From positions 64,001-128,000 of the IMG/VR virus record IMGVR_UViG_3300020048_000023: a stretch of DNA of 64,000 nt; one strand, given 5' to 3'. The notes beneath the pieces were generated by a model. It saw nothing but the letters and a program-made list of their open reading frames with translations. It made no database searches and had not been told where the DNA came from. This DNA is from a virus. Shown here one piece after another: positions 1 to 64,000 of the stretch; position 1 is the stretch's first letter, and every line of letters starts with the position of its first letter. The position numbers were made by a program, and so were the translations under genes.

Positions 1-18
1 GTAGAAAAGTATGCCAGT

Positions 19-531
19 GTGTTACAAGTGGTATTAAACAAGTTAAACACCAGAAAAGGTGAAAAAATTGCGTGGAAAGAGTTCACCAAAACCAATAAGG
101 TTAGTAGTTCTTTTGGCACCGCATTACAGCGAATAGGGCTGGTTGAGAAAATGGGCGATGGTAAATGCCGCAGCAACACCAGCGTTAATTATATTAGCCG
201 CAAAAATGCTGTTTCTATCGCAACCGTTATTAATGATAACGATATTCTGAGCAATCTTCAAAATGATGTTGTGCTTGGAACCGCGAAAGACGCCATCGCC
301 AAATTGGGTATACTGAGGTTACAGGATAAAGCCCCTAAGGTTAAAGTAGTCAAACCTGCACAGGCAATGCAACCAATGCAACCAATGCAACCAATACAAG
401 CAGCACAACCAGCACAGGCTCCGCCGCCAGTTGTAGTAGCTAAAGCCACGCCGCTTTACCTTCCTGACCTGAGTAATTACAGCACACAGGCATTATTAAC
501 AGAAATAGGCACAAGAATAATTTCAAAATAA
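19..531 (+). CDS. hypothetical protein with Q/P/A-rich low-complexity tail (may begin upstream of the window)
   Basis: 170-aa ORF; 9-nt tandem repeat CAATGCAAC at 365-400 encodes (QPM)n. Confidence 0.7.
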   Translation: MLQVVLNKLNTRKGEKIAWKEFTKTNKVSSSFGTALQRIGLVEKMGDGKCRSNTSVNYISRKNAVSIATVINDNDILSNLQNDVVLGTAKDAIAKLGILRLQDKAPKVKVVKPAQAMQPMQPMQPIQAAQPAQAPPPVVVAKATPLYLPDLSNYSTQALLTEIGTRIISK

Positions 532-563
532 TTTGGTAGTTCCAAATATTAGTTGTATTTTTG
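532..563 (+). promoter_or_regulatory. Bacteroidota housekeeping-sigma promoter
   Basis: TTTG-N20-TATTTTTG. Confidence 0.85.
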
Positions 564-611
564 CCGTTCTATTAAAAAAGAAAACTTTGTTTAACCTAAA
601 ACTTTAACGTT

Positions 612-1394
612 ATGAAGCAAAAGCTCAACACCCTCTTAGCATTGCGGGAGAAGTTCGAAACGACTTTTAAGAATGCACTCAACGACCTTGTAAACAAATT
701 CAAAAGTGAGCAAGGTTTATTCCAAGGCACACGTAAGACATACGAAGCCCTTGACAGTTTTGCTGATGAACCTAATAAACGTGTTTTTCGTAAGGTTGCT
801 TCAACCGTACAGGAACAGCTGGATTGGTTCAGAAAGTATAATACTGAATACCTGAAACAACTCTTTACCATTGAGAAAACCAACGGTTCTGGTTTGGCTA
901 AGGCTGAGCTTACCGTAGGCGGAACATCGTGGGGCGAGTTCACCTCAACCGAATTACTCCGTTTGAAAGGCTTTCTGGAAAACAACCAGTTGAAAGCTAT
1001 GTACAACACCATTCCTGTTCGTTCGGAAACCACCCTGTGGAAACCAACCGCCGACGACATTTACGCCGACCGTGGCGGAAAAATCTTCGAAGACACAATC
1101 GACGAAGGTTTCGCAAAAACCACGCTGAAAACGCAGTATATACTTACTGACCCACACCCTGACGCAAAACGCGCCCCGATTGTAGCCGACAAAACCGAAC
1201 AGGTAAACATCGGTCACTACACATCGCAGGACTTTTCAGGCGCCGCTTCCATCCGTGAACGCGCAGAAATGATCGCCCGTCTGGATTTGCTCCACAAGGC
1301 TGTTGTTGAAGCTCTTGAAAAAGCCAATGACGTTGAAGTTGTTGAATCAGTACTTGGCGACAAGCTGTTCAGCTACATTCACGACGGCAAATAA
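612..1394 (+). CDS. conserved helical/coiled-coil protein, DUF7873-like
   Basis: Motifs KLNTLLA, GLFQG-x-RKTY, TN-x3-AKAEL-x-V-x-G, ELL-x-L, G-x-YT-x3-FSGA, AV-x2-A-x3-AN resemble the family I recall as DUF7873; unverified. Confidence 0.65.
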   Translation: MKQKLNTLLALREKFETTFKNALNDLVNKFKSEQGLFQGTRKTYEALDSFADEPNKRVFRKVASTVQEQLDWFRKYNTEYLKQLFTIEKTNGSGLAKAELTVGGTSWGEFTSTELLRLKGFLENNQLKAMYNTIPVRSETTLWKPTADDIYADRGGKIFEDTIDEGFAKTTLKTQYILTDPHPDAKRAPIVADKTEQVNIGHYTSQDFSGAASIRERAEMIARLDLLHKAVVEALEKANDVEVVESVLGDKLFSYIHDGK

Positions 1395-1398
1395 AAGT

Positions 1399-1483
1399 AT
1401 GTTGCTGGGGTAACGATCCAATCTGTGTCGGGTCATAGTCGATATAGCAGAAAATGAATTAGACTACCAGCAACATCTTTTTT
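1399..1483 (+). ncRNA. candidate small structured RNA (closed stem, inner hairpin, possible pseudoknot, U-tract)
   Basis: ATGTTGCTGG(1399-1408)/CCAGCAACAT(1467-1476); CTGTGTCG/CGATATAG inner stem with two G-U pairs. Confidence 0.5.
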
Positions 1484-1515
1484 ACTTTTACAGTTCTTAA
1501 AAATATTGAAAATAA

Positions 1516-1800
1516 TGCTCAAGCATCAATGTTAGCTTAACTAAACCGTGATATTAACTTTACTTGTTAATGTCGTTGAGCACTAACATAAGCTTGAGAT
1601 TTATCCATTGATGCTACGAAATCACACTCAGGCAGTAAGGTCGTTTGTTCAAATCAAATCGAGCCCTCAAATAATAATGAAAATATATGGGCTCGGGGTG
1701 CGGGGGTTGCACGTACTGTAGTCTTGTTAGCATAAGTTTTCGTAAATGCATTGATAAACATTGATCGAAAGATCAGTTATGCCTTAGAAGCATAATACAT
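1516..1800 (+). ncRNA. large structured RNA with circularly permuted tRNA core (1632-1719)
   Basis: Order: CAGTA - AGGTC - T arm GTTTG/TTCAAAT/CAAAT - CGAGCCC - 22-nt linker - GGGCTCG - D arm GTGC/GCAC - TACTG; flanking long helices. Outer boundaries approximate. Confidence 0.8.
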
Positions 1801-1849
1801 ATGTTAAACTTCGGTAGGTGTCCACAGGATATAAGGGCACCTACCATAC

Positions 1850-1926
1850 GCGGGTCTGAAGGCAATTGGTTAGACCTATAGGAAGCACGGTTCCTATGCG
1901 TGGTGGTTCGAGTCCACTAACCCGCA
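1850..1926 (+). ncRNA. tRNA-like RNA / pseudo-tRNA with non-canonical anticodon arm
   Basis: Acceptor GCGGGTC/AACCCGC, D loop with GG, T arm GGTGG-TTCGAGT-CCACT; anticodon arm ATAGGAA/TTCCTAT with 6-nt loop GCACGG; no encoded CCA. Confidence 0.7.
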
Positions 1927-1948
1927 CTTAATTTAGCGTCGATATAAG

Positions 1949-1979
1949 AACTGGTGGGGATTTAATCCCCCCAGTTTTT
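1949..1979 (+). terminator. intrinsic terminator
   Basis: CTGGTGGGGA-TTTAA-TCCCCCCAG + T-tract. Confidence 0.8.
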
Positions 1980-1994
1980 CCATTTTAGGATAAA

Positions 1995-2026
1995 TTTGGT
2001 AGTGTCAAATATTAGTTGTATCTTTG
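1995..2026 (+). promoter_or_regulatory. Bacteroidota promoter
   Basis: TTTG-N20-TATCTTTG. Confidence 0.85.
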
Positions 2027-2042
2027 CTGAAACTTTAAAACA

Positions 2043-2699
2043 ATGAGTAATTTAAGCGCAGTAGAAAAACAGGTAAAACGTGATGCAGAACGCAGACGTG
2101 CTAACGACAAAGCCGATGCCAGAGCGGAAGAGCGCGAATACCAAGCTTCGCTCAGAAGTATGCCTTGGAGCGACAGAATCGAAAATACTATTGAAAGTGG
2201 CAAGGGTGGTCGGTTCCTTAATTGGATATACGACACATTCTTTGGCGCTGAGTGCAATATGCCGAGCCACAAGCGATCTTCATATATAAAACGTCAGACT
2301 GATGCCCAAAAGCTGGCTCTTGCCGAACGTGTAAGGAACTTGGCTATTAAGTATGATACCACAGCGGAAAACGTTGTGCTGAGCTATTTTCGGATGCTTG
2401 GTGAGTACGTCGAATTAAAGCGTATGGGTTCCACCGCTGATCAGGGGTATATTTTGAACCTTAAAAGACAGCTTGACGAACTCTTTGCTGGTATGCTTAT
2501 TGCACCGTTACTTGAACTCGGTATACCTTATTGGATTGAAAGGGATTGGATAGCCTGTACCCGCGTTAAAAGCGAAGCCCAGTATCACTATGAAATTGAG
2601 CGGCGTAAGAACACACCAAACCATAATTTCGGTGAGGCGCCTAAAATAGGGTACAACTGCACATCTTTTTTGCGTGAGGCGGGATTTAAAGAAAATTAA
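2043..2699 (+). CDS. hypothetical protein
   Basis: 218-aa ORF directly after promoter. Confidence 0.8.
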   Translation: MSNLSAVEKQVKRDAERRRANDKADARAEEREYQASLRSMPWSDRIENTIESGKGGRFLNWIYDTFFGAECNMPSHKRSSYIKRQTDAQKLALAERVRNLAIKYDTTAENVVLSYFRMLGEYVELKRMGSTADQGYILNLKRQLDELFAGMLIAPLLELGIPYWIERDWIACTRVKSEAQYHYEIERRKNTPNHNFGEAPKIGYNCTSFLREAGFKEN

Positions 2700-2759
2700 T
2701 ATTTCCTTTTTCTTAATAGCCTGTATATTTGTGGTATAAAAACTTAAAATTTTACCACA

Positions 2760-2972
2760 ATGGGAAGATTAAAATTATTCCAAGCGGCAGTTGTCTGGCA
2801 TCCAGACCTTAATAAAGAGGAAGAAGAAAAAATGGACTCCATTATTCTGGTTGAGCCGTACACAGTGCTCGAAAAAGACGACAAAACTCTCGCCTATAAA
2901 CTCGTAAGAGCTCTGGACGAAAAGTACATTGACCAAATGAACCAAATCGAACTCATTATCCGCCCTTTTTAA
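2760..2972 (+). CDS. small phage protein ending ..IIRPF; stop lies right after slippery heptamer CCCTTTT
   Basis: 70-aa ORF after a -7 box (TATATTTG 2724-2731). Confidence 0.85.
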   Translation: MGRLKLFQAAVVWHPDLNKEEEEKMDSIILVEPYTVLEKDDKTLAYKLVRALDEKYIDQMNQIELIIRPF

Positions 2973-2980
2973 CTTGGGAC

Positions 2981-3361
2981 TTGATCTTAGATGGCAGCCC
3001 TTGGTTCAACCCAGCGGGGTTAACATTAGGAAGCGTGGGTAGAAATGGTTGTAGTGGTATGGCTGGAACATCAGGCACATATGGTGTAGGGGCAACTGGT
3101 TCTGTTGGAGCACAAGGCGTAGGCGGTACAAGTCGTATAGGCTATGCAAGTTCACCAACCTTAGACTTCCACAACAATAGTGAATATCTTATGGACGTAA
3201 GCGCCTTCCAAGGTCTGAATGAAGAATCCACACTAACGTATGCGAGCGGAAACGTACTATGTAGTGACGTTATAGGAAACGCGGTCTGGTCAAGTCCCCA
3301 ACAAAATGCAAGAGTCAGCAACTTTTACAATGCGGCTGATGTTTTTTCGAACAAAATTTAA
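2981..3361 (+). CDS. Gly/Ser-rich ORF, probably the -1 frameshift extension of the upstream gene
   Basis: -1 frame is open from 2933 through the slippery site; nearest start is a TTG. Confidence 0.6.
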   Translation: MILDGSPWFNPAGLTLGSVGRNGCSGMAGTSGTYGVGATGSVGAQGVGGTSRIGYASSPTLDFHNNSEYLMDVSAFQGLNEESTLTYASGNVLCSDVIGNAVWSSPQQNARVSNFYNAADVFSNKI

Positions 3362-3366
3362 GCAAG

Positions 3367-3391
3367 AAGCCCCAGTAATATGGGGTTTTTT
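3367..3391 (+). terminator. intrinsic terminator
   Basis: AAGCCCCA-GTAATA-TGGGGTTT + T-tract. Confidence 0.8.
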
Positions 3392-3429
3392 GTTATTGTA
3401 TTTAAGTATTTATATGAAAAAGCAACGCT

Positions 3430-3990
3430 ATGATTGACGATGTTAGAAAAATGATTGATAGGGTAAAGCTTATTAATGAGAATATTGACGCTAATGGTAA
3501 CTCGGCGGTCAATTTTGTGTACCAACAGCACCCTGAATTGGCTAAGATAGGTACACAAGAACAGTATTCTCGGTATCTTGGCACTATATTTCCAAGTAGT
3601 AAAATAAAGGATATTGTTTACCATAGTAGCCCTGAAAAAATTGAAAAATTCAGGGAAAATATGTTCGGTACGTATTTTGCATATTCACCTATACAAGGTA
3701 CTTATGGAAATGTTGTTAATTGCGTACTTTTGAATGTTACAAATCCGTTAATCATACCAAAATCAGAAGATAGCTCAGAAACAAAAGAACTCTATAATAA
3801 AGAATACAGGGCTTATAACAACCCGTCTTCTTTCTCCCCAGAAGGAATTAGATCATATAAGTACGATGCAAGTATTGAACGATCTACTGTAACCAAAGAA
3901 GGGATTCAAATTACAGTTAGAAGCCCAGAGCAGATTTACATACTGGGTTCGCAACAAGATATAGCTGGATTTACCAATTTTGTAAGGTAA
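3430..3990 (+). CDS. putative ADP-ribosyltransferase-fold protein (ART-PolyVal-like)
   Basis: IVYHSS-x5-F...G-x-YF...LLNVTNPL...YD...V-x-SPEQI pattern. Confidence 0.45.
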   Translation: MIDDVRKMIDRVKLINENIDANGNSAVNFVYQQHPELAKIGTQEQYSRYLGTIFPSSKIKDIVYHSSPEKIEKFRENMFGTYFAYSPIQGTYGNVVNCVLLNVTNPLIIPKSEDSSETKELYNKEYRAYNNPSSFSPEGIRSYKYDASIERSTVTKEGIQITVRSPEQIYILGSQQDIAGFTNFVR

Positions 3991-4046
3991 TATTTTTGTT
4001 TTAAAAAGCGTGATAATTAAAAATATCATGTGAAAATGTGATTTTA

Positions 4047-4078
4047 TTTGTATTTCTCATTTCTTTATTGTATATTTG
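4047..4078 (+). promoter_or_regulatory. Bacteroidota promoter
   Basis: TTTG-N20-TATATTTG. Confidence 0.8.
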
Positions 4079-4101
4079 CGGCAACTTTAAATACAATTAT
4101 A

Positions 4102-4563
4102 ATGATAACGTCAGATTCTACCGAACATTTAGGCAAAAGTATTGCAGACTATGAACTCAATATCGGTAAAAGGGTATGCAAAGCTACCCAGAGAAAATAC
4201 GGAAACGGTAAACCATTCAGAAGCGGTAACAAGGTAAACACCATTAAGGGTGTTATTATGCACCCTATAATGCACATTCCATCTTACACGTTCGTTGAAG
4301 ATGATAGCTACGTGGAATGCCGCCGATGTGTTATTGTTGTGGACAACGAAAAGACTAATATTACTATTGGTATGGATTTAACGCTGCTACAGAATGTTGC
4401 TGGCGCCGATGTTTATAATAAAGACTTGGTAATGCGTATGTATAGCGAAGGTGATGCAAAGATCATCACTCGGGAAGGTCGTAAATACCTTGCCAAAGCA
4501 ATAGACCAAACGCAGCTTATAGCTGAGATCAAGGACATAACCGAATTAAAACCTACAGAATGA
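4102..4563 (+). CDS. hypothetical protein
   Basis: Start moved to ATG 4102 because the track start lies inside the promoter. Confidence 0.75.
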   Translation: MITSDSTEHLGKSIADYELNIGKRVCKATQRKYGNGKPFRSGNKVNTIKGVIMHPIMHIPSYTFVEDDSYVECRRCVIVVDNEKTNITIGMDLTLLQNVAGADVYNKDLVMRMYSEGDAKIITREGRKYLAKAIDQTQLIAEIKDITELKPTE

Positions 4564-4787
4564 TAAGCAAAACTGACCTCTGGCAAATCTTCAAAGACCA
4601 CGAACAGGAAACTGGTCAGGTTATACCGCCGTTGATGCGCAACCATTTCTTGGAAATACTGCAACGGGTTGAGGATCGTCGTTCGCAACCCAAAAAGTGC
4701 TTAAAAAGCCCGACTGGTAAGCACGAATACATACCAGCGCCAGACAGTTTTGACGACCCATATTGCAGATTTTGCGGAAAAAAATAA
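4560..4787 (+). CDS. hypothetical protein, C-terminal Cys/His motif
   Basis: ATGA overlap; C...H...CxxC. Confidence 0.75.
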   Translation: MISKTDLWQIFKDHEQETGQVIPPLMRNHFLEILQRVEDRRSQPKKCLKSPTGKHEYIPAPDSFDDPYCRFCGKK

Positions 4788-4791
4788 TACT

Positions 4792-5121
4792 ATGAAAATA
4801 CCATTCGAATACAACGGAAGAAATCTAATACTAACCTACAATGAAAGGGGTATATTGGATAATGTACTGGACACCGCCACTGACTGCAATATGATGATGG
4901 AATATACCCAAGTGGGAACTGGCTACGAGTTTAGCACCCATAATGGTTATGTAAGAATGGATATGTGCAACGCCGTCTATATCAGAATAATGGAATTGGA
5001 CGTATTTGTACCAAAATTCATTTTCATACCAAACAGCGTAGATCGATATTGCCAGTGCGAGAAGCCTTGGGATGATCACGGAAAATGTGTAATTTGTGAA
5101 AAACCAATTAAAATAGTGTAA
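4792..5121 (+). CDS. hypothetical protein, C-terminal Zn motif
   Basis: ATG 4792; CxC...CxxC. Confidence 0.7.
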   Translation: MKIPFEYNGRNLILTYNERGILDNVLDTATDCNMMMEYTQVGTGYEFSTHNGYVRMDMCNAVYIRIMELDVFVPKFIFIPNSVDRYCQCEKPWDDHGKCVICEKPIKIV

Positions 5122-5124
5122 AAT

Positions 5125-5724
5125 ATGAGCAAAATAGAGGCAACAATGGAAGTGGTGCCAGTTACCAAAATCAAGATTGACGACACGGAAGTATTATTGG
5201 AAGACCTTGAACCTAATCAAGGAAAGTTAACCATTACCAGCTTTCGAAACAATTACTCCACGTATTGGGGTGCTATGGGCGGCGATTTAAAGTCGTTTCT
5301 CTGCGGTACAAATTCAGACTATTTTGCCAGTAGGTTAATGGGTCACAACAAAGACAACGTAATGGACGTAAGAGCCACGTTTACCGCGCTCAGGAAGCAT
5401 ATTGCCGACGAGATAATGCCTTGGTATCAGCATATGGAGTTTCAGAAGGAAATGCGTGCATACCTGAAAGACTTTCAGCGTGAGTGTGAAGGTTATGAAG
5501 ACTCACGTGCTGACGAGTTTTTCGTTAATATGTTTGAACACAGCTTTACCAACCGATTGGACTATTATCTGATAGAAGATAGGTTCGACAGAAAGGACGC
5601 CGAGGAAGCATTTAAAATAGGTGAGGTGTGGAACTTTATCTGTACCAAAAGAAGCCCAGAGTTCATTTGGTTGCAAAACCTGCATACCAAAATTGTTAAA
5701 ATACTAAATACGACGGTATATTAA
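5125..5724 (+). CDS. hypothetical phage protein
   Basis: 199-aa ORF in operon. Confidence 0.8.
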   Translation: MSKIEATMEVVPVTKIKIDDTEVLLEDLEPNQGKLTITSFRNNYSTYWGAMGGDLKSFLCGTNSDYFASRLMGHNKDNVMDVRATFTALRKHIADEIMPWYQHMEFQKEMRAYLKDFQRECEGYEDSRADEFFVNMFEHSFTNRLDYYLIEDRFDRKDAEEAFKIGEVWNFICTKRSPEFIWLQNLHTKIVKILNTTVY

Positions 5725-5734
5725 AATAACGACA

Positions 5735-6205
5735 ATGAAAGTAGAAAGAGTACACGACGGAATACGCTACACCCTATCAAATGAGTGTTTACATCACGGC
5801 GACGAGGTTTATCCTATAGCCCAAGGAAGGCAAACCGAAAACGATGGGTGGGTTATACATAATTTTGACTTTCGCGACTTTATATCTGGGTTCCCCGCTG
5901 ATCCGCATATAATCAAAAGTTTTGATAACAGCCACCCAAAAGAAAAGATTATCGACACGAATAAAGGGCATGCCTTTTCCGAGTGTTACTACAAAATAAT
6001 CAAGTGCGAGAAACAGGTAAAGGAAAACCAGAATCCGTATTCACGGTATGTCTGGGTAGAAACCGAAAAGCCTGTATTTCCACAGCCTTGGATATGCAAC
6101 CAATGTAATTCCGAGGAATACAGTGGGTATGTTTCGGAAGACGACATACAAAACTTAGCCTGCTCCACTTGTGGTGGCGTTGAGTTCCATAGAAATAATA
6201 AGTAA
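5735..6205 (+). CDS. hypothetical protein, C-terminal zinc ribbon
   Basis: CNQC...CSTC. Confidence 0.75.
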   Translation: MKVERVHDGIRYTLSNECLHHGDEVYPIAQGRQTENDGWVIHNFDFRDFISGFPADPHIIKSFDNSHPKEKIIDTNKGHAFSECYYKIIKCEKQVKENQNPYSRYVWVETEKPVFPQPWICNQCNSEEYSGYVSEDDIQNLACSTCGGVEFHRNNK

Positions 6206-6225
6206 TACAAAACAATACGAATGAA
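6194..6225 (+). repeat. 32-bp perfect direct repeat, copy 1
   Basis: AATAATAAGTAATACAAAACAATACGAATGAA, identical to 6920-6951. Confidence 0.95.
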
Positions 6226-6397
6226 CACACTTGAAAACAATGATTGGCGTTTTATCAATTATAGTGATGAAAACCTAAAAGCTATGCCGAAAGATAGGGA
6301 TTTTGAAGTATTATTCGACGACGGAACGATACTCAATTTCGATAATGAAAAATTTCCTTTCGCTGAAATTATCGCGTGGCGTGAATTAACCAAATAA
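6221..6397 (+). CDS. small hypothetical protein (58 aa, not in ORF track)
   Basis: MNTLENNDWRF...IIAWRELTK; fills the gap exactly. Confidence 0.75.
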   Translation: MNTLENNDWRFINYSDENLKAMPKDRDFEVLFDDGTILNFDNEKFPFAEIIAWRELTK

Positions 6398-6417
6398 TAA
6401 ACTCAATACTTACAAAT

Positions 6418-6924
6418 ATGAAATTCAAAGTAGTTAAAGGCACGGAAACTTTTGAGAAGCTTGCCGCCTTCAGAGAACGTGTTAAAGATGTTAGTAAACA
6501 GGCTACAAATATGGCTACACTACTTGGCGGAGCCCGTTATTGTCATAGGTCAAATAAATTGGCTGGCGGTCTGAGTGCCATTGAATTTGAAACAAAGCCA
6601 GAAGGTTATAAAGTTGTTGGTAAAAAATGGCAACACCTTTACTACCCCAAAGCTTCTAACAAAAAAGACTGTGCTTTGATTGAAGGACTACCTACCATTG
6701 ATTACGACGAGCTGAACACAATAGTTAATTTCGAAGCTCCGCAAACCGTTTCGAGTGAACGAGGTATAGCTTGGATTAGTACAGTAGGTTTAACCTTTGG
6801 CGATGATGAAATGTTAATTTCCGTCCCTACTGGATGCAAATACACCCCACCAACCGACGTAGTAGAAATACTGGAATCTGAGTACGATAAACTCAAGAAG
6901 AAATTAAACCCAGACAAAGAATAA
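6418..6924 (+). CDS. hypothetical protein
   Basis: 168-aa ORF. Confidence 0.8.
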   Translation: MKFKVVKGTETFEKLAAFRERVKDVSKQATNMATLLGGARYCHRSNKLAGGLSAIEFETKPEGYKVVGKKWQHLYYPKASNKKDCALIEGLPTIDYDELNTIVNFEAPQTVSSERGIAWISTVGLTFGDDEMLISVPTGCKYTPPTDVVEILESEYDKLKKKLNPDKE

Positions 6925-6951
6925 TAAGTAATACAAAACAATACGAATGAA
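6920..6951 (+). repeat. 32-bp perfect direct repeat, copy 2
   Basis: Identical to 6194-6225; contains the RNA ligase start codon. Confidence 0.95.
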
Positions 6952-8374
6952 AGCAGTTGACCTTGTAACAATCGAGCGGTTTATCCCTATCTTCAAGGAA
7001 GGGGTACCTGCTAACGCCATTGAAGTAGCCCGAGTTAAGGGCTCCGATGGTGAGTCCATACAGTACGATATTGTCGTAGGTAAGGGACTACATCAAATTG
7101 GGGGTCAGGGTATTTATATCCAGCCCGACTACACTATTCCATTGAACGAACTGTTCTTGGAGTACCACGCACCGTTCGGCGAGCCTAAAAATAGCCGCTT
7201 GGGTAAGAAGGGTCGTGTCCGTGCCATAAAGTTTAACCTGAGCTTTGAGAACTCCACTGAGCCTATCTATAGCAATGGTATTCTGGTGCCGTGGAGCAAC
7301 TTTCTTGACTGGTTTTCCGCAGAATTGGATAAAGAAGGTAGTGCTATTAGAGATATAGAATTTCCTATGAATGATGCTATGTATACCCATCCAAGTACTG
7401 ACGTTGATGTAATGCGTACTAATTTTTTATACGACATTAATTTTAACCACCCTGAGTTTCCTTGGATGGAATTAATAGGTGTGGAGAAATACGTTGCCGA
7501 CGACAATCTGGAAGGTAGCCAGCCGAAGGGTATGACCGAACGTGAGTTTCCGTCGTTCCTGTACAAGACTGACGAGGAAACCATTCAGAACCACCGCAGG
7601 GCAGTTGACCGATGCTACGCCGACGAAGAGGTACTGGCTTTCACACAGAAGCGTGACGGTTCCAGTATTACAGAGTACTGTCGTATTAATCCTATTGCCG
7701 ACGAGTCACTATTGACAGAATACGAATTTGGCATCTGCTCCCGTAAATGGGAAAAGAAACTTGACCAGCAATACGTTGCTGGATACAAGGATGGGGAAGT
7801 TGTTCTGCACAAATATTTTCACCCAGAGCTTAAAATCAGGGGTTGGATGAACGACCAGAGCCGCGACTTCTATACCGAAGCCGAAGCAGCTGAAAAGTTC
7901 GAGCCAGTTATGGAAATTCAGAAGGACGCTTGGATTGATACCGATAAGAAATTCGGGTACCTTGCTAAACTTATAGAATTCTGTAAAAAGTATGAACGGC
8001 AACTGTGTATGCGCGGCGAGCTTATAGGCGCTGGCAACAAGGGTAGCGGTAATAAGCTTAATTCTGACGCACGAACCGAATCCCACGTGGTATGGTTCGG
8101 GGTTGACGATCTGAGCCAAGGCTTCTCTCGACGCATTCATTATGGTCAGGAACACAATCTTGAAACCATATGCGAAGAGCTTGGCTTCGAATATACCAAG
8201 GAGTTATTTAGCGGGGTATTCAGCTATGACGAGATAATCGCCAAGGCTCACGAATACTTTAAAAAGGTGAAGGACGAAACTGGTATTATAGTTGAAGGCG
8301 TGGTTATACGTACCAAGTACAGCAATAACCTATCCGTCAAATATATCAACCCAGAATATGATGCCAAATCCTAA
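6947..8374 (+). CDS. ATP-dependent RNA ligase, DRB0094/Rnl5 family
   Basis: N-terminal ANAIEVARV module; motif I TQKRDGSS, III RGELIG, IIIa WFGV, IV EGVVIR, V SVKYINPEY. Confidence 0.85.
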   Translation: MKAVDLVTIERFIPIFKEGVPANAIEVARVKGSDGESIQYDIVVGKGLHQIGGQGIYIQPDYTIPLNELFLEYHAPFGEPKNSRLGKKGRVRAIKFNLSFENSTEPIYSNGILVPWSNFLDWFSAELDKEGSAIRDIEFPMNDAMYTHPSTDVDVMRTNFLYDINFNHPEFPWMELIGVEKYVADDNLEGSQPKGMTEREFPSFLYKTDEETIQNHRRAVDRCYADEEVLAFTQKRDGSSITEYCRINPIADESLLTEYEFGICSRKWEKKLDQQYVAGYKDGEVVLHKYFHPELKIRGWMNDQSRDFYTEAEAAEKFEPVMEIQKDAWIDTDKKFGYLAKLIEFCKKYERQLCMRGELIGAGNKGSGNKLNSDARTESHVVWFGVDDLSQGFSRRIHYGQEHNLETICEELGFEYTKELFSGVFSYDEIIAKAHEYFKKVKDETGIIVEGVVIRTKYSNNLSVKYINPEYDAKS

Positions 8375-8391
8375 TTGGCGCATCTTAGCGG

Positions 8392-8420
8392 AAAATCCCC
8401 AGCGATGGGGATTTTTTTTT
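8392..8420 (+). terminator. intrinsic terminator
   Basis: AAAATCCCCA-GCGA-TGGGGATTTT + T-tract. Confidence 0.85.
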
Positions 8421-8427
8421 ATTTATA

Positions 8428-8459
8428 TTTGGTAATGTCAAAACTTAGTTGTATATTTG
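8428..8459 (+). promoter_or_regulatory. Bacteroidota promoter
   Basis: TTTG-N20-TATATTTG. Confidence 0.85.
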
Positions 8460-8483
8460 TGCTCTAAATAAAATAACCCAGAT

Positions 8484-8876
8484 ATGGAAACAAAGTTTAA
8501 AGTAGCTAAGTATCAGAACGCAGACGGTGGCTTTGTTAAAACGGGCTATGACGAATATAATGTTACGTTTTTAAAAGGGTTGAAAACGCATCAATTACGT
8601 ATAGTCGTAAATGGGTATATAACCAAACAGGCTATCAATATAATTGCCTTCCAGACTGGCTATCGTGATAAAATATTATCGGCGGTAAGTGAGTATGTTC
8701 ATAAAGAGAATATAAATCCAGAATCATTGGTTAAGAAAAAAATGACCCTTGACTACCTAAGACTTTTTTACTCAAAAAAAGTTATTAAAAACATAGAGAA
8801 TTATCTCGTTAACATAAATAAATCTGACTCGCGGGACGAACTAACCAAATACCAATTAATTGGTGATAACAAGTAG
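8484..8876 (+). CDS. hypothetical protein
   Basis: 130-aa ORF after promoter. Confidence 0.75.
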   Translation: METKFKVAKYQNADGGFVKTGYDEYNVTFLKGLKTHQLRIVVNGYITKQAINIIAFQTGYRDKILSAVSEYVHKENINPESLVKKKMTLDYLRLFYSKKVIKNIENYLVNINKSDSRDELTKYQLIGDNK

Positions 8877-8891
8877 CTAAATAAAAAATAT

Positions 8892-9236
8892 ATGCCAAAG
8901 TATAGCAGATACGTATCAGACGGCGCCAGTTTATACGGCGTTATGGATATGCCTAAACTTTTATCAATACGCAAGGTAGACTTGATGGAAATTTACGTTA
9001 ATACCAAGTATAGTTACTCATTTGAGTGCGCTATAAAAGCCGCTCTTGAAATGGGTATACTTGAACAAGAAGACCCTAACGAGGAATACAGCTACCCGTT
9101 TGATGAAATCAGGGCTACGCTGGAAGACTTCGTTAAATCAGGTATATTCACCGACGATGATTTGGCTTTCCTTGAAGAAAGGGTACTTGACAAATTGGGC
9201 GCAGACCCAGATAAAATTAACGAAAACCCTATTTAG
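8892..9236 (+). CDS. hypothetical protein
   Basis: 114-aa acidic ORF. Confidence 0.75.
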   Translation: MPKYSRYVSDGASLYGVMDMPKLLSIRKVDLMEIYVNTKYSYSFECAIKAALEMGILEQEDPNEEYSYPFDEIRATLEDFVKSGIFTDDDLAFLEERVLDKLGADPDKINENPI

Positions 9237-9237
9237 T

Positions 9238-10056
9238 ATGAATGATGCTTTAAGTGAACGAATGAAGCGATACGAGAACGTTAATCGCAATTATCTTACC
9301 CCGCGCACATATACCATTATCAGGGTGGACGGTAAGGCTTTCCACACCTTTACCAAGAGGTTCAAAAGACCTTTTGACGAAGACTTGGTGAATATGATGA
9401 ATATGACCGCGCTATACCTTGCCAAAAAGGTTCAGGGGTGCAAGCTGGCTTATGTTCAGTCCGACGAAATTTCCTTGGTATTAACCGACTTTGACGACCT
9501 TAATACGTCGGCTTGGTTTGATGGTAATATCCAGAAGATCGTAAGCGTTTCGGCGTCTATGGCTACGGCTGAGTTCAACAGGTATTTACTGATGAACTAT
9601 GTTCAGTCGGGTAAAGGGTTAATTGACCCAGAAAGGCTTACAGCCACGGAAATTAGTTCAATGAAGTTCGCTGAGTTCGATTCCCGCACGTACACCATAC
9701 CGACCAAAACCGAAGTTATAAACTACCTGATATGGCGACAGAAGGACGCTACGCGCAACAGCATAGCTATGGTTGCTCAGTCCTTATGCTCAGCTTCGGA
9801 ATTAAAAAACAAAAACGGCGACCAGCAACAGGAACTGATCTTTCAGAAGGGTCAGAACTGGAATGACTACGACGATGGGTTGAAGCGTGGACGCGTTATT
9901 ATGCGTGTGCCAGAGTTTAAGCCTCATAATTCCGAGAGCTTCGACATTAACGACCCAGATACTGGTGTTACACGTATGAAGTGGCGTGTTGTTAACCCGC
10001 CGATCTTCACACAGGATCGTGAATTTTTATCTGGATTAATCCTTGAAAATAAGTAA
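9238..10056 (+). CDS. thg1: tRNA(His) guanylyltransferase Thg1-like protein (3'-5' polymerase)
   Basis: RMKRYE, IIRVDGKAFHTFT, YVQSDEISL, FDG-x2-QK, FDSR, WRQKDATRNS; start moved to ATG 9238. Confidence 0.92.
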   Translation: MNDALSERMKRYENVNRNYLTPRTYTIIRVDGKAFHTFTKRFKRPFDEDLVNMMNMTALYLAKKVQGCKLAYVQSDEISLVLTDFDDLNTSAWFDGNIQKIVSVSASMATAEFNRYLLMNYVQSGKGLIDPERLTATEISSMKFAEFDSRTYTIPTKTEVINYLIWRQKDATRNSIAMVAQSLCSASELKNKNGDQQQELIFQKGQNWNDYDDGLKRGRVIMRVPEFKPHNSESFDINDPDTGVTRMKWRVVNPPIFTQDREFLSGLILENK

Positions 10057-10057
10057 C

Positions 10058-10267
10058 ATGTTACTATTCAAGACAAAATACGTAATTGCTATCACCGAAG
10101 CGTGGATACAGGAAGATTATTCTTGCCTGTGTCTACCGCTTTTTGGTACCACTCTGACCACATTCCCAATGGAGAATAATGGTAAGGCTTACAATCTTAT
10201 CGTACCGATATTCTTTTTTGATATTGTTTTGGTATGGGGGACTAAACCGATAATAAATACTCAATGA
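10058..10267 (+). CDS. small hypothetical protein
   Basis: ATG 10058 just after Thg1 stop. Confidence 0.55.
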   Translation: MLLFKTKYVIAITEAWIQEDYSCLCLPLFGTTLTTFPMENNGKAYNLIVPIFFFDIVLVWGTKPIINTQ

Positions 10268-10503
10268 CAAAGGTAATAATTGAAGGCGAGAGCAACGTTA
10301 AAAAATGTGCTGATGAATTTGTGAACCTACATTTTGGTAACCACAACAATCTGATCCAGAAAATAATTCAAGATGTAACTAAAGAAGTGGCTGTAGAAGG
10401 TAAATTAAGCCGCGCAGGATACGATCTCTTCTCCTACTATGTACTGACCCGAGTGCGGGAAGCACTCACCTTAGCGGGCTTAATAATGACTAAAGACGAA
10501 TAA
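10264..10503 (+). CDS. hypothetical protein
   Basis: ATGA overlap. Confidence 0.7.
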   Translation: MTKVIIEGESNVKKCADEFVNLHFGNHNNLIQKIIQDVTKEVAVEGKLSRAGYDLFSYYVLTRVREALTLAGLIMTKDE

Positions 10504-10504
10504 T

Positions 10505-11236
10505 ATGTTACAGTGGTTAAATACAATAGTTAATTGGTGGAGCGGGAAGGTTCCAGAACCAGTTATAACGACCCCAGTTCCAGAGGTTGAATCACCAGAA
10601 CTTATAGCTCTGAAAAAAGAACAATATCGGGCTATAATAACAAAAGCCGAGAAAGAATCGGATGCTAACTACAAAAAGGCTAAAAAAGAATACGATAAAC
10701 GTAATTCAATATGCCCCAAATGTGGTCATAATGTCGTTGTCGAGCATATTCAGAGGCTACAGGGTGAAATTAACGGTAGTATGGGCGGTAGTATCTTTGG
10801 CTTTGGCGGAAGTATACACGGGAGTATGGATACTAACGAAGTAAATTTTTGCACCAAATGTTCGCATCAATGGAAAAAGGGTGAGCTTAAAGATTGGGGT
10901 GGCGGCAATATTATTAGCGCTCATTTATCGTGGCTTCGTATAGCTATTAGTCACTATAATAAAATACATAATGTTACGTTCGACCCAACAGATATTACCG
11001 AACAGTATAATTCTGTGGAAGAAAAGCTTGAACACGTAATTAAAAACTATACTGATCTTAGTAACAGGGCTCGTAAGTTCTGGGGCGACACGTCCATTGA
11101 AGTTATTTTGCAGTTTGCTAAGGAACACCATTCTTATTACAACGACATAAACTACTATATGGAACAATATTTTCCTGAAAAAGTATTACACGACGGGCTC
11201 GAATATAAGTACGCCAAAGAAATGCTACCAGTATGA
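10505..11236 (+). CDS. hypothetical protein with zinc ribbon
   Basis: CPKCG...CTKCSHQW flanking a Gly-rich loop. Confidence 0.75.
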   Translation: MLQWLNTIVNWWSGKVPEPVITTPVPEVESPELIALKKEQYRAIITKAEKESDANYKKAKKEYDKRNSICPKCGHNVVVEHIQRLQGEINGSMGGSIFGFGGSIHGSMDTNEVNFCTKCSHQWKKGELKDWGGGNIISAHLSWLRIAISHYNKIHNVTFDPTDITEQYNSVEEKLEHVIKNYTDLSNRARKFWGDTSIEVILQFAKEHHSYYNDINYYMEQYFPEKVLHDGLEYKYAKEMLPV

Positions 11237-11448
11237 GCGATTACGTCTATACCGAAGAAGACCGCAGGCAGGAAACCGAGGCATTTATGCAATGTTGCGG
11301 GACTTGCCTGAATTTCGCTTCTTATATGACTACGGCTGGGTTCTGCAAAATTGCCGAGTGCAATTGCATATGCAAAAACCCAAAGGCAATGATCGATATG
11401 TTCGACCCTAAATGTGACAAATGGATTTTAAACCCCAAAGAAATATAA
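11233..11448 (+). CDS. small Cys-rich protein
   Basis: CCGTC...C...C. Confidence 0.7.
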   Translation: MSDYVYTEEDRRQETEAFMQCCGTCLNFASYMTTAGFCKIAECNCICKNPKAMIDMFDPKCDKWILNPKEI

Positions 11449-11466
11449 ATTACTTAAATCAAATAT

Positions 11467-12375
11467 ATGGGACATTTATGTGTTTACCACTCGGTAGACC
11501 TCGACGGCTGGGTTAGTGCCGCAATTGTAAAGGGCATACACCCTGACGTTGTACTTGTAGGGTACAGCTACGGCGACCCAGTACCTACCATACCACCAGA
11601 CCAGCACGTGATCATCTGCGACTGCGCCTTTGATATGGACGTTATGGACGAAATAGCCAAAAAATCCGCAAGCTTTACGTGGATTGACCACCACGCCTCA
11701 GCCATAAAGAAATTCCACGCATACTGGGATGAACAACAAGTGGACTTCTTCTGGAATGTTAAACTTCCCGAAGGCGACCAGCTTATTGGAGCCTGCGAAT
11801 TAACGTGGGAATACTACCACCCAGATCAAAAAACACCGTGGGCTGTTGAACTACTTGGTATGTATGACTGTTTCAGGCATAAACAACCAGAAAACGAATA
11901 CTACGAGTACTTTGCGTTATGGTTTAATCTGGCTGCACAGACTATTTGCGACAGCCCAGATACAGCCGATCAATTTCTTTTTATGAACGGCTCAGAAGTT
12001 CGTGAACATATGAAGAAGGGTAACGTTATATACGACTATAAAGCAATGGAAGCTAAGCAGTTGTACAAAAAGGGTATTGCCGTTGTTATAAACAACAAGC
12101 GTTTCATACTGTTTAATGCAGACCACTTCAACCCGCCCAGCTACGGAATTGATTACCACAAGGATGGATTTGACGGCAGCGGGTATTTCAGGTTCGATGG
12201 TAAAATGTGGCATTTCAGCCTGACCAACGACGACGGCAGTATTGACTGCTCAGAGATTTGCAAAGCATTCGGCGGCGGTGGACATAAGGGAGCGGCTGGG
12301 TTCGAGCCAGATTTCCATACCTTACAGGGTATTCTTGAAGGTGAGTTTAGTGAGAGAGAAATGTTTATGTATTAA
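11467..12375 (+). CDS. DHH/DHHA1 family phosphoesterase
   Basis: YHSVDLDG, ICD, IDHH, GGGGHKGAAG. Confidence 0.9.
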   Translation: MGHLCVYHSVDLDGWVSAAIVKGIHPDVVLVGYSYGDPVPTIPPDQHVIICDCAFDMDVMDEIAKKSASFTWIDHHASAIKKFHAYWDEQQVDFFWNVKLPEGDQLIGACELTWEYYHPDQKTPWAVELLGMYDCFRHKQPENEYYEYFALWFNLAAQTICDSPDTADQFLFMNGSEVREHMKKGNVIYDYKAMEAKQLYKKGIAVVINNKRFILFNADHFNPPSYGIDYHKDGFDGSGYFRFDGKMWHFSLTNDDGSIDCSEICKAFGGGGHKGAAGFEPDFHTLQGILEGEFSEREMFMY

Positions 12376-12393
12376 TGGAAATTTTTTGCCAAA

Positions 12394-12648
12394 ATGAAAA
12401 TGTTAGTCATAATTTTTCTTACTGTAGTTTTATTTTCCTGTAGCCCATATAAACCAGAGCTTCAATATCCCGTGGTTTATGTAGATACATCATACGCCAA
12501 GCACGCAAGGTGGTCTGAACCAGTCATAACTATAATATTGAAAGATAGAAATGGCGAATTGCAGGAGTTATACACTCAAAGGGGTTACTATGACAAGTGG
12601 ACAGATAGTATATATTGTAACTGTAAAATAGGCGACACCATTAAGTAA
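12394..12648 (+). CDS. putative lipoprotein
   Basis: Signal peptide with LFSC lipobox. Confidence 0.65.
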   Translation: MKMLVIIFLTVVLFSCSPYKPELQYPVVYVDTSYAKHARWSEPVITIILKDRNGELQELYTQRGYYDKWTDSIYCNCKIGDTIK

Positions 12649-12745
12649 AATATTTTCCTGAAAGTGTTGTTTAATGGAAAAAAAATGTCTATATTTAAGG
12701 CACAATATAAATCAATAAATCAATAAAAAATCAAACAAAAATCGA

Positions 12746-14986
12746 ATGAAAAATCACGTTAAAATCGATGCGAAGTTCTATTTAACCACTCAGGTTGTAT
12801 CGAACGACAAGACCGTTCAGGTCGCAAAAAAAATCAACCACATTTTCATTGTGGATGTATCAGGCTCAATGTCTGGTGAATTATCCCAAATCAGGCGACA
12901 GTTGAAAAACAACCTTTCGAACATTATGAACGAAGGGGACACTATCACTATTATCTGGTTCTCGGGAAGAAACGATTGCGGTATTCTAAAGGAAGAAGTT
13001 GAGGTGAAATCGCTGAAAACTTTGGAAGACCTTAATAATGCAATCGACCGTTGGCTTAAACCAATTGGTCTTACAGCGTTCTGCAAACCGCTAACGTTGA
13101 CAAAAGAAGTAATTGACAGGATTAAGAAAAACAGACCTGACAGCGTTTTCTCAATGGTATTCCTTACCGATGGGTACAACAACGACTGTTCCTACGAATC
13201 TGTGCTAACAACACTGAAGAGTCTGGAAAATGACCTTGCATCTGCTTGTTTCGTTGAATACGGCTACTATGCTGACTCGCAAAGACTGACCCAGATGGCT
13301 TCCGTCGTTGGCGGCGAGAAGATATCTGCCAGTAGCTTCGAAGAATTTGAACCATTTTTCAACAAAAGGATTTCATCCCCGTTGATGGGTGGCAAAAAGG
13401 TTGTCGTTGAGATTACTGACCCATTCTTGTACGACTTTGCGTACTCAGTTACCCCAGATGGCGGTGTTATCTTGTATGACATTCAAAAGGGGGAACACGG
13501 GTGCTCAGTGATGGTGGGTGGCGACGTGAAAGAGATTTATTTCTTTTCACCTGACGCCATTGGAACTGAAAATAAGCCAGAAACGGCGCTATATGCTGCC
13601 GTGTATGTCCTTGCGGACAAACTGAAGAATGACGATGCAGAGAAGATTTTCTACGTACTCGGTGATCAACACTATTACCTTGAACTATTGAAAGCCTTCG
13701 GCAAACAGAAGCTTAATGCTTTTAAAGCCAACATCAAAGAATGCGTGGGCGATCTTGCCAAAAGGTATCCTGATGGACAAGCCGCAATTTCGAAGGTACC
13801 AGATGATGCATACTGCCTGATGAACCTGATCTATGATCTGGGCTCTATCGACGGTTGCTTATTCTTCCCGAGCCACCCAGACTTCGTGTATAACCGCATC
13901 GGTCGTAAACGCGTTCAAAAAGGCGACAATCTGTCAGACGACGACCAGAAACGGTTAGCCGAGGCAAAAGACGTTAAGGGAGCTCAGGCTATCTTAGCTG
14001 AACTTGCTGAGAAGAATGTCGAGCTTAAATTCACGTCAAGCGGGGATAAGGGTTCACCTTTAACCAGCCTTGTGTGGAACGAAGAACGTGCCAACCTGTC
14101 AGTACTTGTACGCACCGAAGGCACCGTTGAGGTACCAGACAACCAGTGGGGAGTAAAAATTGTACCTACATTTAAGTACAACAACTACACCCTGATCAAG
14201 GATGGTATTGTCAACGTTGAAAAGCTTCCGCTGTCCTATACAGAAGAGCTGAAAAAGATCGTTGTGGAAAAAGGTTTGAATGCCAAGATTATCGACGGAT
14301 TCATTGTCCTTGACCTCAGCAGCCTGCCTATCGTTAACAAAGCTATGGTGAAAGCCCTGTCTGCCGATGCATTAGCAAAGCAGGAGTGGGAATTACTGAA
14401 GCTCCAAGGCGATAAAAAGGTTTACGATTACTACCGTAAACAACTGTTCCCGAAAGAAAGCACCACTTTCATCGAAGATTATGGCGCTGATGCCGCTGCT
14501 TGGTTAAAAGAGATTGGCATCACCGACTATAACGGGTTCTCACCGAAGACCGAAGCTGTTGAGTCTACTGACTTTTATATGTCGGTTCGCTTGGCTACCA
14601 AGATCAAAGGTTTGTCCTCGTTGCCTAAGGTGGAAGACGTTGCCGTAAAATTGGCTGCTGGTACTACTTTAAAAACTGGCGAATGGCTCTTGAAGTCGGC
14701 GCTGGAAGAGTACAACAACCAACTGGTATCACCGTTGTTTGTATCGTTGACCCCTGAACAGCAATTAGCCACATTACAGGCTTATCTGATCAGCAAGAGC
14801 AACGACCTGAATTACAAAAAACGCAAAATTATGCAGGAACTTGCGCAGATTAAATTTGCGCTCATTCTCTCGAAAAAATGGTTCACAGAATTCAATACAT
14901 TCGACGAGAATAAGTTAACCCTGACGTTAGACGGATTCCCACTTGAGTTCACCTTCGACCTGTTCGAAAAGGAAGAAAAAATCTAA
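12746..14986 (+). CDS. von Willebrand factor A domain protein
   Basis: N-terminal MIDAS: VDVSGSM...G-x-T...FLTDG; long uncharacterised C-terminus. Confidence 0.85.
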   Translation: MKNHVKIDAKFYLTTQVVSNDKTVQVAKKINHIFIVDVSGSMSGELSQIRRQLKNNLSNIMNEGDTITIIWFSGRNDCGILKEEVEVKSLKTLEDLNNAIDRWLKPIGLTAFCKPLTLTKEVIDRIKKNRPDSVFSMVFLTDGYNNDCSYESVLTTLKSLENDLASACFVEYGYYADSQRLTQMASVVGGEKISASSFEEFEPFFNKRISSPLMGGKKVVVEITDPFLYDFAYSVTPDGGVILYDIQKGEHGCSVMVGGDVKEIYFFSPDAIGTENKPETALYAAVYVLADKLKNDDAEKIFYVLGDQHYYLELLKAFGKQKLNAFKANIKECVGDLAKRYPDGQAAISKVPDDAYCLMNLIYDLGSIDGCLFFPSHPDFVYNRIGRKRVQKGDNLSDDDQKRLAEAKDVKGAQAILAELAEKNVELKFTSSGDKGSPLTSLVWNEERANLSVLVRTEGTVEVPDNQWGVKIVPTFKYNNYTLIKDGIVNVEKLPLSYTEELKKIVVEKGLNAKIIDGFIVLDLSSLPIVNKAMVKALSADALAKQEWELLKLQGDKKVYDYYRKQLFPKESTTFIEDYGADAAAWLKEIGITDYNGFSPKTEAVESTDFYMSVRLATKIKGLSSLPKVEDVAVKLAAGTTLKTGEWLLKSALEEYNNQLVSPLFVSLTPEQQLATLQAYLISKSNDLNYKKRKIMQELAQIKFALILSKKWFTEFNTFDENKLTLTLDGFPLEFTFDLFEKEEKI

Positions 14987-15009
14987 CCTGTAGTTTGTAT
15001 TTTCGCTGG

Positions 15010-15048
15010 AAGCCGCCATATTTATAGGATATGGTGGCTTTCTTTTTT
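15010..15048 (+). terminator. intrinsic terminator
   Basis: AAGCCGCCATAT/ATATGGTGGCTT + T-tract. Confidence 0.8.
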
Positions 15049-15139
15049 AATCATATCACACCTTTCCGCTTAAACCTACCGCACAAGTGATCCTTTCACC
15101 TGTGCGTTTTTTTTTATAATAATACCTAAATACAATGTT

Positions 15140-15883
15140 ATGAACAGCAACAAAAAACAACCAGTACGCCGCAAATCCAAGTATAACAGCGAAGATTTTG
15201 ACGTCAGGGACGTAGTAGACAACCCTAAAACCAATGAACCAGTTATGCACAAATTCGTATTAAAGTGCAAAAACGATCACCAGAAGGAGTTTGTAAAGTT
15301 GATCGAAGATAACCAAATTACGATCTGTACTGGCGACTCTGGGGTTGGTAAGAGTTATCTATCCTTGGCTAAAGCGCTTGAACTCTATAAAGATCGCAGC
15401 AACGGGTACAGTAAGATTTTTATCATTACGCCTATCGTTGAAGTGGAAGATAATTTGGGTTTTCTTAAAGGTTCTATGGAAGATAAATTAGCCCCGTATC
15501 TGTACTCAATTTATTACATTATTGACGGAATTATTGGTGAAACAAATCGTAAGAAAATGGTTGAAATGGAGATAATTAAGCCTTTATGTATATCGTACAT
15601 ACGCGGGCAGAACATAGACAATGCCATACTCATATCCGACGAAACCCAGAATATGTCCGTAAAGGGTGTAAAGACCCTGCTTACCCGTATAGGTCATAAC
15701 TCTAAATTCATACTCTCTGGTGACATAAACCAGATTGACAGGTTTACAGATATAGACAAATCTGGGTTAGTATATGCGTATAACCACCTTAATGGAATCG
15801 ACGGTATAGGGCTCTTTGAGTTCGAGAAAAAGGATATTGTCAGAAACCCAATTATCGGGGAAATACTTGATAGATTTGAATAA
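15140..15883 (+). CDS. phoH: PhoH family ATPase
   Basis: GDSGVGKS, LGFLKG, YIRG, DETQN, LLTRIG, GD-x2-QID, IVRNPI. Confidence 0.93.
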   Translation: MNSNKKQPVRRKSKYNSEDFDVRDVVDNPKTNEPVMHKFVLKCKNDHQKEFVKLIEDNQITICTGDSGVGKSYLSLAKALELYKDRSNGYSKIFIITPIVEVEDNLGFLKGSMEDKLAPYLYSIYYIIDGIIGETNRKKMVEMEIIKPLCISYIRGQNIDNAILISDETQNMSVKGVKTLLTRIGHNSKFILSGDINQIDRFTDIDKSGLVYAYNHLNGIDGIGLFEFEKKDIVRNPIIGEILDRFE

Positions 15884-15884
15884 G

Positions 15885-15915
15885 AAAATGGCGCCTACGG
15901 GCGCCATTTTTTTTT
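15885..15915 (+). terminator. intrinsic terminator
   Basis: AAAATGGCGCC-TACG-GGCGCCATTTT + T-tract. Confidence 0.85.
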
Positions 15916-15984
15916 ATAAATATTTATCATTTTGCATATACATTGCAAATAAAATTACTATTTATGGGTGTAACAAATTAGATA

Positions 15985-17019
15985 ATGAAAGTTTTATTTT
16001 TGCTCAAGGATAGAGCGTATAACACCAACCAATCCAAGTCTTATGGCTTGAGTAATTCTGCTTGGCAGGTAGCAGAATATTTAATGACTCTCGGGTACGA
16101 ATGTGAATTAGTTTCAGTAATAGACGCTAATGCCATTGATAGAGAGCTGTTTAGGTATAAACCAGATGTTGCTATTATAGAAGCATTATGGGTTATGCCA
16201 GCTAAACTAAATGAGCTTATGGAAATTCCGCGCTATGCCAATATTCAGTGGATCGTTAGAATACATAGTGATATTGGTTTTTTAAGTGCGGAAACTATGG
16301 CGTCTAAAATAGTGAACGGCTACATCGAACTCGGTAAACAAAACCTGTATATCAGCACCAATCATGAAGACTTTAATAAGTACTACGGCGAAGCGCTGAG
16401 GTATGACTTTGTTTGTCTTCCAAACATCATCACCATTAAGAACGAAACCCCGCCTCACAAGGTAAACAGGGAGCGCATCGACATTGCCTGCTTTGGGGCA
16501 TTACGAACAATGAAGAATCAGGCATTCCAAGCTCTTTGCGCTATTCACGCTGCAAATAAAATGGAGAAGCATTTATACTTCCACGTTACAAACAACGCAG
16601 ATATGAGCGCACCTAACGCTAAACCAAACCCAGTATTGAGTAATTTGGAACAGATATTCAAGTATAGTGGTCACGACTTGGTTGTACACGATTGGATGAC
16701 TCATGATAAATTTGAAGAGCTTATTACCGAAATGGACTTAGGGCTGCAACTCAGTTTCAGCGAGAGCTTCAATATTGTTACAGCGGACTTTGTTAATATG
16801 GGTATACCGATTATTGTAAGTCCAGCTATTTCATGGATGTCTAGCATATACATGTCATCTACAACCAATTATGATAGGGTTACACGCGACATTATATTAT
16901 TTTATAAATTAAGAAATTGGGACTTCTTACGCAACCCAGCACGCGGGTCGTTACGAAAATACAATCGTAATTCCGAGAAACTCTGGAAACATTTTATGAA
17001 ATACATTGAAAAGGAATAA
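15985..17019 (+). CDS. GT-B (GT4-like) glycosyltransferase
   Basis: YGLSNSA, KPDVAIIE, FGALRTMKNQ, SFSESFNIVTAD...GIPIIVS. Confidence 0.75.
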   Translation: MKVLFLLKDRAYNTNQSKSYGLSNSAWQVAEYLMTLGYECELVSVIDANAIDRELFRYKPDVAIIEALWVMPAKLNELMEIPRYANIQWIVRIHSDIGFLSAETMASKIVNGYIELGKQNLYISTNHEDFNKYYGEALRYDFVCLPNIITIKNETPPHKVNRERIDIACFGALRTMKNQAFQALCAIHAANKMEKHLYFHVTNNADMSAPNAKPNPVLSNLEQIFKYSGHDLVVHDWMTHDKFEELITEMDLGLQLSFSESFNIVTADFVNMGIPIIVSPAISWMSSIYMSSTTNYDRVTRDIILFYKLRNWDFLRNPARGSLRKYNRNSEKLWKHFMKYIEKE

Positions 17020-17021
17020 AG

Positions 17022-17049
17022 AAAAGCGCCGCGTGGCGCTTTTTTTTTT
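17022..17049 (+). terminator. intrinsic terminator
   Basis: AAAAGCGCC-GCGT-GGCGCTTTT + T-tract. Confidence 0.85.
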
Positions 17050-17055
17050 GACTTA

Positions 17056-17087
17056 TTTGGAAGTGTCATTTTTTATGTGTACATTTG
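17056..17087 (+). promoter_or_regulatory. Bacteroidota promoter
   Basis: TTTG-N20-TACATTTG. Confidence 0.85.
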
Positions 17088-17105
17088 CGGTCTAAAATTA
17101 AAACT

Positions 17106-17639
17106 ATGAGAATTGATATTAACACTATTCCTAAATGGGGTATTGCGAAAAAAGTCAAAGGCATAAAAGCGAAGCCGCTTATTAATCTACTTGTAGATAA
17201 AACCGTTACCAGCAAATTTCTTGTTGACACACTGGAAGGTAAGGAGCCCCTTGCCGATGGTGTGGTTATTTGCATTGGTGAAGCCAACGACGCTTGGCAA
17301 CAGATGCCCAGTAAGCTTATTGCTAAATATGATATCGTTGATATCGACAAAGACGGCTGGATGATATGTACCCCTAAACAGGACGCTAACAGCTCGGTTA
17401 ATTGCTTTGAAATAACTGATGAATTTACCGACTCATTATTAAACCCAAACATTCATCCCAATCGTCAACAGGACGGAAATTACTATATCATTGGTCAGTA
17501 TGGTGAACCGCACGACGACGGGTTAAGACAAAACTGCGTCGTTGGTGACTTTATTTGCCAGAACAGAATCGATACGTCCGATGTATGGATTGTTCGCAGA
17601 AAATTATTCATTAACACTTACGCTCTAATAGGAGAATAA
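17106..17639 (+). CDS. hypothetical protein (TLEG / GD-x-I / F-x2-TY motifs, PGDYG-like)
   Basis: Start moved to ATG 17106. Confidence 0.7.
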   Translation: MRIDINTIPKWGIAKKVKGIKAKPLINLLVDKTVTSKFLVDTLEGKEPLADGVVICIGEANDAWQQMPSKLIAKYDIVDIDKDGWMICTPKQDANSSVNCFEITDEFTDSLLNPNIHPNRQQDGNYYIIGQYGEPHDDGLRQNCVVGDFICQNRIDTSDVWIVRRKLFINTYALIGE

Positions 17640-17640
17640 T

Positions 17641-18516
17641 ATGGTAACCATAAACTTAGACCCAACATTCGACCCTTTCTGCTACGTATCTTCGGGCAAC
17701 TGCGGCACAAAAATTTTCAACTTTTCCAGTGGCTTTGAGCCGCACATCAAACTTCTTAATAAACTTGATAAAGCCGACGTATTGATCGTTAGCCGATTTA
17801 AAGACGGCAACGACCTTATGCTTATTCTTCTGGCTGCTGATGCCGCACGTCGCGCTGGGGCTTTCTCTGTGAGCTTATTTATACCGTTCCTACCGTTTGC
17901 ACGTCAGGACAGGGTAATGGTTGATGGCGAGCCAATGTCTATCGGTGTATTTGCTCAAATCATAAATCTACAGGGATTTAAAAAAGTTATACTGTTTGAC
18001 CCGCATTCCGACGTAGCACCAGCCCTTATTAATAATTCGCACGTTATCACAAATTACTCATTTGTTGGTGATCTTCTGGCAGGAAAAAGGGATTACCGCC
18101 TTGTGTCACCCGACGCTGGCGCATACAAAAAGATATTCCGCCTTGCTGCACACTTAGGAAAACGTATGGGCGGTCAGAACGAAATCGTAATCTGTGATAA
18201 AGTTCGTGATTTGGCAACAGGTAAAATCCTGAATACTACCGTGAACGTTGACGACCTTAAAGGTCAGGACGTATACATAGTTGATGATATTCTGGACGGC
18301 GGCAGAACCTTCATAGCTATGGCTGAGGAACTTGACACCCGCAACGCTGGCGATAAGTACTTGATCGTATCACACTACATTGGCTCAAACGGCGAAGATG
18401 AATTGAAGAAATACTTCAAGCATATTTACACCACCAACTCTGTAAAAGACGTTAAGTCTGACTTCGTTATACAGACCCAAATGGTCGACATATTAACCGA
18501 CTGCTCAATCTTTTAA
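17641..18516 (+). CDS. ribose-phosphate pyrophosphokinase-like protein (probable Adps of NARP1)
   Basis: PFARQDR, DPHSD, VSPDAGA, VDDILDGGRTF; directly upstream of Nampt-like gene. Confidence 0.88.
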   Translation: MVTINLDPTFDPFCYVSSGNCGTKIFNFSSGFEPHIKLLNKLDKADVLIVSRFKDGNDLMLILLAADAARRAGAFSVSLFIPFLPFARQDRVMVDGEPMSIGVFAQIINLQGFKKVILFDPHSDVAPALINNSHVITNYSFVGDLLAGKRDYRLVSPDAGAYKKIFRLAAHLGKRMGGQNEIVICDKVRDLATGKILNTTVNVDDLKGQDVYIVDDILDGGRTFIAMAEELDTRNAGDKYLIVSHYIGSNGEDELKKYFKHIYTTNSVKDVKSDFVIQTQMVDILTDCSIF

Positions 18517-18536
18517 TAAACTCAAAAACTTATATT

Positions 18537-20057
18537 ATGCACGCAATTGGTTTAATTTACAACGTAACCCACCCCAATTTCGACCCTTCGGTGTTTATGA
18601 GTACAACGGAAGAAAACCCGCTGTTAGCTCTGGACGTTTATAAAATGGGTCATATGGTGCAATACGCACCTGGAACCACCAAAGTCTATTCCTACCTTAC
18701 AACCCGTAGTGACAAGACGTTCGATAAAACCGTATTCTTCGGAACTGGTTATTATCTAAAACGCTACTTTTCCAAAAAGTTGGAGCCTTGGATGGCAGAG
18801 GAATTTATCTACCACGTACAGAACATTCTTGGTTCCTGTTCGACTGAGGTAGCGCTTAAAGCTCGCGCGTTATGCCAGCTTGGTTACATTCCGTTGGAAA
18901 TGAAAGCCGTTGAAGAAGGTACCGTAATGGGTATCCACAACGTATTAATGACAATCACCAACACACATCCCGATTTTGCTTGGGCTGTTGGTTTCTGGGA
19001 AAGCCTTTTTATCAAACTGTGGTATCCGATCACCGTTGCTTCCTGCTCGTACAAGTACAGGAAACTGGTTGACCGTTATTTCGACTTGACCGTTGACCCT
19101 GAAATGTACTTCCTGAAAGATTGGACTGTACACGATTTCGGCTACCGTGGCGACCAGTCGGAAGAAGGCGCTGCACTTAGCGGTGTATGCCACCTTATTT
19201 CATTCCTTGGTAGTGATACTGTGCCAGCGTTCAACTGCGCCCGTAAGTACTACAACGCCAATCCAAAACGCGACGCTATTATGGGTTCAGTACCAGCTTC
19301 GGAGCACAGTGTTATGTGTTCGTTCGGCAGGGACAACGAATTAGCCGCCTTTGAGAATATGCTTGAACTGTATCCTACTGGCATCGTCAGTATTGTATCA
19401 GATACGTTCAACGTATACACCGTTCTCACGGACTTCGCAGTACGTCTGAAATCACAGATACTTGCCCGATCGGGTAAAGTGGTATTCCGCCCTGACAGTG
19501 GTGATCCTGAGTATATTATATGCGGCGACCCTAACGCGCCAGAAGGAACACCAGAATGGAAGGGTGCTATACGCTTAGATCGGAAGCTGGATGAAGTTTT
19601 CGGTTCAACCGTAAACAGCAAAGGGTACAAAGTACTCAATCCGAAAGTAGGGTTGATCTACGGTGATGGTATGTACTACGAAAGGTACGAGCGCACCTTG
19701 AAACGCCTTATGGAAATGGGTTATGCCACAACCAACTTGGTAATCGGTGTAGGTGGTATTCTTCGCAACTGGACACGTGATACGCTCGGGTTTGCCGTAA
19801 AAGCTACCTACGTTGAAGTTGGCGGCTCTCCACGTGCTATCGAAAAAGACCCTATTACCGACCACAAAAAGAAATCGCACAAAGGTCTGCTATCCCTAAC
19901 TTGGGACGACGAGCATAAATACGTCACACACGACGAATGCACGCCCGAGGAAGAAGATAACACGATGTTGAAGGTTATCTACAGGGACGGCGTGGTTCTT
20001 AAAACATACGCTCTGGACGAAATTCGCAAACGTGCACGTTACGAAAAGGTATTTTAA
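18537..20057 (+). CDS. nadV: nicotinamide phosphoribosyltransferase-like protein (probable Namat of NARP1)
   Basis: DVYKMGH, HDFGYRG, SVPASEHSVM, SIVSDT, RPDSGDP, IYGDG, RDTLGFAVKAT, KKSHKG. Confidence 0.92.
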   Translation: MHAIGLIYNVTHPNFDPSVFMSTTEENPLLALDVYKMGHMVQYAPGTTKVYSYLTTRSDKTFDKTVFFGTGYYLKRYFSKKLEPWMAEEFIYHVQNILGSCSTEVALKARALCQLGYIPLEMKAVEEGTVMGIHNVLMTITNTHPDFAWAVGFWESLFIKLWYPITVASCSYKYRKLVDRYFDLTVDPEMYFLKDWTVHDFGYRGDQSEEGAALSGVCHLISFLGSDTVPAFNCARKYYNANPKRDAIMGSVPASEHSVMCSFGRDNELAAFENMLELYPTGIVSIVSDTFNVYTVLTDFAVRLKSQILARSGKVVFRPDSGDPEYIICGDPNAPEGTPEWKGAIRLDRKLDEVFGSTVNSKGYKVLNPKVGLIYGDGMYYERYERTLKRLMEMGYATTNLVIGVGGILRNWTRDTLGFAVKATYVEVGGSPRAIEKDPITDHKKKSHKGLLSLTWDDEHKYVTHDECTPEEEDNTMLKVIYRDGVVLKTYALDEIRKRARYEKVF

Positions 20058-20058
20058 T

Positions 20059-21423
20059 ATGAATTTACGTGTATTAATATATATGAACCCCTTGGTGGTC
20101 GATAAGATCGCCAAGAGGTTTATTTATGATAAGGATAGCGGGTTTATCTTTACCCGAAACACCATAGCCAGCCTACCAGCTGATTGGTCGTACACCATAT
20201 TGGTGCCACCAGACGTACCGCGTGATTTCTTTCCCGCTGACAGGGAAGTTAGGCTGTTGCCGTATAACTATTCCACGTCAATACACCAGAACCGCTACCA
20301 CTTTAACCGCGAAATGCTGGCTAAGTATAGCCCTTATGGGATTGACTACGATGTAATCATTTGCAACCAGCCCGAAATAGCCGCAAATTTGCGGGTATTC
20401 TATTTCAATCAGCGCAGGGAAAAACCAATCATTCTTAATTTTTTCCATTGGATTGACTGTGAAGAGTCCAGAAAGTACGGCGCTGATTTAGGTGGGTACA
20501 TCTGGCGACAGATCGATGGAGCTATAAACTCTGATATGAATTACTTTCATACGCCGTATGCTAAGTCATTATTTGATAAAGAACTGGCTCGTTTAGGCGT
20601 AAGCGTCAAATACGACGCTGATTACTTCTACTCAAAGCCTACCATATTCGGCGATGAACCTATGGAGCTTCCGAACAAAAAGATAATTCTGTTCAACCAT
20701 AGAAACAACGAAACAACGGGCTGGAAGGAAGTACTGCAAGCTGGCGCCGAGCTTAGAAATCTTCGTGACGATTTCGTTATATGGTTTACCGATGATCAGA
20801 AAATTGAGTTAAACAATACACTCAATTCCCTTGACTATGTAAAGGTCGAAAAGATTCCATTTAAAAACTATGGATATGTAATGCGTAATGCGTACTTTTC
20901 TGTTTGTAATTTGAGCGGATATGCCACTTGGAACCTATCGGTACTTGATAGCGCTGTTAATGGTTGTCCCGTTCTCATAAGGAATACCGAGCTATTGCAA
21001 AGCCTATTTGAGAATGGTACGTATTCGTTCGAAAACTCTAAGGACTTGGCTGACAAAATGGATTGGATGCTTAGAAATGCTGTTATTACACTTACACGAA
21101 CGCCAAAAGTGACGTCAACTGTGTCTATCGAAGATACCATTATGAGGCTTGTCAGCGAACGTCTGGATGGTAAGATACCAAGCAAATACTATGATGTAAA
21201 AAAGTTCATACAAAACCGTGATTCATTTCCAGATAAGACAACTAAATTTGGTACTGAGTTAACTATGAAGGATAGTAATGTCGTGTATAAAAAGGACTGG
21301 GTTAACTATTTCTGGTCGTTCCATGCCAATGCAAATTTCTCGAAAATACGGCTACGTCTATTAACCGATGGTATAAAAGATGATATTACAAGTGTTGATA
21401 CAAAGTACATTTATGAAAGATAA
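20059..21423 (+). CDS. GT-B-like glycosyltransferase
   Basis: YDVIICNQPE, ILFNHR...G, TWNLSVLDS...GCPVL; start moved to ATG 20059. Confidence 0.6.
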   Translation: MNLRVLIYMNPLVVDKIAKRFIYDKDSGFIFTRNTIASLPADWSYTILVPPDVPRDFFPADREVRLLPYNYSTSIHQNRYHFNREMLAKYSPYGIDYDVIICNQPEIAANLRVFYFNQRREKPIILNFFHWIDCEESRKYGADLGGYIWRQIDGAINSDMNYFHTPYAKSLFDKELARLGVSVKYDADYFYSKPTIFGDEPMELPNKKIILFNHRNNETTGWKEVLQAGAELRNLRDDFVIWFTDDQKIELNNTLNSLDYVKVEKIPFKNYGYVMRNAYFSVCNLSGYATWNLSVLDSAVNGCPVLIRNTELLQSLFENGTYSFENSKDLADKMDWMLRNAVITLTRTPKVTSTVSIEDTIMRLVSERLDGKIPSKYYDVKKFIQNRDSFPDKTTKFGTELTMKDSNVVYKKDWVNYFWSFHANANFSKIRLRLLTDGIKDDITSVDTKYIYER

Positions 21424-21541
21424 AAAAACGATTATATACGGGCTCATGCTTTTAATTGTACTCTGTTTCTTTATGTGGCTTTCTAACAGGGACTATAAAC
21501 TTGTATATAAAGGCAATGGGGTTTACGAAAGAATTAAATAA
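21413..21541 (+). CDS. small membrane protein (42 aa, not in track)
   Basis: MKDKKTIIYGLMLLIVLCFFMWLS... Confidence 0.6.
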   Translation: MKDKKTIIYGLMLLIVLCFFMWLSNRDYKLVYKGNGVYERIK

Positions 21542-21553
21542 TTTTAACAAAAA

Positions 21554-21585
21554 TTTGGTAGTATCAAAAATTAGTTGTACATTTG
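21554..21585 (+). promoter_or_regulatory. Bacteroidota promoter
   Basis: TTTG-N20-TACATTTG. Confidence 0.85.
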
Positions 21586-21614
21586 CTGAGAAAATTAATA
21601 ACACATAAAATATT

Positions 21615-22361
21615 ATGGCAACATCAAACGAAAAATCGGTGAGGGGTTTCTTTAAAAATAACCCATTTTTCTCTGTCGAGGAAAAGCCCGAAACTACAAC
21701 GGCACCATCGGAGCCTGTTCAACCGTTACAGCCTTTCCAAACAAGCACTATGACAGTGCCTAATAATACAACCTTTCCTATGCCACCGCCAGTACAAGTT
21801 CCTGATCTGGGCACCGATTTTGAGAAAGAGTATCTTGACCATTTTATGAAATTTTTAGAAAGTAAAAATTTTGTTGGTCTTGACTACTTCGAGTTTGCCA
21901 ATACATTACATAAAATGTACGAAAAATCTGGTTCACAATTAACAGAATCAGGTCTTTATGAACTTGCATTTGTTTCATTTGAAGCACAGGGTGTAACGTC
22001 AAGCGCACTTATTAAAACAGCGCAACAGTACGTTGATTTAATTACCGTTCATAAACAGGAATTTGATAAATTCTTATCAAATGAGGGTTCCAAGTTACTA
22101 CAGGAAAAACAAGAAGAAAATACACGCCTTGAAAAGGGTAATTCAGAGGCAACGCTTAAAATAGCACAGCTTCAACAACAAATAGTTGATATACAAGCAA
22201 GTGTTGGTACCAATACTGTGACTATTAACACGAATTTGCAAATAATTCAAGGTGAGTCGCAAAAAAACCTGAATAAAAAATCAAAATTTGATAACGCTTT
22301 TCAGGTTGTGATTGGTAAAATCAATGGCGATATCCAAAAAATTCAATCTTACATAAAATAA
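21615..22361 (+). CDS. coiled-coil protein, first gene of ABC/OmpA operon
   Basis: Pro-rich linker, GLDYFEF motif, long C-terminal heptads. Confidence 0.8.
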   Translation: MATSNEKSVRGFFKNNPFFSVEEKPETTTAPSEPVQPLQPFQTSTMTVPNNTTFPMPPPVQVPDLGTDFEKEYLDHFMKFLESKNFVGLDYFEFANTLHKMYEKSGSQLTESGLYELAFVSFEAQGVTSSALIKTAQQYVDLITVHKQEFDKFLSNEGSKLLQEKQEENTRLEKGNSEATLKIAQLQQQIVDIQASVGTNTVTINTNLQIIQGESQKNLNKKSKFDNAFQVVIGKINGDIQKIQSYIK

Positions 22362-22392
22362 TTACTAATCATTAACTTAACAATAAACAAAA

Positions 22393-23472
22393 ATGGACAA
22401 CTTAATTCCTACAACACAATCAAAAGGCAAGCTGCAAGGCGGTGAGAAATACTTCGGTTATTTCGTGGGCGCTGCGGCAATCGGTGCATTACTTTATGCA
22501 ATGTATTTTTTATTCCCAGTTATAACCGCGGCTATCACTAATACCACCGATATGATTTGGGCTGCGGTTAAGCTCGCGGCAACAGTGGTTATCACTATTG
22601 GCACGGTTGTACTTATTTGGAAAAATAGAAATATGGTATCATACTGGTATAATATTTTTATTAAATTGGCGTGGAAAGCTATGATAGACGCTAATCCGAT
22701 CGCAGGTATGAGATATGCCTACGATAAGTGGTTGGAACAAAAAGAAGAACTTAACGTAACCATTACAACGTTGGAGTCTAAAAAAGCTCTACTTAAACAA
22801 AAAATGGAGAAACGCCGCAACGAAGCGAATAGTTATTTTGAAGCTGGTCTAAAAGCCAAGGAATTAGCCGAAAGTTCAGAAGGTGTAGATGCCGAAGACC
22901 TGAATGAAAAAGCAAATTCGAATGCTATTATGGCTCAACGCCGCAAAGAATCCCTTGACATATTCCTGCCACGTATACAAATGATCGAATCAGCCTTGGA
23001 TTTTTCCAAAAAACTTCATAAATCGTGGACAAATGGATTGGCTTTACTGAAGGACGATATCGATATCAAAGAAGACGATCTCAGTGTATTGAAAAGTATC
23101 GCTGGGGCGTTTGAAACAGCCAGATCAATTGTTAGTGGTAACACGAACGAGAGGGCTATATACGAAGAAGCTATTGTCGCATACGGAAAACAGGTTAGCG
23201 ATTACGTTGGTAAATGCAAAAGGTTTACCGAAATGGCAAAGGATTACGCAGTAAATATTGACGTTCAAAATGCTATGGACGCAGATAAGGGTCAGAAATA
23301 CTTGGAAGTATACGACGCTAAATCATTCTCCGAGCTAACAAACTTTAACAAGGTTCTGGACGCTTCACCAAGTCGTAAAAAACTAACAATGGCGCAGTCT
23401 ACAAATAAGCTGTCAAACGCGTTGGACACCCCTGCAACTCAGTCTTATACTGATTTTACCGCATTACCGTAA
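22393..23472 (+). CDS. membrane-anchored long coiled-coil protein (PspA/IM30-like by inference)
   Basis: Two N-terminal TM segments, then about 250 aa of helical hairpin. Confidence 0.65.
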   Translation: MDNLIPTTQSKGKLQGGEKYFGYFVGAAAIGALLYAMYFLFPVITAAITNTTDMIWAAVKLAATVVITIGTVVLIWKNRNMVSYWYNIFIKLAWKAMIDANPIAGMRYAYDKWLEQKEELNVTITTLESKKALLKQKMEKRRNEANSYFEAGLKAKELAESSEGVDAEDLNEKANSNAIMAQRRKESLDIFLPRIQMIESALDFSKKLHKSWTNGLALLKDDIDIKEDDLSVLKSIAGAFETARSIVSGNTNERAIYEEAIVAYGKQVSDYVGKCKRFTEMAKDYAVNIDVQNAMDADKGQKYLEVYDAKSFSELTNFNKVLDASPSRKKLTMAQSTNKLSNALDTPATQSYTDFTALP

Positions 23473-23478
23473 AATAAT

Positions 23479-23510
23479 TTTGGTAGATTCAAAAACTTGT
23501 TGTATATTTG
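23479..23510 (+). promoter_or_regulatory. Bacteroidota promoter
   Basis: TTTG-N20-TATATTTG. Confidence 0.85.
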
Positions 23511-23561
23511 CATCACTTTAAAAAAACACATTACTAACATTAACCTTAACACACAAACATT

Positions 23562-25124
23562 ATGACAATCAAAGGAATTACAATCAAATGGCCAGTCTGG
23601 ATACTTTTACTTATCCTTGTAGGCATCGGAACTTACTTAGTAGCACCTAAGGTGCTCGGTAAAATGGGGTTCAGCAATGAAGTCCGCAAAGTAGCGATCA
23701 ACCCTTGGAGCCCCTATGGAGCTGAATTACGTCTTAACAACGGTATGGCTTACGACCCTGAAAGCAGAAACGCTAAAGAATTCGGGTTAAAAGTGGAATT
23801 TAAACGATTTGACGATCGTGCTCCTGCAATTTCTGCACTTATATCGAAAGATATTGACGCCGCTTGGGTTACAGTGGATATTATGTCAACAGAAGTATTC
23901 GAAGGTAGCGATCTTGCCAGTTTAGGGATTAGTTTAATCGGGTTTACCGATATATCAAGAGGCGCCGACGTTGTTGTAGTAGACAGGACTATTAAAAATG
24001 TACAGGATTTTAGGGGTAAAAAGGTAGCATATACCGACGCTTCCGCTTCGCTAACATTATTACTTAATCTTTTGGAATCAGCTAAAATGACTCTTGACGA
24101 TATTGTACCAGTTCGAGTCGCCAGTGGTATCAAAGCCGCCGAAATGTTTCAGAACCGCGAAGTACCTATAGCCGTTGTTTGGTCACCTGACGACGGTGAT
24201 TGTATAGCAAAAATAGAGGGCTCTTATAAATTTTTCGGTACAGATAAAGCACGAAATATTATTATGGACGGTCTAATTGTTCGTAAAGCTGATTTGGAAG
24301 ATAAAGCTTTCAGAACGTGGGCAACTAAACTTATGACTTCTTGGCTTGTTGGTAATGCCGAATGTAATCAGAGCGAAACAGCTAAAAAAGAAGCCGCCGT
24401 CATTTTCGATAAGTGCTTCACTGGTTATGGCGTTGAGATCGCAATGGCTGGTTTAAATGGAGTTAGGCTTACCACATATGAAGATAATAAAAACCTATTT
24501 GGGTTAAATGTATCGTTCACTGGTGTTACTGGCGAAAAGCTATACAGCCGAATGGCTAACATTTATTCTAAAGTACCAGACGGTAAAGGCTCCGTTCTTG
24601 CTAAGAATCCGCTTTCTTGGAAGGAGATTTCAAACGAAAGTATCATAAAGGAAATTACCACATTAACAGGTGTAGAGCATTCAGCAGAACCTGATGTTGT
24701 TAAGTTTGACCCAATATCTCAATCGCAGGAAAAGGTGGTTTCAGAAGCCACACCCGTTACAGCCATTAAAGTTATAATTAATTTTGCCGTTGGCTCAGCT
24801 GAGTTGGATGATTATGCTAAGACCATTCTTGACCGTGATGTTATGCCGTATGCCGAAGGGTTTAGCGGGTATCGTATTAGGGTAGAAGGTAATAGTGACG
24901 CCAGTGGAAACCAAACTGAAAAGGGCGCCGCATACAATAAAAGGTTATCTTTACAAAGGGCTCAGTCTGTTGTTAATTATATGATAAAGACAGGCAATTT
25001 TGACCCTAATCGTTTTACGAAGCCTATTGGTTGGGGGTTTGATAAACCGATATACCCAATAGAAAACGGTGAAAGCGAAAGTTCCGCTAACCGTAGAACG
25101 GAGATAAGTTTTATCAACGAGTAA
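23562..25124 (+). CDS. ABC substrate-binding protein (NMT1/THI5/SsuA-like) fused to C-terminal OmpA peptidoglycan-binding domain
   Basis: N-terminal TM; W-x-PY, DISRGAD, FRGKKVA, VWSP; OmpA: INFAVGSAEL, IRVEGNSD, NKRLSLQRAQSV, NRRTEI. Confidence 0.88.
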   Translation: MTIKGITIKWPVWILLLILVGIGTYLVAPKVLGKMGFSNEVRKVAINPWSPYGAELRLNNGMAYDPESRNAKEFGLKVEFKRFDDRAPAISALISKDIDAAWVTVDIMSTEVFEGSDLASLGISLIGFTDISRGADVVVVDRTIKNVQDFRGKKVAYTDASASLTLLLNLLESAKMTLDDIVPVRVASGIKAAEMFQNREVPIAVVWSPDDGDCIAKIEGSYKFFGTDKARNIIMDGLIVRKADLEDKAFRTWATKLMTSWLVGNAECNQSETAKKEAAVIFDKCFTGYGVEIAMAGLNGVRLTTYEDNKNLFGLNVSFTGVTGEKLYSRMANIYSKVPDGKGSVLAKNPLSWKEISNESIIKEITTLTGVEHSAEPDVVKFDPISQSQEKVVSEATPVTAIKVIINFAVGSAELDDYAKTILDRDVMPYAEGFSGYRIRVEGNSDASGNQTEKGAAYNKRLSLQRAQSVVNYMIKTGNFDPNRFTKPIGWGFDKPIYPIENGESESSANRRTEISFINE

Positions 25125-25145
25125 TTAATATTGTAGGAAAATAAG

Positions 25146-25171
25146 AAAACGCTCGAAAGAGCGTTTTTTTT
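25146..25171 (+). terminator. intrinsic terminator inside the ABC operon
   Basis: AAAACGCTC-GAAA-GAGCGTTTT + T-tract. Confidence 0.8.
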
Positions 25172-25196
25172 ACTAACCATAAAACAAACAAATAAA

Positions 25197-26042
25197 ATGA
25201 TACAAACCAAAGGATTGTTTAAGTTCGAAGGTGACGTAAACGATAAAACAAAATGGCTTCTTGGTATTCTGGGGTGGGTAGGGTTGTTTCTATCGTGGTT
25301 ATTCATATCTTCGTCTGGCTTAATAAGTGACCGTATATTACCTTCACCATTAAAAGTAATAGCTTCCTACTGGGAGTTACTATTAGGTTCTGGGTACGAG
25401 TATAATGGCGTAAAAGACCTATTAATTCAGCTAACGGACAAAACCCATTTATTATTCCATATAGGTTTCTCAACTATGGTAAACGTGCTTGGATATTTAG
25501 AAGCCGCTGTAATAGCTATACCTTTAGGATTTTTAATTGCGTTATACCCCGCTCCGCGATACCTTTTCGAAAAAATACTTAACGCTATACGTTATTTACC
25601 TATCCCAGCGGCTATAGGCGTATTTATAGCAGCCTTTGGTATAGGTATAAGTGTAAAGGTTAACTTTTTAGCTGTTGGTATTTTGGTTTATCTTTTACCT
25701 GTCGTTGTTCAACGAGTGGTAGAAACTGAGAAAGTTCATAAGCAAACAATGAGTACACTTGGAGCGACGGCGTGGCAAAAAATGATTCACCTGTATATAC
25801 CCTCAGTTATGTCAAGAGTTTTTGTTGACATTATAGTTCTTGTGGCTATAGGGTGGACGTATATTTCAGTAATTGAAGTTGTCAATAACCAAGGTGGATT
25901 AGGCGGTATAGTTGCGGCAGCGGGGAGAGGAAGAAGTGATATCATATATGCCATACTTATGCTTATTATAGCTCTTGGCACATTACAAGATCGTTTACTT
26001 AAAAGGTGGGATAGAAGATTATTCAAATACAAATACGAATAA
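25197..26042 (+). CDS. ABC transporter permease (NitT/TauT family)
   Basis: LPSP, multiple TM segments, EAA-like TLGATAWQ...IPS, GGLG. Confidence 0.9.
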   Translation: MIQTKGLFKFEGDVNDKTKWLLGILGWVGLFLSWLFISSSGLISDRILPSPLKVIASYWELLLGSGYEYNGVKDLLIQLTDKTHLLFHIGFSTMVNVLGYLEAAVIAIPLGFLIALYPAPRYLFEKILNAIRYLPIPAAIGVFIAAFGIGISVKVNFLAVGILVYLLPVVVQRVVETEKVHKQTMSTLGATAWQKMIHLYIPSVMSRVFVDIIVLVAIGWTYISVIEVVNNQGGLGGIVAAAGRGRSDIIYAILMLIIALGTLQDRLLKRWDRRLFKYKYE

Positions 26043-26045
26043 AAT

Positions 26046-26933
26046 ATGGAAAATTTCTTTTCAAGAACAAAGCCAGAGGTTAAATCGGTTACGCCTGTAA
26101 TAACAGAGGTTAAACCTACTCCAAAGAATAATTCAAATAGAATTGAGAATACCAACGTATTCGATCTGATTGATATTGTTCAGAAATACGACGATGGAAA
26201 AATAACCATATTCGATAAGCTTAATTTTAGTGTACCCGACATAATAGGGAAGGGCCAGTTTATAGCATTACTTGGACAGTCTGGTTGTGGTAAATCAACT
26301 ATATTGAGCTACATATCAAATATTATGTCGCCGACTTCTGGTCAATTACTATTACGCGGTAAACCGCACGACCCAAACAGTCATATACCTATGGTTTTCC
26401 AGCAATATTCATCACTGCCTTGGAAAACTGTACTACAAAATGTCGCTTTGCCGCTTATACTTGCTGGTATGTTAGAAAAAGACGCTAACGTAAAAGCTAT
26501 GGAAATGATTGAGTTAGTCGGTTTAAGCGGTCACGAAGGTAAATGGGCTAAATACCCAACATTATCTGGCGGTCAGTTACAGCGCGTAGCCATAGCACGT
26601 AATCTTGTTGCAAATCCAACTATTCTTTTAATGGACGAGCCGTTCGGGGCACTTGATGGACGTACACGGAATGAAATGCAGTTATTGCTAAGGCGTATTT
26701 TTGAAGAAAATAACGGATTAGACCCAACTGTAATACTTGTCACGCACGATACACGCGAGGCTGTGTTCCTTGCTACCGATATATTCATACTTGGCGGTAA
26801 GCCGTCTGCTGTTACGCATCATCTGGAAATTGATTTACCAGACATTCGTAATAATGATACTAAAAAAGACCCGAGATATGTATCATACATAGAGCAGGTT
26901 GACGAAATAACTACTAATTTAAAAACAAAATAA
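26046..26933 (+). CDS. ABC transporter ATP-binding protein (NitT/TauT family)
   Basis: Walker A GQSGCGKS, Q-loop VFQ, LSGGQ, ILLMDEPFGALD, VTHD. Confidence 0.95.
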   Translation: MENFFSRTKPEVKSVTPVITEVKPTPKNNSNRIENTNVFDLIDIVQKYDDGKITIFDKLNFSVPDIIGKGQFIALLGQSGCGKSTILSYISNIMSPTSGQLLLRGKPHDPNSHIPMVFQQYSSLPWKTVLQNVALPLILAGMLEKDANVKAMEMIELVGLSGHEGKWAKYPTLSGGQLQRVAIARNLVANPTILLMDEPFGALDGRTRNEMQLLLRRIFEENNGLDPTVILVTHDTREAVFLATDIFILGGKPSAVTHHLEIDLPDIRNNDTKKDPRYVSYIEQVDEITTNLKTK

Positions 26934-26941
26934 TACATAAT

Positions 26942-27121
26942 ATGAAAAAGACATTAATCGTAGTTATACTTGTAGCGTTCGTAATTGGCGTTTTATTTAT
27001 TACCAGCCACGCATATGTGGTGGTACCATTGTTCGTCGCTTTGAAGGTTCTTGCATTTCTTATTATAGCTGGTTTAACGGCATATTTTATTGGTCGTTTC
27101 AGAGCCCGCCGTAATCTGTAA
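26942..27121 (+). CDS. small two-TM membrane protein (59 aa, not in track)
   Basis: MKKTLIVVILVAFVIGVLFI...YFIGRFRARRNL. Confidence 0.7.
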   Translation: MKKTLIVVILVAFVIGVLFITSHAYVVVPLFVALKVLAFLIIAGLTAYFIGRFRARRNL

Positions 27122-27143
27122 GGTCTGTGTTGTTTGTTGCCAG

Positions 27144-27270
27144 AGTGTTCAGTGGGTTTATTCTAAGAAGCTCTTCAACCCCTGCGGGAAACCTGTTCAG
27201 TATCATTGCGTGGTATTACTTTAGATAAGCTCTTCATACCAGTATCTGCGTAGGTTTCCTGTTGAACACT
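27144..27270. ncRNA. candidate structured RNA with two covarying repeat units
   Basis: Outer stem AGTGTTCAG/TTGAACACT; GGAAACCTG/TAGGTTTCC; two hairpins with different stems but loops both ending AAGCTCTTC. Confidence 0.65.
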
Positions 27271-27284
27271 TAAATTCTAACTAT

Positions 27285-27695
27285 ATGAAAAACAAATTAA
27301 CAACAATAATAGTACCTGCGAAAGGTAAACAGGAGTGGTGGGGTGGCGCGTTCACACTAACATTTGTTTATGCACCACACGGCAATTTTTTGTTAAAGGG
27401 GTATAAACGTGAGGTTGATGAATACCTTAGCACCCACTTTAAACGGTATTTCTCGCGATCGGTGTTATACAGGCATGGGGCGTTCCGTACCATATTTCGA
27501 TTCAGTGACGAATGCCAACTATTCGTTGATGAACCGTCCCTTAGAAAGAGGGATTACTGCCCCAGATACAAGGTTGTACCAAGATCATACCACGCCAATA
27601 AGGATGCGATAATGCTTAAATTCAAGCGGTTCCCGACCAGATGGATTCCAGAGTTCGATTACATAATTGATAAGTACAGAATAGTAAAACCCTAA
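27285..27695 (+). CDS. hypothetical protein
   Basis: 136-aa basic ORF. Confidence 0.75.
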   Translation: MKNKLTTIIVPAKGKQEWWGGAFTLTFVYAPHGNFLLKGYKREVDEYLSTHFKRYFSRSVLYRHGAFRTIFRFSDECQLFVDEPSLRKRDYCPRYKVVPRSYHANKDAIMLKFKRFPTRWIPEFDYIIDKYRIVKP

Positions 27696-27698
27696 CCA

Positions 27699-28319
27699 AT
27701 GGAATACAATAAAAATAAATTTCTAAATGTAAATATAGTCGGTATTTCTGGCGTAGAGTTTACAATATCTGACGACAGCACGGGCGAAACAATTATAGAA
27801 GCTGAGAAAAAGCTTAATTTGTTTGCGACACTTGATCTATTTGACATGCTGAGAGATAACCTGCAAACGATTGGTCATCACCTTAACCAGATGAATCTGT
27901 ACCGCCACTATGCCGACGACATTGACGCCGATCTGGACAAGCAGGAAACGCATTTCGATAAAGAAAACCAAGTATATTCCCTTGGCGGAAACTTCGCATT
28001 CTTCCTTCAAACCAAAAGGGATGTTGGGGATACGGGTATCAGTATGGCTGACAATAACGCGGCTGGCGATATACTCAAAAAAGCCTACAAAAAAGCCTAT
28101 CCGAGAAACAAAATCAGGTTTGATACCGAAATGAGCTTCTGTTATGTTGAAACAGACTCACGGAAAGAAGCTAAACGCTTTATGCTGTGGATGAACGAGA
28201 ACTACATTAAGCCTTGGGTAGACCAGTATGTAGAGGCTTGGGATGAATTTGTAGCAATTTACGATGAATCAACCGATAAACGTAAATCACGCATAGTGCA
28301 ACTTCTAAACCAATGGTAA
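27699..28319 (+). CDS. hypothetical protein
   Basis: 206-aa ORF. Confidence 0.8.
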   Translation: MEYNKNKFLNVNIVGISGVEFTISDDSTGETIIEAEKKLNLFATLDLFDMLRDNLQTIGHHLNQMNLYRHYADDIDADLDKQETHFDKENQVYSLGGNFAFFLQTKRDVGDTGISMADNNAAGDILKKAYKKAYPRNKIRFDTEMSFCYVETDSRKEAKRFMLWMNENYIKPWVDQYVEAWDEFVAIYDESTDKRKSRIVQLLNQW

Positions 28320-28510
28320 AGATATTTAACAAAGCAATGAGTAACTGTATATTCGGCGACGAGTTCGGCTTCTGCCATTGTCCGAATATAATGTACGACG
28401 ACTGCGATGGTCTGCCGTGCGATCACTACAAAAAAAACACAAGGAAAAGAAAGAGAGAGAGTAAAAATGAAAAAACCGATAGTGTTCTACCTCACAGAAC
28501 AGAAAATTAG
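28313..28510 (+). CDS. small Cys-containing protein
   Basis: Overlapping start; Cys cluster. Confidence 0.55.
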   Translation: MVKIFNKAMSNCIFGDEFGFCHCPNIMYDDCDGLPCDHYKKNTRKRKRESKNEKTDSVLPHRTEN

Positions 28511-28766
28511 TGAGGATGCAGGCAGTATTAAGCTCCTGTACGTTGAAAACTTGGATTACTGGAAAGCATACGGTTGTTTATCACCACTCCCTGTCAGCAT
28601 ACCGCTGGATATGCAGTATCATCTTCATATAGGTACACAGCTCACCAATAACGTGTTCCAGATTGATGATCAGAGTATAACAGAACAGGATTTTATAGAC
28701 GTTGGGTTCATAAAGGACGGAGCGTTTGAGAATATGTTCAAAAATTATCAGGCGGCGGAAAAATAA
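28467..28766 (+). CDS. hypothetical protein
   Basis: ATG 28467. Confidence 0.7.
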   Translation: MKKPIVFYLTEQKISEDAGSIKLLYVENLDYWKAYGCLSPLPVSIPLDMQYHLHIGTQLTNNVFQIDDQSITEQDFIDVGFIKDGAFENMFKNYQAAEK

Positions 28767-28767
28767 A

Positions 28768-28799
28768 TTTGGTTTTTAAAAGATATTTGTCTATCTTTG
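28768..28799 (+). promoter_or_regulatory. Bacteroidota promoter
   Basis: TTTG-N20-TATCTTTG. Confidence 0.8.
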
Positions 28800-28815
28800 C
28801 TCAAAATTAACACCT

Positions 28816-29070
28816 ATGGAAGATAAATTTGACGGTCAGGAAGAAGAAGTATTTGATTACTTGAGCGATTCCTGTAACCCAGCTTATACAGCTCTGGTCA
28901 GATTTGCATTAGATTGTAAGGTTGAAGACGTCGAGGCTCTGATGGCTCGCCGCCATTACGAACAGTGTCCACACTGTGCTTGGTGGGTAGAATCATTTGA
29001 GCTTATACCAGAAGACGAGGACGAGCCTGACGGTCACTGCGAAAACTGCCGCGTAGAAATTAACGAATAG
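28816..29070 (+). CDS. small zinc-finger protein
   Basis: CPHC...CENC. Confidence 0.75.
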   Translation: MEDKFDGQEEEVFDYLSDSCNPAYTALVRFALDCKVEDVEALMARRHYEQCPHCAWWVESFELIPEDEDEPDGHCENCRVEINE

Positions 29071-29071
29071 T

Positions 29072-29389
29072 ATGAACACACAAGACCCACTGTTTCAACA
29101 TATCACCTATGGTCGTGACGATGTACTCAATAACTTAGAGTATATAAAAAGCGCAATGCATAATATTGAACAACAAATTGTGTATATGGAAGAGCAGGGC
29201 TTAGGTCGGCGTTCCGATCTGGATTGGGAAGACACTGCGGCAAGAGTAAGAGCTTACTTTGAAGATATCCGCACAGGTTTACAACGTTTTGGTAATGACG
29301 TGGATTTCAGCGAAAATAATATAAGACACTTACCCAGAACAAAACTAGTAACCCAGCCTATTCCTGATAATGATGATTTACCATTTTAA
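29072..29389 (+). CDS. hypothetical protein with SSB-like acidic tail (DDDLPF)
   Basis: C-terminus NDDLPF. Confidence 0.75.
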   Translation: MNTQDPLFQHITYGRDDVLNNLEYIKSAMHNIEQQIVYMEEQGLGRRSDLDWEDTAARVRAYFEDIRTGLQRFGNDVDFSENNIRHLPRTKLVTQPIPDNDDLPF

Positions 29390-29400
29390 AACATACAATC

Positions 29401-29685
29401 ATGGCACACGAAATGAATAAACAATTTAGCTACAGAGGTTATAATTTTAATCTATGTGTACAACTGGACACCACTGTTGAACGGTGCCTTAATGGTAAAC
29501 ACTTCCACACCATTATCTGCAACGATATGGGTGTTACCAACTACTACCATAAAAAAGAAGTAGAGGATCAATCCTTGGTGCTTCAGGTTAGTTTTGAGGA
29601 AGAGTTGGCAAAGAAGTTTGTTGATGAACGCGAAGATGGTAAGGCGCCGTTAGATCAACGCTTAGCAGACCTTGGCTTTGTATAG
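29401..29685 (+). CDS. hypothetical protein
   Basis: 94-aa ORF. Confidence 0.75.
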   Translation: MAHEMNKQFSYRGYNFNLCVQLDTTVERCLNGKHFHTIICNDMGVTNYYHKKEVEDQSLVLQVSFEEELAKKFVDEREDGKAPLDQRLADLGFV

Positions 29686-29686
29686 T

Positions 29687-29887
29687 ATGAGAACGAAAGA
29701 CGATTTACTGGTTACTATGTTCAACAGAATATACGAAGTTGGCGATTTCGTACAGATGCTGGACGATCACGGAACTCCGTTTACGGCTCCTATAAGCCAT
29801 AAAGCCACCATACTTGGCGGTCATACACCTGTTGTTTACCTTGAAGGTAAAGGGGCTTACGCTCTCGAAAGACTAATAATTATTTAA
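29687..29887 (+). CDS. hypothetical protein
   Basis: ATG 29687. Confidence 0.7.
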   Translation: MRTKDDLLVTMFNRIYEVGDFVQMLDDHGTPFTAPISHKATILGGHTPVVYLEGKGAYALERLIII

Positions 29888-29898
29888 CACACAATACA

Positions 29899-30450
29899 AT
29901 GTACAAAAACTTAAAAGAAGACATTGAAAACGGACTAACCGTTTCTCAGGTGCTTATCGGATTTGCCCCAACACTTTGCGGTAAATTAGATCGCAAATTC
30001 AATTTGGTTCCCGATAACGAAACCCGTAAAAAGCTTAAAAGTTTGAAGGCTGAGTTGAAGCATATTAAGGGTCTAAGCGACGCCGAGGCTGAGCAGGAAC
30101 ATTCAGACCAATATGACGCGGCTATAGCAGAACACGAAGCCCTTGTAATAAAAAACACAGAGCTACGTAAAAAATATACCGATCTTATTGAAAAGATTAG
30201 GAACTTTAACGTGGCGCCGTATGAGGACACAATAGGTCAGATTCAATTTGTTGCCGTCCGTGACATTACCTTCTTAATGGAACAGGTTTGTTACATACCT
30301 AAGGCTTCACCTACTCGATATACTGGAGCTGAATGGAAAAAAGGTAAAATTCATGCTCTGGAAATGATGATTGCCGAGCATGAAGAAAATCTTAAAAACG
30401 AAAAAACCAACATTAATCACCTGTACGAGTTACTTTCACGCGAAAAGTAA
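29899..30450 (+). CDS. coiled-coil hypothetical protein
   Basis: 183-aa ORF. Confidence 0.75.
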   Translation: MYKNLKEDIENGLTVSQVLIGFAPTLCGKLDRKFNLVPDNETRKKLKSLKAELKHIKGLSDAEAEQEHSDQYDAAIAEHEALVIKNTELRKKYTDLIEKIRNFNVAPYEDTIGQIQFVAVRDITFLMEQVCYIPKASPTRYTGAEWKKGKIHALEMMIAEHEENLKNEKTNINHLYELLSREK

Positions 30451-30457
30451 TTAAAAG

Positions 30458-30489
30458 TTTGGAAAAATGATTAATTAGTTGTACTTTTG
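30458..30489 (+). promoter_or_regulatory. Bacteroidota promoter
   Basis: TTTG-N20-TACTTTTG. Confidence 0.75.
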
Positions 30490-30502
30490 GTGAAAATTAC
30501 TT

Positions 30503-30802
30503 ATGGCACGATTAGTTGAGGATAAAACAGTTAAGATCAGGAAGCCGCACAAGTGCCTGATGTGTAGCGAGGACTTTCCCGCTGGCACAGAAATGCACCA
30601 CCAAGTTCACAACTACGATGGATTCCACTCTGTTTATACCTGCGATTCGTGCTGGCAAATCCAAAGTAAAATGAAAAGCGATACTGAGCTAACGTTCGAG
30701 TCAACACCCGAAACAATACAAGCCAGTTTCGACTATTGTTTAAAACCCGAAGAATATTTAGCGCTTAAACGCGCAGAAAGGAAATCAAATGGGAATATAT
30801 AG
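30503..30802 (+). CDS. zinc-binding hypothetical protein
   Basis: RKPHKCLMC...CDSC. Confidence 0.75.
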   Translation: MARLVEDKTVKIRKPHKCLMCSEDFPAGTEMHHQVHNYDGFHSVYTCDSCWQIQSKMKSDTELTFESTPETIQASFDYCLKPEEYLALKRAERKSNGNI

Positions 30803-31136
30803 TAAATCACCGTGGCGTGCCTGTCATGACGGCGACTGCTTATGCGGTCAGATTTGGTCGGTAACTGACGATATCTGTATCGCTCACGTACTAAGTGCCT
30901 CTGATGAAGATTACACGGGCGGAGAAGGTGTAATAGCTGGGGGTGCAACCTTTAAGGCTAATGCCAAGCTAATGGCAGCCGCCCCTGAGTTGTACGAATC
31001 AGTACAAAACCTGCTCGGTATATTCAACAGCCCAATGTACAGGCGTAAACACAGCGGTATGGCTACCGAAGCTATTGAGTTAGCAAAGATAGCTCTCTAT
31101 AAAGCAGAAACAGGCGGCTATCCGCCAAAAAAATGA
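30789..31136 (+). CDS. phage hypothetical protein (ANAKLMAAAPEL motif)
   Basis: PW...ANAxLxAAAPEL motif common in phage proteins. Confidence 0.8.
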   Translation: MGIYSKSPWRACHDGDCLCGQIWSVTDDICIAHVLSASDEDYTGGEGVIAGGATFKANAKLMAAAPELYESVQNLLGIFNSPMYRRKHSGMATEAIELAKIALYKAETGGYPPKK

Positions 31137-31513
31137 ATAATATGAGCTACCTTATCCAAAAAATACGTGTCAGACTGCAAAATGCAGTTGTCACTGGGCG
31201 CGGTTTATATATCGACGGTAGTATTACCATAGGTGAAGAATTGTTGGAAGAATGTGGTATTGAAGAAGGCGAAGTTGTTGATATATCTAACTCTCAACAC
31301 ACTGAGTGGACGCAAGGTTTTGTTGCCAAAGGTAAAGGAAGAGAAATAGTAGTTAACGGTAGCCCAGCTAGAATGTTTTTTATTGGTGATAAAATTAGTA
31401 TTATTGCTTACGGATACAGATTTAGGTATGACGGCGATCTACTAAAAAACGACTTCGATACAATCACAATAAATCTGGACGGAACAATTGATAATGACAC
31501 CGTAACAAAATAA
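31133..31513 (+). CDS. panD: divergent aspartate 1-decarboxylase (PanD)-like protein
   Basis: AVVT...DGSITI-x3-LLEECGI-x3-E-x-V...VNGSPAR...GDKISIIAY. Confidence 0.75.
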   Translation: MNNMSYLIQKIRVRLQNAVVTGRGLYIDGSITIGEELLEECGIEEGEVVDISNSQHTEWTQGFVAKGKGREIVVNGSPARMFFIGDKISIIAYGYRFRYDGDLLKNDFDTITINLDGTIDNDTVTK

Positions 31514-31516
31514 GCT

Positions 31517-31675
31517 ATGTTTTACTGTAACGAATGCGCCAAAGAATACAAATATCCTGAAACTATCAGCAAGTCTGGCGGCAAATGTGAGATATGTGGT
31601 AAAATAGCCATATGCAACGATAGACCATCCAGCATGCTTCCGAAGCATAAGGATAAATCGAGGGGTCATAGGTAA
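31517..31675 (+). CDS. small zinc-finger protein (52 aa, not in track)
   Basis: MFYCNEC...CEICG...C. Confidence 0.7.
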   Translation: MFYCNECAKEYKYPETISKSGGKCEICGKIAICNDRPSSMLPKHKDKSRGHR

Positions 31676-31744
31676 GGTTATTTACTTTTGCCGCGCTGTT
31701 GCTATATTTATGGTATTCCAATAAATAAGCTAAACAATACTTCG

Positions 31745-31867
31745 ATGGCAAAGAGTCACAAACCCAAACACACCAACCGCTTGAACAAGAGTAATACTCG
31801 TAAGCGTGTGAAACAAATTGAAAAAAATAGGGAAATTTTAAACCGCATCAAAGAAGCCAATGCTTAG
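31745..31867 (+). CDS. small basic peptide (40 aa, not in track)
   Basis: MAKSHKPKHTNRLNKSNTRKRVKQIEKNREILNRIKEANA; overlaps radical SAM start. Confidence 0.65.
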   Translation: MAKSHKPKHTNRLNKSNTRKRVKQIEKNREILNRIKEANA

Positions 31868-32630
31868 AATTTACTCAATAGAATTAACGAACATTTGTAA
31901 CCTCAGGTGTGATCATTGTCCCTCTCACGGCAGCGTGTATCCAAGGGGTATGATCACACCTGAAACATTTGAGAAATGCCTGCAATTCATAAATCCTAAC
32001 ACAATGCCAATAATTACTGGGTTTGGTGAATCGTTGCTGCACCCAGACTATGATACCATACTCGGGCTTGCTAAAAAGTATAACGTTCATATGGCAATTC
32101 ATACCAACGGATTGCTATTAAGCGAAGAAGACGTAGCGCTCCTGCTCGATAACAACATAATCAACCTAGAAATCAGTATTCATACCAAGAAATCATTAGC
32201 CGCTTTCAAAATGGCTTATGAGTACATTATCCAGCGCGACCCTAAGTTCCACTTAAAAGCTAATATTATGAGCTGTTATACGGATAAGTTGCAGGGTTGG
32301 ATTAATGACACTGGTATAACTCAGGACGCCCTGCGCCGCATTACTGTTATCAATATGCACAACTGGGCTATGAACGATAGGGAATACACGCCAGCTGAGA
32401 ATTTGAAGTGGCAAAACAAGTGTGGATTTCTCAAAAAGAATATGGCTGTTATCCGCTGGGATGGTAGGGTTTACACGTGCTGTGTAGATAGCGAGGGCAT
32501 TAATTACATTGGTCACGTTGACGACTTTCCAAAGTTGTCAATTCATAAGGATTCGTACAAACTATGTTCCAAGTGTTCCCCAGCTTGGTTCAATGGTGAA
32601 ATCGGGGGAACAAAATTACCCGTGGTTTAA
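31860..32630 (+). CDS. radical SAM protein with SPASM/twitch domain
   Basis: CNLRCDHC, GFGESLLHP, TNG; C...DG-x-V-x2-CC-x-D...CSKC. Confidence 0.9.
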   Translation: MLRIYSIELTNICNLRCDHCPSHGSVYPRGMITPETFEKCLQFINPNTMPIITGFGESLLHPDYDTILGLAKKYNVHMAIHTNGLLLSEEDVALLLDNNIINLEISIHTKKSLAAFKMAYEYIIQRDPKFHLKANIMSCYTDKLQGWINDTGITQDALRRITVINMHNWAMNDREYTPAENLKWQNKCGFLKKNMAVIRWDGRVYTCCVDSEGINYIGHVDDFPKLSIHKDSYKLCSKCSPAWFNGEIGGTKLPVV

Positions 32631-32654
32631 AATAAATCTTTAACTAATGCGAAG

Positions 32655-32750
32655 ATGCTTTGGTGGATTTTTGGCGGTATAGCCGTCGTAATAATAATCT
32701 TTTTCAGCTACTGCCTATGCAGGATTGCTGATGAAATAAGACGTTCTTAA
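32655..32750 (+). CDS. small membrane peptide (31 aa)
   Basis: MLWWIFGGIAVVIIIFFSYCLC... Confidence 0.5.
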   Translation: MLWWIFGGIAVVIIIFFSYCLCRIADEIRRS

Positions 32751-32751
32751 T

Positions 32752-33045
32752 ATGGCAACTGTAAGTTTCAAAAGAGATCAACCCGAAATAAAATGTAAGT
32801 TTTCGGGTATAAAAACAGTTCAGGGTAACGGCTCCCCATGCTGCGAAGGTTTAGTACAATATGAGCCAGTAATTCTTGACTTCGAAGAAAACACTGATGG
32901 TAAAGTATTTGTGTTTAGTGGTAACTCCAACTCCCTGTTCATAGAAACTCAATTTCAAAAGATATGGTTGCTTGATATTCAGGACATTATATTAATGGAC
33001 GGTAATAAGCTGGGCGTCAAATTCGAAAACTTCTTAATGTACTAA
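32752..33045 (+). CDS. hypothetical protein
   Basis: 97-aa ORF. Confidence 0.7.
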   Translation: MATVSFKRDQPEIKCKFSGIKTVQGNGSPCCEGLVQYEPVILDFEENTDGKVFVFSGNSNSLFIETQFQKIWLLDIQDIILMDGNKLGVKFENFLMY

Positions 33046-33048
33046 GTT

Positions 33049-33462
33049 ATGGCTGTTGCAAGGAACCCAAACTACTGCTATATTTGTGGTGAGTTGATTA
33101 AAGAACGCCACATTAATATGGGCAAACATTTCTGCGGCGATACATTTATTGGCTACGAGTCACACGTATGTAATCACACTACTGAAAAATTTAAGGAATG
33201 GACTGCCAAAAGGGAAGCCTATAGGAATAGTCCAGAAGGTGAGAAGGAAACAGCCGACATTAAAAAAATGTGGGAAGGTATTAAGGTGCAAGCCGAAGCC
33301 AGAAAAACATACAGGGATGTTTCTGCAAAAAAGGATACACAAATGGACAATCTTAACGAATTTCTTCGTGAGATTGCTGACAACGGCAAGGTAGGTATTC
33401 GCAGGAAACTTGTCGCAATAAAAAGATATATTAAAAACTTGGATGGTAGCATTAATAAATAA
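33049..33462 (+). CDS. hypothetical protein
   Basis: N-terminal CYICG. Confidence 0.7.
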   Translation: MAVARNPNYCYICGELIKERHINMGKHFCGDTFIGYESHVCNHTTEKFKEWTAKREAYRNSPEGEKETADIKKMWEGIKVQAEARKTYRDVSAKKDTQMDNLNEFLREIADNGKVGIRRKLVAIKRYIKNLDGSINK

Positions 33463-33988
33463 TGTTGATTACTTCTCTTGTAGGACTTCGTGTAATAGAG
33501 TACCAATTGGAATAAAACTTTTAGCTGAGCGCAAGGATTACGTTTCTTGCAATTTGGATTACGGCGGCGGCAGATATGGCACCGCAACCAATTATCTGGA
33601 AGGATTCGGTATAGAGAACCACGTATACGACCCATACAACAGGTCAGCAGAACACAATACAGAGGCTCTGAGCCACGAATTTGACTCAGTGACACTATTG
33701 AACGTACTGAACGTGATAGAGAGCCCAGAAGAGCGCCTTGAGGTTATACGGGATGCATACAGTCGGCTCAAAGAAGGTGTAATGATCATCCAGATATACG
33801 AAGGTGATAAAAGCGGGGTCGGTACAATCAGTAAGAAGCAAACATACCAAGGTAACCGTAAGACTGAGTTTTACGTGATCGAGGTTAAAATAGCTCTGGC
33901 TGGTGAGCTTAAAATATGGCACGTGGATTGGAAAAAGAAATTCATTATCATTAATAAGGGTAAATATGTTAAAAAGGTACAAGAATAA
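33443..33988 (+). CDS. class I SAM-dependent methyltransferase domain (phosphorothioation-associated MTase-like)
   Basis: LDYGGG, VYDPY, D-x-VTLLNVLNVIE-x3-ER-x2-VI-x2-A, TYQ. Confidence 0.75.
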   Translation: MVALINNVDYFSCRTSCNRVPIGIKLLAERKDYVSCNLDYGGGRYGTATNYLEGFGIENHVYDPYNRSAEHNTEALSHEFDSVTLLNVLNVIESPEERLEVIRDAYSRLKEGVMIIQIYEGDKSGVGTISKKQTYQGNRKTEFYVIEVKIALAGELKIWHVDWKKKFIIINKGKYVKKVQE

Positions 33989-34421
33989 CGTGGGTAAATG
34001 TATAGGCGGTTGCCTATATTTTCATAAGGAATATGCTGAAAAACTTTACATGGATATCAGCAATCTTATTCGGGATGTTACCCCAGATTTTAATATCATT
34101 AAACTATCTTTATCCACGGCAGATATAACACTCCTTAATTCACCAGATTTTGATACATCGCCAGAACCATCAATTTTGGAATATTGGCATTATAGTTCAA
34201 ACTCTGACCAATGGAAGTACCATCGTTATAGCGAAGGCGATAATGCGCCCATATATCACCATAAGTGGATGTTTGTAATGGACGACTATTCTGGTTTCGA
34301 TGTTGAAGAGTCCAAACAACGGTCAGCTTGGATTGAGTCATTACCAATTAAGCATTTAAGTATTGGTTATCAACGCCAATGGAAAGAAATTTTAGGAAAA
34401 TTTGGTAGTTCGGAAAATTAG
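33966..34421 (+). CDS. stand-alone companion domain of phosphorothioation-associated MTases
   Basis: GK-x-IGG-x-LY-x-H, FNIIK, PDFDTSPEP, NAPIYHHK; ATG 33966. Confidence 0.6.
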   Translation: MLKRYKNNVGKCIGGCLYFHKEYAEKLYMDISNLIRDVTPDFNIIKLSLSTADITLLNSPDFDTSPEPSILEYWHYSSNSDQWKYHRYSEGDNAPIYHHKWMFVMDDYSGFDVEESKQRSAWIESLPIKHLSIGYQRQWKEILGKFGSSEN

Positions 34422-34432
34422 TTGTACATTTG
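34401..34432 (+). promoter_or_regulatory. Bacteroidota promoter
   Basis: TTTG-N20-TACATTTG. Confidence 0.85.
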
Positions 34433-34452
34433 CGGTTCAAATCTAAAATACT

Positions 34453-35166
34453 ATGCCGCTTATTACCAAAATACATAAGGCACCAGTTGGAGAGTTTACC
34501 ATTAAATTCTCAACCCGACTCAACAAGTTTGAAATCGAGTACCCAACCGACAACCCAGAGGTATTGGCTCAGCTCAATAACCAAGTTATTAATCGTAACC
34601 ATAATTTATTGAAGTGGAACGACGTTGAAGCTGAGATTCAGAGCATCATAGATCAATACCGCACCAAGATACTTATGACCCGCAAGGTTATCATAATCAG
34701 GCTACGGACTTCCGAGAGTAACTACGAATTTGAAAGTAAAAGAGAGTGGTTAGGAAAGACCACAACGGAGCAAAAACAATATGACCATCTGAATGACGTG
34801 GAAGGTTTTGCTCTTCAATGGTTCGTGGCAGAAGAATACCAGTACCCAAAGAAGGCAAACATACAAAGAAATGACTTGAGGTACAAGATCATTGAAACCA
34901 ATAAAAATAACAGCCGCAGTGGTTATTATTTGAACGGTAAACGGCATGATACTACCAACATATTACCGCAGTTGATGAATGACGACGATGGGTACGGAAG
35001 CCTACGTATATTCACCTATACTGACGACCTATACCAATTCCTACAAGAAGTGCAGGAATCCATAGCTACAATGCTACACAAAATGATTGACTATTTCTCC
35101 GTCGATCCACAAAAATTCTTGAATAACGTTGAACAAAAAATAAAATTACTCTCAGATGGAAAATAA
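34453..35166 (+). CDS. hypothetical protein
   Basis: 237-aa ORF. Confidence 0.8.
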   Translation: MPLITKIHKAPVGEFTIKFSTRLNKFEIEYPTDNPEVLAQLNNQVINRNHNLLKWNDVEAEIQSIIDQYRTKILMTRKVIIIRLRTSESNYEFESKREWLGKTTTEQKQYDHLNDVEGFALQWFVAEEYQYPKKANIQRNDLRYKIIETNKNNSRSGYYLNGKRHDTTNILPQLMNDDDGYGSLRIFTYTDDLYQFLQEVQESIATMLHKMIDYFSVDPQKFLNNVEQKIKLLSDGK

Positions 35167-35452
35167 TGAAGATGCTAAGGATATGGAATACCTCGGCGAA
35201 TACGCTGGCTACCAATGCTGGAAGAATAGCGAAGGCTTTATAGAAGGGTACAAATCAATTGGCTTGGAAAATGTAACTGGTAAGTACTGTAGGCTGGCTA
35301 AGGATATGACTCGGCTCGTTACAAAGACTAAAACCACCGCCGAATTTGTGGACGTTATTAAGGCAATGGAAGCTAAAGCCAAAACAGATAAAAAAGAAAA
35401 AAAATACAACCCAAAAAAAATAGAAAACCAACTTAAACTCGAACTTTTATGA
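35156..35452 (+). CDS. hypothetical protein
   Basis: 98-aa ORF. Confidence 0.7.
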   Translation: MENNEDAKDMEYLGEYAGYQCWKNSEGFIEGYKSIGLENVTGKYCRLAKDMTRLVTKTKTTAEFVDVIKAMEAKAKTDKKEKKYNPKKIENQLKLELL

Positions 35453-36276
35453 AAAAATCTACATTACTTACTGCCATAATTATTGCTTTCGTTAGCATCA
35501 TCCTTGCGGTAATATTTGTTATTGTCACTTCGACATTAGCGCATTCTCAAACAACGTATCCATATAAGGCTGACAGACCTGGAATGGCTATTGGAGCCTA
35601 CAACGTTGGCGTGCATCAAATGGATTATGAGTGCAGCGCCAACTATGGTAAGTATTTCGGGACAACCACTACGTCAATAACCAATCAATTCAGGTATGGT
35701 GCGTTTGATCATTTGGAATTTAGGGGTGGTTTTAACATCCAGCATAGCGACTATTCAAACGTAGCTGGCATTTCCAATATAAATCTTGGCGCTAAGATAC
35801 CTATTATACGTGATACAGCGGCATTTCCAGCTATCTCAATAACTGGCGGTGTTGTATTACCGCAAGCTGGTAGACCCGAATTTACTATTGATAGCTATCT
35901 AAAATATGCGGCAATTAGTTTGCAAAAATCTTTTGGAAGCGTCATACTAATAGGTAATATTGGCATAATGTCTGACGCCCATATTCCTGATGGGAGTTAC
36001 TTAGTAAACCCTAACACCATAAATCATAAAGCTCAAGGCACTTATGCCTTGGCTGTGTATAAATACTACGGCAATATAGGTGTCTTTATTGAAACCTATG
36101 GGTACTATGGTGCAGGTTCGTCGGAACCATACGAAGCGTTTGATCTTGGATTGGCTATAGTGATAAAAGATAATGTAAGCGTCGATATGTCATTTGGGGC
36201 TTCTTATGCAGATGGACTTGATATTTCATTTTGTAACTGGGGTGTGGGCTGGCTCATACCCAATAAAAATAAGTAA
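35449..36276 (+). CDS. outer-membrane beta-barrel, Phenol_MetA_deg/'transporter'-like
   Basis: Signal peptide; ADRPG...VG...E; RYG...LEFR; alternating strands; C-terminal GVGW. Confidence 0.7.
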   Translation: MKKSTLLTAIIIAFVSIILAVIFVIVTSTLAHSQTTYPYKADRPGMAIGAYNVGVHQMDYECSANYGKYFGTTTTSITNQFRYGAFDHLEFRGGFNIQHSDYSNVAGISNINLGAKIPIIRDTAAFPAISITGGVVLPQAGRPEFTIDSYLKYAAISLQKSFGSVILIGNIGIMSDAHIPDGSYLVNPNTINHKAQGTYALAVYKYYGNIGVFIETYGYYGAGSSEPYEAFDLGLAIVIKDNVSVDMSFGASYADGLDISFCNWGVGWLIPNKNK

Positions 36277-36279
36277 TAT

Positions 36280-36627
36280 ATGAGTAGAGTAATAAAAGGA
36301 TGGCTCAGTGGGTGGTTATATAGCCGCCTAAGAGCTCGGTACATACAGAAAATGTTGTACTACAAGAAGATTGCCGACTATAACCTGTACAGGCATAATG
36401 AAGCGGTCAACAACTACAAGAGTAAATGTGACAACAGAGCCTCTTTAAATAGTGAACAGAGCGAAGCTATGGGTTTTTTCATAGCCGACGAATGCGCTGA
36501 TATGGCGGCAAAGAACTATAATGAAAATTGGGATTTGTACATCAAATTCAAGAACAAACTCGACGTTCTGGATTACGAAGATGAACTACTCAAATTAACA
36601 ATAAATAACACTAACACCGAATCATAA
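36280..36627 (+). CDS. hypothetical protein
   Basis: 115-aa ORF. Confidence 0.7.
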   Translation: MSRVIKGWLSGWLYSRLRARYIQKMLYYKKIADYNLYRHNEAVNNYKSKCDNRASLNSEQSEAMGFFIADECADMAAKNYNENWDLYIKFKNKLDVLDYEDELLKLTINNTNTES

Positions 36628-36905
36628 TGAGAGGAATTAGCTTAGTAAGTAAAATGGTCGGGGCGTTGCTTCTGGCTACTGTATATATCCTATTCTGGGC
36701 GCTAATTATAGGCTTTCCAGTAATGTGGGTGTGGAATTGGATTATGCCTTACCTGTTCCAGTTGCCGCATATCAACTTCTGGCAGTCGTGGGGTATCTTA
36801 TTTCTATCGGCGTCGCTATTCAAATCGAACACGTTTACACAGAAGCCAAAGGAACCTGCGAAGGATAAAGATAAGTATCAGCCGACGATGAAAGTGGTCG
36901 ATTAA
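36627..36905 (+). CDS. membrane protein (PVMW-x-WNW-x-MP-x-LF-x-LP-x-I-x-FWQ motif)
   Basis: Motif common in phage membrane proteins. Confidence 0.8.
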   Translation: MRGISLVSKMVGALLLATVYILFWALIIGFPVMWVWNWIMPYLFQLPHINFWQSWGILFLSASLFKSNTFTQKPKEPAKDKDKYQPTMKVVD

Positions 36906-37074
36906 ACTTCTGTTCAATCTGGCGCCAGCGTTCTTTACTTTTTTCAGGGTATTTTACGCGTTCATAGATAAGCATGCCAGTATGACCTAACACGAACACG
37001 CCAAAAATAATACTGAATATGATGCTCAGGATAACAAGAAACCTGTAAGTTTTATCATAACATTTGTCTGCCAT
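36835..37074 (-). CDS. single-TM membrane protein; only credible minus-strand gene
   Basis: Fills a + strand gap; upstream TATTTATAAATAAAAAGCTATG. Confidence 0.65.
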   Translation of the reverse strand: MADKCYDKTYRFLVILSIIFSIIFGVFVLGHTGMLIYERVKYPEKSKERWRQIEQKFNRPLSSSADTYLYPSQVPLASV

Positions 37075-37103
37075 AGCTTTTTATTTATAAATATTAGAAA
37101 AGC

Positions 37104-37135
37104 CTTGGTTATTGCCGATCTTATGTGTATATTTG
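37104..37135 (+). promoter_or_regulatory. Bacteroidota promoter (variant)
   Basis: CTTG-N20-TATATTTG. Confidence 0.75.
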
Positions 37136-37169
37136 CGGCATAAAATAAAATACTAAAAAAAATAACATT

Positions 37170-37379
37170 ATGATTTCAAAACCAACCGAATTTACAGACC
37201 TCGCCAATGGGCGCTATAAAGGATCATGGTCAGGTCGTAAGGTAGTTGTGTATATGCCAGACGGCATGACCAGCGAACTTTACGTAAGGGATGGTGTGCA
37301 CGGCATCAATGTTCCATGCAAGGTAACTGCAATAGACAACGATGTAACGGTTGAAACTCTCGACCCTAGCATCACCTAA
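37170..37379 (+). CDS. hypothetical protein
   Basis: 69-aa ORF. Confidence 0.7.
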   Translation: MISKPTEFTDLANGRYKGSWSGRKVVVYMPDGMTSELYVRDGVHGINVPCKVTAIDNDVTVETLDPSIT

Positions 37380-37390
37380 TAAAACATATT

Positions 37391-37945
37391 ATGGCTACTC
37401 TAATACCAGTAGACAAACATGGATGGCTCGACTACCAAGGTAAAATATACCTTATCAGAATTTACAAAGAGTCTGGTAAAGAGCCTGGTAACAAAGCCGA
37501 TTTCCAATTCGATGGAACGCTATGCAAACAAGGCTCCGTAGGGGGCTTTGTTGTTGCAAGCTTCGAAAGTAAAAACAAGTATTTCAATTCCAACTACTGG
37601 TATAAGAAAACCGCTTGGGGTAAAGATTACCCCGAGAAGGTGTACTTCAAAACCAACAAGCGTGATCTGTATACTTATTTCGAAAAAACAGGTAAAGCGT
37701 GCGAGGATGGGTTGAAGCGTTACGAAGCTCTGTGGGCAAAAGAACAGGCAGAAGCCGACGCACAAGCCCGACCAGCCGAAAACATACTCAAATCTATCAT
37801 CAGAGCTGCTGTAAAAGCCAGCGGTATTAATCTAATGTTTCCATATAAGGATACTGCATATGGTAACAATTGGTATGAAGCCTACGTTCCGTTAATGGAC
37901 GAAAAGGGTATCCGATATTTGCTCACTTGGGAAAATTGCGATTGA
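37391..37945 (+). CDS. hypothetical protein
   Basis: 184-aa ORF. Confidence 0.8.
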   Translation: MATLIPVDKHGWLDYQGKIYLIRIYKESGKEPGNKADFQFDGTLCKQGSVGGFVVASFESKNKYFNSNYWYKKTAWGKDYPEKVYFKTNKRDLYTYFEKTGKACEDGLKRYEALWAKEQAEADAQARPAENILKSIIRAAVKASGINLMFPYKDTAYGNNWYEAYVPLMDEKGIRYLLTWENCD

Positions 37946-37946
37946 T

Positions 37947-38225
37947 ATGAAACCAGAATGGAAAACGATCAGGGAACACGGCGTACCAGAAAATGGTAGA
38001 GCCGTGATGTTTTTTGACGAGTATGGAAAACAGTTTATCGGGTTCTTCCAGCTACGTTCAAGCGGTCAATATATAGGCTCCGTATTCGTGGAAGCCAGAC
38101 GGAAGAATGAAACCAACGGTATGTTCGGTTCATACGTCCACAAATGGAACACAGTAAGAGCCAAAGATAATGTCAAGGAACTGGAAGAAACAATTAAAAA
38201 ATGGGATTACTTACCAACGGAATAA
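37947..38225 (+). CDS. hypothetical protein
   Basis: 92-aa ORF. Confidence 0.7.
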   Translation: MKPEWKTIREHGVPENGRAVMFFDEYGKQFIGFFQLRSSGQYIGSVFVEARRKNETNGMFGSYVHKWNTVRAKDNVKELEETIKKWDYLPTE

Positions 38226-38226
38226 T

Positions 38227-38661
38227 ATGATAATAAAGAAGCTTAATAAAAAGGAAATTCTGGGGTGGATTAATGCTAACATACCAGCCAGCGTAGAAGT
38301 TGATTTGAATCTGTCACAAATATTTAATAAATTTCAGAACGAAGTTTATAAGCATAATTTGGTGCCAAAGGAAATTGTTGGTAGTATTAAATGCTCGGAG
38401 TGCGGCACAGTTCATAAAACTAATAATATAGACTTATTGGAGCTTGAACATTATGTACCACCGAGAGGTTGCACAGATGGTGATTACTGGGAGCACGAAG
38501 AGTTTTTTATTCTATGTAAAGGTTGTGGGTTCGCCCTGACCATACCTAAAGACGTAAGATATTTATTGCCAGCAACATCGGCTAAAACTATCCATTTGGA
38601 GCGCGGGTGCTCCTATTATCACCGTCAATGCAAAATCAAGTACAAAACAATATACATATGA
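38227..38661 (+). CDS. zinc-binding hypothetical protein
   Basis: CSEC...PRGCTDGDYW...CKGC; ATG 38227. Confidence 0.75.
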   Translation: MIIKKLNKKEILGWINANIPASVEVDLNLSQIFNKFQNEVYKHNLVPKEIVGSIKCSECGTVHKTNNIDLLELEHYVPPRGCTDGDYWEHEEFFILCKGCGFALTIPKDVRYLLPATSAKTIHLERGCSYYHRQCKIKYKTIYI

Positions 38662-38831
38662 AAATGACCAAATATACCAAGGAAATGCTTTTGCTAACCT
38701 TGACCAGAATACAATACATCCCCAAAACTTTGTCCGATGAATCTCGCTTACAGGAGTTTCTGCACCTTATCGACGCTGGCGGATTCGTTATAGAAGAAAA
38801 ACCTAAAACCCCTAAGTCTACCGAAAAATAA
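38658..38831 (+). CDS. small hypothetical protein
   Basis: ATGA overlap. Confidence 0.6.
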   Translation: MKMTKYTKEMLLLTLTRIQYIPKTLSDESRLQEFLHLIDAGGFVIEEKPKTPKSTEK

Positions 38832-38832
38832 A

Positions 38833-38864
38833 TTTGGTGGTTTAAAATTTTAGTTGTATATTTG
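38833..38864 (+). promoter_or_regulatory. Bacteroidota promoter
   Basis: TTTG-N20-TATATTTG. Confidence 0.85.
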
Positions 38865-38888
38865 CCGTGAACTTTTAAACAGACCACG

Positions 38889-39500
38889 ATGCGACGATTA
38901 AAAAGGGGTGAAGAGCCTACAACATTACCTCAGATATTTATGGATAAACTGAATGAAGGCGGTCAGCCTATTCACGCAGTCTATCATTCCTTGTTTAGTA
39001 TGCTTACAGAGCAAATGCTGTTTGAAAGCTTACTTCCTTACTATGAGTATTGGTCTGGATTTTATCGTGGCGATAATGCTCAATGGTATAAAGATAATTG
39101 GTTTAAGGCATTTCATAAATCAATTCGCCAGTTCGACTATTTTAATGGTTGCTCTTTTAGCTACGATAATCCAGAATTTACTGAGGATGAACGAATAGAG
39201 GTTAAAAACCTATGGGCTCAATACCAGAAAATAGTATTTACAATTCCCGAAGACAACGCCCTATCCACTTCCGAAAATGTGGCTAAATGGCGTGACGCTT
39301 GGAAAGAACAGTTACCTGTAGAATATGACCGCTACCAAGTGCTTATAAAGAAGCGCAATATTAAGATTAATGAAGATATAAGTGGCAACTTGGATAGCGT
39401 CCTGTGGAACCTTATTCACGTTGACATAAACAACATACTGATGCATACAATGTCGCAGTCATTTTTAATTTACCAACACAAATTAACCGATGGAAAATAA
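38889..39500 (+). CDS. hypothetical protein
   Basis: 203-aa ORF. Confidence 0.75.
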   Translation: MRRLKRGEEPTTLPQIFMDKLNEGGQPIHAVYHSLFSMLTEQMLFESLLPYYEYWSGFYRGDNAQWYKDNWFKAFHKSIRQFDYFNGCSFSYDNPEFTEDERIEVKNLWAQYQKIVFTIPEDNALSTSENVAKWRDAWKEQLPVEYDRYQVLIKKRNIKINEDISGNLDSVLWNLIHVDINNILMHTMSQSFLIYQHKLTDGK

Positions 39501-39624
39501 AGAAGTTAAACATAAACACAGCATTGAGCTGGGCGATAATCTTACTTACCTGTTATGGGTATTGGTTGTGGCTGGATTTCTTTTCGGAATGTCTTACTTC
39601 CACTTGTGGGATGGATTAAAATAA
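39490..39624 (+). CDS. small membrane protein (44 aa, not in track)
   Basis: One TM: LTYLLWVLVVAGFLFGMSYF. Confidence 0.6.
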   Translation: MENKEVKHKHSIELGDNLTYLLWVLVVAGFLFGMSYFHLWDGLK

Positions 39625-39627
39625 GCT

Positions 39628-40020
39628 ATGGAAAACTGTCAATTTGTTAAGGATTGTATAGCCCTGAAAGTGGGCGAGTCGATACAGCTACCGACGCTTA
39701 GCTTCGATGAACTGTTCAACCTGAAATACCCAGCCGAGGCTACGGAAGACCCTATGCAGTTATTTTTGTTCAGTAAGTTCCGCATCACAGCCGAAACTGC
39801 CACGGATAACGAAATGCGCCGTTGGAACGGTAAGGATTCAAGAAAGGATGAAAACTTCATTCGACACATATGCCCAGCTGGTACCACGGTACTGGTATGG
39901 ATGGTATCACGCTTCGGCGACGTAGGCGTAACCAATATACTGGTCGATGCTGTGGGTTACGATACAAGAATTGATCAAAGTACACTTATTAATTGGGTTA
40001 TAACCCGCAAAGAAGATTAA
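39628..40020 (+). CDS. hypothetical phage protein
   Basis: MVSRFGDVGVT...GYD-x-R motif. Confidence 0.8.
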   Translation: MENCQFVKDCIALKVGESIQLPTLSFDELFNLKYPAEATEDPMQLFLFSKFRITAETATDNEMRRWNGKDSRKDENFIRHICPAGTTVLVWMVSRFGDVGVTNILVDAVGYDTRIDQSTLINWVITRKED

Positions 40021-40021
40021 A

Positions 40022-40438
40022 ATGAAACAGCTACACTACAACCTGAGAGCTAAAGATGCTGGCGACCCTGACTCAAAGGCTTGGCTCGAAGAAATGACCT
40101 ATTGGGTCGAAGATAATGTAACCGCCGAACAGCACGGGCGTGAAATAGTAAAACGTTTTAACGAAACGTTGAAGCCTTACGAGAAACCGCGTGAGTTCGT
40201 TGACGCCATAGAGCCAATGACAGAGAACTTCGTTAAGAACCCGAGAGCCGTAAACGCCCCAAAGCCAGCCAATCTGATGCACCAATGGGAGAAGACCAGC
40301 CTCGTTACCGAAAAAGGTGGCTATGATAAAATGACCTGCAAAGTATGTGGAGCCAAGGGTAAACGCTTTGGTATGGGTCAGTTTGGCGTAAAAGCTGACA
40401 GGAAAACTCAGGTATATTGTAAAGGTCAAAAGAAATAA
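40022..40438 (+). CDS. hypothetical protein with Zn motif
   Basis: HQWEK...YD-x3-CKVCG-x2-GKR. Confidence 0.8.
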   Translation: MKQLHYNLRAKDAGDPDSKAWLEEMTYWVEDNVTAEQHGREIVKRFNETLKPYEKPREFVDAIEPMTENFVKNPRAVNAPKPANLMHQWEKTSLVTEKGGYDKMTCKVCGAKGKRFGMGQFGVKADRKTQVYCKGQKK

Positions 40439-40439
40439 T

Positions 40440-40898
40440 ATGCGTAAATTACTATTCGTATTACTATTGACTGTGGGGATGGTCACTTGTGATGATGAAC
40501 CTACTTATGAACCATTTATAGGTAAATGGGTTCCTGACCAAGATACGTATTATCCTAAAGAGCCTAACATTATTTATTATGGCTTTTTTAAGGATAGCGT
40601 TAGGACAACCAGACGCATATCTTACATTGATACGGTATACATTGTTATATCAGATGCGCCGTCTGTTTCGACTGGCGCCCATTTAAAGAACAATTCTTTA
40701 ATATATAACAACTTCTGGACTAAAAATAACCCGATCACCCAAAACTGCTCGACAGATTCTATTGTTTTTTATGACGTATCAAGTAAAATACTTGGCGATA
40801 CTATGGTTGAAACAGGTAGCTATACTGTGTACGTAAATGGAATTGAACAGGATAGGGGCGTCAATTACTATATTGCCAAATTTGTAAAACGAAAATAA
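40440..40898 (+). CDS. putative lipoprotein
   Basis: Signal peptide + MVTC-DD. Confidence 0.65.
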   Translation: MRKLLFVLLLTVGMVTCDDEPTYEPFIGKWVPDQDTYYPKEPNIIYYGFFKDSVRTTRRISYIDTVYIVISDAPSVSTGAHLKNNSLIYNNFWTKNNPITQNCSTDSIVFYDVSSKILGDTMVETGSYTVYVNGIEQDRGVNYYIAKFVKRK

Positions 40899-40899
40899 T

Positions 40900-41412
40900 A
40901 TGAAAAACTTAGCAGGAGTAAAAGAATGCAACAGCGTGTTAGCCGAAGAGCTACTAAGTGCTGGCGCCGAATTGGTTGAGGTCGAGAAGACCCGCAGTGA
41001 AGTACCTTACACCTACATAGGCAAAGTAGGCGATTGGACTCTTACCAGAGCTTGGTACTACTGGATGGCTAATACCGAAGGTAAAGGTCTTCCGCTGGCA
41101 GTTGCCGAGGTTATGCACAACAAGCCTTATCCAAAGGCGTTATGTGAAGGTCACGAAATGGTCTATGGCGACCAGATTCGCGTCGCTGGACATTGCGGGT
41201 GCCCGTCCCCAAACGAATGGGCATTTCCTGATGATAATACACTAATACAACAGCTTAAAGAAAAGGGTATTACCGACGACACATATGGAAATATAGCTAA
41301 GTTGCTTGACGAGGGTGTGCTTACTGGTAAACGTTTTGTGAAAAACTATCATATTGATTCGCAGGAAGGATTGAACGAGTTCGTAAGGGTTATCAAATCA
41401 TTAAATCCATAA
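40900..41412 (+). CDS. hypothetical phage protein
   Basis: NLAG...RAWYYW...IRVAGHCGCP...YHIDSQEGL. Confidence 0.8.
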   Translation: MKNLAGVKECNSVLAEELLSAGAELVEVEKTRSEVPYTYIGKVGDWTLTRAWYYWMANTEGKGLPLAVAEVMHNKPYPKALCEGHEMVYGDQIRVAGHCGCPSPNEWAFPDDNTLIQQLKEKGITDDTYGNIAKLLDEGVLTGKRFVKNYHIDSQEGLNEFVRVIKSLNP

Positions 41413-41415
41413 GCT

Positions 41416-41670
41416 ATGAATATAATCAATAGTAGTGCACCCATTATAGTAAACCCTAATGGTGTAAAACACGAAAACTACCCTATTAATACTGATCATA
41501 TTGTATACATGGCTAAAGTGTATTTTAGCCGTTCAGAGATATGGAAGGAAGTCTGGGGTATTCGTTTTATGCTCACAAAAGGTGAAGTAGACTGGCGGTA
41601 CGATAACGAACTAACCAGAGATAATAGGTTTGCAGAGATACTACAGTACCTTGGGACAAAACTTTTTTAA
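41416..41670 (+). CDS. hypothetical protein
   Basis: 84-aa ORF. Confidence 0.7.
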   Translation: MNIINSSAPIIVNPNGVKHENYPINTDHIVYMAKVYFSRSEIWKEVWGIRFMLTKGEVDWRYDNELTRDNRFAEILQYLGTKLF

Positions 41671-41677
41671 ATAAAAA

Positions 41678-41709
41678 TTTGGTAGTGTCAAAAATTAGTT
41701 CTATATTTG
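41678..41709 (+). promoter_or_regulatory. Bacteroidota promoter
   Basis: TTTG-N20-TATATTTG. Confidence 0.85.
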
Positions 41710-41750
41710 CGGCATAATTCAAATCATAACAAACTAAAACCAACAAAACA

Positions 41751-42323
41751 ATGAGAAAAATTCTTGGACTGTTACTGGTAATGTCAATGTTCGTATTAAT
41801 GTCCAACTCGGGCTGTGAACCTGACAAAGAAACAACAACAAGCAGCGGTGTAAAACGCGCCACTGTAAAAGTACAAACGAATGCCGATGGTACTACCGTT
41901 GAGCAGGGTAAAATTGCCGATAGGATTACGAATGACAATAAACCTGGCGCTATTAAGTACCTGTACTGTATTTCGCCGTATTCGGGTCAGTGTATTATCT
42001 ATTCAACCGTGGCAGGTAAGGTAACCAGTTCGGGTAAACGTTTACAACCTAAAACTGTTATCGGTAGGGGTAATGACGTTAACGTAACTGACTACGACGA
42101 CAATGTTGTTTATATAGGTAATAAGCAATTTTTAACCAGCGAAGTTATACAGGACGACGGTACATTCGGCGATTCAGACCCGTACATTTATTGGTGGGAC
42201 GTTCGCGGGGTTTATCACCAGCACTTTATGACAGGCGGACAGATACTACACATTTCGGATGCCCCGCTCGCCGTGAAATCAATTGTTATAAACATCGAAG
42301 AACTTGCTAAAGATGCGAACTAA
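41751..42323 (+). CDS. putative lipoprotein
   Basis: NSGC lipobox-like; GKVTSSGKRL, DGTFG-x-S. Confidence 0.75.
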   Translation: MRKILGLLLVMSMFVLMSNSGCEPDKETTTSSGVKRATVKVQTNADGTTVEQGKIADRITNDNKPGAIKYLYCISPYSGQCIIYSTVAGKVTSSGKRLQPKTVIGRGNDVNVTDYDDNVVYIGNKQFLTSEVIQDDGTFGDSDPYIYWWDVRGVYHQHFMTGGQILHISDAPLAVKSIVINIEELAKDAN

Positions 42324-42759
42324 ATTCACACTCCTGCTGGCAACCGCATTGCTATGCGCTGTTGCCCTTACATCGTGCCGCTATGCCAATGATGCCTCGG
42401 ACACGCTGTACAATGAAACCAAAGCTTCCACGCTACTCAAAAAGTACGAATACTTTAAGGACGTAGCCGCAGCATTGGACGCCAAAGTAGCCAGCATTCA
42501 GTTGCTTGAAGGTAAGGTGAACCAAATGAAAAAGGATTATGACGGTAAACCACGCTCCGAGTGGGCGCGGGAAGATCGGGAACAGAATAACCTTAATCAG
42601 GAAGAACTGGCTGGCTTAAAAATGTCCTACAATACATTGGCTGGGGAATATAATTCTGCAATGAGCAAAATGAATTATGCTTTTTGTAATGTTGGCGAGC
42701 TACCGCAAGGCGCCACTAAACCATTACCCCGCGAATTTAAGCCATATATAACCGAGTAA
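42313..42759 (+). CDS. putative helical lipoprotein
   Basis: LTSC lipobox; YEYF...EYN...LP; ATG 42313. Confidence 0.75.
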   Translation: MRTKFTLLLATALLCAVALTSCRYANDASDTLYNETKASTLLKKYEYFKDVAAALDAKVASIQLLEGKVNQMKKDYDGKPRSEWAREDREQNNLNQEELAGLKMSYNTLAGEYNSAMSKMNYAFCNVGELPQGATKPLPREFKPYITE

Positions 42760-42836
42760 TATTTATTTTCATACAAAATTGACTTTTGCCATTTATGTTT
42801 ATATATATAAATATAATATGGCAAAAGTCAATTTCT

Positions 42837-43400
42837 ATGAACGAAAGATATTCTCAAGACGAAAATGGTCAATGGTGGTTTAAAAACTACGAGGGCGCAA
42901 CCAAAAATTCGATAAACGGTAAATTAGGTGGAACAGGGTTAATCAGAGCTTATTTAGTGGTATGTTTGCATTGCGGGGCTGAATTTCCGAGAATAAAGTG
43001 CCACACAAAAACAAATGGTAAAACTTTTTGTTCCAAATTATGCGCTAACGCTTATCACGAACCAATTAGAACTAAACAAGGCGAACAGCACCCAAGTTGG
43101 AAAGGTGGTCGGCGTAAAGACTCCAGAGGGTATATACGCCTATGGAAGCCCGAACACCCAAATGCCAATTCTGAAGGTTGTGTACTCGAACACCGCTATG
43201 TAATGGAACAAATTATAGGTAGGATTTTATTACCAAATGAAACTGTACATCATAAAAATGGAAAACGTGATGATAATAGACCTGATAACTTAGAATTATT
43301 CGCAACCCAGCACGGAAAGGGTCAGTCAGTGGAAGATTTAATCACCCGAGCAAAGGAAATATTACAGCTCTATGAACCAAATTCATTAATAACACAGTAA
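42837..43400 (+). CDS. free-standing HNH homing endonuclease
   Basis: CLHC...FCS-x2-C; WKGG; EHR-x-VME; HHKNG-x-RDDNRPDNL. Confidence 0.9.
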   Translation: MNERYSQDENGQWWFKNYEGATKNSINGKLGGTGLIRAYLVVCLHCGAEFPRIKCHTKTNGKTFCSKLCANAYHEPIRTKQGEQHPSWKGGRRKDSRGYIRLWKPEHPNANSEGCVLEHRYVMEQIIGRILLPNETVHHKNGKRDDNRPDNLELFATQHGKGQSVEDLITRAKEILQLYEPNSLITQ

Positions 43401-43424
43401 CACAGGGATTCTCCTTTCTTGTGG

Positions 43425-43455
43425 AAGCGTTGGGTGCAAACTCAGCGCTTTTTTT
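43425..43455 (+). terminator. intrinsic terminator
   Basis: AAGCGTTGGGT-GCAA-ACTCAGCGCTT + T-tract. Confidence 0.8.
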
Positions 43456-43464
43456 ATGGTAAAA

Positions 43465-43496
43465 TTTGGTAGTTTCAAAAATTAGTTGTACTTTTG
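43465..43496 (+). promoter_or_regulatory. Bacteroidota promoter
   Basis: TTTG-N20-TACTTTTG. Confidence 0.85.
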
Positions 43497-43519
43497 CTTA
43501 AACTTTAAAACAAAACGCA

Positions 43520-44068
43520 ATGAACTACATTTACAAATTAAACGGCAAGACTATCAAAGCCACCAATTCAGTTACTGGCGAACCTATGGTTATCGCTTTC
43601 GCTCCATTCTGGTTCAAGCCTTGGAGCTCAACCTACGAAAAGCTGGACGCTATATGCACATACAAGGACGAATACCATAAGTGGTTGACTTCCGTTGAAC
43701 GTAAGGAATTGAATGAAAATGAACTTCACTGTGCTGGCATCCGTAAGCCACGTGACCCACACTCTTGGGAAATGTCGTCGTATCGCGAAGCCGCTGCTTC
43801 GTACTGGAAACTGAAACGTAAGGTGCTTAATGCCGAAAAGTTTGAGAAAAATTTCGAAGCCGCTGGTGTAAATCACGTGGTATTTGAAGATAGTGCCAGT
43901 GATCTCATAAAGAATGGTACAACCAACATACACAAGCTTAATGGTTCGTACTACTTTGATGAACAAAACCCTGACTTCGGTACGCCGTTAGTTGGTATAC
44001 TGACCGCTGTTAAAGGTAAATATACATTCACCCCTAAAACCGAAACCGATGCTAATTCAGGACTTTGA
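43520..44068 (+). CDS. hypothetical protein
   Basis: 182-aa ORF. Confidence 0.8.
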   Translation: MNYIYKLNGKTIKATNSVTGEPMVIAFAPFWFKPWSSTYEKLDAICTYKDEYHKWLTSVERKELNENELHCAGIRKPRDPHSWEMSSYREAAASYWKLKRKVLNAEKFEKNFEAAGVNHVVFEDSASDLIKNGTTNIHKLNGSYYFDEQNPDFGTPLVGILTAVKGKYTFTPKTETDANSGL

Positions 44069-45023
44069 GATATTCAAGGGTAATTCCTATTCACCGTTTG
44101 AGAATAACGGCAAGCACTATCTGTTGAACCGTGAACCGTATCTGGATATAGTACTGAGCGACTATTGCAATGCCAACTGCTCGTTCTGTATTGCCGACCT
44201 GCTTCACTCCAAACTGAGGTTGAACTTCGACATAGCCAAAACAAAGGTTAAGTTCGCCGTAGATCATATGCAGGTCAGAGATGCATTATTGTTGGGCGGT
44301 GAGCCAACTACCAGCGTTATACTTATACCGTTCATTGAGTACCTGCAAACGCTCAACCTGAACAAGATCATTATGACCACCAACGGTCTGAATCTGGCAC
44401 GTAACGTAGCCTACAGGGAAAAGATTTTCAGCTCTGGATTAACTCACGTCAATATTTCATTTATGAGCCTTGACGTGGCTGCACAAAAAGCTGTCACCGA
44501 ATCTGAACAACCGCTCACACTTGTGGATATTATAGCTATCAGCGAAACAGCCCGCAAATATGGCGTAAAGCTTCGCATCAATAACAACGTGTGGAAGGGT
44601 AATAATGACACGCTCAACCTAATGACCGAGTTTTATGATACTGTCAGACCGCTTGTAGATTCTGTAAAATTTAGCCCATTATTAAAAACTGACGCATTCA
44701 GTGTGGTAGATTTCAAAACCCAATGGGTAAAGGATAACATATTGTCAGATGATTATTATGACAATTTATTTGAAAGCTTGGAAAAGTTCTTTGTTAACCT
44801 GCGCAGGATATCTATCATCACCAATGAAGAACAGTTCGGCTTTGTAAAGAACTCAATGATTCCGCTTGCTGTGCCGATCATCCTGAACTGGAACCAGCAC
44901 GGGCAGATGATGAATAAAGTTGTCAAGGAAAACAAGATAAACAACCTTAAACTGTTGCCGAACGGTGAGCTTTCGCTATCGTGGAACAGGGAACTTACAC
45001 AATATTACATTAAAACCGAATAA
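44049..45023 (+). CDS. radical SAM protein
   Basis: CNANCSFC, LGGEPT, TTNG, HVNIS. Confidence 0.9.
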   Translation: MLIQDFEIFKGNSYSPFENNGKHYLLNREPYLDIVLSDYCNANCSFCIADLLHSKLRLNFDIAKTKVKFAVDHMQVRDALLLGGEPTTSVILIPFIEYLQTLNLNKIIMTTNGLNLARNVAYREKIFSSGLTHVNISFMSLDVAAQKAVTESEQPLTLVDIIAISETARKYGVKLRINNNVWKGNNDTLNLMTEFYDTVRPLVDSVKFSPLLKTDAFSVVDFKTQWVKDNILSDDYYDNLFESLEKFFVNLRRISIITNEEQFGFVKNSMIPLAVPIILNWNQHGQMMNKVVKENKINNLKLLPNGELSLSWNRELTQYYIKTE

Positions 45024-45026
45024 AAA

Positions 45027-45058
45027 TTTGGTAGTGTCAAAAAGATTGTTTATATTTA
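45027..45058 (+). promoter_or_regulatory. Bacteroidota promoter (variant)
   Basis: TTTG-N20-TATATTTA. Confidence 0.7.
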
Positions 45059-45077
45059 CAGCCTAAATTGTAATATA

Positions 45078-45203
45078 ATGATAGCAATAATAATTCTTGC
45101 GTGGATTTTATCCGCATTAGCCGCCCCAGCTTGGGTATGGTGCCTATGGACGGTGCTATTGATTTGGAAATTAATTCAGTGGTTTGCCGCGGCAGTCAGC
45201 TAA
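45078..45203 (+). CDS. small hydrophobic membrane peptide (41 aa, not in track)
   Basis: MIAIIILAWILSALAAPAWVWCLW... Confidence 0.55.
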   Translation: MIAIIILAWILSALAAPAWVWCLWTVLLIWKLIQWFAAAVS

Positions 45204-45206
45204 ACT

Positions 45207-45497
45207 ATGGAGCTCCGAAAACAAAAACGCAGGGTAAAGCTATGCGACCTTAAAAAAGGTAAGCTGTTTATGTACAACGATACGTTGTGTATGAAAACTG
45301 AGTACCGTACAGAAGACGCCGCCATTGAAGCGTATATAGTTAATAGCGGGTGTATGTTTTGGGGTGGCACAAACTCACCAAGGGAACAGCGCGGACTGCT
45401 GGTGTACCCAGTTGACGTAATCGACCTACAGGAAGAAATTAATAAGCAAGTTAGAAAAGATTACAAACAATGGAAAAAAGAAAACTTAAATGGATAG
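45207..45497 (+). CDS. hypothetical protein
   Basis: KTEY...YIV-x-SG-x2-FWGG. Confidence 0.75.
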   Translation: MELRKQKRRVKLCDLKKGKLFMYNDTLCMKTEYRTEDAAIEAYIVNSGCMFWGGTNSPREQRGLLVYPVDVIDLQEEINKQVRKDYKQWKKENLNG

Positions 45498-45661
45498 CCG
45501 TCGAGGATTGTCCACTACCACTGGAAGAAGATATCATAGTACAGCACCCATACGGCGTTGAGGCTATTCACTTCTTTGGCGCAACTTGGCGTTACTGGTA
45601 CACAAACGAATTGGTACCAAAAGCTACATTGGACACAATAACTCACTGGTGTAAACCCTAA
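45470..45661 (+). CDS. DUF551-like small protein
   Basis: WIAVED-x-P...ITHW. Confidence 0.6.
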   Translation: MEKRKLKWIAVEDCPLPLEEDIIVQHPYGVEAIHFFGATWRYWYTNELVPKATLDTITHWCKP

Positions 45662-45665
45662 CGTT

Positions 45666-45776
45666 ATGGAAAATCAAGGCAAAACCCCGAAGCAAGTTAA
45701 TGATTCTAACCATAATTATGGTTTAGCCCTAATAATTTTGGCTTTTATAGCCTTATTAATAGCACTATTACAATGA
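45666..45776 (+). CDS. small membrane peptide (36 aa)
   Basis: MENQGKTPKQV + one TM. Confidence 0.55.
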   Translation: MENQGKTPKQVNDSNHNYGLALIILAFIALLIALLQ

Positions 45777-45985
45777 AACAGACACGTGGTGAAGTATTAA
45801 GCGACGACTGCCCGTCAAGAGATTTTGAGATAGGCAAGCCAGATGGAAATTGCTGGGGTGACGGTCACTACCAATGCAAGCAATGCGTGCACTACAGGGC
45901 AGATTTTGCCCTTCACGGTCAAGACTTTATTGATGCGATGCACCAAGCACAGGGCGGTATAACTATTAGAACACTAAGACAATGA
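45773..45985 (+). CDS. hypothetical protein
   Basis: C...CWGDGHYQCKQC. Confidence 0.7.
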   Translation: MKQTRGEVLSDDCPSRDFEIGKPDGNCWGDGHYQCKQCVHYRADFALHGQDFIDAMHQAQGGITIRTLRQ

Positions 45986-46242
45986 CAACACTGCATAAGA
46001 TACTTGATAAATTCTATAACTTTGTTATGGATCAGGGCGATGGTAACCTGCACGAATTCCAGATCGATGATTTTATTGAACAGGAAGGAAAGGAGTTTGA
46101 AGGTGAAACCATAGATACAGAGTTCAAAAGTAAGGGTAATTGGGAATTTGAAAGGAGCTCAGGATATCCTGGATATCGTTGTCAAACCTGTATGAAGTGG
46201 GTGTATAGCCACGAAGTACAAAAATGTAGTTGTGACCTTTAA
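45982..46242 (+). CDS. hypothetical protein
   Basis: C-terminal CxxC...CxC. Confidence 0.7.
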   Translation: MTTLHKILDKFYNFVMDQGDGNLHEFQIDDFIEQEGKEFEGETIDTEFKSKGNWEFERSSGYPGYRCQTCMKWVYSHEVQKCSCDL

Positions 46243-46253
46243 AAATAAGTAAT

Positions 46254-46490
46254 ATGAACGCACAGGAAGCCCGTAATATGGCAAAAGAAAAAAATACAAA
46301 CGCTGCCAATAGCCAATATGCAAGAGCTCAGGAATCTATAACAAAAGCAGCCAAAAGTGGCTTGTATGAATGTTGGCTTTATGAGAGGATGCTGGATGAT
46401 GTTAGGCTTAAACTTACCACAGAGGATTACAAGGTTGGAACTAACCAGTCTGAAAGAAACGAGGATATGGTTCTGATTTCTTGGAAGTAA
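46254..46490 (+). CDS. hypothetical protein
   Basis: A-x-EAR...ISW motif. Confidence 0.75.
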   Translation: MNAQEARNMAKEKNTNAANSQYARAQESITKAAKSGLYECWLYERMLDDVRLKLTTEDYKVGTNQSERNEDMVLISWK

Positions 46491-46496
46491 AAAAGT

Positions 46497-46528
46497 TTTG
46501 GTTATACCGAAAACTTTATGTATATTTG
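46497..46528 (+). promoter_or_regulatory. Bacteroidota promoter
   Basis: TTTG-N20-TATATTTG. Confidence 0.8.
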
Positions 46529-46568
46529 CCGAAAGTTTCACTTATAACACCTAAACAATAGATAGCCA

Positions 46569-46802
46569 ATGGAAATAGCAGTTAGGGGTAAATTATACAC
46601 AAACGTTCAGTCTGGTGTTGACGGAAATGGTTTCACAACCGTTCTTTGTACTTGTACAACCCCCAACACTACTAAGGTATTCTCTGGCGTTGTGGTCGCT
46701 TCAACAAGCGGCGCTCCAATAGGGAAGTATTGCGAATACTGGGCTAAAGAATCGTTTATTTATGAGCCCGAACCAATAACAATTGTAAGCAGAATACTAT
46801 GA
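46569..46802 (+). CDS. hypothetical protein
   Basis: 77-aa ORF. Confidence 0.7.
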   Translation: MEIAVRGKLYTNVQSGVDGNGFTTVLCTCTTPNTTKVFSGVVVASTSGAPIGKYCEYWAKESFIYEPEPITIVSRIL

Positions 46803-47845
46803 AAGGTAAAAGAACCGTAATAGATTGGGGTAAACACGAAGTCACCGTTACCAAACAGGACGGCTTGCTCGTACATCACCTGAAAGACCCCGATACTGTT
46901 ATCAACAATATCAAGTACATAAACACCAACGGTATACTGGCTGTCACTGGCGACTATGGCAACTGGATGTTCTGCCGTGAGTTTCACCCCTCGGCTAATG
47001 GATTTGTGAGCGAAGGCTACTGGAAGGAAAAGCTTCGCAATTTATCAACACAGGAGCCCAACGACTTCGACGAAGACGCCACACGCAAAGAACTGGAAGG
47101 TTATCTTGCCGATACTGACGAGCCACTAAGAGAAATTGAAAAGGACTATATAGAAGGTTGCTTGGATGCTATGGGCGATGGTGAGTTTGATTATTCCCAT
47201 TATGCCTACCGTAATAACGTCGGAAGGTTTATTGATGGTGAATATGTTCCGTTCTGTAAGAAAACCAAATACTGGTTGGACGCCGTGTTCGATGGGTTCG
47301 ACGAAATATGTCGCAGAATGAAGGAAGAAGCCGAGAAGCCCGAACAGTTTACCCTGTTTTATGACGGCGTATTCTCAAACTGGTACATAGCACCCTTTAA
47401 AGACGCCGAAAAATTGGATGAAAAAGCAAATGTGTTCAATTGTGTTGAACAATATATGATGTATAACAAGGCTTTAGTGTTCTGTGACTTTGAAACTGCA
47501 AGTAAAATAATGCAGACTTCCAGCCCACGCAGACAAAAGGAACTTGGCAGGGAAGTTAAAGGCTTTGATAAGGAAACGTGGGACAAAATTAGCCAAGGTG
47601 TTGTATACGCAGGAAACTATTTCAAATTCAGTCAAAACCCAGACCTGAAAGAAAAGCTTATGGCTACTAAGGGTACAACTCTTGTGGAATGTAGCTTGGA
47701 TGATAAATTTTGGGGTATTGGCTTTTATGAACACTCCCCTGAGTGCCGCGACCGTAGCAAATGGCTCGGCACAAACTGGTTGGGCGAAACGCTCACCCAG
47801 CTTAGAAAAGATTTCGAAAACAACACAACCCTAATCAATACTTAA
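46799..47845 (+). CDS. NADAR (YbiA/DUF1768) domain protein with N-terminal unknown domain
   Basis: FSNWY, EQYMM-x2-KA-x2-F-x-D, QKELGREV-x2-FD, KFSQN, LVE-x-S-x2-D-x2-WGIG, GTNWLG. Confidence 0.9.
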   Translation: MKGKRTVIDWGKHEVTVTKQDGLLVHHLKDPDTVINNIKYINTNGILAVTGDYGNWMFCREFHPSANGFVSEGYWKEKLRNLSTQEPNDFDEDATRKELEGYLADTDEPLREIEKDYIEGCLDAMGDGEFDYSHYAYRNNVGRFIDGEYVPFCKKTKYWLDAVFDGFDEICRRMKEEAEKPEQFTLFYDGVFSNWYIAPFKDAEKLDEKANVFNCVEQYMMYNKALVFCDFETASKIMQTSSPRRQKELGREVKGFDKETWDKISQGVVYAGNYFKFSQNPDLKEKLMATKGTTLVECSLDDKFWGIGFYEHSPECRDRSKWLGTNWLGETLTQLRKDFENNTTLINT

Positions 47846-47849
47846 ACCA

Positions 47850-48359
47850 ATGAAAAAACTCTATCTGTTTACCATTCTGGCGGCTCTAATCGTAGGTTTT
47901 TATCTGACGAGCTGCAACACCAAGCGCGAATACTCTAACACCCTGCACGAAAAGGTGGTAGTAGTAACTCTTATCTATAGCCCATCACAGCACAACACTG
48001 AGGTCACCGAAACGCTTATGGACGACTATAACAACCCGTTCAAAGGTACCGATATCAACGGAAACAAAGGCGTTAAGTTGGGTAAGATTAATGGTCGTGA
48101 CGCCCAGCTAACAACCACAACAATACCAGAGCGGTACGGCGTGGTATTTCAGTGCCAGCACGGAACATTTACAATAGAAGGTACGGAACAGAAGCACCAA
48201 ATACTCTACCAGAAAATGTATAACAGCGTTCGCGATACCGTTGACGTATTGTACAGGGAACTGTACAACGTAACCTACGATAAGGACGATAAGACAAAGG
48301 TAATCAAAAAGGAACTGGTTGATTTGGATTTCCTCGACGCTCAAATAATACCGAAGTAA
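47850..48359 (+). CDS. putative lipoprotein
   Basis: LTSC lipobox. Confidence 0.7.
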   Translation: MKKLYLFTILAALIVGFYLTSCNTKREYSNTLHEKVVVVTLIYSPSQHNTEVTETLMDDYNNPFKGTDINGNKGVKLGKINGRDAQLTTTTIPERYGVVFQCQHGTFTIEGTEQKHQILYQKMYNSVRDTVDVLYRELYNVTYDKDDKTKVIKKELVDLDFLDAQIIPK

Positions 48360-48360
48360 A

Positions 48361-48573
48361 ATGATTACCTTTATGAACCCAAACGATATACCTTGGCTAC
48401 CTGTGTTTGTAGTAGGCGCGATTGTAGTACTATTTGTCTGGATAGTGTCACTAACCAGTACAAATTATGAAACCGAACAAAAACACATACCCAAAGATAC
48501 GGTGTACACCCACGCAAAGGTTGTAACCGTAGAGAATAACGACACCCTATACATAATAACCTTAGATAAATAA
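48361..48573 (+). CDS. small membrane protein
   Basis: One TM. Confidence 0.65.
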   Translation: MITFMNPNDIPWLPVFVVGAIVVLFVWIVSLTSTNYETEQKHIPKDTVYTHAKVVTVENNDTLYIITLDK

Positions 48574-48604
48574 TTCTATCATAAATCATAAATAACTTTA
48601 CAAA

Positions 48605-49249
48605 ATGGATTACTCAACCCAACGTAACAAAGTGGAAGCATTCCACAAAGCAGTAAAAAGGTTTTTACCGCTCACCATTAACGCATACGGCGTAAACTAC
48701 CGTCTTAACGCACTCAAAGCGTTACACGGCGACTATTCTCTGGTCTACTATTCCTATAATGGAAAACAGGAAAATAGGGATAATAAACTGTTCGAGAGAA
48801 CCTACCACTACGACAGAAGCGTGGAACAGGTTATCCAAGCATACCTGAAAGAAATTAACACGATACCATTTACCGTTGTAGAAGGTGTTTGTGAGCCTTT
48901 CACCGTTAACCAAGCACCAATGATGCGGGTAGGTAAGAGTATGAAGCCTAAAGATATTAAAATCGCCGAGCTTCAGATCATCTGCACCGAGTTGAAAAAC
49001 ACGACAGAAACCCTGTTCAATACCAAAGCGCAACTTTTGGCTGAGGTTTCCCTGCTTAAAGTTGAAAATGCCAAGCTTAAATCAAGTTATGGCGTGAGCC
49101 TGCCTGAGTATAACCGTTTAAAGTTAATTAATTCGGAATTACAGTCGGCAAATGCTAAACTGAGTAACGAAGTGTTACAACGTGACGGCACGATCAGAGA
49201 AATAAACCGTAAACTGGCAAACGTCCGTAATACACTAAACCAAATATAA
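48605..49249 (+). CDS. hypothetical protein, C-terminal coiled coil
   Basis: 214-aa ORF. Confidence 0.75.
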   Translation: MDYSTQRNKVEAFHKAVKRFLPLTINAYGVNYRLNALKALHGDYSLVYYSYNGKQENRDNKLFERTYHYDRSVEQVIQAYLKEINTIPFTVVEGVCEPFTVNQAPMMRVGKSMKPKDIKIAELQIICTELKNTTETLFNTKAQLLAEVSLLKVENAKLKSSYGVSLPEYNRLKLINSELQSANAKLSNEVLQRDGTIREINRKLANVRNTLNQI

Positions 49250-49268
49250 ACCAAACACCTAATCAATT

Positions 49269-49865
49269 ATGGAATCATTCTTCACATCAATGCTCCTATT
49301 CGGGGGCGCAATTTTCTGGACTTGGGCTGTGCTTATAGCCTTTGTTATAATCTGTCTTGTCGCCGACCTCGCTAAGAACGGGTTCTGGGCTACTTTCGCA
49401 CTGGTATTACTTGGTCTTACTTATTATTTCTTTGGTGTGAACCACGGGTACGACATACTGGCACACATTACGGCGGCTCCTATTGTCGGGTATTTGTTAA
49501 TAGGTCTTGTATATGCCGTCATACGAACATACGTTGAAGGGGCAAAGCTCGGCAAACGTCTGATTAAAGCACCTACAAACGAAGAGTATTTGGCTAAAAA
49601 GGGCACCAATGCCTACATAAACGAATCCGACACCCGCGAATATAAAATCAAACGTTTTAAAGAGGAACTTAAAGGTAATATTTCCAGATGGTGGTTGCTA
49701 TGGTGGATTTCGGCTATTACGTGGCTCATTGGCGACCTGCTTGAAGACCTTTGGGACGTCGTGTATAACTGGATGAAGAATTTCTTCAACTACGTACTTG
49801 AACTTGGTATCCAAACCACCTTGGGTAAATTTGCTTCAACCAAGCCCGAAGATAATGACGACTAA
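49269..49865 (+). CDS. multi-pass membrane protein
   Basis: 3-4 TM segments. Confidence 0.8.
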   Translation: MESFFTSMLLFGGAIFWTWAVLIAFVIICLVADLAKNGFWATFALVLLGLTYYFFGVNHGYDILAHITAAPIVGYLLIGLVYAVIRTYVEGAKLGKRLIKAPTNEEYLAKKGTNAYINESDTREYKIKRFKEELKGNISRWWLLWWISAITWLIGDLLEDLWDVVYNWMKNFFNYVLELGIQTTLGKFASTKPEDNDD

Positions 49866-50076
49866 CAAATTAATACCTGATGCTGGCTTCAATGTGGTTG
49901 TGGTTATATCTGACTACGACTGCATTGACACCAGACCAGACTCGCATAAACCCATTGATCATAGCGGAACGCTACAAGGTGCCATAGAACGCATTAAACA
50001 CGGTAATAGGTTCGCCGATTACTACATCATTGACGCCTCTGGGAAAAAATATAACCGAGAAGGTGTCGCATATTGA
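49855..50076 (+). CDS. hypothetical protein
   Basis: ATG 49855. Confidence 0.65.
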   Translation: MTTNKLIPDAGFNVVVVISDYDCIDTRPDSHKPIDHSGTLQGAIERIKHGNRFADYYIIDASGKKYNREGVAY

Positions 50077-50083
50077 AAATAAA

Positions 50084-50115
50084 TTTGGTAGTGTCAAAAA
50101 CATTGTGTATATTTG
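50084..50115 (+). promoter_or_regulatory. Bacteroidota promoter
   Basis: TTTG-N20-TATATTTG. Confidence 0.85.
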
Positions 50116-50137
50116 CACTATAATTAACCACTAAGAT

Positions 50138-50407
50138 ATGGCAGGATATTTCGAATACGACGGTAAGCAAAAGGGTTACAAACCTTTTCAGGTAAACAAA
50201 GAAAGCATAAAGGCTAACATTGGAAAGCGAATTGTTTACCTAACCAAACATGACGTTGACCCGTACCGCGGCTATTTCTTTCCACGCTACGGCGTAATAA
50301 GCGGTATGAGATATTCCACTGTATACATGAATGATAACGAAAAAGAATTCGATAAACGCGACCTAGTTGAATGCGCAATTGAAATTGATGAAACTGATAC
50401 CCACTAA
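50138..50407 (+). CDS. hypothetical protein
   Basis: 89-aa ORF. Confidence 0.75.
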   Translation: MAGYFEYDGKQKGYKPFQVNKESIKANIGKRIVYLTKHDVDPYRGYFFPRYGVISGMRYSTVYMNDNEKEFDKRDLVECAIEIDETDTH

Positions 50408-50477
50408 GACCGCTTGTCCGCTTGTAAGACTCCCACTATGTATGCTGCCGCTAACTTGTATGACATTACTTCCATAA
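50388..50477 (+). CDS. candidate leader peptide (29 aa, Leu/Pro/Cys-rich)
   Basis: MKLIPTKTACPLVRLPLCMLPLTCMTLLP; ends 22 nt before a strong hairpin. Confidence 0.4.
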   Translation: MKLIPTKTACPLVRLPLCMLPLTCMTLLP

Positions 50478-50499
50478 CTCGTCTACTCGGTATTAATTC

Positions 50500-50548
50500 A
50501 GTCGGAAGGGTATCGTAATTTTTACTACCCTTCCGACTTTACTCTTTT
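50500..50548 (+). terminator. terminator/attenuator hairpin upstream of sigma gene
   Basis: 13-bp AGTCGGAAGGGTA/TACCCTTCCGACT followed by TTACTCTTTT. Confidence 0.7.
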
Positions 50549-50553
50549 ATGTA

Positions 50554-51639
50554 ATGACCAGACTTAAAAACAGAACCAAAGAAGAAGTTATTCAGGACGT
50601 CACTGGCTTCCTGAATGAGCTATTTGTTAAGTTCAATAACCAAAAGTCTGTTCCTTACACCCAGATACAAATTGAATCATTAGCCGAACAACACCATATT
50701 GAGGGTAGGCTTCGACGAATACTTATCAAGCACGAATTTGTGCTGGATAAACGCAGATACACCAGAAAGTTTACCGAAAACCCAACCGTTGAAGATATTG
50801 ATTTTTACATTAAAGAAGCCAAAGAACTCAGAAGCGTTGAGGGTAAAAGATATTTAGCTAAGCTAACCGACGAAGAGCGCAAAAGGTTCTTTAAAAAGAG
50901 AAACAGGCGCCGCAAACGCGCACTAACCAAAGAGCAAAAACATATTATCAGCGTTGAAGCCTACCAAAAACGGGTATCACAATGGACTACACAGGAAGAA
51001 AAGGACGCATTCTATAAGAATCAATACGACGCGGCTGTTCAACGCAGGCTTCGGTATAAATTATTGGAACGTGAGATAGCCGACGCACTACCAAAGCTAA
51101 TCAACTTCTGCAAGAGGCTAACCCACGACTATGAAGACTTGGTACAGGACGCATGCTTCGCTGCTTGGACTGTAAAACGTAGGTACAAAACAGGTACAAA
51201 CATATCCGCTTGGCTCATAGGAATTGCCGTGAATATTAAGGCTAATAAACAGAAGGCTGCTGCGTTGCACCCAGAGGTTCTGGTTGACGAATTTCATGAA
51301 GATGTACTTGGCGTAGAAGAGCCGTCCGAAGAATCTATCAAGGAACAAATGGAAAAGGATTTGGCTCAGGCTCACTTAGCACAGGATATCACAGCCAAGA
51401 TCAAAGAGTGCTTGGAATCATTACCAGAGAGCTATAAGGTTTACATTAAACTGGACGCCAAAGGTAATTCACACTCCCAGATAGCTACCATACTTAAAAG
51501 GGAAGCAACATATTCAAAAACGAGGCTGTACCAAGCCAGACAACTATTACTCGCCAAAATACAGGATAAGCTTAACGTTAAGCTGTCGGAAAAACAGGCG
51601 TGGGAGTTAATGCATAATAATCTAATACCCATAGACTAA
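50554..51639 (+). CDS. ECF-type sigma-70 factor with long basic N-terminal extension
   Basis: Region 2: EDLVQDACFAAW...F/Y...AWLIGIAVN; region 4: LESLPESYK...SHSQIATIL...KTRLYQARQLL. Confidence 0.85.
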   Translation: MTRLKNRTKEEVIQDVTGFLNELFVKFNNQKSVPYTQIQIESLAEQHHIEGRLRRILIKHEFVLDKRRYTRKFTENPTVEDIDFYIKEAKELRSVEGKRYLAKLTDEERKRFFKKRNRRRKRALTKEQKHIISVEAYQKRVSQWTTQEEKDAFYKNQYDAAVQRRLRYKLLEREIADALPKLINFCKRLTHDYEDLVQDACFAAWTVKRRYKTGTNISAWLIGIAVNIKANKQKAAALHPEVLVDEFHEDVLGVEEPSEESIKEQMEKDLAQAHLAQDITAKIKECLESLPESYKVYIKLDAKGNSHSQIATILKREATYSKTRLYQARQLLLAKIQDKLNVKLSEKQAWELMHNNLIPID

Positions 51640-52151
51640 TGTATAAAATTTGGAACCCAAAAGAATACTACCCAGAACGCCGCCCATTGGGTAGCTGGAA
51701 TAATCCCTACGACGAAGACCCAGAAAAAAATAGCTATAATGCTCCACATTATTTGAAACCAGAAAATGTTGGTCAAAATTATATAGCACTCTATTTGGGG
51801 TTTACTAAGCGGTTTGTTACACAGGATATATATACTTCTGAAAAATATGCTAAAGAGCACCCAGAGTGTAATAGAAAGCACCGCGACATTTATTATTGCA
51901 TAGACTTCATCTATAAGAAATCGCACGAAACATTCGGCTGGAACAAATGGCACAATCATTTTGACTCAATGGCGCCAATACTTCGCAAACTACGTGCCGA
52001 AGGTCACCTTGATATAGAACTGATCAACGCGTGGATAACGCTTGACGAAGAGGTTTTATACGCCGCACTCATTAACAAGCTTAAACAAATAATGCCAGAG
52101 CCTGATCTATCACTGGATTGGCGCAAAGGAACCAAATACGAAGGAAAATGA
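51639..52151 (+). CDS. hypothetical protein
   Basis: 170-aa ORF. Confidence 0.75.
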   Translation: MYKIWNPKEYYPERRPLGSWNNPYDEDPEKNSYNAPHYLKPENVGQNYIALYLGFTKRFVTQDIYTSEKYAKEHPECNRKHRDIYYCIDFIYKKSHETFGWNKWHNHFDSMAPILRKLRAEGHLDIELINAWITLDEEVLYAALINKLKQIMPEPDLSLDWRKGTKYEGK

Positions 52152-52324
52152 AAGCTTATCTAATAGAATTTCAGTACGATCACTACTGCCAAGGATGGGA
52201 TCGCGGAGTATGGGGCACAGCCCTTGTATATGCATTGTCGTATCAAGATGCCTGCGACGTAATCAAAAATGACGACGACTTCGAAAAAGCCCGCAATTTT
52301 AAAAACAGAACTTATTTCCAGTAG
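52148..52324 (+). CDS. small hypothetical protein
   Basis: ATGA overlap. Confidence 0.65.
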   Translation: MKAYLIEFQYDHYCQGWDRGVWGTALVYALSYQDACDVIKNDDDFEKARNFKNRTYFQ

Positions 52325-52325
52325 T

Positions 52326-52832
52326 ATGAACCTTGACAAGCTAACCGATCTGAGAAACGACCGATTCAAATTGATAACCCAACTTCGCCCTATACTTGAC
52401 ATTGAGTCAACAAAACTATTCAGGGATTTTCTAAGGCTCAACAGGCAGATAGAAAACGAAATGGCTAATTCGGACAGCCCGACGCCGTTTAATATTCGCA
52501 AGTTCATTGCCGATAATTTCAGTAAGAACGGTAGTGGGTATCACGAAAACGTGCCGTTTAAGCTGAAGCTTCGCGGAGCTGAGTTTATACACGTTGATAC
52601 AATTTGGAATGAAAGTGGTATAACACGTTTCCAAGGCTGCATTGTTGGTAGCTACGGCACGCCAATCACCCCAGAAGCTTTCATATACCCGCTTATACGC
52701 CGCGCTGAGATACTTACGATCTACAACGGCACTCACCCCTGCTGGACTATCTGGTTCAAAGAGCCTGTTACACAGGAAATACTGGATAAATTGACCAAAC
52801 AATTCTTGGAAGAAAATAAAGTTGTAAAATAG
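52326..52832 (+). CDS. hypothetical protein
   Basis: ATG 52326. Confidence 0.75.
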   Translation: MNLDKLTDLRNDRFKLITQLRPILDIESTKLFRDFLRLNRQIENEMANSDSPTPFNIRKFIADNFSKNGSGYHENVPFKLKLRGAEFIHVDTIWNESGITRFQGCIVGSYGTPITPEAFIYPLIRRAEILTIYNGTHPCWTIWFKEPVTQEILDKLTKQFLEENKVVK

Positions 52833-52864
52833 TTTGGTAGTGTCGGAAACAAGTTGTATATTTG
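52833..52864 (+). promoter_or_regulatory. Bacteroidota promoter
   Basis: TTTG-N20-TATATTTG. Confidence 0.85.
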
Positions 52865-52990
52865 CAGCTCAAATAGCGCAAAAGATATGGAATGACTATC
52901 TTGCGACCCCTACCAACGAAGGTAGGCAGATGCAATTCAGCTACCAGAACCTTAAAGACGACATAACAAACATTTTAAACCCAGATACCA

Positions 52991-53449
52991 ATGAACACAA
53001 CAAAACCGAGAAAACCGTTCGAAGAAATGAACGCCACCGAAAGAGTTGAGTTTGCACACGATGTTGTAGCAGCATTTAAGAAGGATATTGACTCGGGTTC
53101 CGTGGTTCCAGAATCATTGCCCGATACTTTAATACTTTTCCCAGCGAAGGTTCATAAGATTGTTGCTCCCGACAACGAAAGAGAAAGCTCCGTTCACGGA
53201 TATTTCCTCAGCTCAACCGAAGCGTATAAGTTTGCAAAGAATTGCGGGTGGTATAGTTCTCCAGGTCAGGTAACAACCCCAGAAGGTATGTTCACAGATG
53301 GTGTTAATTACTACCACGTCGAAAAACTCAAACTTAAAGACATTGAGGATTTAAAAGCACGGGCAAAGCAAATGCGCATTGACCAAATAAAAGCCAAGCT
53401 GACGCCCGAAGAAATCGAACTGCTCGGCTTATCACAGCCACAAATGTAA
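52991..53449 (+). CDS. hypothetical protein
   Basis: C-terminal AKLTPEEIELLGL motif common in phages. Confidence 0.8.
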   Translation: MNTTKPRKPFEEMNATERVEFAHDVVAAFKKDIDSGSVVPESLPDTLILFPAKVHKIVAPDNERESSVHGYFLSSTEAYKFAKNCGWYSSPGQVTTPEGMFTDGVNYYHVEKLKLKDIEDLKARAKQMRIDQIKAKLTPEEIELLGLSQPQM

Positions 53450-53453
53450 AGCT

Positions 53454-53762
53454 ATGGACGAAATCCTACTTAAAACACACCTTGACGGGGATTATATGAG
53501 CCCGCTGAACCTTATTGACGAGGTTAGCGTAGCCTTGGCTCCATATGGGTTTAAAATAGAAACTGACGGGCAGCCACACGACGGTTACGAAGTGGTAATA
53601 CTCACCAAACTGGCTGAGAAAACCTTAACCCCTACGGTTAAACTTGGACAACCGTTCGAGTGTGAAGGTCGCCTGTATATGATCGCAGAGAATACCAATG
53701 CGTCTGACACGGCGGAACTGGACGGAAACAGAAATCTTTTTCAACTAAAATTAATCGAATAA
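53454..53762 (+). CDS. hypothetical protein
   Basis: 102-aa ORF. Confidence 0.7.
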   Translation: MDEILLKTHLDGDYMSPLNLIDEVSVALAPYGFKIETDGQPHDGYEVVILTKLAEKTLTPTVKLGQPFECEGRLYMIAENTNASDTAELDGNRNLFQLKLIE

Positions 53763-53786
53763 TAATGTTAGCAGGAATTTATTTTT

Positions 53787-53990
53787 ATGAAGAAGAAAAA
53801 TACAACGACAGACGCGGCAAGTAATATGCCGTTCAAAGTACGCATACTTGTGGGTCATAACGGTATACCAGAGGGTTCGGTAGTACGTGTAGAGAAAGAG
53901 TTAAAGTACTCATACAAAGGTATTTGGGCGAGTATGATGGGTAGCTACCCAGTTAAGGTATTAAAAAAATACTGCGAAATCAAAAAATAA
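53787..53990 (+). CDS. hypothetical protein
   Basis: 67-aa ORF. Confidence 0.65.
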   Translation: MKKKNTTTDAASNMPFKVRILVGHNGIPEGSVVRVEKELKYSYKGIWASMMGSYPVKVLKKYCEIKK

Positions 53991-54022
53991 TTTGGTATTC
54001 TCAATTCTTTGTTGTACATTTG
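53991..54022 (+). promoter_or_regulatory. Bacteroidota promoter
   Basis: TTTG-N20-TACATTTG. Confidence 0.8.
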
Positions 54023-54029
54023 CGGCATA

Positions 54030-54362
54030 ATGAAAGAAACAATGGAACTAACTGACGTAAAAATATTATTCTGGCACGACGAGGTTACCGTATTTACCTG
54101 CGCCGCACACTATAATAACCCGCCTGATATATATTTCTTCTGCCTGCTCAATGATGGCGGAGATTACATAGGCGTAAAAATGCCTAACGAAATATTCAAA
54201 ATTTTACGTTCAAATAAAACTGATATGCGAAATGTATTTGCCAACATTGAAAACCAAAAGTATATTGGTAGGTTCAGCAGTGGCGAATATGTTATTGCTT
54301 ACCCGTTTACAGGCGAAATGACAGAAGAAATGCTGCCAGCCGAAGGATTTTACATACCATAA
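54030..54362 (+). CDS. hypothetical protein (DUF6575-like)
   Basis: IL-x2-HD...D-x-R-x2-F...LP-x-EGFY. Confidence 0.55.
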   Translation: MKETMELTDVKILFWHDEVTVFTCAAHYNNPPDIYFFCLLNDGGDYIGVKMPNEIFKILRSNKTDMRNVFANIENQKYIGRFSSGEYVIAYPFTGEMTEEMLPAEGFYIP

Positions 54363-54373
54363 TTCATAAACAT

Positions 54374-54940
54374 ATGCGTAAACAAGACCTTGTTGACACC
54401 TATAAGAAAATACGCGAAGCGTTAAAAGACGACTTATCGTTGTCGTGTTTACATTATATGTATAACTCCGCGCTCGATCGTATGGACGATCAGAACACGC
54501 TTCCATACCTGTATTACAACTATAAAAAGGTAAGCGACGATAAAATACGTGAGTACTTGGAACGCATTGTTGTTGTTAAGCATATAGGTAGGGGTTTTTA
54601 CCCGCTCAGCAAGCGTGCAATGGATAAAATCAAAAAGAAACCACGCAATATATCCCTGACGTTTGACGCTACCAGCACAAACAGGACAAGGGTTAAAGGC
54701 TTACACATATGGAAGGAAGTAACCTATCTGGTTAAATCGTCCTCACGTTTCTTTCTGAAACCCGATATCGGTGAAATATTCGATGCAATTCCTTGGCAAG
54801 ACCTACTTACCGATACTATAAAAGGAATCGAGTTTATCAACGAATACGAAACCATACCATACACCGACGGCGAACACTTTCTTATGAAGGCTAACCTACT
54901 TACCGACGACGTATCACTGGCAATTAAAGACCTTAAATAA
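54374..54940 (+). CDS. hypothetical protein
   Basis: 188-aa ORF. Confidence 0.8.
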   Translation: MRKQDLVDTYKKIREALKDDLSLSCLHYMYNSALDRMDDQNTLPYLYYNYKKVSDDKIREYLERIVVVKHIGRGFYPLSKRAMDKIKKKPRNISLTFDATSTNRTRVKGLHIWKEVTYLVKSSSRFFLKPDIGEIFDAIPWQDLLTDTIKGIEFINEYETIPYTDGEHFLMKANLLTDDVSLAIKDLK

Positions 54941-54941
54941 T

Positions 54942-55313
54942 ATGAATCGCGAAGAAGCCAAAAACTTATTCAGAAACGACGTTGACTCCTATGGCAAACC
55001 AAAAGCCATTATGGGTAAGATCGACCTGATCTTTGATAACCTACCACAATTCAAAATGTACCATATAAACCCGAGGAATTGGGGTATAAATTGGTACATT
55101 TGCGCTACCAGTAAACAGGCGGCTTTAGATACATTACTGAAACGCCTTGAGAACGACGCTATGAAGGAATTAGAAAACCCACACGCCCGTTCATATACGG
55201 TGGCGAGGGATAAGTATACGATCTGGGCTAATGCAACGCTTAAAAAGCTTCCGAAGAACTATACCATTGACGAATATGACGAGGGCGGAGTAATAGAAAG
55301 TGAGGTATCATAA
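54942..55313 (+). CDS. hypothetical protein
   Basis: 123-aa ORF. Confidence 0.75.
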   Translation: MNREEAKNLFRNDVDSYGKPKAIMGKIDLIFDNLPQFKMYHINPRNWGINWYICATSKQAALDTLLKRLENDAMKELENPHARSYTVARDKYTIWANATLKKLPKNYTIDEYDEGGVIESEVS

Positions 55314-55525
55314 TGGAAGACAAATCAAACGGAACAATGAAGACTTTAGCCGACGGCACCGAAGTGGTACCACGCGGCTATTACTTTTTACTGGATTGGA
55401 ATGACCAAGACCAGTGGAAATTTATGCGCGAAAACTTCGACCAGAGCAGGTTGTGCGACCTTAATATAGAACAATACAAGCGGCTCTTCAAACACGCCAC
55501 AGCAAACGACTTGAATAAACTATAA
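55313..55525 (+). CDS. hypothetical protein
   Basis: TAATG overlap. Confidence 0.7.
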   Translation: MEDKSNGTMKTLADGTEVVPRGYYFLLDWNDQDQWKFMRENFDQSRLCDLNIEQYKRLFKHATANDLNKL

Positions 55526-55544
55526 ACAACTAAAACTAAACACT

Positions 55545-55997
55545 ATGAAACACTTATTTTCACTACGAGTAAGCTTTATCCTCACTATAGTAACTGTGTT
55601 GGGGTTAATACTTATAAGCTTAGACGCCCAGATTGCTGGTGTAGCAGTCATAACATTTGTTGCAGGATTTATTTTAAGAGCTCTCACGAATAAATCAACC
55701 ATCAGAATAATGGAAGTACCAGTTGTAGTTAAGCCAGTGGTATTTCCAAAGCCAGATCAACACGTTGTTGGTATCGTGATAGACGACAGCACCAGCGGCA
55801 GGCTGTACCAGATCAAATCTATGAACGAGTTTGGACTGACTTGGTATATTGATCAGAACAGCCGCATATTTGTGCGTCAGAAAATGGACAACAACCCAGA
55901 CGATGGTGCAACTTATACAAATTGGAAAGCTATGGGATTCTTCCCGCATCACGCTATAACAGAAGTACGTTGGAGTAAACTTGAAAAACCTGAATAA
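55545..55997 (+). CDS. membrane protein
   Basis: Two N-terminal TM segments. Confidence 0.75.
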   Translation: MKHLFSLRVSFILTIVTVLGLILISLDAQIAGVAVITFVAGFILRALTNKSTIRIMEVPVVVKPVVFPKPDQHVVGIVIDDSTSGRLYQIKSMNEFGLTWYIDQNSRIFVRQKMDNNPDDGATYTNWKAMGFFPHHAITEVRWSKLEKPE

Positions 55998-56521
55998 TGA
56001 CACAAGCCGAACTATTTGACAAATGCCTGCTCGAAATAGCAGTTGACGTTGAAGCAGCGTTACGCATATCAATGCGTGAAACCATTATTGACGACGCGGG
56101 TGAAGACTACGTTCACCGCAACGTTATGGGTATCTTTGAGCATAATAAGGCTAAGTACCTTAAAATGTTGCTGCACCCAGAAGGGGAGCCTATGACTGTT
56201 CTCAGCGCCGAAATAGTCAGGCGGCAGGGCGCAACCATTAAGTTCACATCACCGTACAAAACAAAGGTGGGCGACCTATTTTACATAATGGTTGATAGGG
56301 TAAATAACGATGGGGCAAACCCACATTACTTTGAGGTAAAGGATATCGCCGTTACCGAAGGTGGGTTGCTTAAATTTCTCGCCACAGAAACTGGCTACTA
56401 CGCACACAAATTCGATCGTAAAGAGGACTTTGACCTGAGAACTATCATAGGTCTTCAAGTTATACCAATGACCGACGAATCAGAGATAAAAGCCATACGC
56501 GAACAAGCGTGCTGGTGCTAA
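55997..56521 (+). CDS. hypothetical protein
   Basis: 174-aa ORF. Confidence 0.75.
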   Translation: MTQAELFDKCLLEIAVDVEAALRISMRETIIDDAGEDYVHRNVMGIFEHNKAKYLKMLLHPEGEPMTVLSAEIVRRQGATIKFTSPYKTKVGDLFYIMVDRVNNDGANPHYFEVKDIAVTEGGLLKFLATETGYYAHKFDRKEDFDLRTIIGLQVIPMTDESEIKAIREQACWC

Positions 56522-56545
56522 ATAAACCGTAAATTATTTCATACA

Positions 56546-56830
56546 ATGGAAAATGGTGCAGAACTAATCGCCAAGGAATACGGCGAAATGCGTAACAAAC
56601 ACGGTCACACCGTGGAATGGGACGTACACTATAACGCTCACGGACAACTAAGAAGGGCTGCTGTAGCTCTTATATGCGATCATGGTACTGGTGATATATC
56701 ACAACTACCAGAAAGTTGGAGCGACCCACTTTGCCGTCATATGATGGAAAAGGATTATAAGGATAGGCTGATACTGGCTGGCGCTTTCTGTGCCGCTGAG
56801 ATCGACCGCATTCAATCGGAAACAAAGTAA
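56546..56830 (+). CDS. conserved phage hypothetical protein
   Basis: IA-x-E...D...GQL-x2-AA...RL-x2-AGA-x3-AEIDR. Confidence 0.8.
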   Translation: MENGAELIAKEYGEMRNKHGHTVEWDVHYNAHGQLRRAAVALICDHGTGDISQLPESWSDPLCRHMMEKDYKDRLILAGAFCAAEIDRIQSETK

Positions 56831-56834
56831 TGAT

Positions 56835-57020
56835 ATGTCATTAATTGTACAAAACAAAGAACAGCTCGACCAGTGCTACGAGATAATGAAAAATTGGTTT
56901 GGCGTTAGGTATAAAATAAACAAAAAAGGTCAGCCGTACATCACTATGACCCCTTGGTACGTGGTAGTGGACTGCTTCAAATTTTTGTATCACTTCTTCG
57001 GAAAACATTCACCAAAATGA
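56835..57020 (+). CDS. small hypothetical protein
   Basis: ATG 56835. Confidence 0.6.
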   Translation: MSLIVQNKEQLDQCYEIMKNWFGVRYKINKKGQPYITMTPWYVVVDCFKFLYHFFGKHSPK

Positions 57021-57166
57021 AATTAGAAAGTTGGGCGGGATTCCGAATAAGTCACGCAATAGCCGCCGTATTTGTGATAGTATTAATGATAGTGGGTAAG
57101 CTGGAATGGTATTTCGGCTTACCTATTCTATTCTATATACTGGACTTTAAAATAAACGAAAAGTAA
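57017..57166 (+). CDS. small membrane protein
   Basis: ATG 57017; hydrophobic. Confidence 0.6.
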   Translation: MKLESWAGFRISHAIAAVFVIVLMIVGKLEWYFGLPILFYILDFKINEK

Positions 57167-57172
57167 ACAAAT

Positions 57173-57397
57173 ATGTTTATAATCAAACTCGAAACTCGGC
57201 ATATAGATTCCTACTATAATGCTGACACTAAGACATTTACGCTTAGCCCAGAGCCAGCCAAACAATACAGCTCACGCAACCAAGCCAATAAGGATAAGGC
57301 TGAGGCTGAGCAAGGTGGCGGATTCGCACTGGTTGTTGACTACGACGAAGAGTCGCGGGAGTATTGGAAAGAGTTCAACGCACAACACAATTCTTAA
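57173..57397 (+). CDS. hypothetical protein
   Basis: 74-aa ORF. Confidence 0.7.
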   Translation: MFIIKLETRHIDSYYNADTKTFTLSPEPAKQYSSRNQANKDKAEAEQGGGFALVVDYDEESREYWKEFNAQHNS

Positions 57398-57403
57398 AAA
57401 AGA

Positions 57404-57435
57404 TTTGGTGGTGTCAAAAACTTGTTGTATATTTG
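57404..57435 (+). promoter_or_regulatory. Bacteroidota promoter
   Basis: TTTG-N20-TATATTTG. Confidence 0.85.
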
Positions 57436-57453
57436 TCGAAACTTTAAAACAAT

Positions 57454-58035
57454 ATGATACAAGCAAACATATCATCGTTTATCGGACAGGACAACGAGGC
57501 TGAACACTACTACTGCCACATTGATGCTGTTGATGGTAAAATACCGCCCAAACAGTACAACGGTTCAAGCTTTAGTGATGATGAAATTGATACTGAGCTT
57601 ACCGAAGCCGAAGCCGTCCGCCTTAACAAAAAGGATAGCTTTGGCGGTTACAGACATAAAGCTGGCAACAGAACCACCCGCTTCGAGTCAATCAACCGAG
57701 TACATCAGGAACTACTCAAACGATTTCCAGACCAAGATATCGTCAGCTATGAAGAATGTCTACCATTTAGCAAAATGATCTGCATTATTGACGGCGTTGA
57801 CCACGGAGTTAAATACTTCGCTGGCACATTCAGCCACGTACCACGTAGCTGTTACAAAGACTTGGTTCCCGATACATACAAAATCAGGTGCCATTTCTGT
57901 CACAAAGAATATCAGCCAGACGAAGTGTTTGAAGAAATAGATTGGCGTGGAAGACCACTGATTCAATTTATGAAAAAGCGGGACGTAGACGATCCCTGCA
58001 ACTGCTTTGAACTTGAATGGGACGTAATACTATAA
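57454..58035 (+). CDS. hypothetical protein
   Basis: HYY...G-x-RT-x-RF motif shared with 60738..61316. Confidence 0.8.
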   Translation: MIQANISSFIGQDNEAEHYYCHIDAVDGKIPPKQYNGSSFSDDEIDTELTEAEAVRLNKKDSFGGYRHKAGNRTTRFESINRVHQELLKRFPDQDIVSYEECLPFSKMICIIDGVDHGVKYFAGTFSHVPRSCYKDLVPDTYKIRCHFCHKEYQPDEVFEEIDWRGRPLIQFMKKRDVDDPCNCFELEWDVIL

Positions 58036-58038
58036 GCT

Positions 58039-58329
58039 ATGAAACAAGAATCCATATTTAAAAGAGAAAACGGCGATAAGGTAAAAGTAATTGCCGACCT
58101 ATACATACCGTCTAACGGTTTACCCGAATACCGCGTATATGTCGCTACCCTAAAAAAGGGTAAACGCACGTGGGTGTATCATAATTGCAAAAACGACTAC
58201 CCATACAGGCAACTTCCATTTGGCGGCGCCGAACGAGAAAAATACGAAAACGATTTTTTACTTACCATAGCCACGGCTGACGAAATATCGACGGCAAAGC
58301 TGGCTCTCTGGACGTCACTAAAACCTTAA
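58039..58329 (+). CDS. hypothetical protein
   Basis: 96-aa ORF. Confidence 0.75.
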   Translation: MKQESIFKRENGDKVKVIADLYIPSNGLPEYRVYVATLKKGKRTWVYHNCKNDYPYRQLPFGGAEREKYENDFLLTIATADEISTAKLALWTSLKP

Positions 58330-58334
58330 TTCAT

Positions 58335-58613
58335 ATGAAAGTAACTAAAGACACAGTAATCAACGTCGGTGATACCGTCAGGATTAAACCACGTAGCTGG
58401 TACGAAAAGAATAAAGACGCTAACGGCGATGTAGATACACCAAGTAGCTTTGTCAGTGATATGGCTGTATACTGCGGCAGAAAAGCCAAGGTTATCGGCG
58501 TATACAATCGCGACGATACAAGCAAAATGTATTTGCTGGATATATGCGTGGAAGACTACTGGAGCTGGGACTGGGAAATGTTTTCAAGTGTTACACCTAA
58601 AGCCGCTGAGTAA
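58335..58613 (+). CDS. hypothetical SH3-like phage protein
   Basis: VGDTVRIK...M-x2-YCG...W-x-W-x2-EMF. Confidence 0.75.
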   Translation: MKVTKDTVINVGDTVRIKPRSWYEKNKDANGDVDTPSSFVSDMAVYCGRKAKVIGVYNRDDTSKMYLLDICVEDYWSWDWEMFSSVTPKAAE

Positions 58614-58816
58614 TGAAAAAGAAACCAGCCCCCGAGTGGATAGCGGTGGAAGATCAACTCCCCGAGTGCGATACCTTATACGCTACCTATAATACAGAAA
58701 CTAAACTTATAGGTAAAGAGTATCTGTATGTTGGTCATTGTCTTCAATTTGTAAAAAAATACACCCATTATATGGAGTGGGTTAAATACATTTATTTACT
58801 AAAACTACCTAAATAA
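58613..58816 (+). CDS. DUF551-like small protein
   Basis: EWIAVEDQLPE...THYM. Confidence 0.6.
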   Translation: MKKKPAPEWIAVEDQLPECDTLYATYNTETKLIGKEYLYVGHCLQFVKKYTHYMEWVKYIYLLKLPK

Positions 58817-59010
58817 TGGAACCAACATTCACACAGGAAAACGTAGACAACCTCTACAACACGTGCGCAAACATACAAGGCTTATGCGACGAAGCTATTG
58901 ACGGACAATTTATGACTTCCCATTTGGTGTTCTTGGGCGAACTTATAAAAAAATTTGCTGATAACCCGATTGTAGCCAACTCTGGAATAATTACACCCAG
59001 AGTAAAATAA
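58816..59010 (+). CDS. small hypothetical protein
   Basis: TAATG overlap. Confidence 0.65.
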   Translation: MEPTFTQENVDNLYNTCANIQGLCDEAIDGQFMTSHLVFLGELIKKFADNPIVANSGIITPRVK

Positions 59011-59011
59011 A

Positions 59012-59043
59012 TTTGGTGGTTACAAATATTAGTTGTATCTTTG
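59012..59043 (+). promoter_or_regulatory. Bacteroidota promoter
   Basis: TTTG-N20-TATCTTTG. Confidence 0.85.
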
Positions 59044-59066
59044 CTTCAACTTTAAAACGAAAAGCT

Positions 59067-59237
59067 ATGAAATACTTCTGCAAATGTGGCGCTCAGATGG
59101 TCAACGTACCACCAGCCAAAGGCGAACCAGCCAAAGTACAAATCATCCAAGGTGATCTTGTAAAGGTGCAAACCACCCGCGTATACCGCTGCCCTAAAGG
59201 GTGCAAACAAACCGACACCGTAAAACAGACCCGATAA
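59067..59237 (+). CDS. small zinc-ribbon protein
   Basis: CKCG...CPKGC; ATG 59067. Confidence 0.7.
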   Translation: MKYFCKCGAQMVNVPPAKGEPAKVQIIQGDLVKVQTTRVYRCPKGCKQTDTVKQTR

Positions 59238-59689
59238 TGGAACCAATCGTACCATTCTACAAAAAGAAATCATTCTGGTCTATCTTAGCCGTAATAGTTG
59301 CTATGCTCGGCATAATAACTATACTGGGATACAGGATTAGCCAATATGTACAGGAAGTTAATAAAGACCTGAGAGAAGCCGCATACCAGCAACACATCAC
59401 TGACTCAACCCAAGCTGCCAAAGACGCCGAGATCGTCGCTCTGAGGACAGATTTGGAGCTCTACAACGATAATAAGGAACTATACGCCGCCGTAACCGAG
59501 TTTAATAAGGTTGCAAAGACCCTAAAGTACCGCGAAGGCGATATGGTTTACTGCAAACCTGACTCAACCCGAGCCCTGATCATTGGTGTGATCATTAGCG
59601 GTTCAAAATACTACCACTCCGTCAAGTATGCTGTACAAACCAAATTTGACGGTGGCTTCCACGAACTATTTCCGAGCGAAATATACTAA
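59237..59689 (+). CDS. membrane-anchored hypothetical protein
   Basis: N-terminal TM; ATG 59237. Confidence 0.75.
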   Translation: MEPIVPFYKKKSFWSILAVIVAMLGIITILGYRISQYVQEVNKDLREAAYQQHITDSTQAAKDAEIVALRTDLELYNDNKELYAAVTEFNKVAKTLKYREGDMVYCKPDSTRALIIGVIISGSKYYHSVKYAVQTKFDGGFHELFPSEIY

Positions 59690-59703
59690 CACATCATATA
59701 GTT

Positions 59704-60228
59704 ATGGAAAACGGGCTCTTAAATGGATTTAATGATGGGTTACACCCCTCGTCAGGAATTGGCGGTGGTCAATCCGCTGCCGAAATGATGGCTGAAATTA
59801 ACATAATGCAAGCGTATGACGAATATCAAAGAATGTTCGTACCTCTCGACTTAGCTATTATCCTTAAAGCTAAAGGGTTTAATACCAGATGCATTTACAG
59901 TTACTATGAAGATGGTTCGGTAGGCTCCGAAATTGGCTGGATTAACTACAACCAATCGGATACGCTCGTATCACGCCCGCTATACCAGCAGGTGGTAGAT
60001 TGGTTCAGGGTAAAGCATAAATACGTACTCAGTGTATTTCAGGAAACAGACTTTGGAATGGATACTGATAGAAATCCAACGTATACAGGCAAATGGAATT
60101 GGGAAATAGTCAGGTTAGGGACTTTTGAGCCCGCTTATGACTGTCAATTCGGCGTTGCTGATGAATATTACAAAGGATGGTACGAAATAGTAAAAATGGC
60201 AATCACCTTAATACCAAATACAAAATGA
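59704..60228 (+). CDS. hypothetical phage protein
   Basis: LA-x2-LK-x-KGF...PLYQQVVDWFR motif. Confidence 0.8.
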   Translation: MENGLLNGFNDGLHPSSGIGGGQSAAEMMAEINIMQAYDEYQRMFVPLDLAIILKAKGFNTRCIYSYYEDGSVGSEIGWINYNQSDTLVSRPLYQQVVDWFRVKHKYVLSVFQETDFGMDTDRNPTYTGKWNWEIVRLGTFEPAYDCQFGVADEYYKGWYEIVKMAITLIPNTK

Positions 60229-60674
60229 AAACACTCCGTAAATTATTTCACCTAATTGCACGTACAGATAAAACTGAACCCAAACTAACAAAGGTTAATG
60301 TTACAGCCGTAGCGGGAACATACTGCCCCAAGTGCAAACAGGATGGCGGTTTATCCCACTATAATCACCCACCAGCGCAACCATACTATCTATGCGAAAA
60401 TTGTGATAAGATAACCACCGACTCAGAGTATGCCGAGCTGATGAAGCCACAGGAACTTAAAGAGAAAGACCTTAACATATACGACGTGTGGGAGTCACCC
60501 AACGGAAACCTATTCCTTAAAGTATCTGAGGACTATTCCTTGGCATTGGGAACTAAAGGCAATCATGCTCCAAGCAAAATATGGGGCGATCTTGGTCATA
60601 CCCAGTATGTAAAATCAAGCGACGTATTCCCTGTGGTAATGGTGGGCAGACTTATATTTTCCGATGATGATTAA
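60225..60674 (+). CDS. hypothetical protein with zinc ribbon
   Basis: CPKC...CENC; ATG 60225. Confidence 0.7.
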   Translation: MKTLRKLFHLIARTDKTEPKLTKVNVTAVAGTYCPKCKQDGGLSHYNHPPAQPYYLCENCDKITTDSEYAELMKPQELKEKDLNIYDVWESPNGNLFLKVSEDYSLALGTKGNHAPSKIWGDLGHTQYVKSSDVFPVVMVGRLIFSDDD

Positions 60675-60679
60675 AAATA

Positions 60680-60711
60680 TTTGGTAGATTAAAATATTAG
60701 TTGTATATTTG
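60680..60711 (+). promoter_or_regulatory. Bacteroidota promoter
   Basis: TTTG-N20-TATATTTG. Confidence 0.85.
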
Positions 60712-60737
60712 CACCATAAACTTTAAAACAAGGTACA

Positions 60738-61316
60738 ATGGACAAGTATAAAAATACCGAACGCTGGGCTGAACGCTGGGAAAAATGGCTCGCCGACGGC
60801 GGAATCACCGAAGGAATAGATTGTGATATCAAAGTTAAAATACCAGCCGACTTAGGCGTTGGTGTTACAATGCAGAGCGAAGGTCACACGCTCATATCAA
60901 CCCGCGAAATGGGCGGGAAAATGATGAAAGATTATATGAAAACGGTTACGTTGAAAGTGAGCACTTGGCGCGGAATAAGCGGCGGTGCTGTTCACTATTA
61001 CGGCAAGCTGGAATTTCATAGCGTTGATTTTGCACGTGAAGGTAGCGACAGCCGCTTATCTTCCTGTGGTCACGGCATCCCTGACTATCTGGAAAGCGGC
61101 AAATTCGAGCTCACACGCCCTGTAACACAGGCTGAGATCGACGCAAACCCAAAACTATGGGTAGCCTATCACGCTGGAAGCAGAACTGAAAGGTTCGACA
61201 AAGTTCAGGATGTTATTGACAGAGGCACAGAAATCTTTGACCAGTGGTTCGAAAAGGGCTGGCTTCTGGTGCTGGAAAAGACTTGGGTATCCAAAAAAGA
61301 AACCTTGCGAAAATAA
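60738..61316 (+). CDS. hypothetical protein
   Basis: AVHYYG...G-x-RTERF. Confidence 0.8.
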   Translation: MDKYKNTERWAERWEKWLADGGITEGIDCDIKVKIPADLGVGVTMQSEGHTLISTREMGGKMMKDYMKTVTLKVSTWRGISGGAVHYYGKLEFHSVDFAREGSDSRLSSCGHGIPDYLESGKFELTRPVTQAEIDANPKLWVAYHAGSRTERFDKVQDVIDRGTEIFDQWFEKGWLLVLEKTWVSKKETLRK

Positions 61317-61317
61317 A

Positions 61318-61349
61318 TTTGGTTAGTTCAACTATTAGTTGTATATTTG
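61318..61349 (+). promoter_or_regulatory. Bacteroidota promoter
   Basis: TTTG-N20-TATATTTG. Confidence 0.85.
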
Positions 61350-61369
61350 CACCCTAAACTTTAAACCAT

Positions 61370-61948
61370 ATGAAAACAACATTCAGACCAGATGGATCGA
61401 TTCAGATCACAATAGAAACCCTCGAAGAAAGAATCATTCTCGAAAATATGTACAAACTTAAAGGAAACGGCAGCACACTTACATTAGTAAGCGTAGACGA
61501 TTACTTGGTGGCATCACCACAGACAATCATACCGCCACTGTTCAACAACCAGACCTTGGGTAGCAAATACGGCGTGGTGTTCACACCAGAGCACGTTAAA
61601 AACATATTGGAGTTCCTTACCCAAGGTTCAAAGTTAGGCGCCGTTAAATACGTTAAGGAAGTCACAGGCTTAGGCTTGAAAGAAGCCAAAGACTTGGTTG
61701 ACGAGTTTCCTGTTATTCTCAACCAACAGGAGTTGAACAAGCAGCACCAAAAGGATTTGGATAATGAAAAAAACGTCATTCACACCCACATATTCACTCC
61801 TAAAGAGGTTATGGTTATAGTCGGGTATCTTGACAGGAAAGAAAGATTGATGGCTGTTAGGTACATCAAGGAAGCCAAAGGAATAAGCGTGGAAACAGCC
61901 AAAATAGAATTTGATAAATTCTTGGCTATGAACACACACATACTTTAA
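61370..61948 (+). CDS. protein with two ribosomal bL12 (L7/L12) C-terminal-like domains
   Basis: KLGAVKYVKEVTGLGLKEAKDLVD and degenerate RLMAVRYIKEAKGISVETAKIEFD. Confidence 0.8.
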   Translation: MKTTFRPDGSIQITIETLEERIILENMYKLKGNGSTLTLVSVDDYLVASPQTIIPPLFNNQTLGSKYGVVFTPEHVKNILEFLTQGSKLGAVKYVKEVTGLGLKEAKDLVDEFPVILNQQELNKQHQKDLDNEKNVIHTHIFTPKEVMVIVGYLDRKERLMAVRYIKEAKGISVETAKIEFDKFLAMNTHIL

Positions 61949-61959
61949 TCCATACAGCT

Positions 61960-62235
61960 ATGGCAAAAATGGTATACACAACCGCAGGGGCGCTGTTAGC
62001 AGTGCTGGCGTTCACAGACCCAACCAACACACCCAAGATCGCATACAACCGCGATGATCTGGCTCAGCCGCTTATTGATAAGCTGAGAAATGCTATTGGC
62101 GATAAGGACGGAAGCCAACAGGTTTGCCTCTCTTTCGGCAACAGCGATGAAGAAAAAGAACTGGAACACCAGTTTAGCCAAATATGTAGAAATATTGGTG
62201 AAATATTCTTGGAAATTTACAGCATAACAGTTTAA
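61960..62235 (+). CDS. hypothetical protein
   Basis: 91-aa ORF. Confidence 0.7.
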   Translation: MAKMVYTTAGALLAVLAFTDPTNTPKIAYNRDDLAQPLIDKLRNAIGDKDGSQQVCLSFGNSDEEKELEHQFSQICRNIGEIFLEIYSITV

Positions 62236-62246
62236 CCCTAATCATT

Positions 62247-62694
62247 ATGAAAAAAAAAATACCCAATATTCGTGACAATCTTATGCGCCTTAGTCGCGTT
62301 CGTTAATGTCTTCGCATACGGCGACACTGGACGCCAAGAATCAGCAGCGCTTTTAAGTATATTTTTGATGTTTATACTAGCGTTCTCATTTTGGAGTACA
62401 TACGCCAGCATAAACGACGCCATTCTAAGAAAGATTAAGTCCAATGAACCCGCAGAGCCCGAAGAAGTGTTGCTAAAAATTACCGTTAGAAATAACAGGG
62501 ACGGCAAAGACTTCACATACGCGGCGGATAATGAGTTTGGATTGAATTACAGCTACGAATACGACAGAAGAGGACAGGAGTTCCTGAGAATCGTAAAAGA
62601 ACTTAAAGACGGTAGCCTTACCTTAGCCATACTGACTGAGCACGACGTTATCGACGTTAAATACGGATTCTATACAACCGAAACTGTAAAATAG
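62247..62694 (+). CDS. membrane protein; ATG 62247 is out of frame by one A in an A10 run
   Basis: A9 would give MKKKYPIFVTILC...; otherwise GTG start at 62272. Confidence 0.6.
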
Positions 62695-62702
62695 TTCAGA
62701 CA

Positions 62703-62999
62703 ATGGTATATTTAGACCTTGATAAAGTTACAGCCAAAGATGCCAAAAAAATGGCTTCCATAGCCAGTGGAATACCACCCAGATTCTTTACAGTGGCTTA
62801 TCTGGGTCAAGCCAAACTTACCACCAGAAAAACTCAACAAGCTTGGTTCTGCGAAGCGTTCGAGTTTGGAATAGAAATAAACACAGACGAGATTCAACCA
62901 TACTGGGTAAATGACGAGCAAAAAAGAGTCAAGATGATGGAAGAGTATATCATCAAACATAAACTGGAAAAGCCATATCTTAAAAAATGGGCAATGTAA
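62703..62999 (+). CDS. hypothetical protein
   Basis: 98-aa ORF. Confidence 0.7.
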   Translation: MVYLDLDKVTAKDAKKMASIASGIPPRFFTVAYLGQAKLTTRKTQQAWFCEAFEFGIEINTDEIQPYWVNDEQKRVKMMEEYIIKHKLEKPYLKKWAM

Positions 63000-63397
63000 T
63001 GGACTCCTACACAACCACAATAAGATCACCACAAATGGTGGACGTAAGAGTTTGCAATAAAATGATTGCAAAGTTTATGGGCGTGGTCGTGAATGAATAC
63101 GCCAATGAATTAGGAGAACAAAAATTCTGGATGGCTACGGAAGGAAAACTATTACCACCCTTTCCTACCTCATTCACCAGCCCAGATGATATCGTATATA
63201 ACTACCACTGGGATTGGAACTCCCTTATGGACGTTTGCCATAAATGGGATAACCTTAAAGTACCAGAATGCCACGAACCCGCATACGTTGATATCTGCGA
63301 TTGGCTGGATAACGCCGTATCTACATACGAAATTAATAACGCATATAACCAACTGGTGAACGCCATAGAATGGTACGAATCTAAATGTAAACGATAA
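62987..63397 (+). CDS. hypothetical phage protein
   Basis: NKMIAKFMG...YHWDWNSLM...IEWY. Confidence 0.75.
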   Translation: MGNVMDSYTTTIRSPQMVDVRVCNKMIAKFMGVVVNEYANELGEQKFWMATEGKLLPPFPTSFTSPDDIVYNYHWDWNSLMDVCHKWDNLKVPECHEPAYVDICDWLDNAVSTYEINNAYNQLVNAIEWYESKCKR

Positions 63398-63543
63398 TGC
63401 CTCTGAACGCAATACCTAACCCAAACTTTAACCCAGCTAATCCAGTGTTTTGTAGCACCTGCGAGAAATGGTTCGATAACCATAAAAAATATACGAAACA
63501 CTGCAAAACATCTAAAGTACATAAAGTATGCTTAAAGAAGTAG
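63397..63543 (+). CDS. small C2H2-type zinc-finger protein (48 aa, not in track)
   Basis: CSTCEKWFDNHKKYTKHCKTSKVH. Confidence 0.65.
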   Translation: MPLNAIPNPNFNPANPVFCSTCEKWFDNHKKYTKHCKTSKVHKVCLKK

Positions 63544-63791
63544 ACATACAAGAAGTTTGCGAACGGTGCTGCGATGGTGTACAGGTTAATAACCAGTACA
63601 TAGGCGAAATATTCCAATGGCTCATTAATAACGATTTCATTATCGCCAAGAACGAGCCAATGAAACTCACCGACCCAATGCCAGTAAAAGATCAACCCTG
63701 CTCAGCCTGCAACGGTAGCGGTTACTACGATAGTAAAGGATCACCCAAATGCGGAGCCTGCAACGGAACTGGTAAAGAACCCCACAAATAA
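63528..63791 (+). CDS. protein with DnaJ-type CxxCxGxG zinc finger
   Basis: CSACNGSG...CGACNGTG. Confidence 0.75.
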   Translation: MLKEVDIQEVCERCCDGVQVNNQYIGEIFQWLINNDFIIAKNEPMKLTDPMPVKDQPCSACNGSGYYDSKGSPKCGACNGTGKEPHK

Positions 63792-63799
63792 CCCACACA

Positions 63800-64000
63800 A
63801 TGACAAAAGAACAATTCCTCGATAATGTTAACTATTACCCCTACTTCAGCAAAGGCGAAAACAGGGAAGAAATTAAAGCCAGACTCGCCACCATTTGGGA
63901 TATGGGACTCTCAGAGCTTGGAAATGGTCAGTTCGGCATTAAGGACGTTATGTCTGGGCTCTATATCGAAATGATCTGGCGCTACTCCAATAAAGAGTTC
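63800..64000 (+). CDS. hypothetical protein, runs off window end
   Basis: MTKEQFLDNV..., open to 64000. Confidence 0.65.
   Translation, partial: MTKEQFLDNVNYYPYFSKGENREEIKARLATIWDMGLSELGNGQFGIKDVMSGLYIEMIWRYSNKEF

Follow-up and report, generated by a model that had tools for sequence, protein, structure and literature searches.

A circularly permuted tRNA-like RNA found with DUF7873 genes in phages and bacteria

To our knowledge, tRNA mimicry by noncoding RNA is confined to a few systems, namely tmRNA, the YrlA and Y RNAs, and viral tRNA-like structures. Each of these exposed a distinct mechanism of quality control or hijacking. In YrlA RNAs, the partners of Ro60/Rsr, the parts of a tRNA are arranged in the order anticodon stem, V loop, T arm, closed acceptor stem, D arm, and anticodon stem (PMC4201824; bioRxiv 10.1101/312249). 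The YrlA of M. smegmatis has a 7-bp acceptor stem, is cleaved by RNase P, and receives an added CCA (PMC4201824). Here, we describe an RNA with a permuted tRNA-like core that is encoded next to a gene of the DUF7873 family. The locus lies in a 64,000-nucleotide stretch of a phage genome (the window; positions 64,001 to 128,000 of IMG/VR record IMGVR_UViG_3300020048_000023), in which the DUF7873 gene ends at position 1394 and the permuted core starts at position 1633. Both are on the plus strand, as are all window features given below.

Architecture and conservation of the RNA

The permuted core occupies positions 1633 to 1718. It opens with the 3' strand of the anticodon stem, CAGTA (1633-1637), which is followed by the V loop AGGTC (1638-1642), the T arm (1643-1659), the acceptor 3' strand CGAGCCC (1660-1666), and U73 (1667). 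C74 (1668) is the first nucleotide of a linker (1668-1688), after which come the acceptor 5' strand GGGCTCG (1689-1695) and a GG, the D arm (1698-1712) and a single G, and the anticodon-stem 5' strand TACTG (1714-1718). An earlier note on this DNA had proposed this arrangement, and we located every element where the note had placed it, including the closed 7-bp acceptor stem and the missing anticodon loop. The note had also called the noncoding stretch highly base-paired; its fold has a z-score of -5.8, and none of 100 shuffled sequences equaled it.

Covariation gives strong support to the core. In 8 relatives, 98.2% of alignment cells are paired (30-42% in slid controls) and 15 of the 21 pairs show compensatory changes; in 37 sequences, the values are 96.9% (slid controls, 40-50%) and 19 of 21, the covariation alignment (A6) having been fitted to the model. 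The nucleotides that form the tertiary structure of tRNA (the Levitt pair, 8:14, G18G19, and the T loop) are conserved across the core alignment, and the 15:48 and 8:14 pairs covary. Among the 37 sequences, Levitt pair 15:48 is G:C in 26, A:U in 6, U:A in 2, and G:U in 2, with position 48 gapped in 1, and pair 8:14 is U:A in 25, G:G in 6, C:G in 4, and A:U and A:A in 1 each; the window core carries the G8/G14 variant, which replaces the UA dinucleotide. U73 is present in 35 and C74 in all 37 of these sequences, CCA is encoded in 3, and the linker is hypervariable across relatives, ranging from 16 to 203 nt. When the R1 model was run on the 64-kb window at E ≤ 1e-5, the core was the only match (107.5 bits).

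The core is one domain of a structured RNA of ~410 nt that extends from about 1518 to 1926, and an RNAalifold consensus covering its full length (alignment A4) has compensatory changes at 47 of 90 pairs. According to this consensus, the RNA begins with a 5' hairpin domain (1518-1598) that contains the sequence AACCGUG (1544-1550), referred to below as the receptor, and UYAR motifs at 6-nt spacing (a peak of 33 counts at 6 nt, versus about 1-17 at other spacings). The equivalent of the anticodon stem is extended by a helix, P3, whose 5' strand (1615-1621) pairs with 1738-1744 and shows compensatory changes in relatives. In the alignments, the 3' strand of P3 shares the interval 1722-1744 with a conserved block, UCUUGUUAGC (1722-1731). 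P3 corresponds to TACGAAA/TTTCGTA, one of several helices that the earlier note had drawn outward from the core; the outermost of these, TTTATC/GATAAA, is unsupported, as it shows no covariation and TTTATCC is conserved as sequence but its proposed partner is not. Two small hairpins, one with a GAAA loop (1762-1775) and the other at 1777-1797, recur at the same places in relatives with changed stems, although support for them is weaker than for the core. They are followed by a hairpin at 1813-1845, for which the matching RNAalifold pairs (330-362 of A4) show compensatory changes. Its conserved loop, AGGAUAU(A/U)(A/G)A, has the AGGAUAU motif kept at distant loci.

At its 3' end, the RNA contains a second tRNA-like module (1850-1926), this time in normal order, which is supported by covariation and has a weak Rfam match to tRNA-Sec (19.8 bits). 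It consists of an acceptor stem, a class-II-like D arm, a T arm (loop, 1907-1913), and A73 at 1926, and the anticodon arm is replaced by a 7-bp hairpin with the 6-nt loop GCACGG (1885-1890). This loop docks on the 5' hairpin through a kissing contact between the receptor (1544-1550) and positions 1886-1892. The kissing partners covary in relatives (e.g., CUGCGU/ACGCAG and UGAUAGCAU/AUGCUAUCA), and in a test that took only the apex of the hairpin and the loop at the anticodon position, complementarity of at least 6 nt was found in 81% of own pairs versus 38% of mismatched pairs. When the 5' and 3' domains were compared for complementarity without such a restriction, the signal was drowned by chance AT-rich matches. 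ARAGORN labels the second module of relatives tRNA-Pyl(cta) or tRNA-???, which we take to be an anticodon imposed on the docking loop by the program. The hairpin at 1813-1845, the second module, and the kissing contact had all been omitted from the earlier note, which was incomplete in this respect.

The RNA family is absent from Rfam. The window has no Rfam match at the gathering threshold, and relaxing the limit to E ≤ 10 for positions 1380-2045 produced noise in addition to the tRNA-Sec match. ARAGORN found no tRNA and no tmRNA in the window, and a blastn search of phage records with the RNA returned no match. A DNA pattern search for the 5' hairpin retrieved only two loci (L020 and L021), both coding false positives, and a 14-mer around GCACGG gave 118 matches that were mostly random.

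The DUF7873 gene and its linkage to the RNA

The DUF7873 gene (612-1394) encodes a protein of 260 amino acids, of which residues 3-257 are covered by Pfam profile PF25283 (E = 1.1e-39; 137.1 bits versus a gathering cut-off of 27). We collected 73 homologues with 41-95% identity, and found no paper in the literature that mentions DUF7873. PHROGs, NCBIfam, PADLOC, and a PDB sequence profile gave no matches to the protein, nor did a single-protein scan of IMG/VR. An AF2 model (mean pLDDT, 87.5) appears to have no convincing fold match among solved structures: the best Foldseek match in the PDB (E = 0.008; TM < 0.25) and the best matches in the VIA wide structure search (helical bundles; Z = 6.4) were both uninformative. 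The protein is predicted to form a homodimer, with a score of 0.72 compared to at best 0.00 for three controls, at least 97% of contacts agreeing among runs, and a partner pLDDT of at least 87. In calibration, the mark for a dimer was reached by 20 of 30 proteins whose solved structures are pairs of one chain and by 1 of 23 solved as a single chain, counts that are only approximate here because we used an alignment of our own.

The pairing of gene and RNA recurs widely. An R1 module lies downstream of the DUF7873 gene in 8 of 8 close relatives, in 11 of 12 loci from Bacteroidota genomes, and in 42 of 44 IMG/VR loci whose proteins share 35-68% identity. In 36 of the IMG/VR loci, the module follows the gene on the same strand at a distance of 115-420 nt, and six further loci have R1 modules with linkers of 59-203 nt. 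We also observed the linkage in Vibrio phage D505, Rhizobium phage RHph_Y65, Klebsiella phage FBKp24, and Arthrobacter phage Racecar, the last of which agrees with the earlier note's mention of such an RNA downstream of actinobacterial homologues. The pairing occurs in phages whose hosts are Bacteroidota, Proteobacteria, and Actinobacteria as well as in Bacteroidota genomes, and it persists across host phyla to about 25% protein identity. Pseudanabaena phage PA-SR01 and one further locus (L152) have no R1 match downstream of DUF7873. In Lak-A1, gene and RNA are both present but lie 180 kb apart; therefore, the two co-occur even when unlinked, and adjacency is not obligatory. Overall, the pairing seen in nearly every homologous locus examined supports the proposal that DUF7873 is associated with a scaffold RNA that mimics tRNA.

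The layout of the locus does not support a single shared promoter, as the earlier note had assumed for protein and RNA. A putative promoter of the Bacteroidota type (TTTG ... TAnnTTTG; 532-563) precedes the DUF7873 gene. Its motif is repeated at 1988-2019, before the next gene. Between the gene and the RNA, the minimum free energy fold places a long hairpin followed by a U-run (1397-1484), which may act as a terminator or attenuator, and an analogous hairpin plus U-run separates gene and RNA in one relative (L011). Immediately downstream is a promoter-like motif, TTTACA-18-AATAAT (1487-1516), which matches the consensus at 10 of 12 positions, overlaps the conserved sequence GTTCTTAAAAATATTGAAAATA, and is kept in relatives; its sole other copy in the genome (G000) is at 16778, before a tRNA block. 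The presence in this clade of a hairpin resembling a terminator and of a separate motif resembling a promoter, both in the gap, counts against a functional coupling of gene and RNA. The terminator that the earlier note had placed at the end of the RNA unit was recovered at 1951-1979 by a terminator scan and by folding.

A proposed RNP and its alternatives

Based on the structure of the RNA, its conservation, and its linkage to the gene, we hypothesize that positions 1518-1926 encode a trans-acting RNA with two tRNA-like heads that is functionally coupled to DUF7873, most likely in a ribonucleoprotein (RNP); we put the chances of this reading at about even. A DUF7873 dimer would bind the non-tRNA scaffold of the RNA, and the two heads would be presented to tRNA-binding enzymes, in analogy to the way in which a Y RNA tethers an effector to Ro60, but here free of Ro60. 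RNase P would cut at the acceptor 5' strand, and 3' trimming and CCA completion would probably proceed as they do for the real tRNAs of the phage, so that the permuted module would become a tRNA mimic made of two pieces and ending in CCA. The 3' trailer of the RNA, N73-C-(A/U)-A, is the same as that of the 28 tRNAs of the phage, and this trailer, the conservation of U73 and C74, and the hypervariable linker are compatible with such an opening of the acceptor. The phage also encodes a CCA-adding domain. Two features of the protein count against the RNP reading: its median pI is near-neutral (6.2), and structure and profile searches reveal no recognizable RNA-binding fold. A broader interpretation, which we offer tentatively and regard as possible but rather doubtful, is that DUF7873 dimers and this RNA constitute a new, Ro60-independent class of tRNA-mimic RNP with two CCA-ended heads after maturation by RNase P and a CCA enzyme, and that in many phages and bacteria this class serves tRNA surveillance or, together with RtcB and the CCA-adding enzyme, tRNA repair, or else acts as a decoy for tRNA-targeting nucleases. 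If the RNP exists, it would provide a new class of partner for tRNA-mimic RNAs and a function for DUF7873, and it would correct recurrent misannotations in the form of suppressor or "Pyl" tRNAs and small open reading frames called over the RNA.

A role for Ro60 has to be weighed because of what the phage encodes elsewhere. As the earlier note had stated, the window contains no TROVE gene; however, the same phage carries a TROVE+VWA gene 40 kb upstream (G000 23690-25129; the core is at G000 65633-65718). About 5 kb from it lies a canonical, tetraloop-closed YrlA-like RNA (G000 18629-18702), and the phage also encodes RtcB, a set that the note had missed. Since the phage also encodes Ro60, this protein may be used here as well, and the RNA could be a Y RNA that has diverged within the YrlA class and partners the phage Ro60/Rsr, with DUF7873 an unrelated neighbor or accessory factor. 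The shared topology (PMC4201824; bioRxiv 10.1101/312249) favors this idea, as do the presence of TROVE+VWA and RtcB in the phage, R1 matches to YrlA-like RNAs beside TROVE genes in a Rhizobium phage (35.6 bits) and a Streptomyces phage (27.9 bits), and a DUF7873 unit 5 kb from TROVE in RHph_Y65. We nevertheless consider it unlikely. The Rfam YrlA model (RF02553; gathering score, 69 bits) scores 39.7 bits on the canonical RNA, yet the element falls short of the gathering score, and at E ≤ 10 the model has no match in positions 1380-2045 or G000 65631-65733. The Ro-binding motif GNCGAAN0-1G, expected close to the 5' end, is not conserved: UACGAAA (1615-1621) resembles it in the window, but relatives have CCAAGGGG, CCAGAGGG, or CUAAAGAG in this position, and we therefore rejected this sequence as a Ro site. 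The element also lacks the AGUUACWUCAA motif common to RNAs at TROVE loci, its 40-kb distance from TROVE compares with at most 4 kb for known YrlAs, and TROVE was found in 0 of 5 other DUF7873 phages examined. Two phages that do carry TROVE, crAss001 and Kradal, have no DUF7873, and their R1 matches are no more than weak.

The tRNA-like modules might instead work chiefly by drawing off tRNA-targeting nucleases or tRNA-processing enzymes, as a decoy or sponge would, with DUF7873 only stabilizing or regulating the RNA. This account is a functional variant of the RNP explanation. It would suit the position of the unit in or close to tRNA arrays in many phages, the strict conservation of the tertiary core in an RNA whose anticodon loop is missing or hidden in the kissing contact, and the RNA-repair set of the phage, which comprises RtcB, a CCA-adding domain, and Ro60. 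We judge it improbable, since PADLOC finds no defense or counter-defense family, members of the RNA family are found on bacterial genome contigs too, and the RNA exposes no anticodon loop, the part that most anticodon nucleases recognize. The core might also be a permuted tRNA gene, in which the outer ends of the transcript would be cut and ligated (e.g., by the phage RtcB) into an anticodon loop and removal of the linker would then give a functional tRNA, the route taken in Cyanidioschyzon merolae. The 7-bp acceptor stem, tRNA-type trailer, excisable linker, and RtcB gene 4.7 kb upstream would fit, but the anticodon-stem strands have no conserved 7-nt loop or U33-type flank, the spacing between the stem and the conserved 3' block varies (0 or 3 nt), the stem runs on into covarying helices, and ARAGORN detects no tRNA in the window. 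No 7-nt anticodon loop is either encoded or reconstitutable, the second module having its 6-nt docking loop, and we regard this explanation as very unlikely. Hardly plausible at all is a permuted RNA of the two-piece tmRNA kind with a short tag encoded in its 5' hairpin, where GCN-UUA repeats would be translated as Ala-Leu. The order of T arm, acceptor 3' strand, linker, and acceptor 5' strand is that of such an RNA, and by eye the 5' domain contains short frames such as ASMLA, ALVLA, and ALALDLAL, each ending in a stop. However, these Ala/Leu-rich frames vary in length, stop early in L010, and have no conserved resume context, and an RNA-level account explains the 6-nt periodicity equally well. 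Neither ARAGORN, whose search includes permuted tmRNA, nor the tmRNA models of Rfam give a match, G3:U70 is found in only 3 of 37 sequences with G3:C70 in the window, the D and anticodon stems are complete, and the phage has no SmpB.

Comparison with known systems

In T-box Stem I, the specifier pairs with an anticodon, and in the RNA element the loop at the anticodon position of a tRNA-shaped module likewise contacts a short receptor, which lies in a hairpin of the scaffold. The contact in the RNA element is intramolecular, however, comprises 5-9 bp rather than a codon-like triplet, and is accompanied by no evident antiterminator or expression platform, so the resemblance is one of mechanism only. 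A second comparison is with two-piece tmRNA and SmpB. There too, the T arm and acceptor 3' strand precede the acceptor 5' strand, the linker is excised, and the resulting tRNA mimic has a dedicated small protein, features to which the putative linker excision and proposed partner of the RNA element are comparable. The RNA element differs in that it lacks G3:U70, appears to have no convincing tag frame, keeps its D arm and anticodon stem complete, escapes detection by ARAGORN and Rfam, and has a partner that is not SmpB-like.

YrlA with Ro60/Rsr also shares features with the RNA element. Both have a permuted tRNA body that is entered through the equivalent of the anticodon stem and keeps its tertiary pairs, both are often encoded among phage tRNA genes, and the 7-bp acceptor stem is that of the M. 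smegmatis YrlA. Unlike YrlA, the RNA element is unmatched by the Rfam model and has no conserved GNCGAA motif, and it is linked to DUF7873, lying far from TROVE here and occurring also in TROVE-less phages. The RNA is not an ordinary YrlA. With Ro60 and a canonical YrlA-like RNA in the same phage, the two systems can be compared within one genome. YrlA has a short closing loop, whereas the RNA element has a long AU-rich linker and a tRNA-type trailer, and it adds a kissing-docked second tRNA-like module and a 6-nt repeat track.

A permuted tRNA core downstream of the DUF7873 gene

The DUF7873 gene (window 612-1394) encodes a full-length protein matching PF25283 (E 1.1e-39) and lies in a 160.9-kb IMG/VR virus record with Bacteroidota-type promoters; the window spans bases 64001-128000 of that record. 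The 590 nt after this open reading frame contain no plausible genes; the stretch folds far better than shuffled sequences (z -5.8) and is ended by a terminator. Upstream, an open reading frame at window 1-531 (176 amino acids, open at the window start) carries a Q-P-M/A-rich low-complexity stretch, QPMQPMQPIQAAQPAQAPPP, and has no family match. In relatives, a gene of ~240 amino acids occupies this position, with a PIF1-type helicase ahead of it.

An earlier note on this DNA had described a circularly permuted tRNA-like RNA (the core, 1633-1718) after the DUF7873 gene. Our reading of the sequence confirmed this observation, and each of the permuted elements is present where it was described. 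ARAGORN calls neither a tRNA nor a tmRNA in the window, and the window RNA matches no Rfam family. Starting from DUF7873 homologues at 95-60% identity, we traced eight distinct metagenomic contigs. In every one, 440-770 nt without a gene follow DUF7873, and all eight contain a permuted core with differing stem sequences. In the alignment of these relatives (A3), 98.2% of cells are paired, versus 30-42% in slid controls, and both partners are changed in 15 of 21 pairs. With R1, a covariance model built on the core, we gathered 37 distinct members; in an alignment fitted to that model, 96.9% of cells are paired and compensatory changes occur in 19 of 21 pairs. The tertiary positions also covary as in tRNA across these 37 sequences: the Levitt pair 15:48 is G:C in 26, A:U in 6, U:A in 2, and G:U in 2, and pair 8:14 is U:A in 25, G:G in 6 (the window among them), and C:G in 4. 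Because both stems and tertiary positions covary as in tRNA, the core almost certainly adopts the tRNA L-shape.

The larger RNA and its transcription

Comparative folding places the permuted core within a larger RNA, as one of its domains. An RNAalifold consensus of seven relatives, with compensatory changes in 47 of 90 pairs, supports a 5' hairpin (1518-1598), helix P3 (1615-1621 with 1738-1744), the core itself, a hairpin whose AGGAUAU loop is conserved (1813-1845), and, at 1850-1926, a second tRNA-like module arranged in normal order. The D arm of this second module is class-II-like, and the place of the anticodon arm is taken by a 7-bp hairpin with an invariant 6-nt loop, GCACGG. This loop is complementary to AACCGUG (1544-1550) of the 5' hairpin, both sides co-vary in relatives, and complementarity of at least 6 nt is found in 81% of own loop-receptor pairs versus 38% of mismatched pairs. 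ARAGORN calls of "tRNA-Pyl(cta)" and "tRNA-???" in relatives were rejected, as they correspond to the docking loop of the second module. UYAR motifs recur in the 5' domain, sharply spaced at 6 nt. In one relative (L016 4150-4225), an apparent genuine tRNA-Arg(UCU), identified by eye from the fold, separates the AGGAUAU hairpin from the second module; such an insertion would agree with the unit being processed by the tRNA maturation machinery.

A long hairpin with a U-run lies 3' of the DUF7873 gene (1397-1484), and beyond it is a promoter-like motif kept in relatives (1487-1516). The motif GTTCTTAAAAATATTGAA has only two copies in the 160-kb record, one preceding the window RNA (window 1493-1514) and the other preceding a tRNA block (G000:C1:16778-16799 in whole-record coordinates), and may represent a type of promoter dedicated to stable RNAs. 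For most of the distant members, the start of the RNA is no more than tens of bases from the DUF7873 stop codon; co-transcription of gene and RNA is likely there.

Coupling of the RNA to DUF7873

In 36 of 44 IMG/VR loci encoding DUF7873 homologues at 35-68% identity, R1 matches strongly on the same strand, 115-420 nt downstream. Six more contain the corresponding 5' acceptor strand and D arm beyond a 59-203-nt linker; of the remainder, one is truncated and one is without a downstream match. The gene-then-permuted-module pattern is found in 11 of 12 Bacteroidota genome loci, and the same arrangement occurs in Vibrio phage D505, Rhizobium phage RHph_Y65, Klebsiella phage FBKp24, and Arthrobacter phage Racecar, the last with two permuted modules in tandem. 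In Lak-A1, nothing but a terminator and a convergent gene comes after DUF7873, and an RNA with the family hallmarks lies 180 kb away; thus, gene and RNA are found together in a genome even without linkage. Pseudanabaena phage PA-SR01, with DUF7873 at 25% identity, has no R1 match. These results bear out part of the earlier note's interpretation: gene and RNA are strongly coupled across loci, and the protein is a putative binding partner of the RNA. The public records of two of these phages are likely misannotated over the RNA: a "tRNA-Sup-TTA" overlapping a permuted module in FBKp24 (L217 3012-3091) and two small hypothetical CDSs drawn over the RNA in D505 (L003 3778-4020). We found no paper mentioning DUF7873, nor any on such permuted tRNA-like RNAs in phages.

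The AF2 model of DUF7873 is confident (pLDDT 87.5) and has no convincing match to solved folds. The family has a median pI of 6.2, a dozen conserved basic positions, and many conserved aromatic positions. A homodimer is predicted with a score of 0.72, versus 0.00 for the best of three controls, with agreement between runs in at least 97% of contacts and partner pLDDT of at least 87. Of proteins solved as one-chain pairs, 20 of 30 reach the mark, as does 1 of 23 solved as single chains; these counts are only rough because our own alignment was used. A DUF7873 dimer facing two tRNA-like heads would make an attractive picture.

Proposed end processing and comparison with Ro60-YrlA

After the acceptor 3' strand, U73 is kept in 35 and C74 in all of the 37 members, three of which encode CCA. 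An N73-C-(A/U)-A trailer is common to the core and the phage's 28 genuine tRNAs, and the linker between the acceptor strands is unconserved (16-203 nt). Given these features and the precedent of Mycobacterium smegmatis YrlA, whose 7-bp acceptor stem resides in an RNA that is cut by RNase P and given CCA (PMC4201824), the earlier suggestion that the core opens into a two-piece, CCA-ended mimic seems plausible. The phage encodes RtcB (G000:C1:59781-60872, 215.8 bits) upstream of the DUF7873 gene, at a distance of 4.7 kb, and a CCA-adding (PolyA_pol) domain around G000:C1 50049-50456 (minus strand), which is part of an open frame of 2545 aa. Taken with Ro60 and YrlA, these form a full RNA-repair set.

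The core shares the YrlA topology (PMC4201824; bioRxiv 10.1101/312249), R1 also matches YrlA-like RNAs next to the TROVE genes of other phages, and this phage has its own TROVE+VWA protein (G000 23690-25129), all of which would suit a Ro60 partner. The Rfam YrlA model, however, does not match the window element. It scores 39.7 bits (gathering score 69) on a canonical YrlA-like permuted tRNA outside the window, ~47 kb upstream (G000:C1:18629-18702). That RNA lies in a tRNA array between tRNA-Thr and tRNA-Asp, ~5 kb from TROVE, and has an 8-bp acceptor stem, a UUCG tetraloop closure, a UA dinucleotide, and a standard D loop. The UACGAAA of the window, similar to the GNCGAA motif, is not kept in relatives, and the motif common to TROVE-locus RNAs is absent from the window element.

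Structured RNAs at TROVE loci share ..(A/G)AGUUAC(U/A)UCAA.. (G000:C1:22700-23400; crAss001, L017 5500-6130; Rhizobium phage, L019 2700-3900), which is similar to a part of human Y1 RNA, GAGUUAUCUCAA. In the Rhizobium phage, GUUGCGA is repeated ~8 times upstream of TROVE.

TROVE is absent from five DUF7873 phages, and DUF7873 from two TROVE phages. It is conceivable that Ro60 also contacts the window RNA in this phage. Readings of the RNA as a Ro60 partner, a permuted pre-tRNA, or a tmRNA-like molecule do not fit as well as that of an RNA coupled to DUF7873. Because the YrlA model misses the element, Ro-type motifs are unkept or absent, and TROVE and DUF7873 occur separately, the DUF7873-RNA and Ro60-YrlA systems are distinct and independently distributed.
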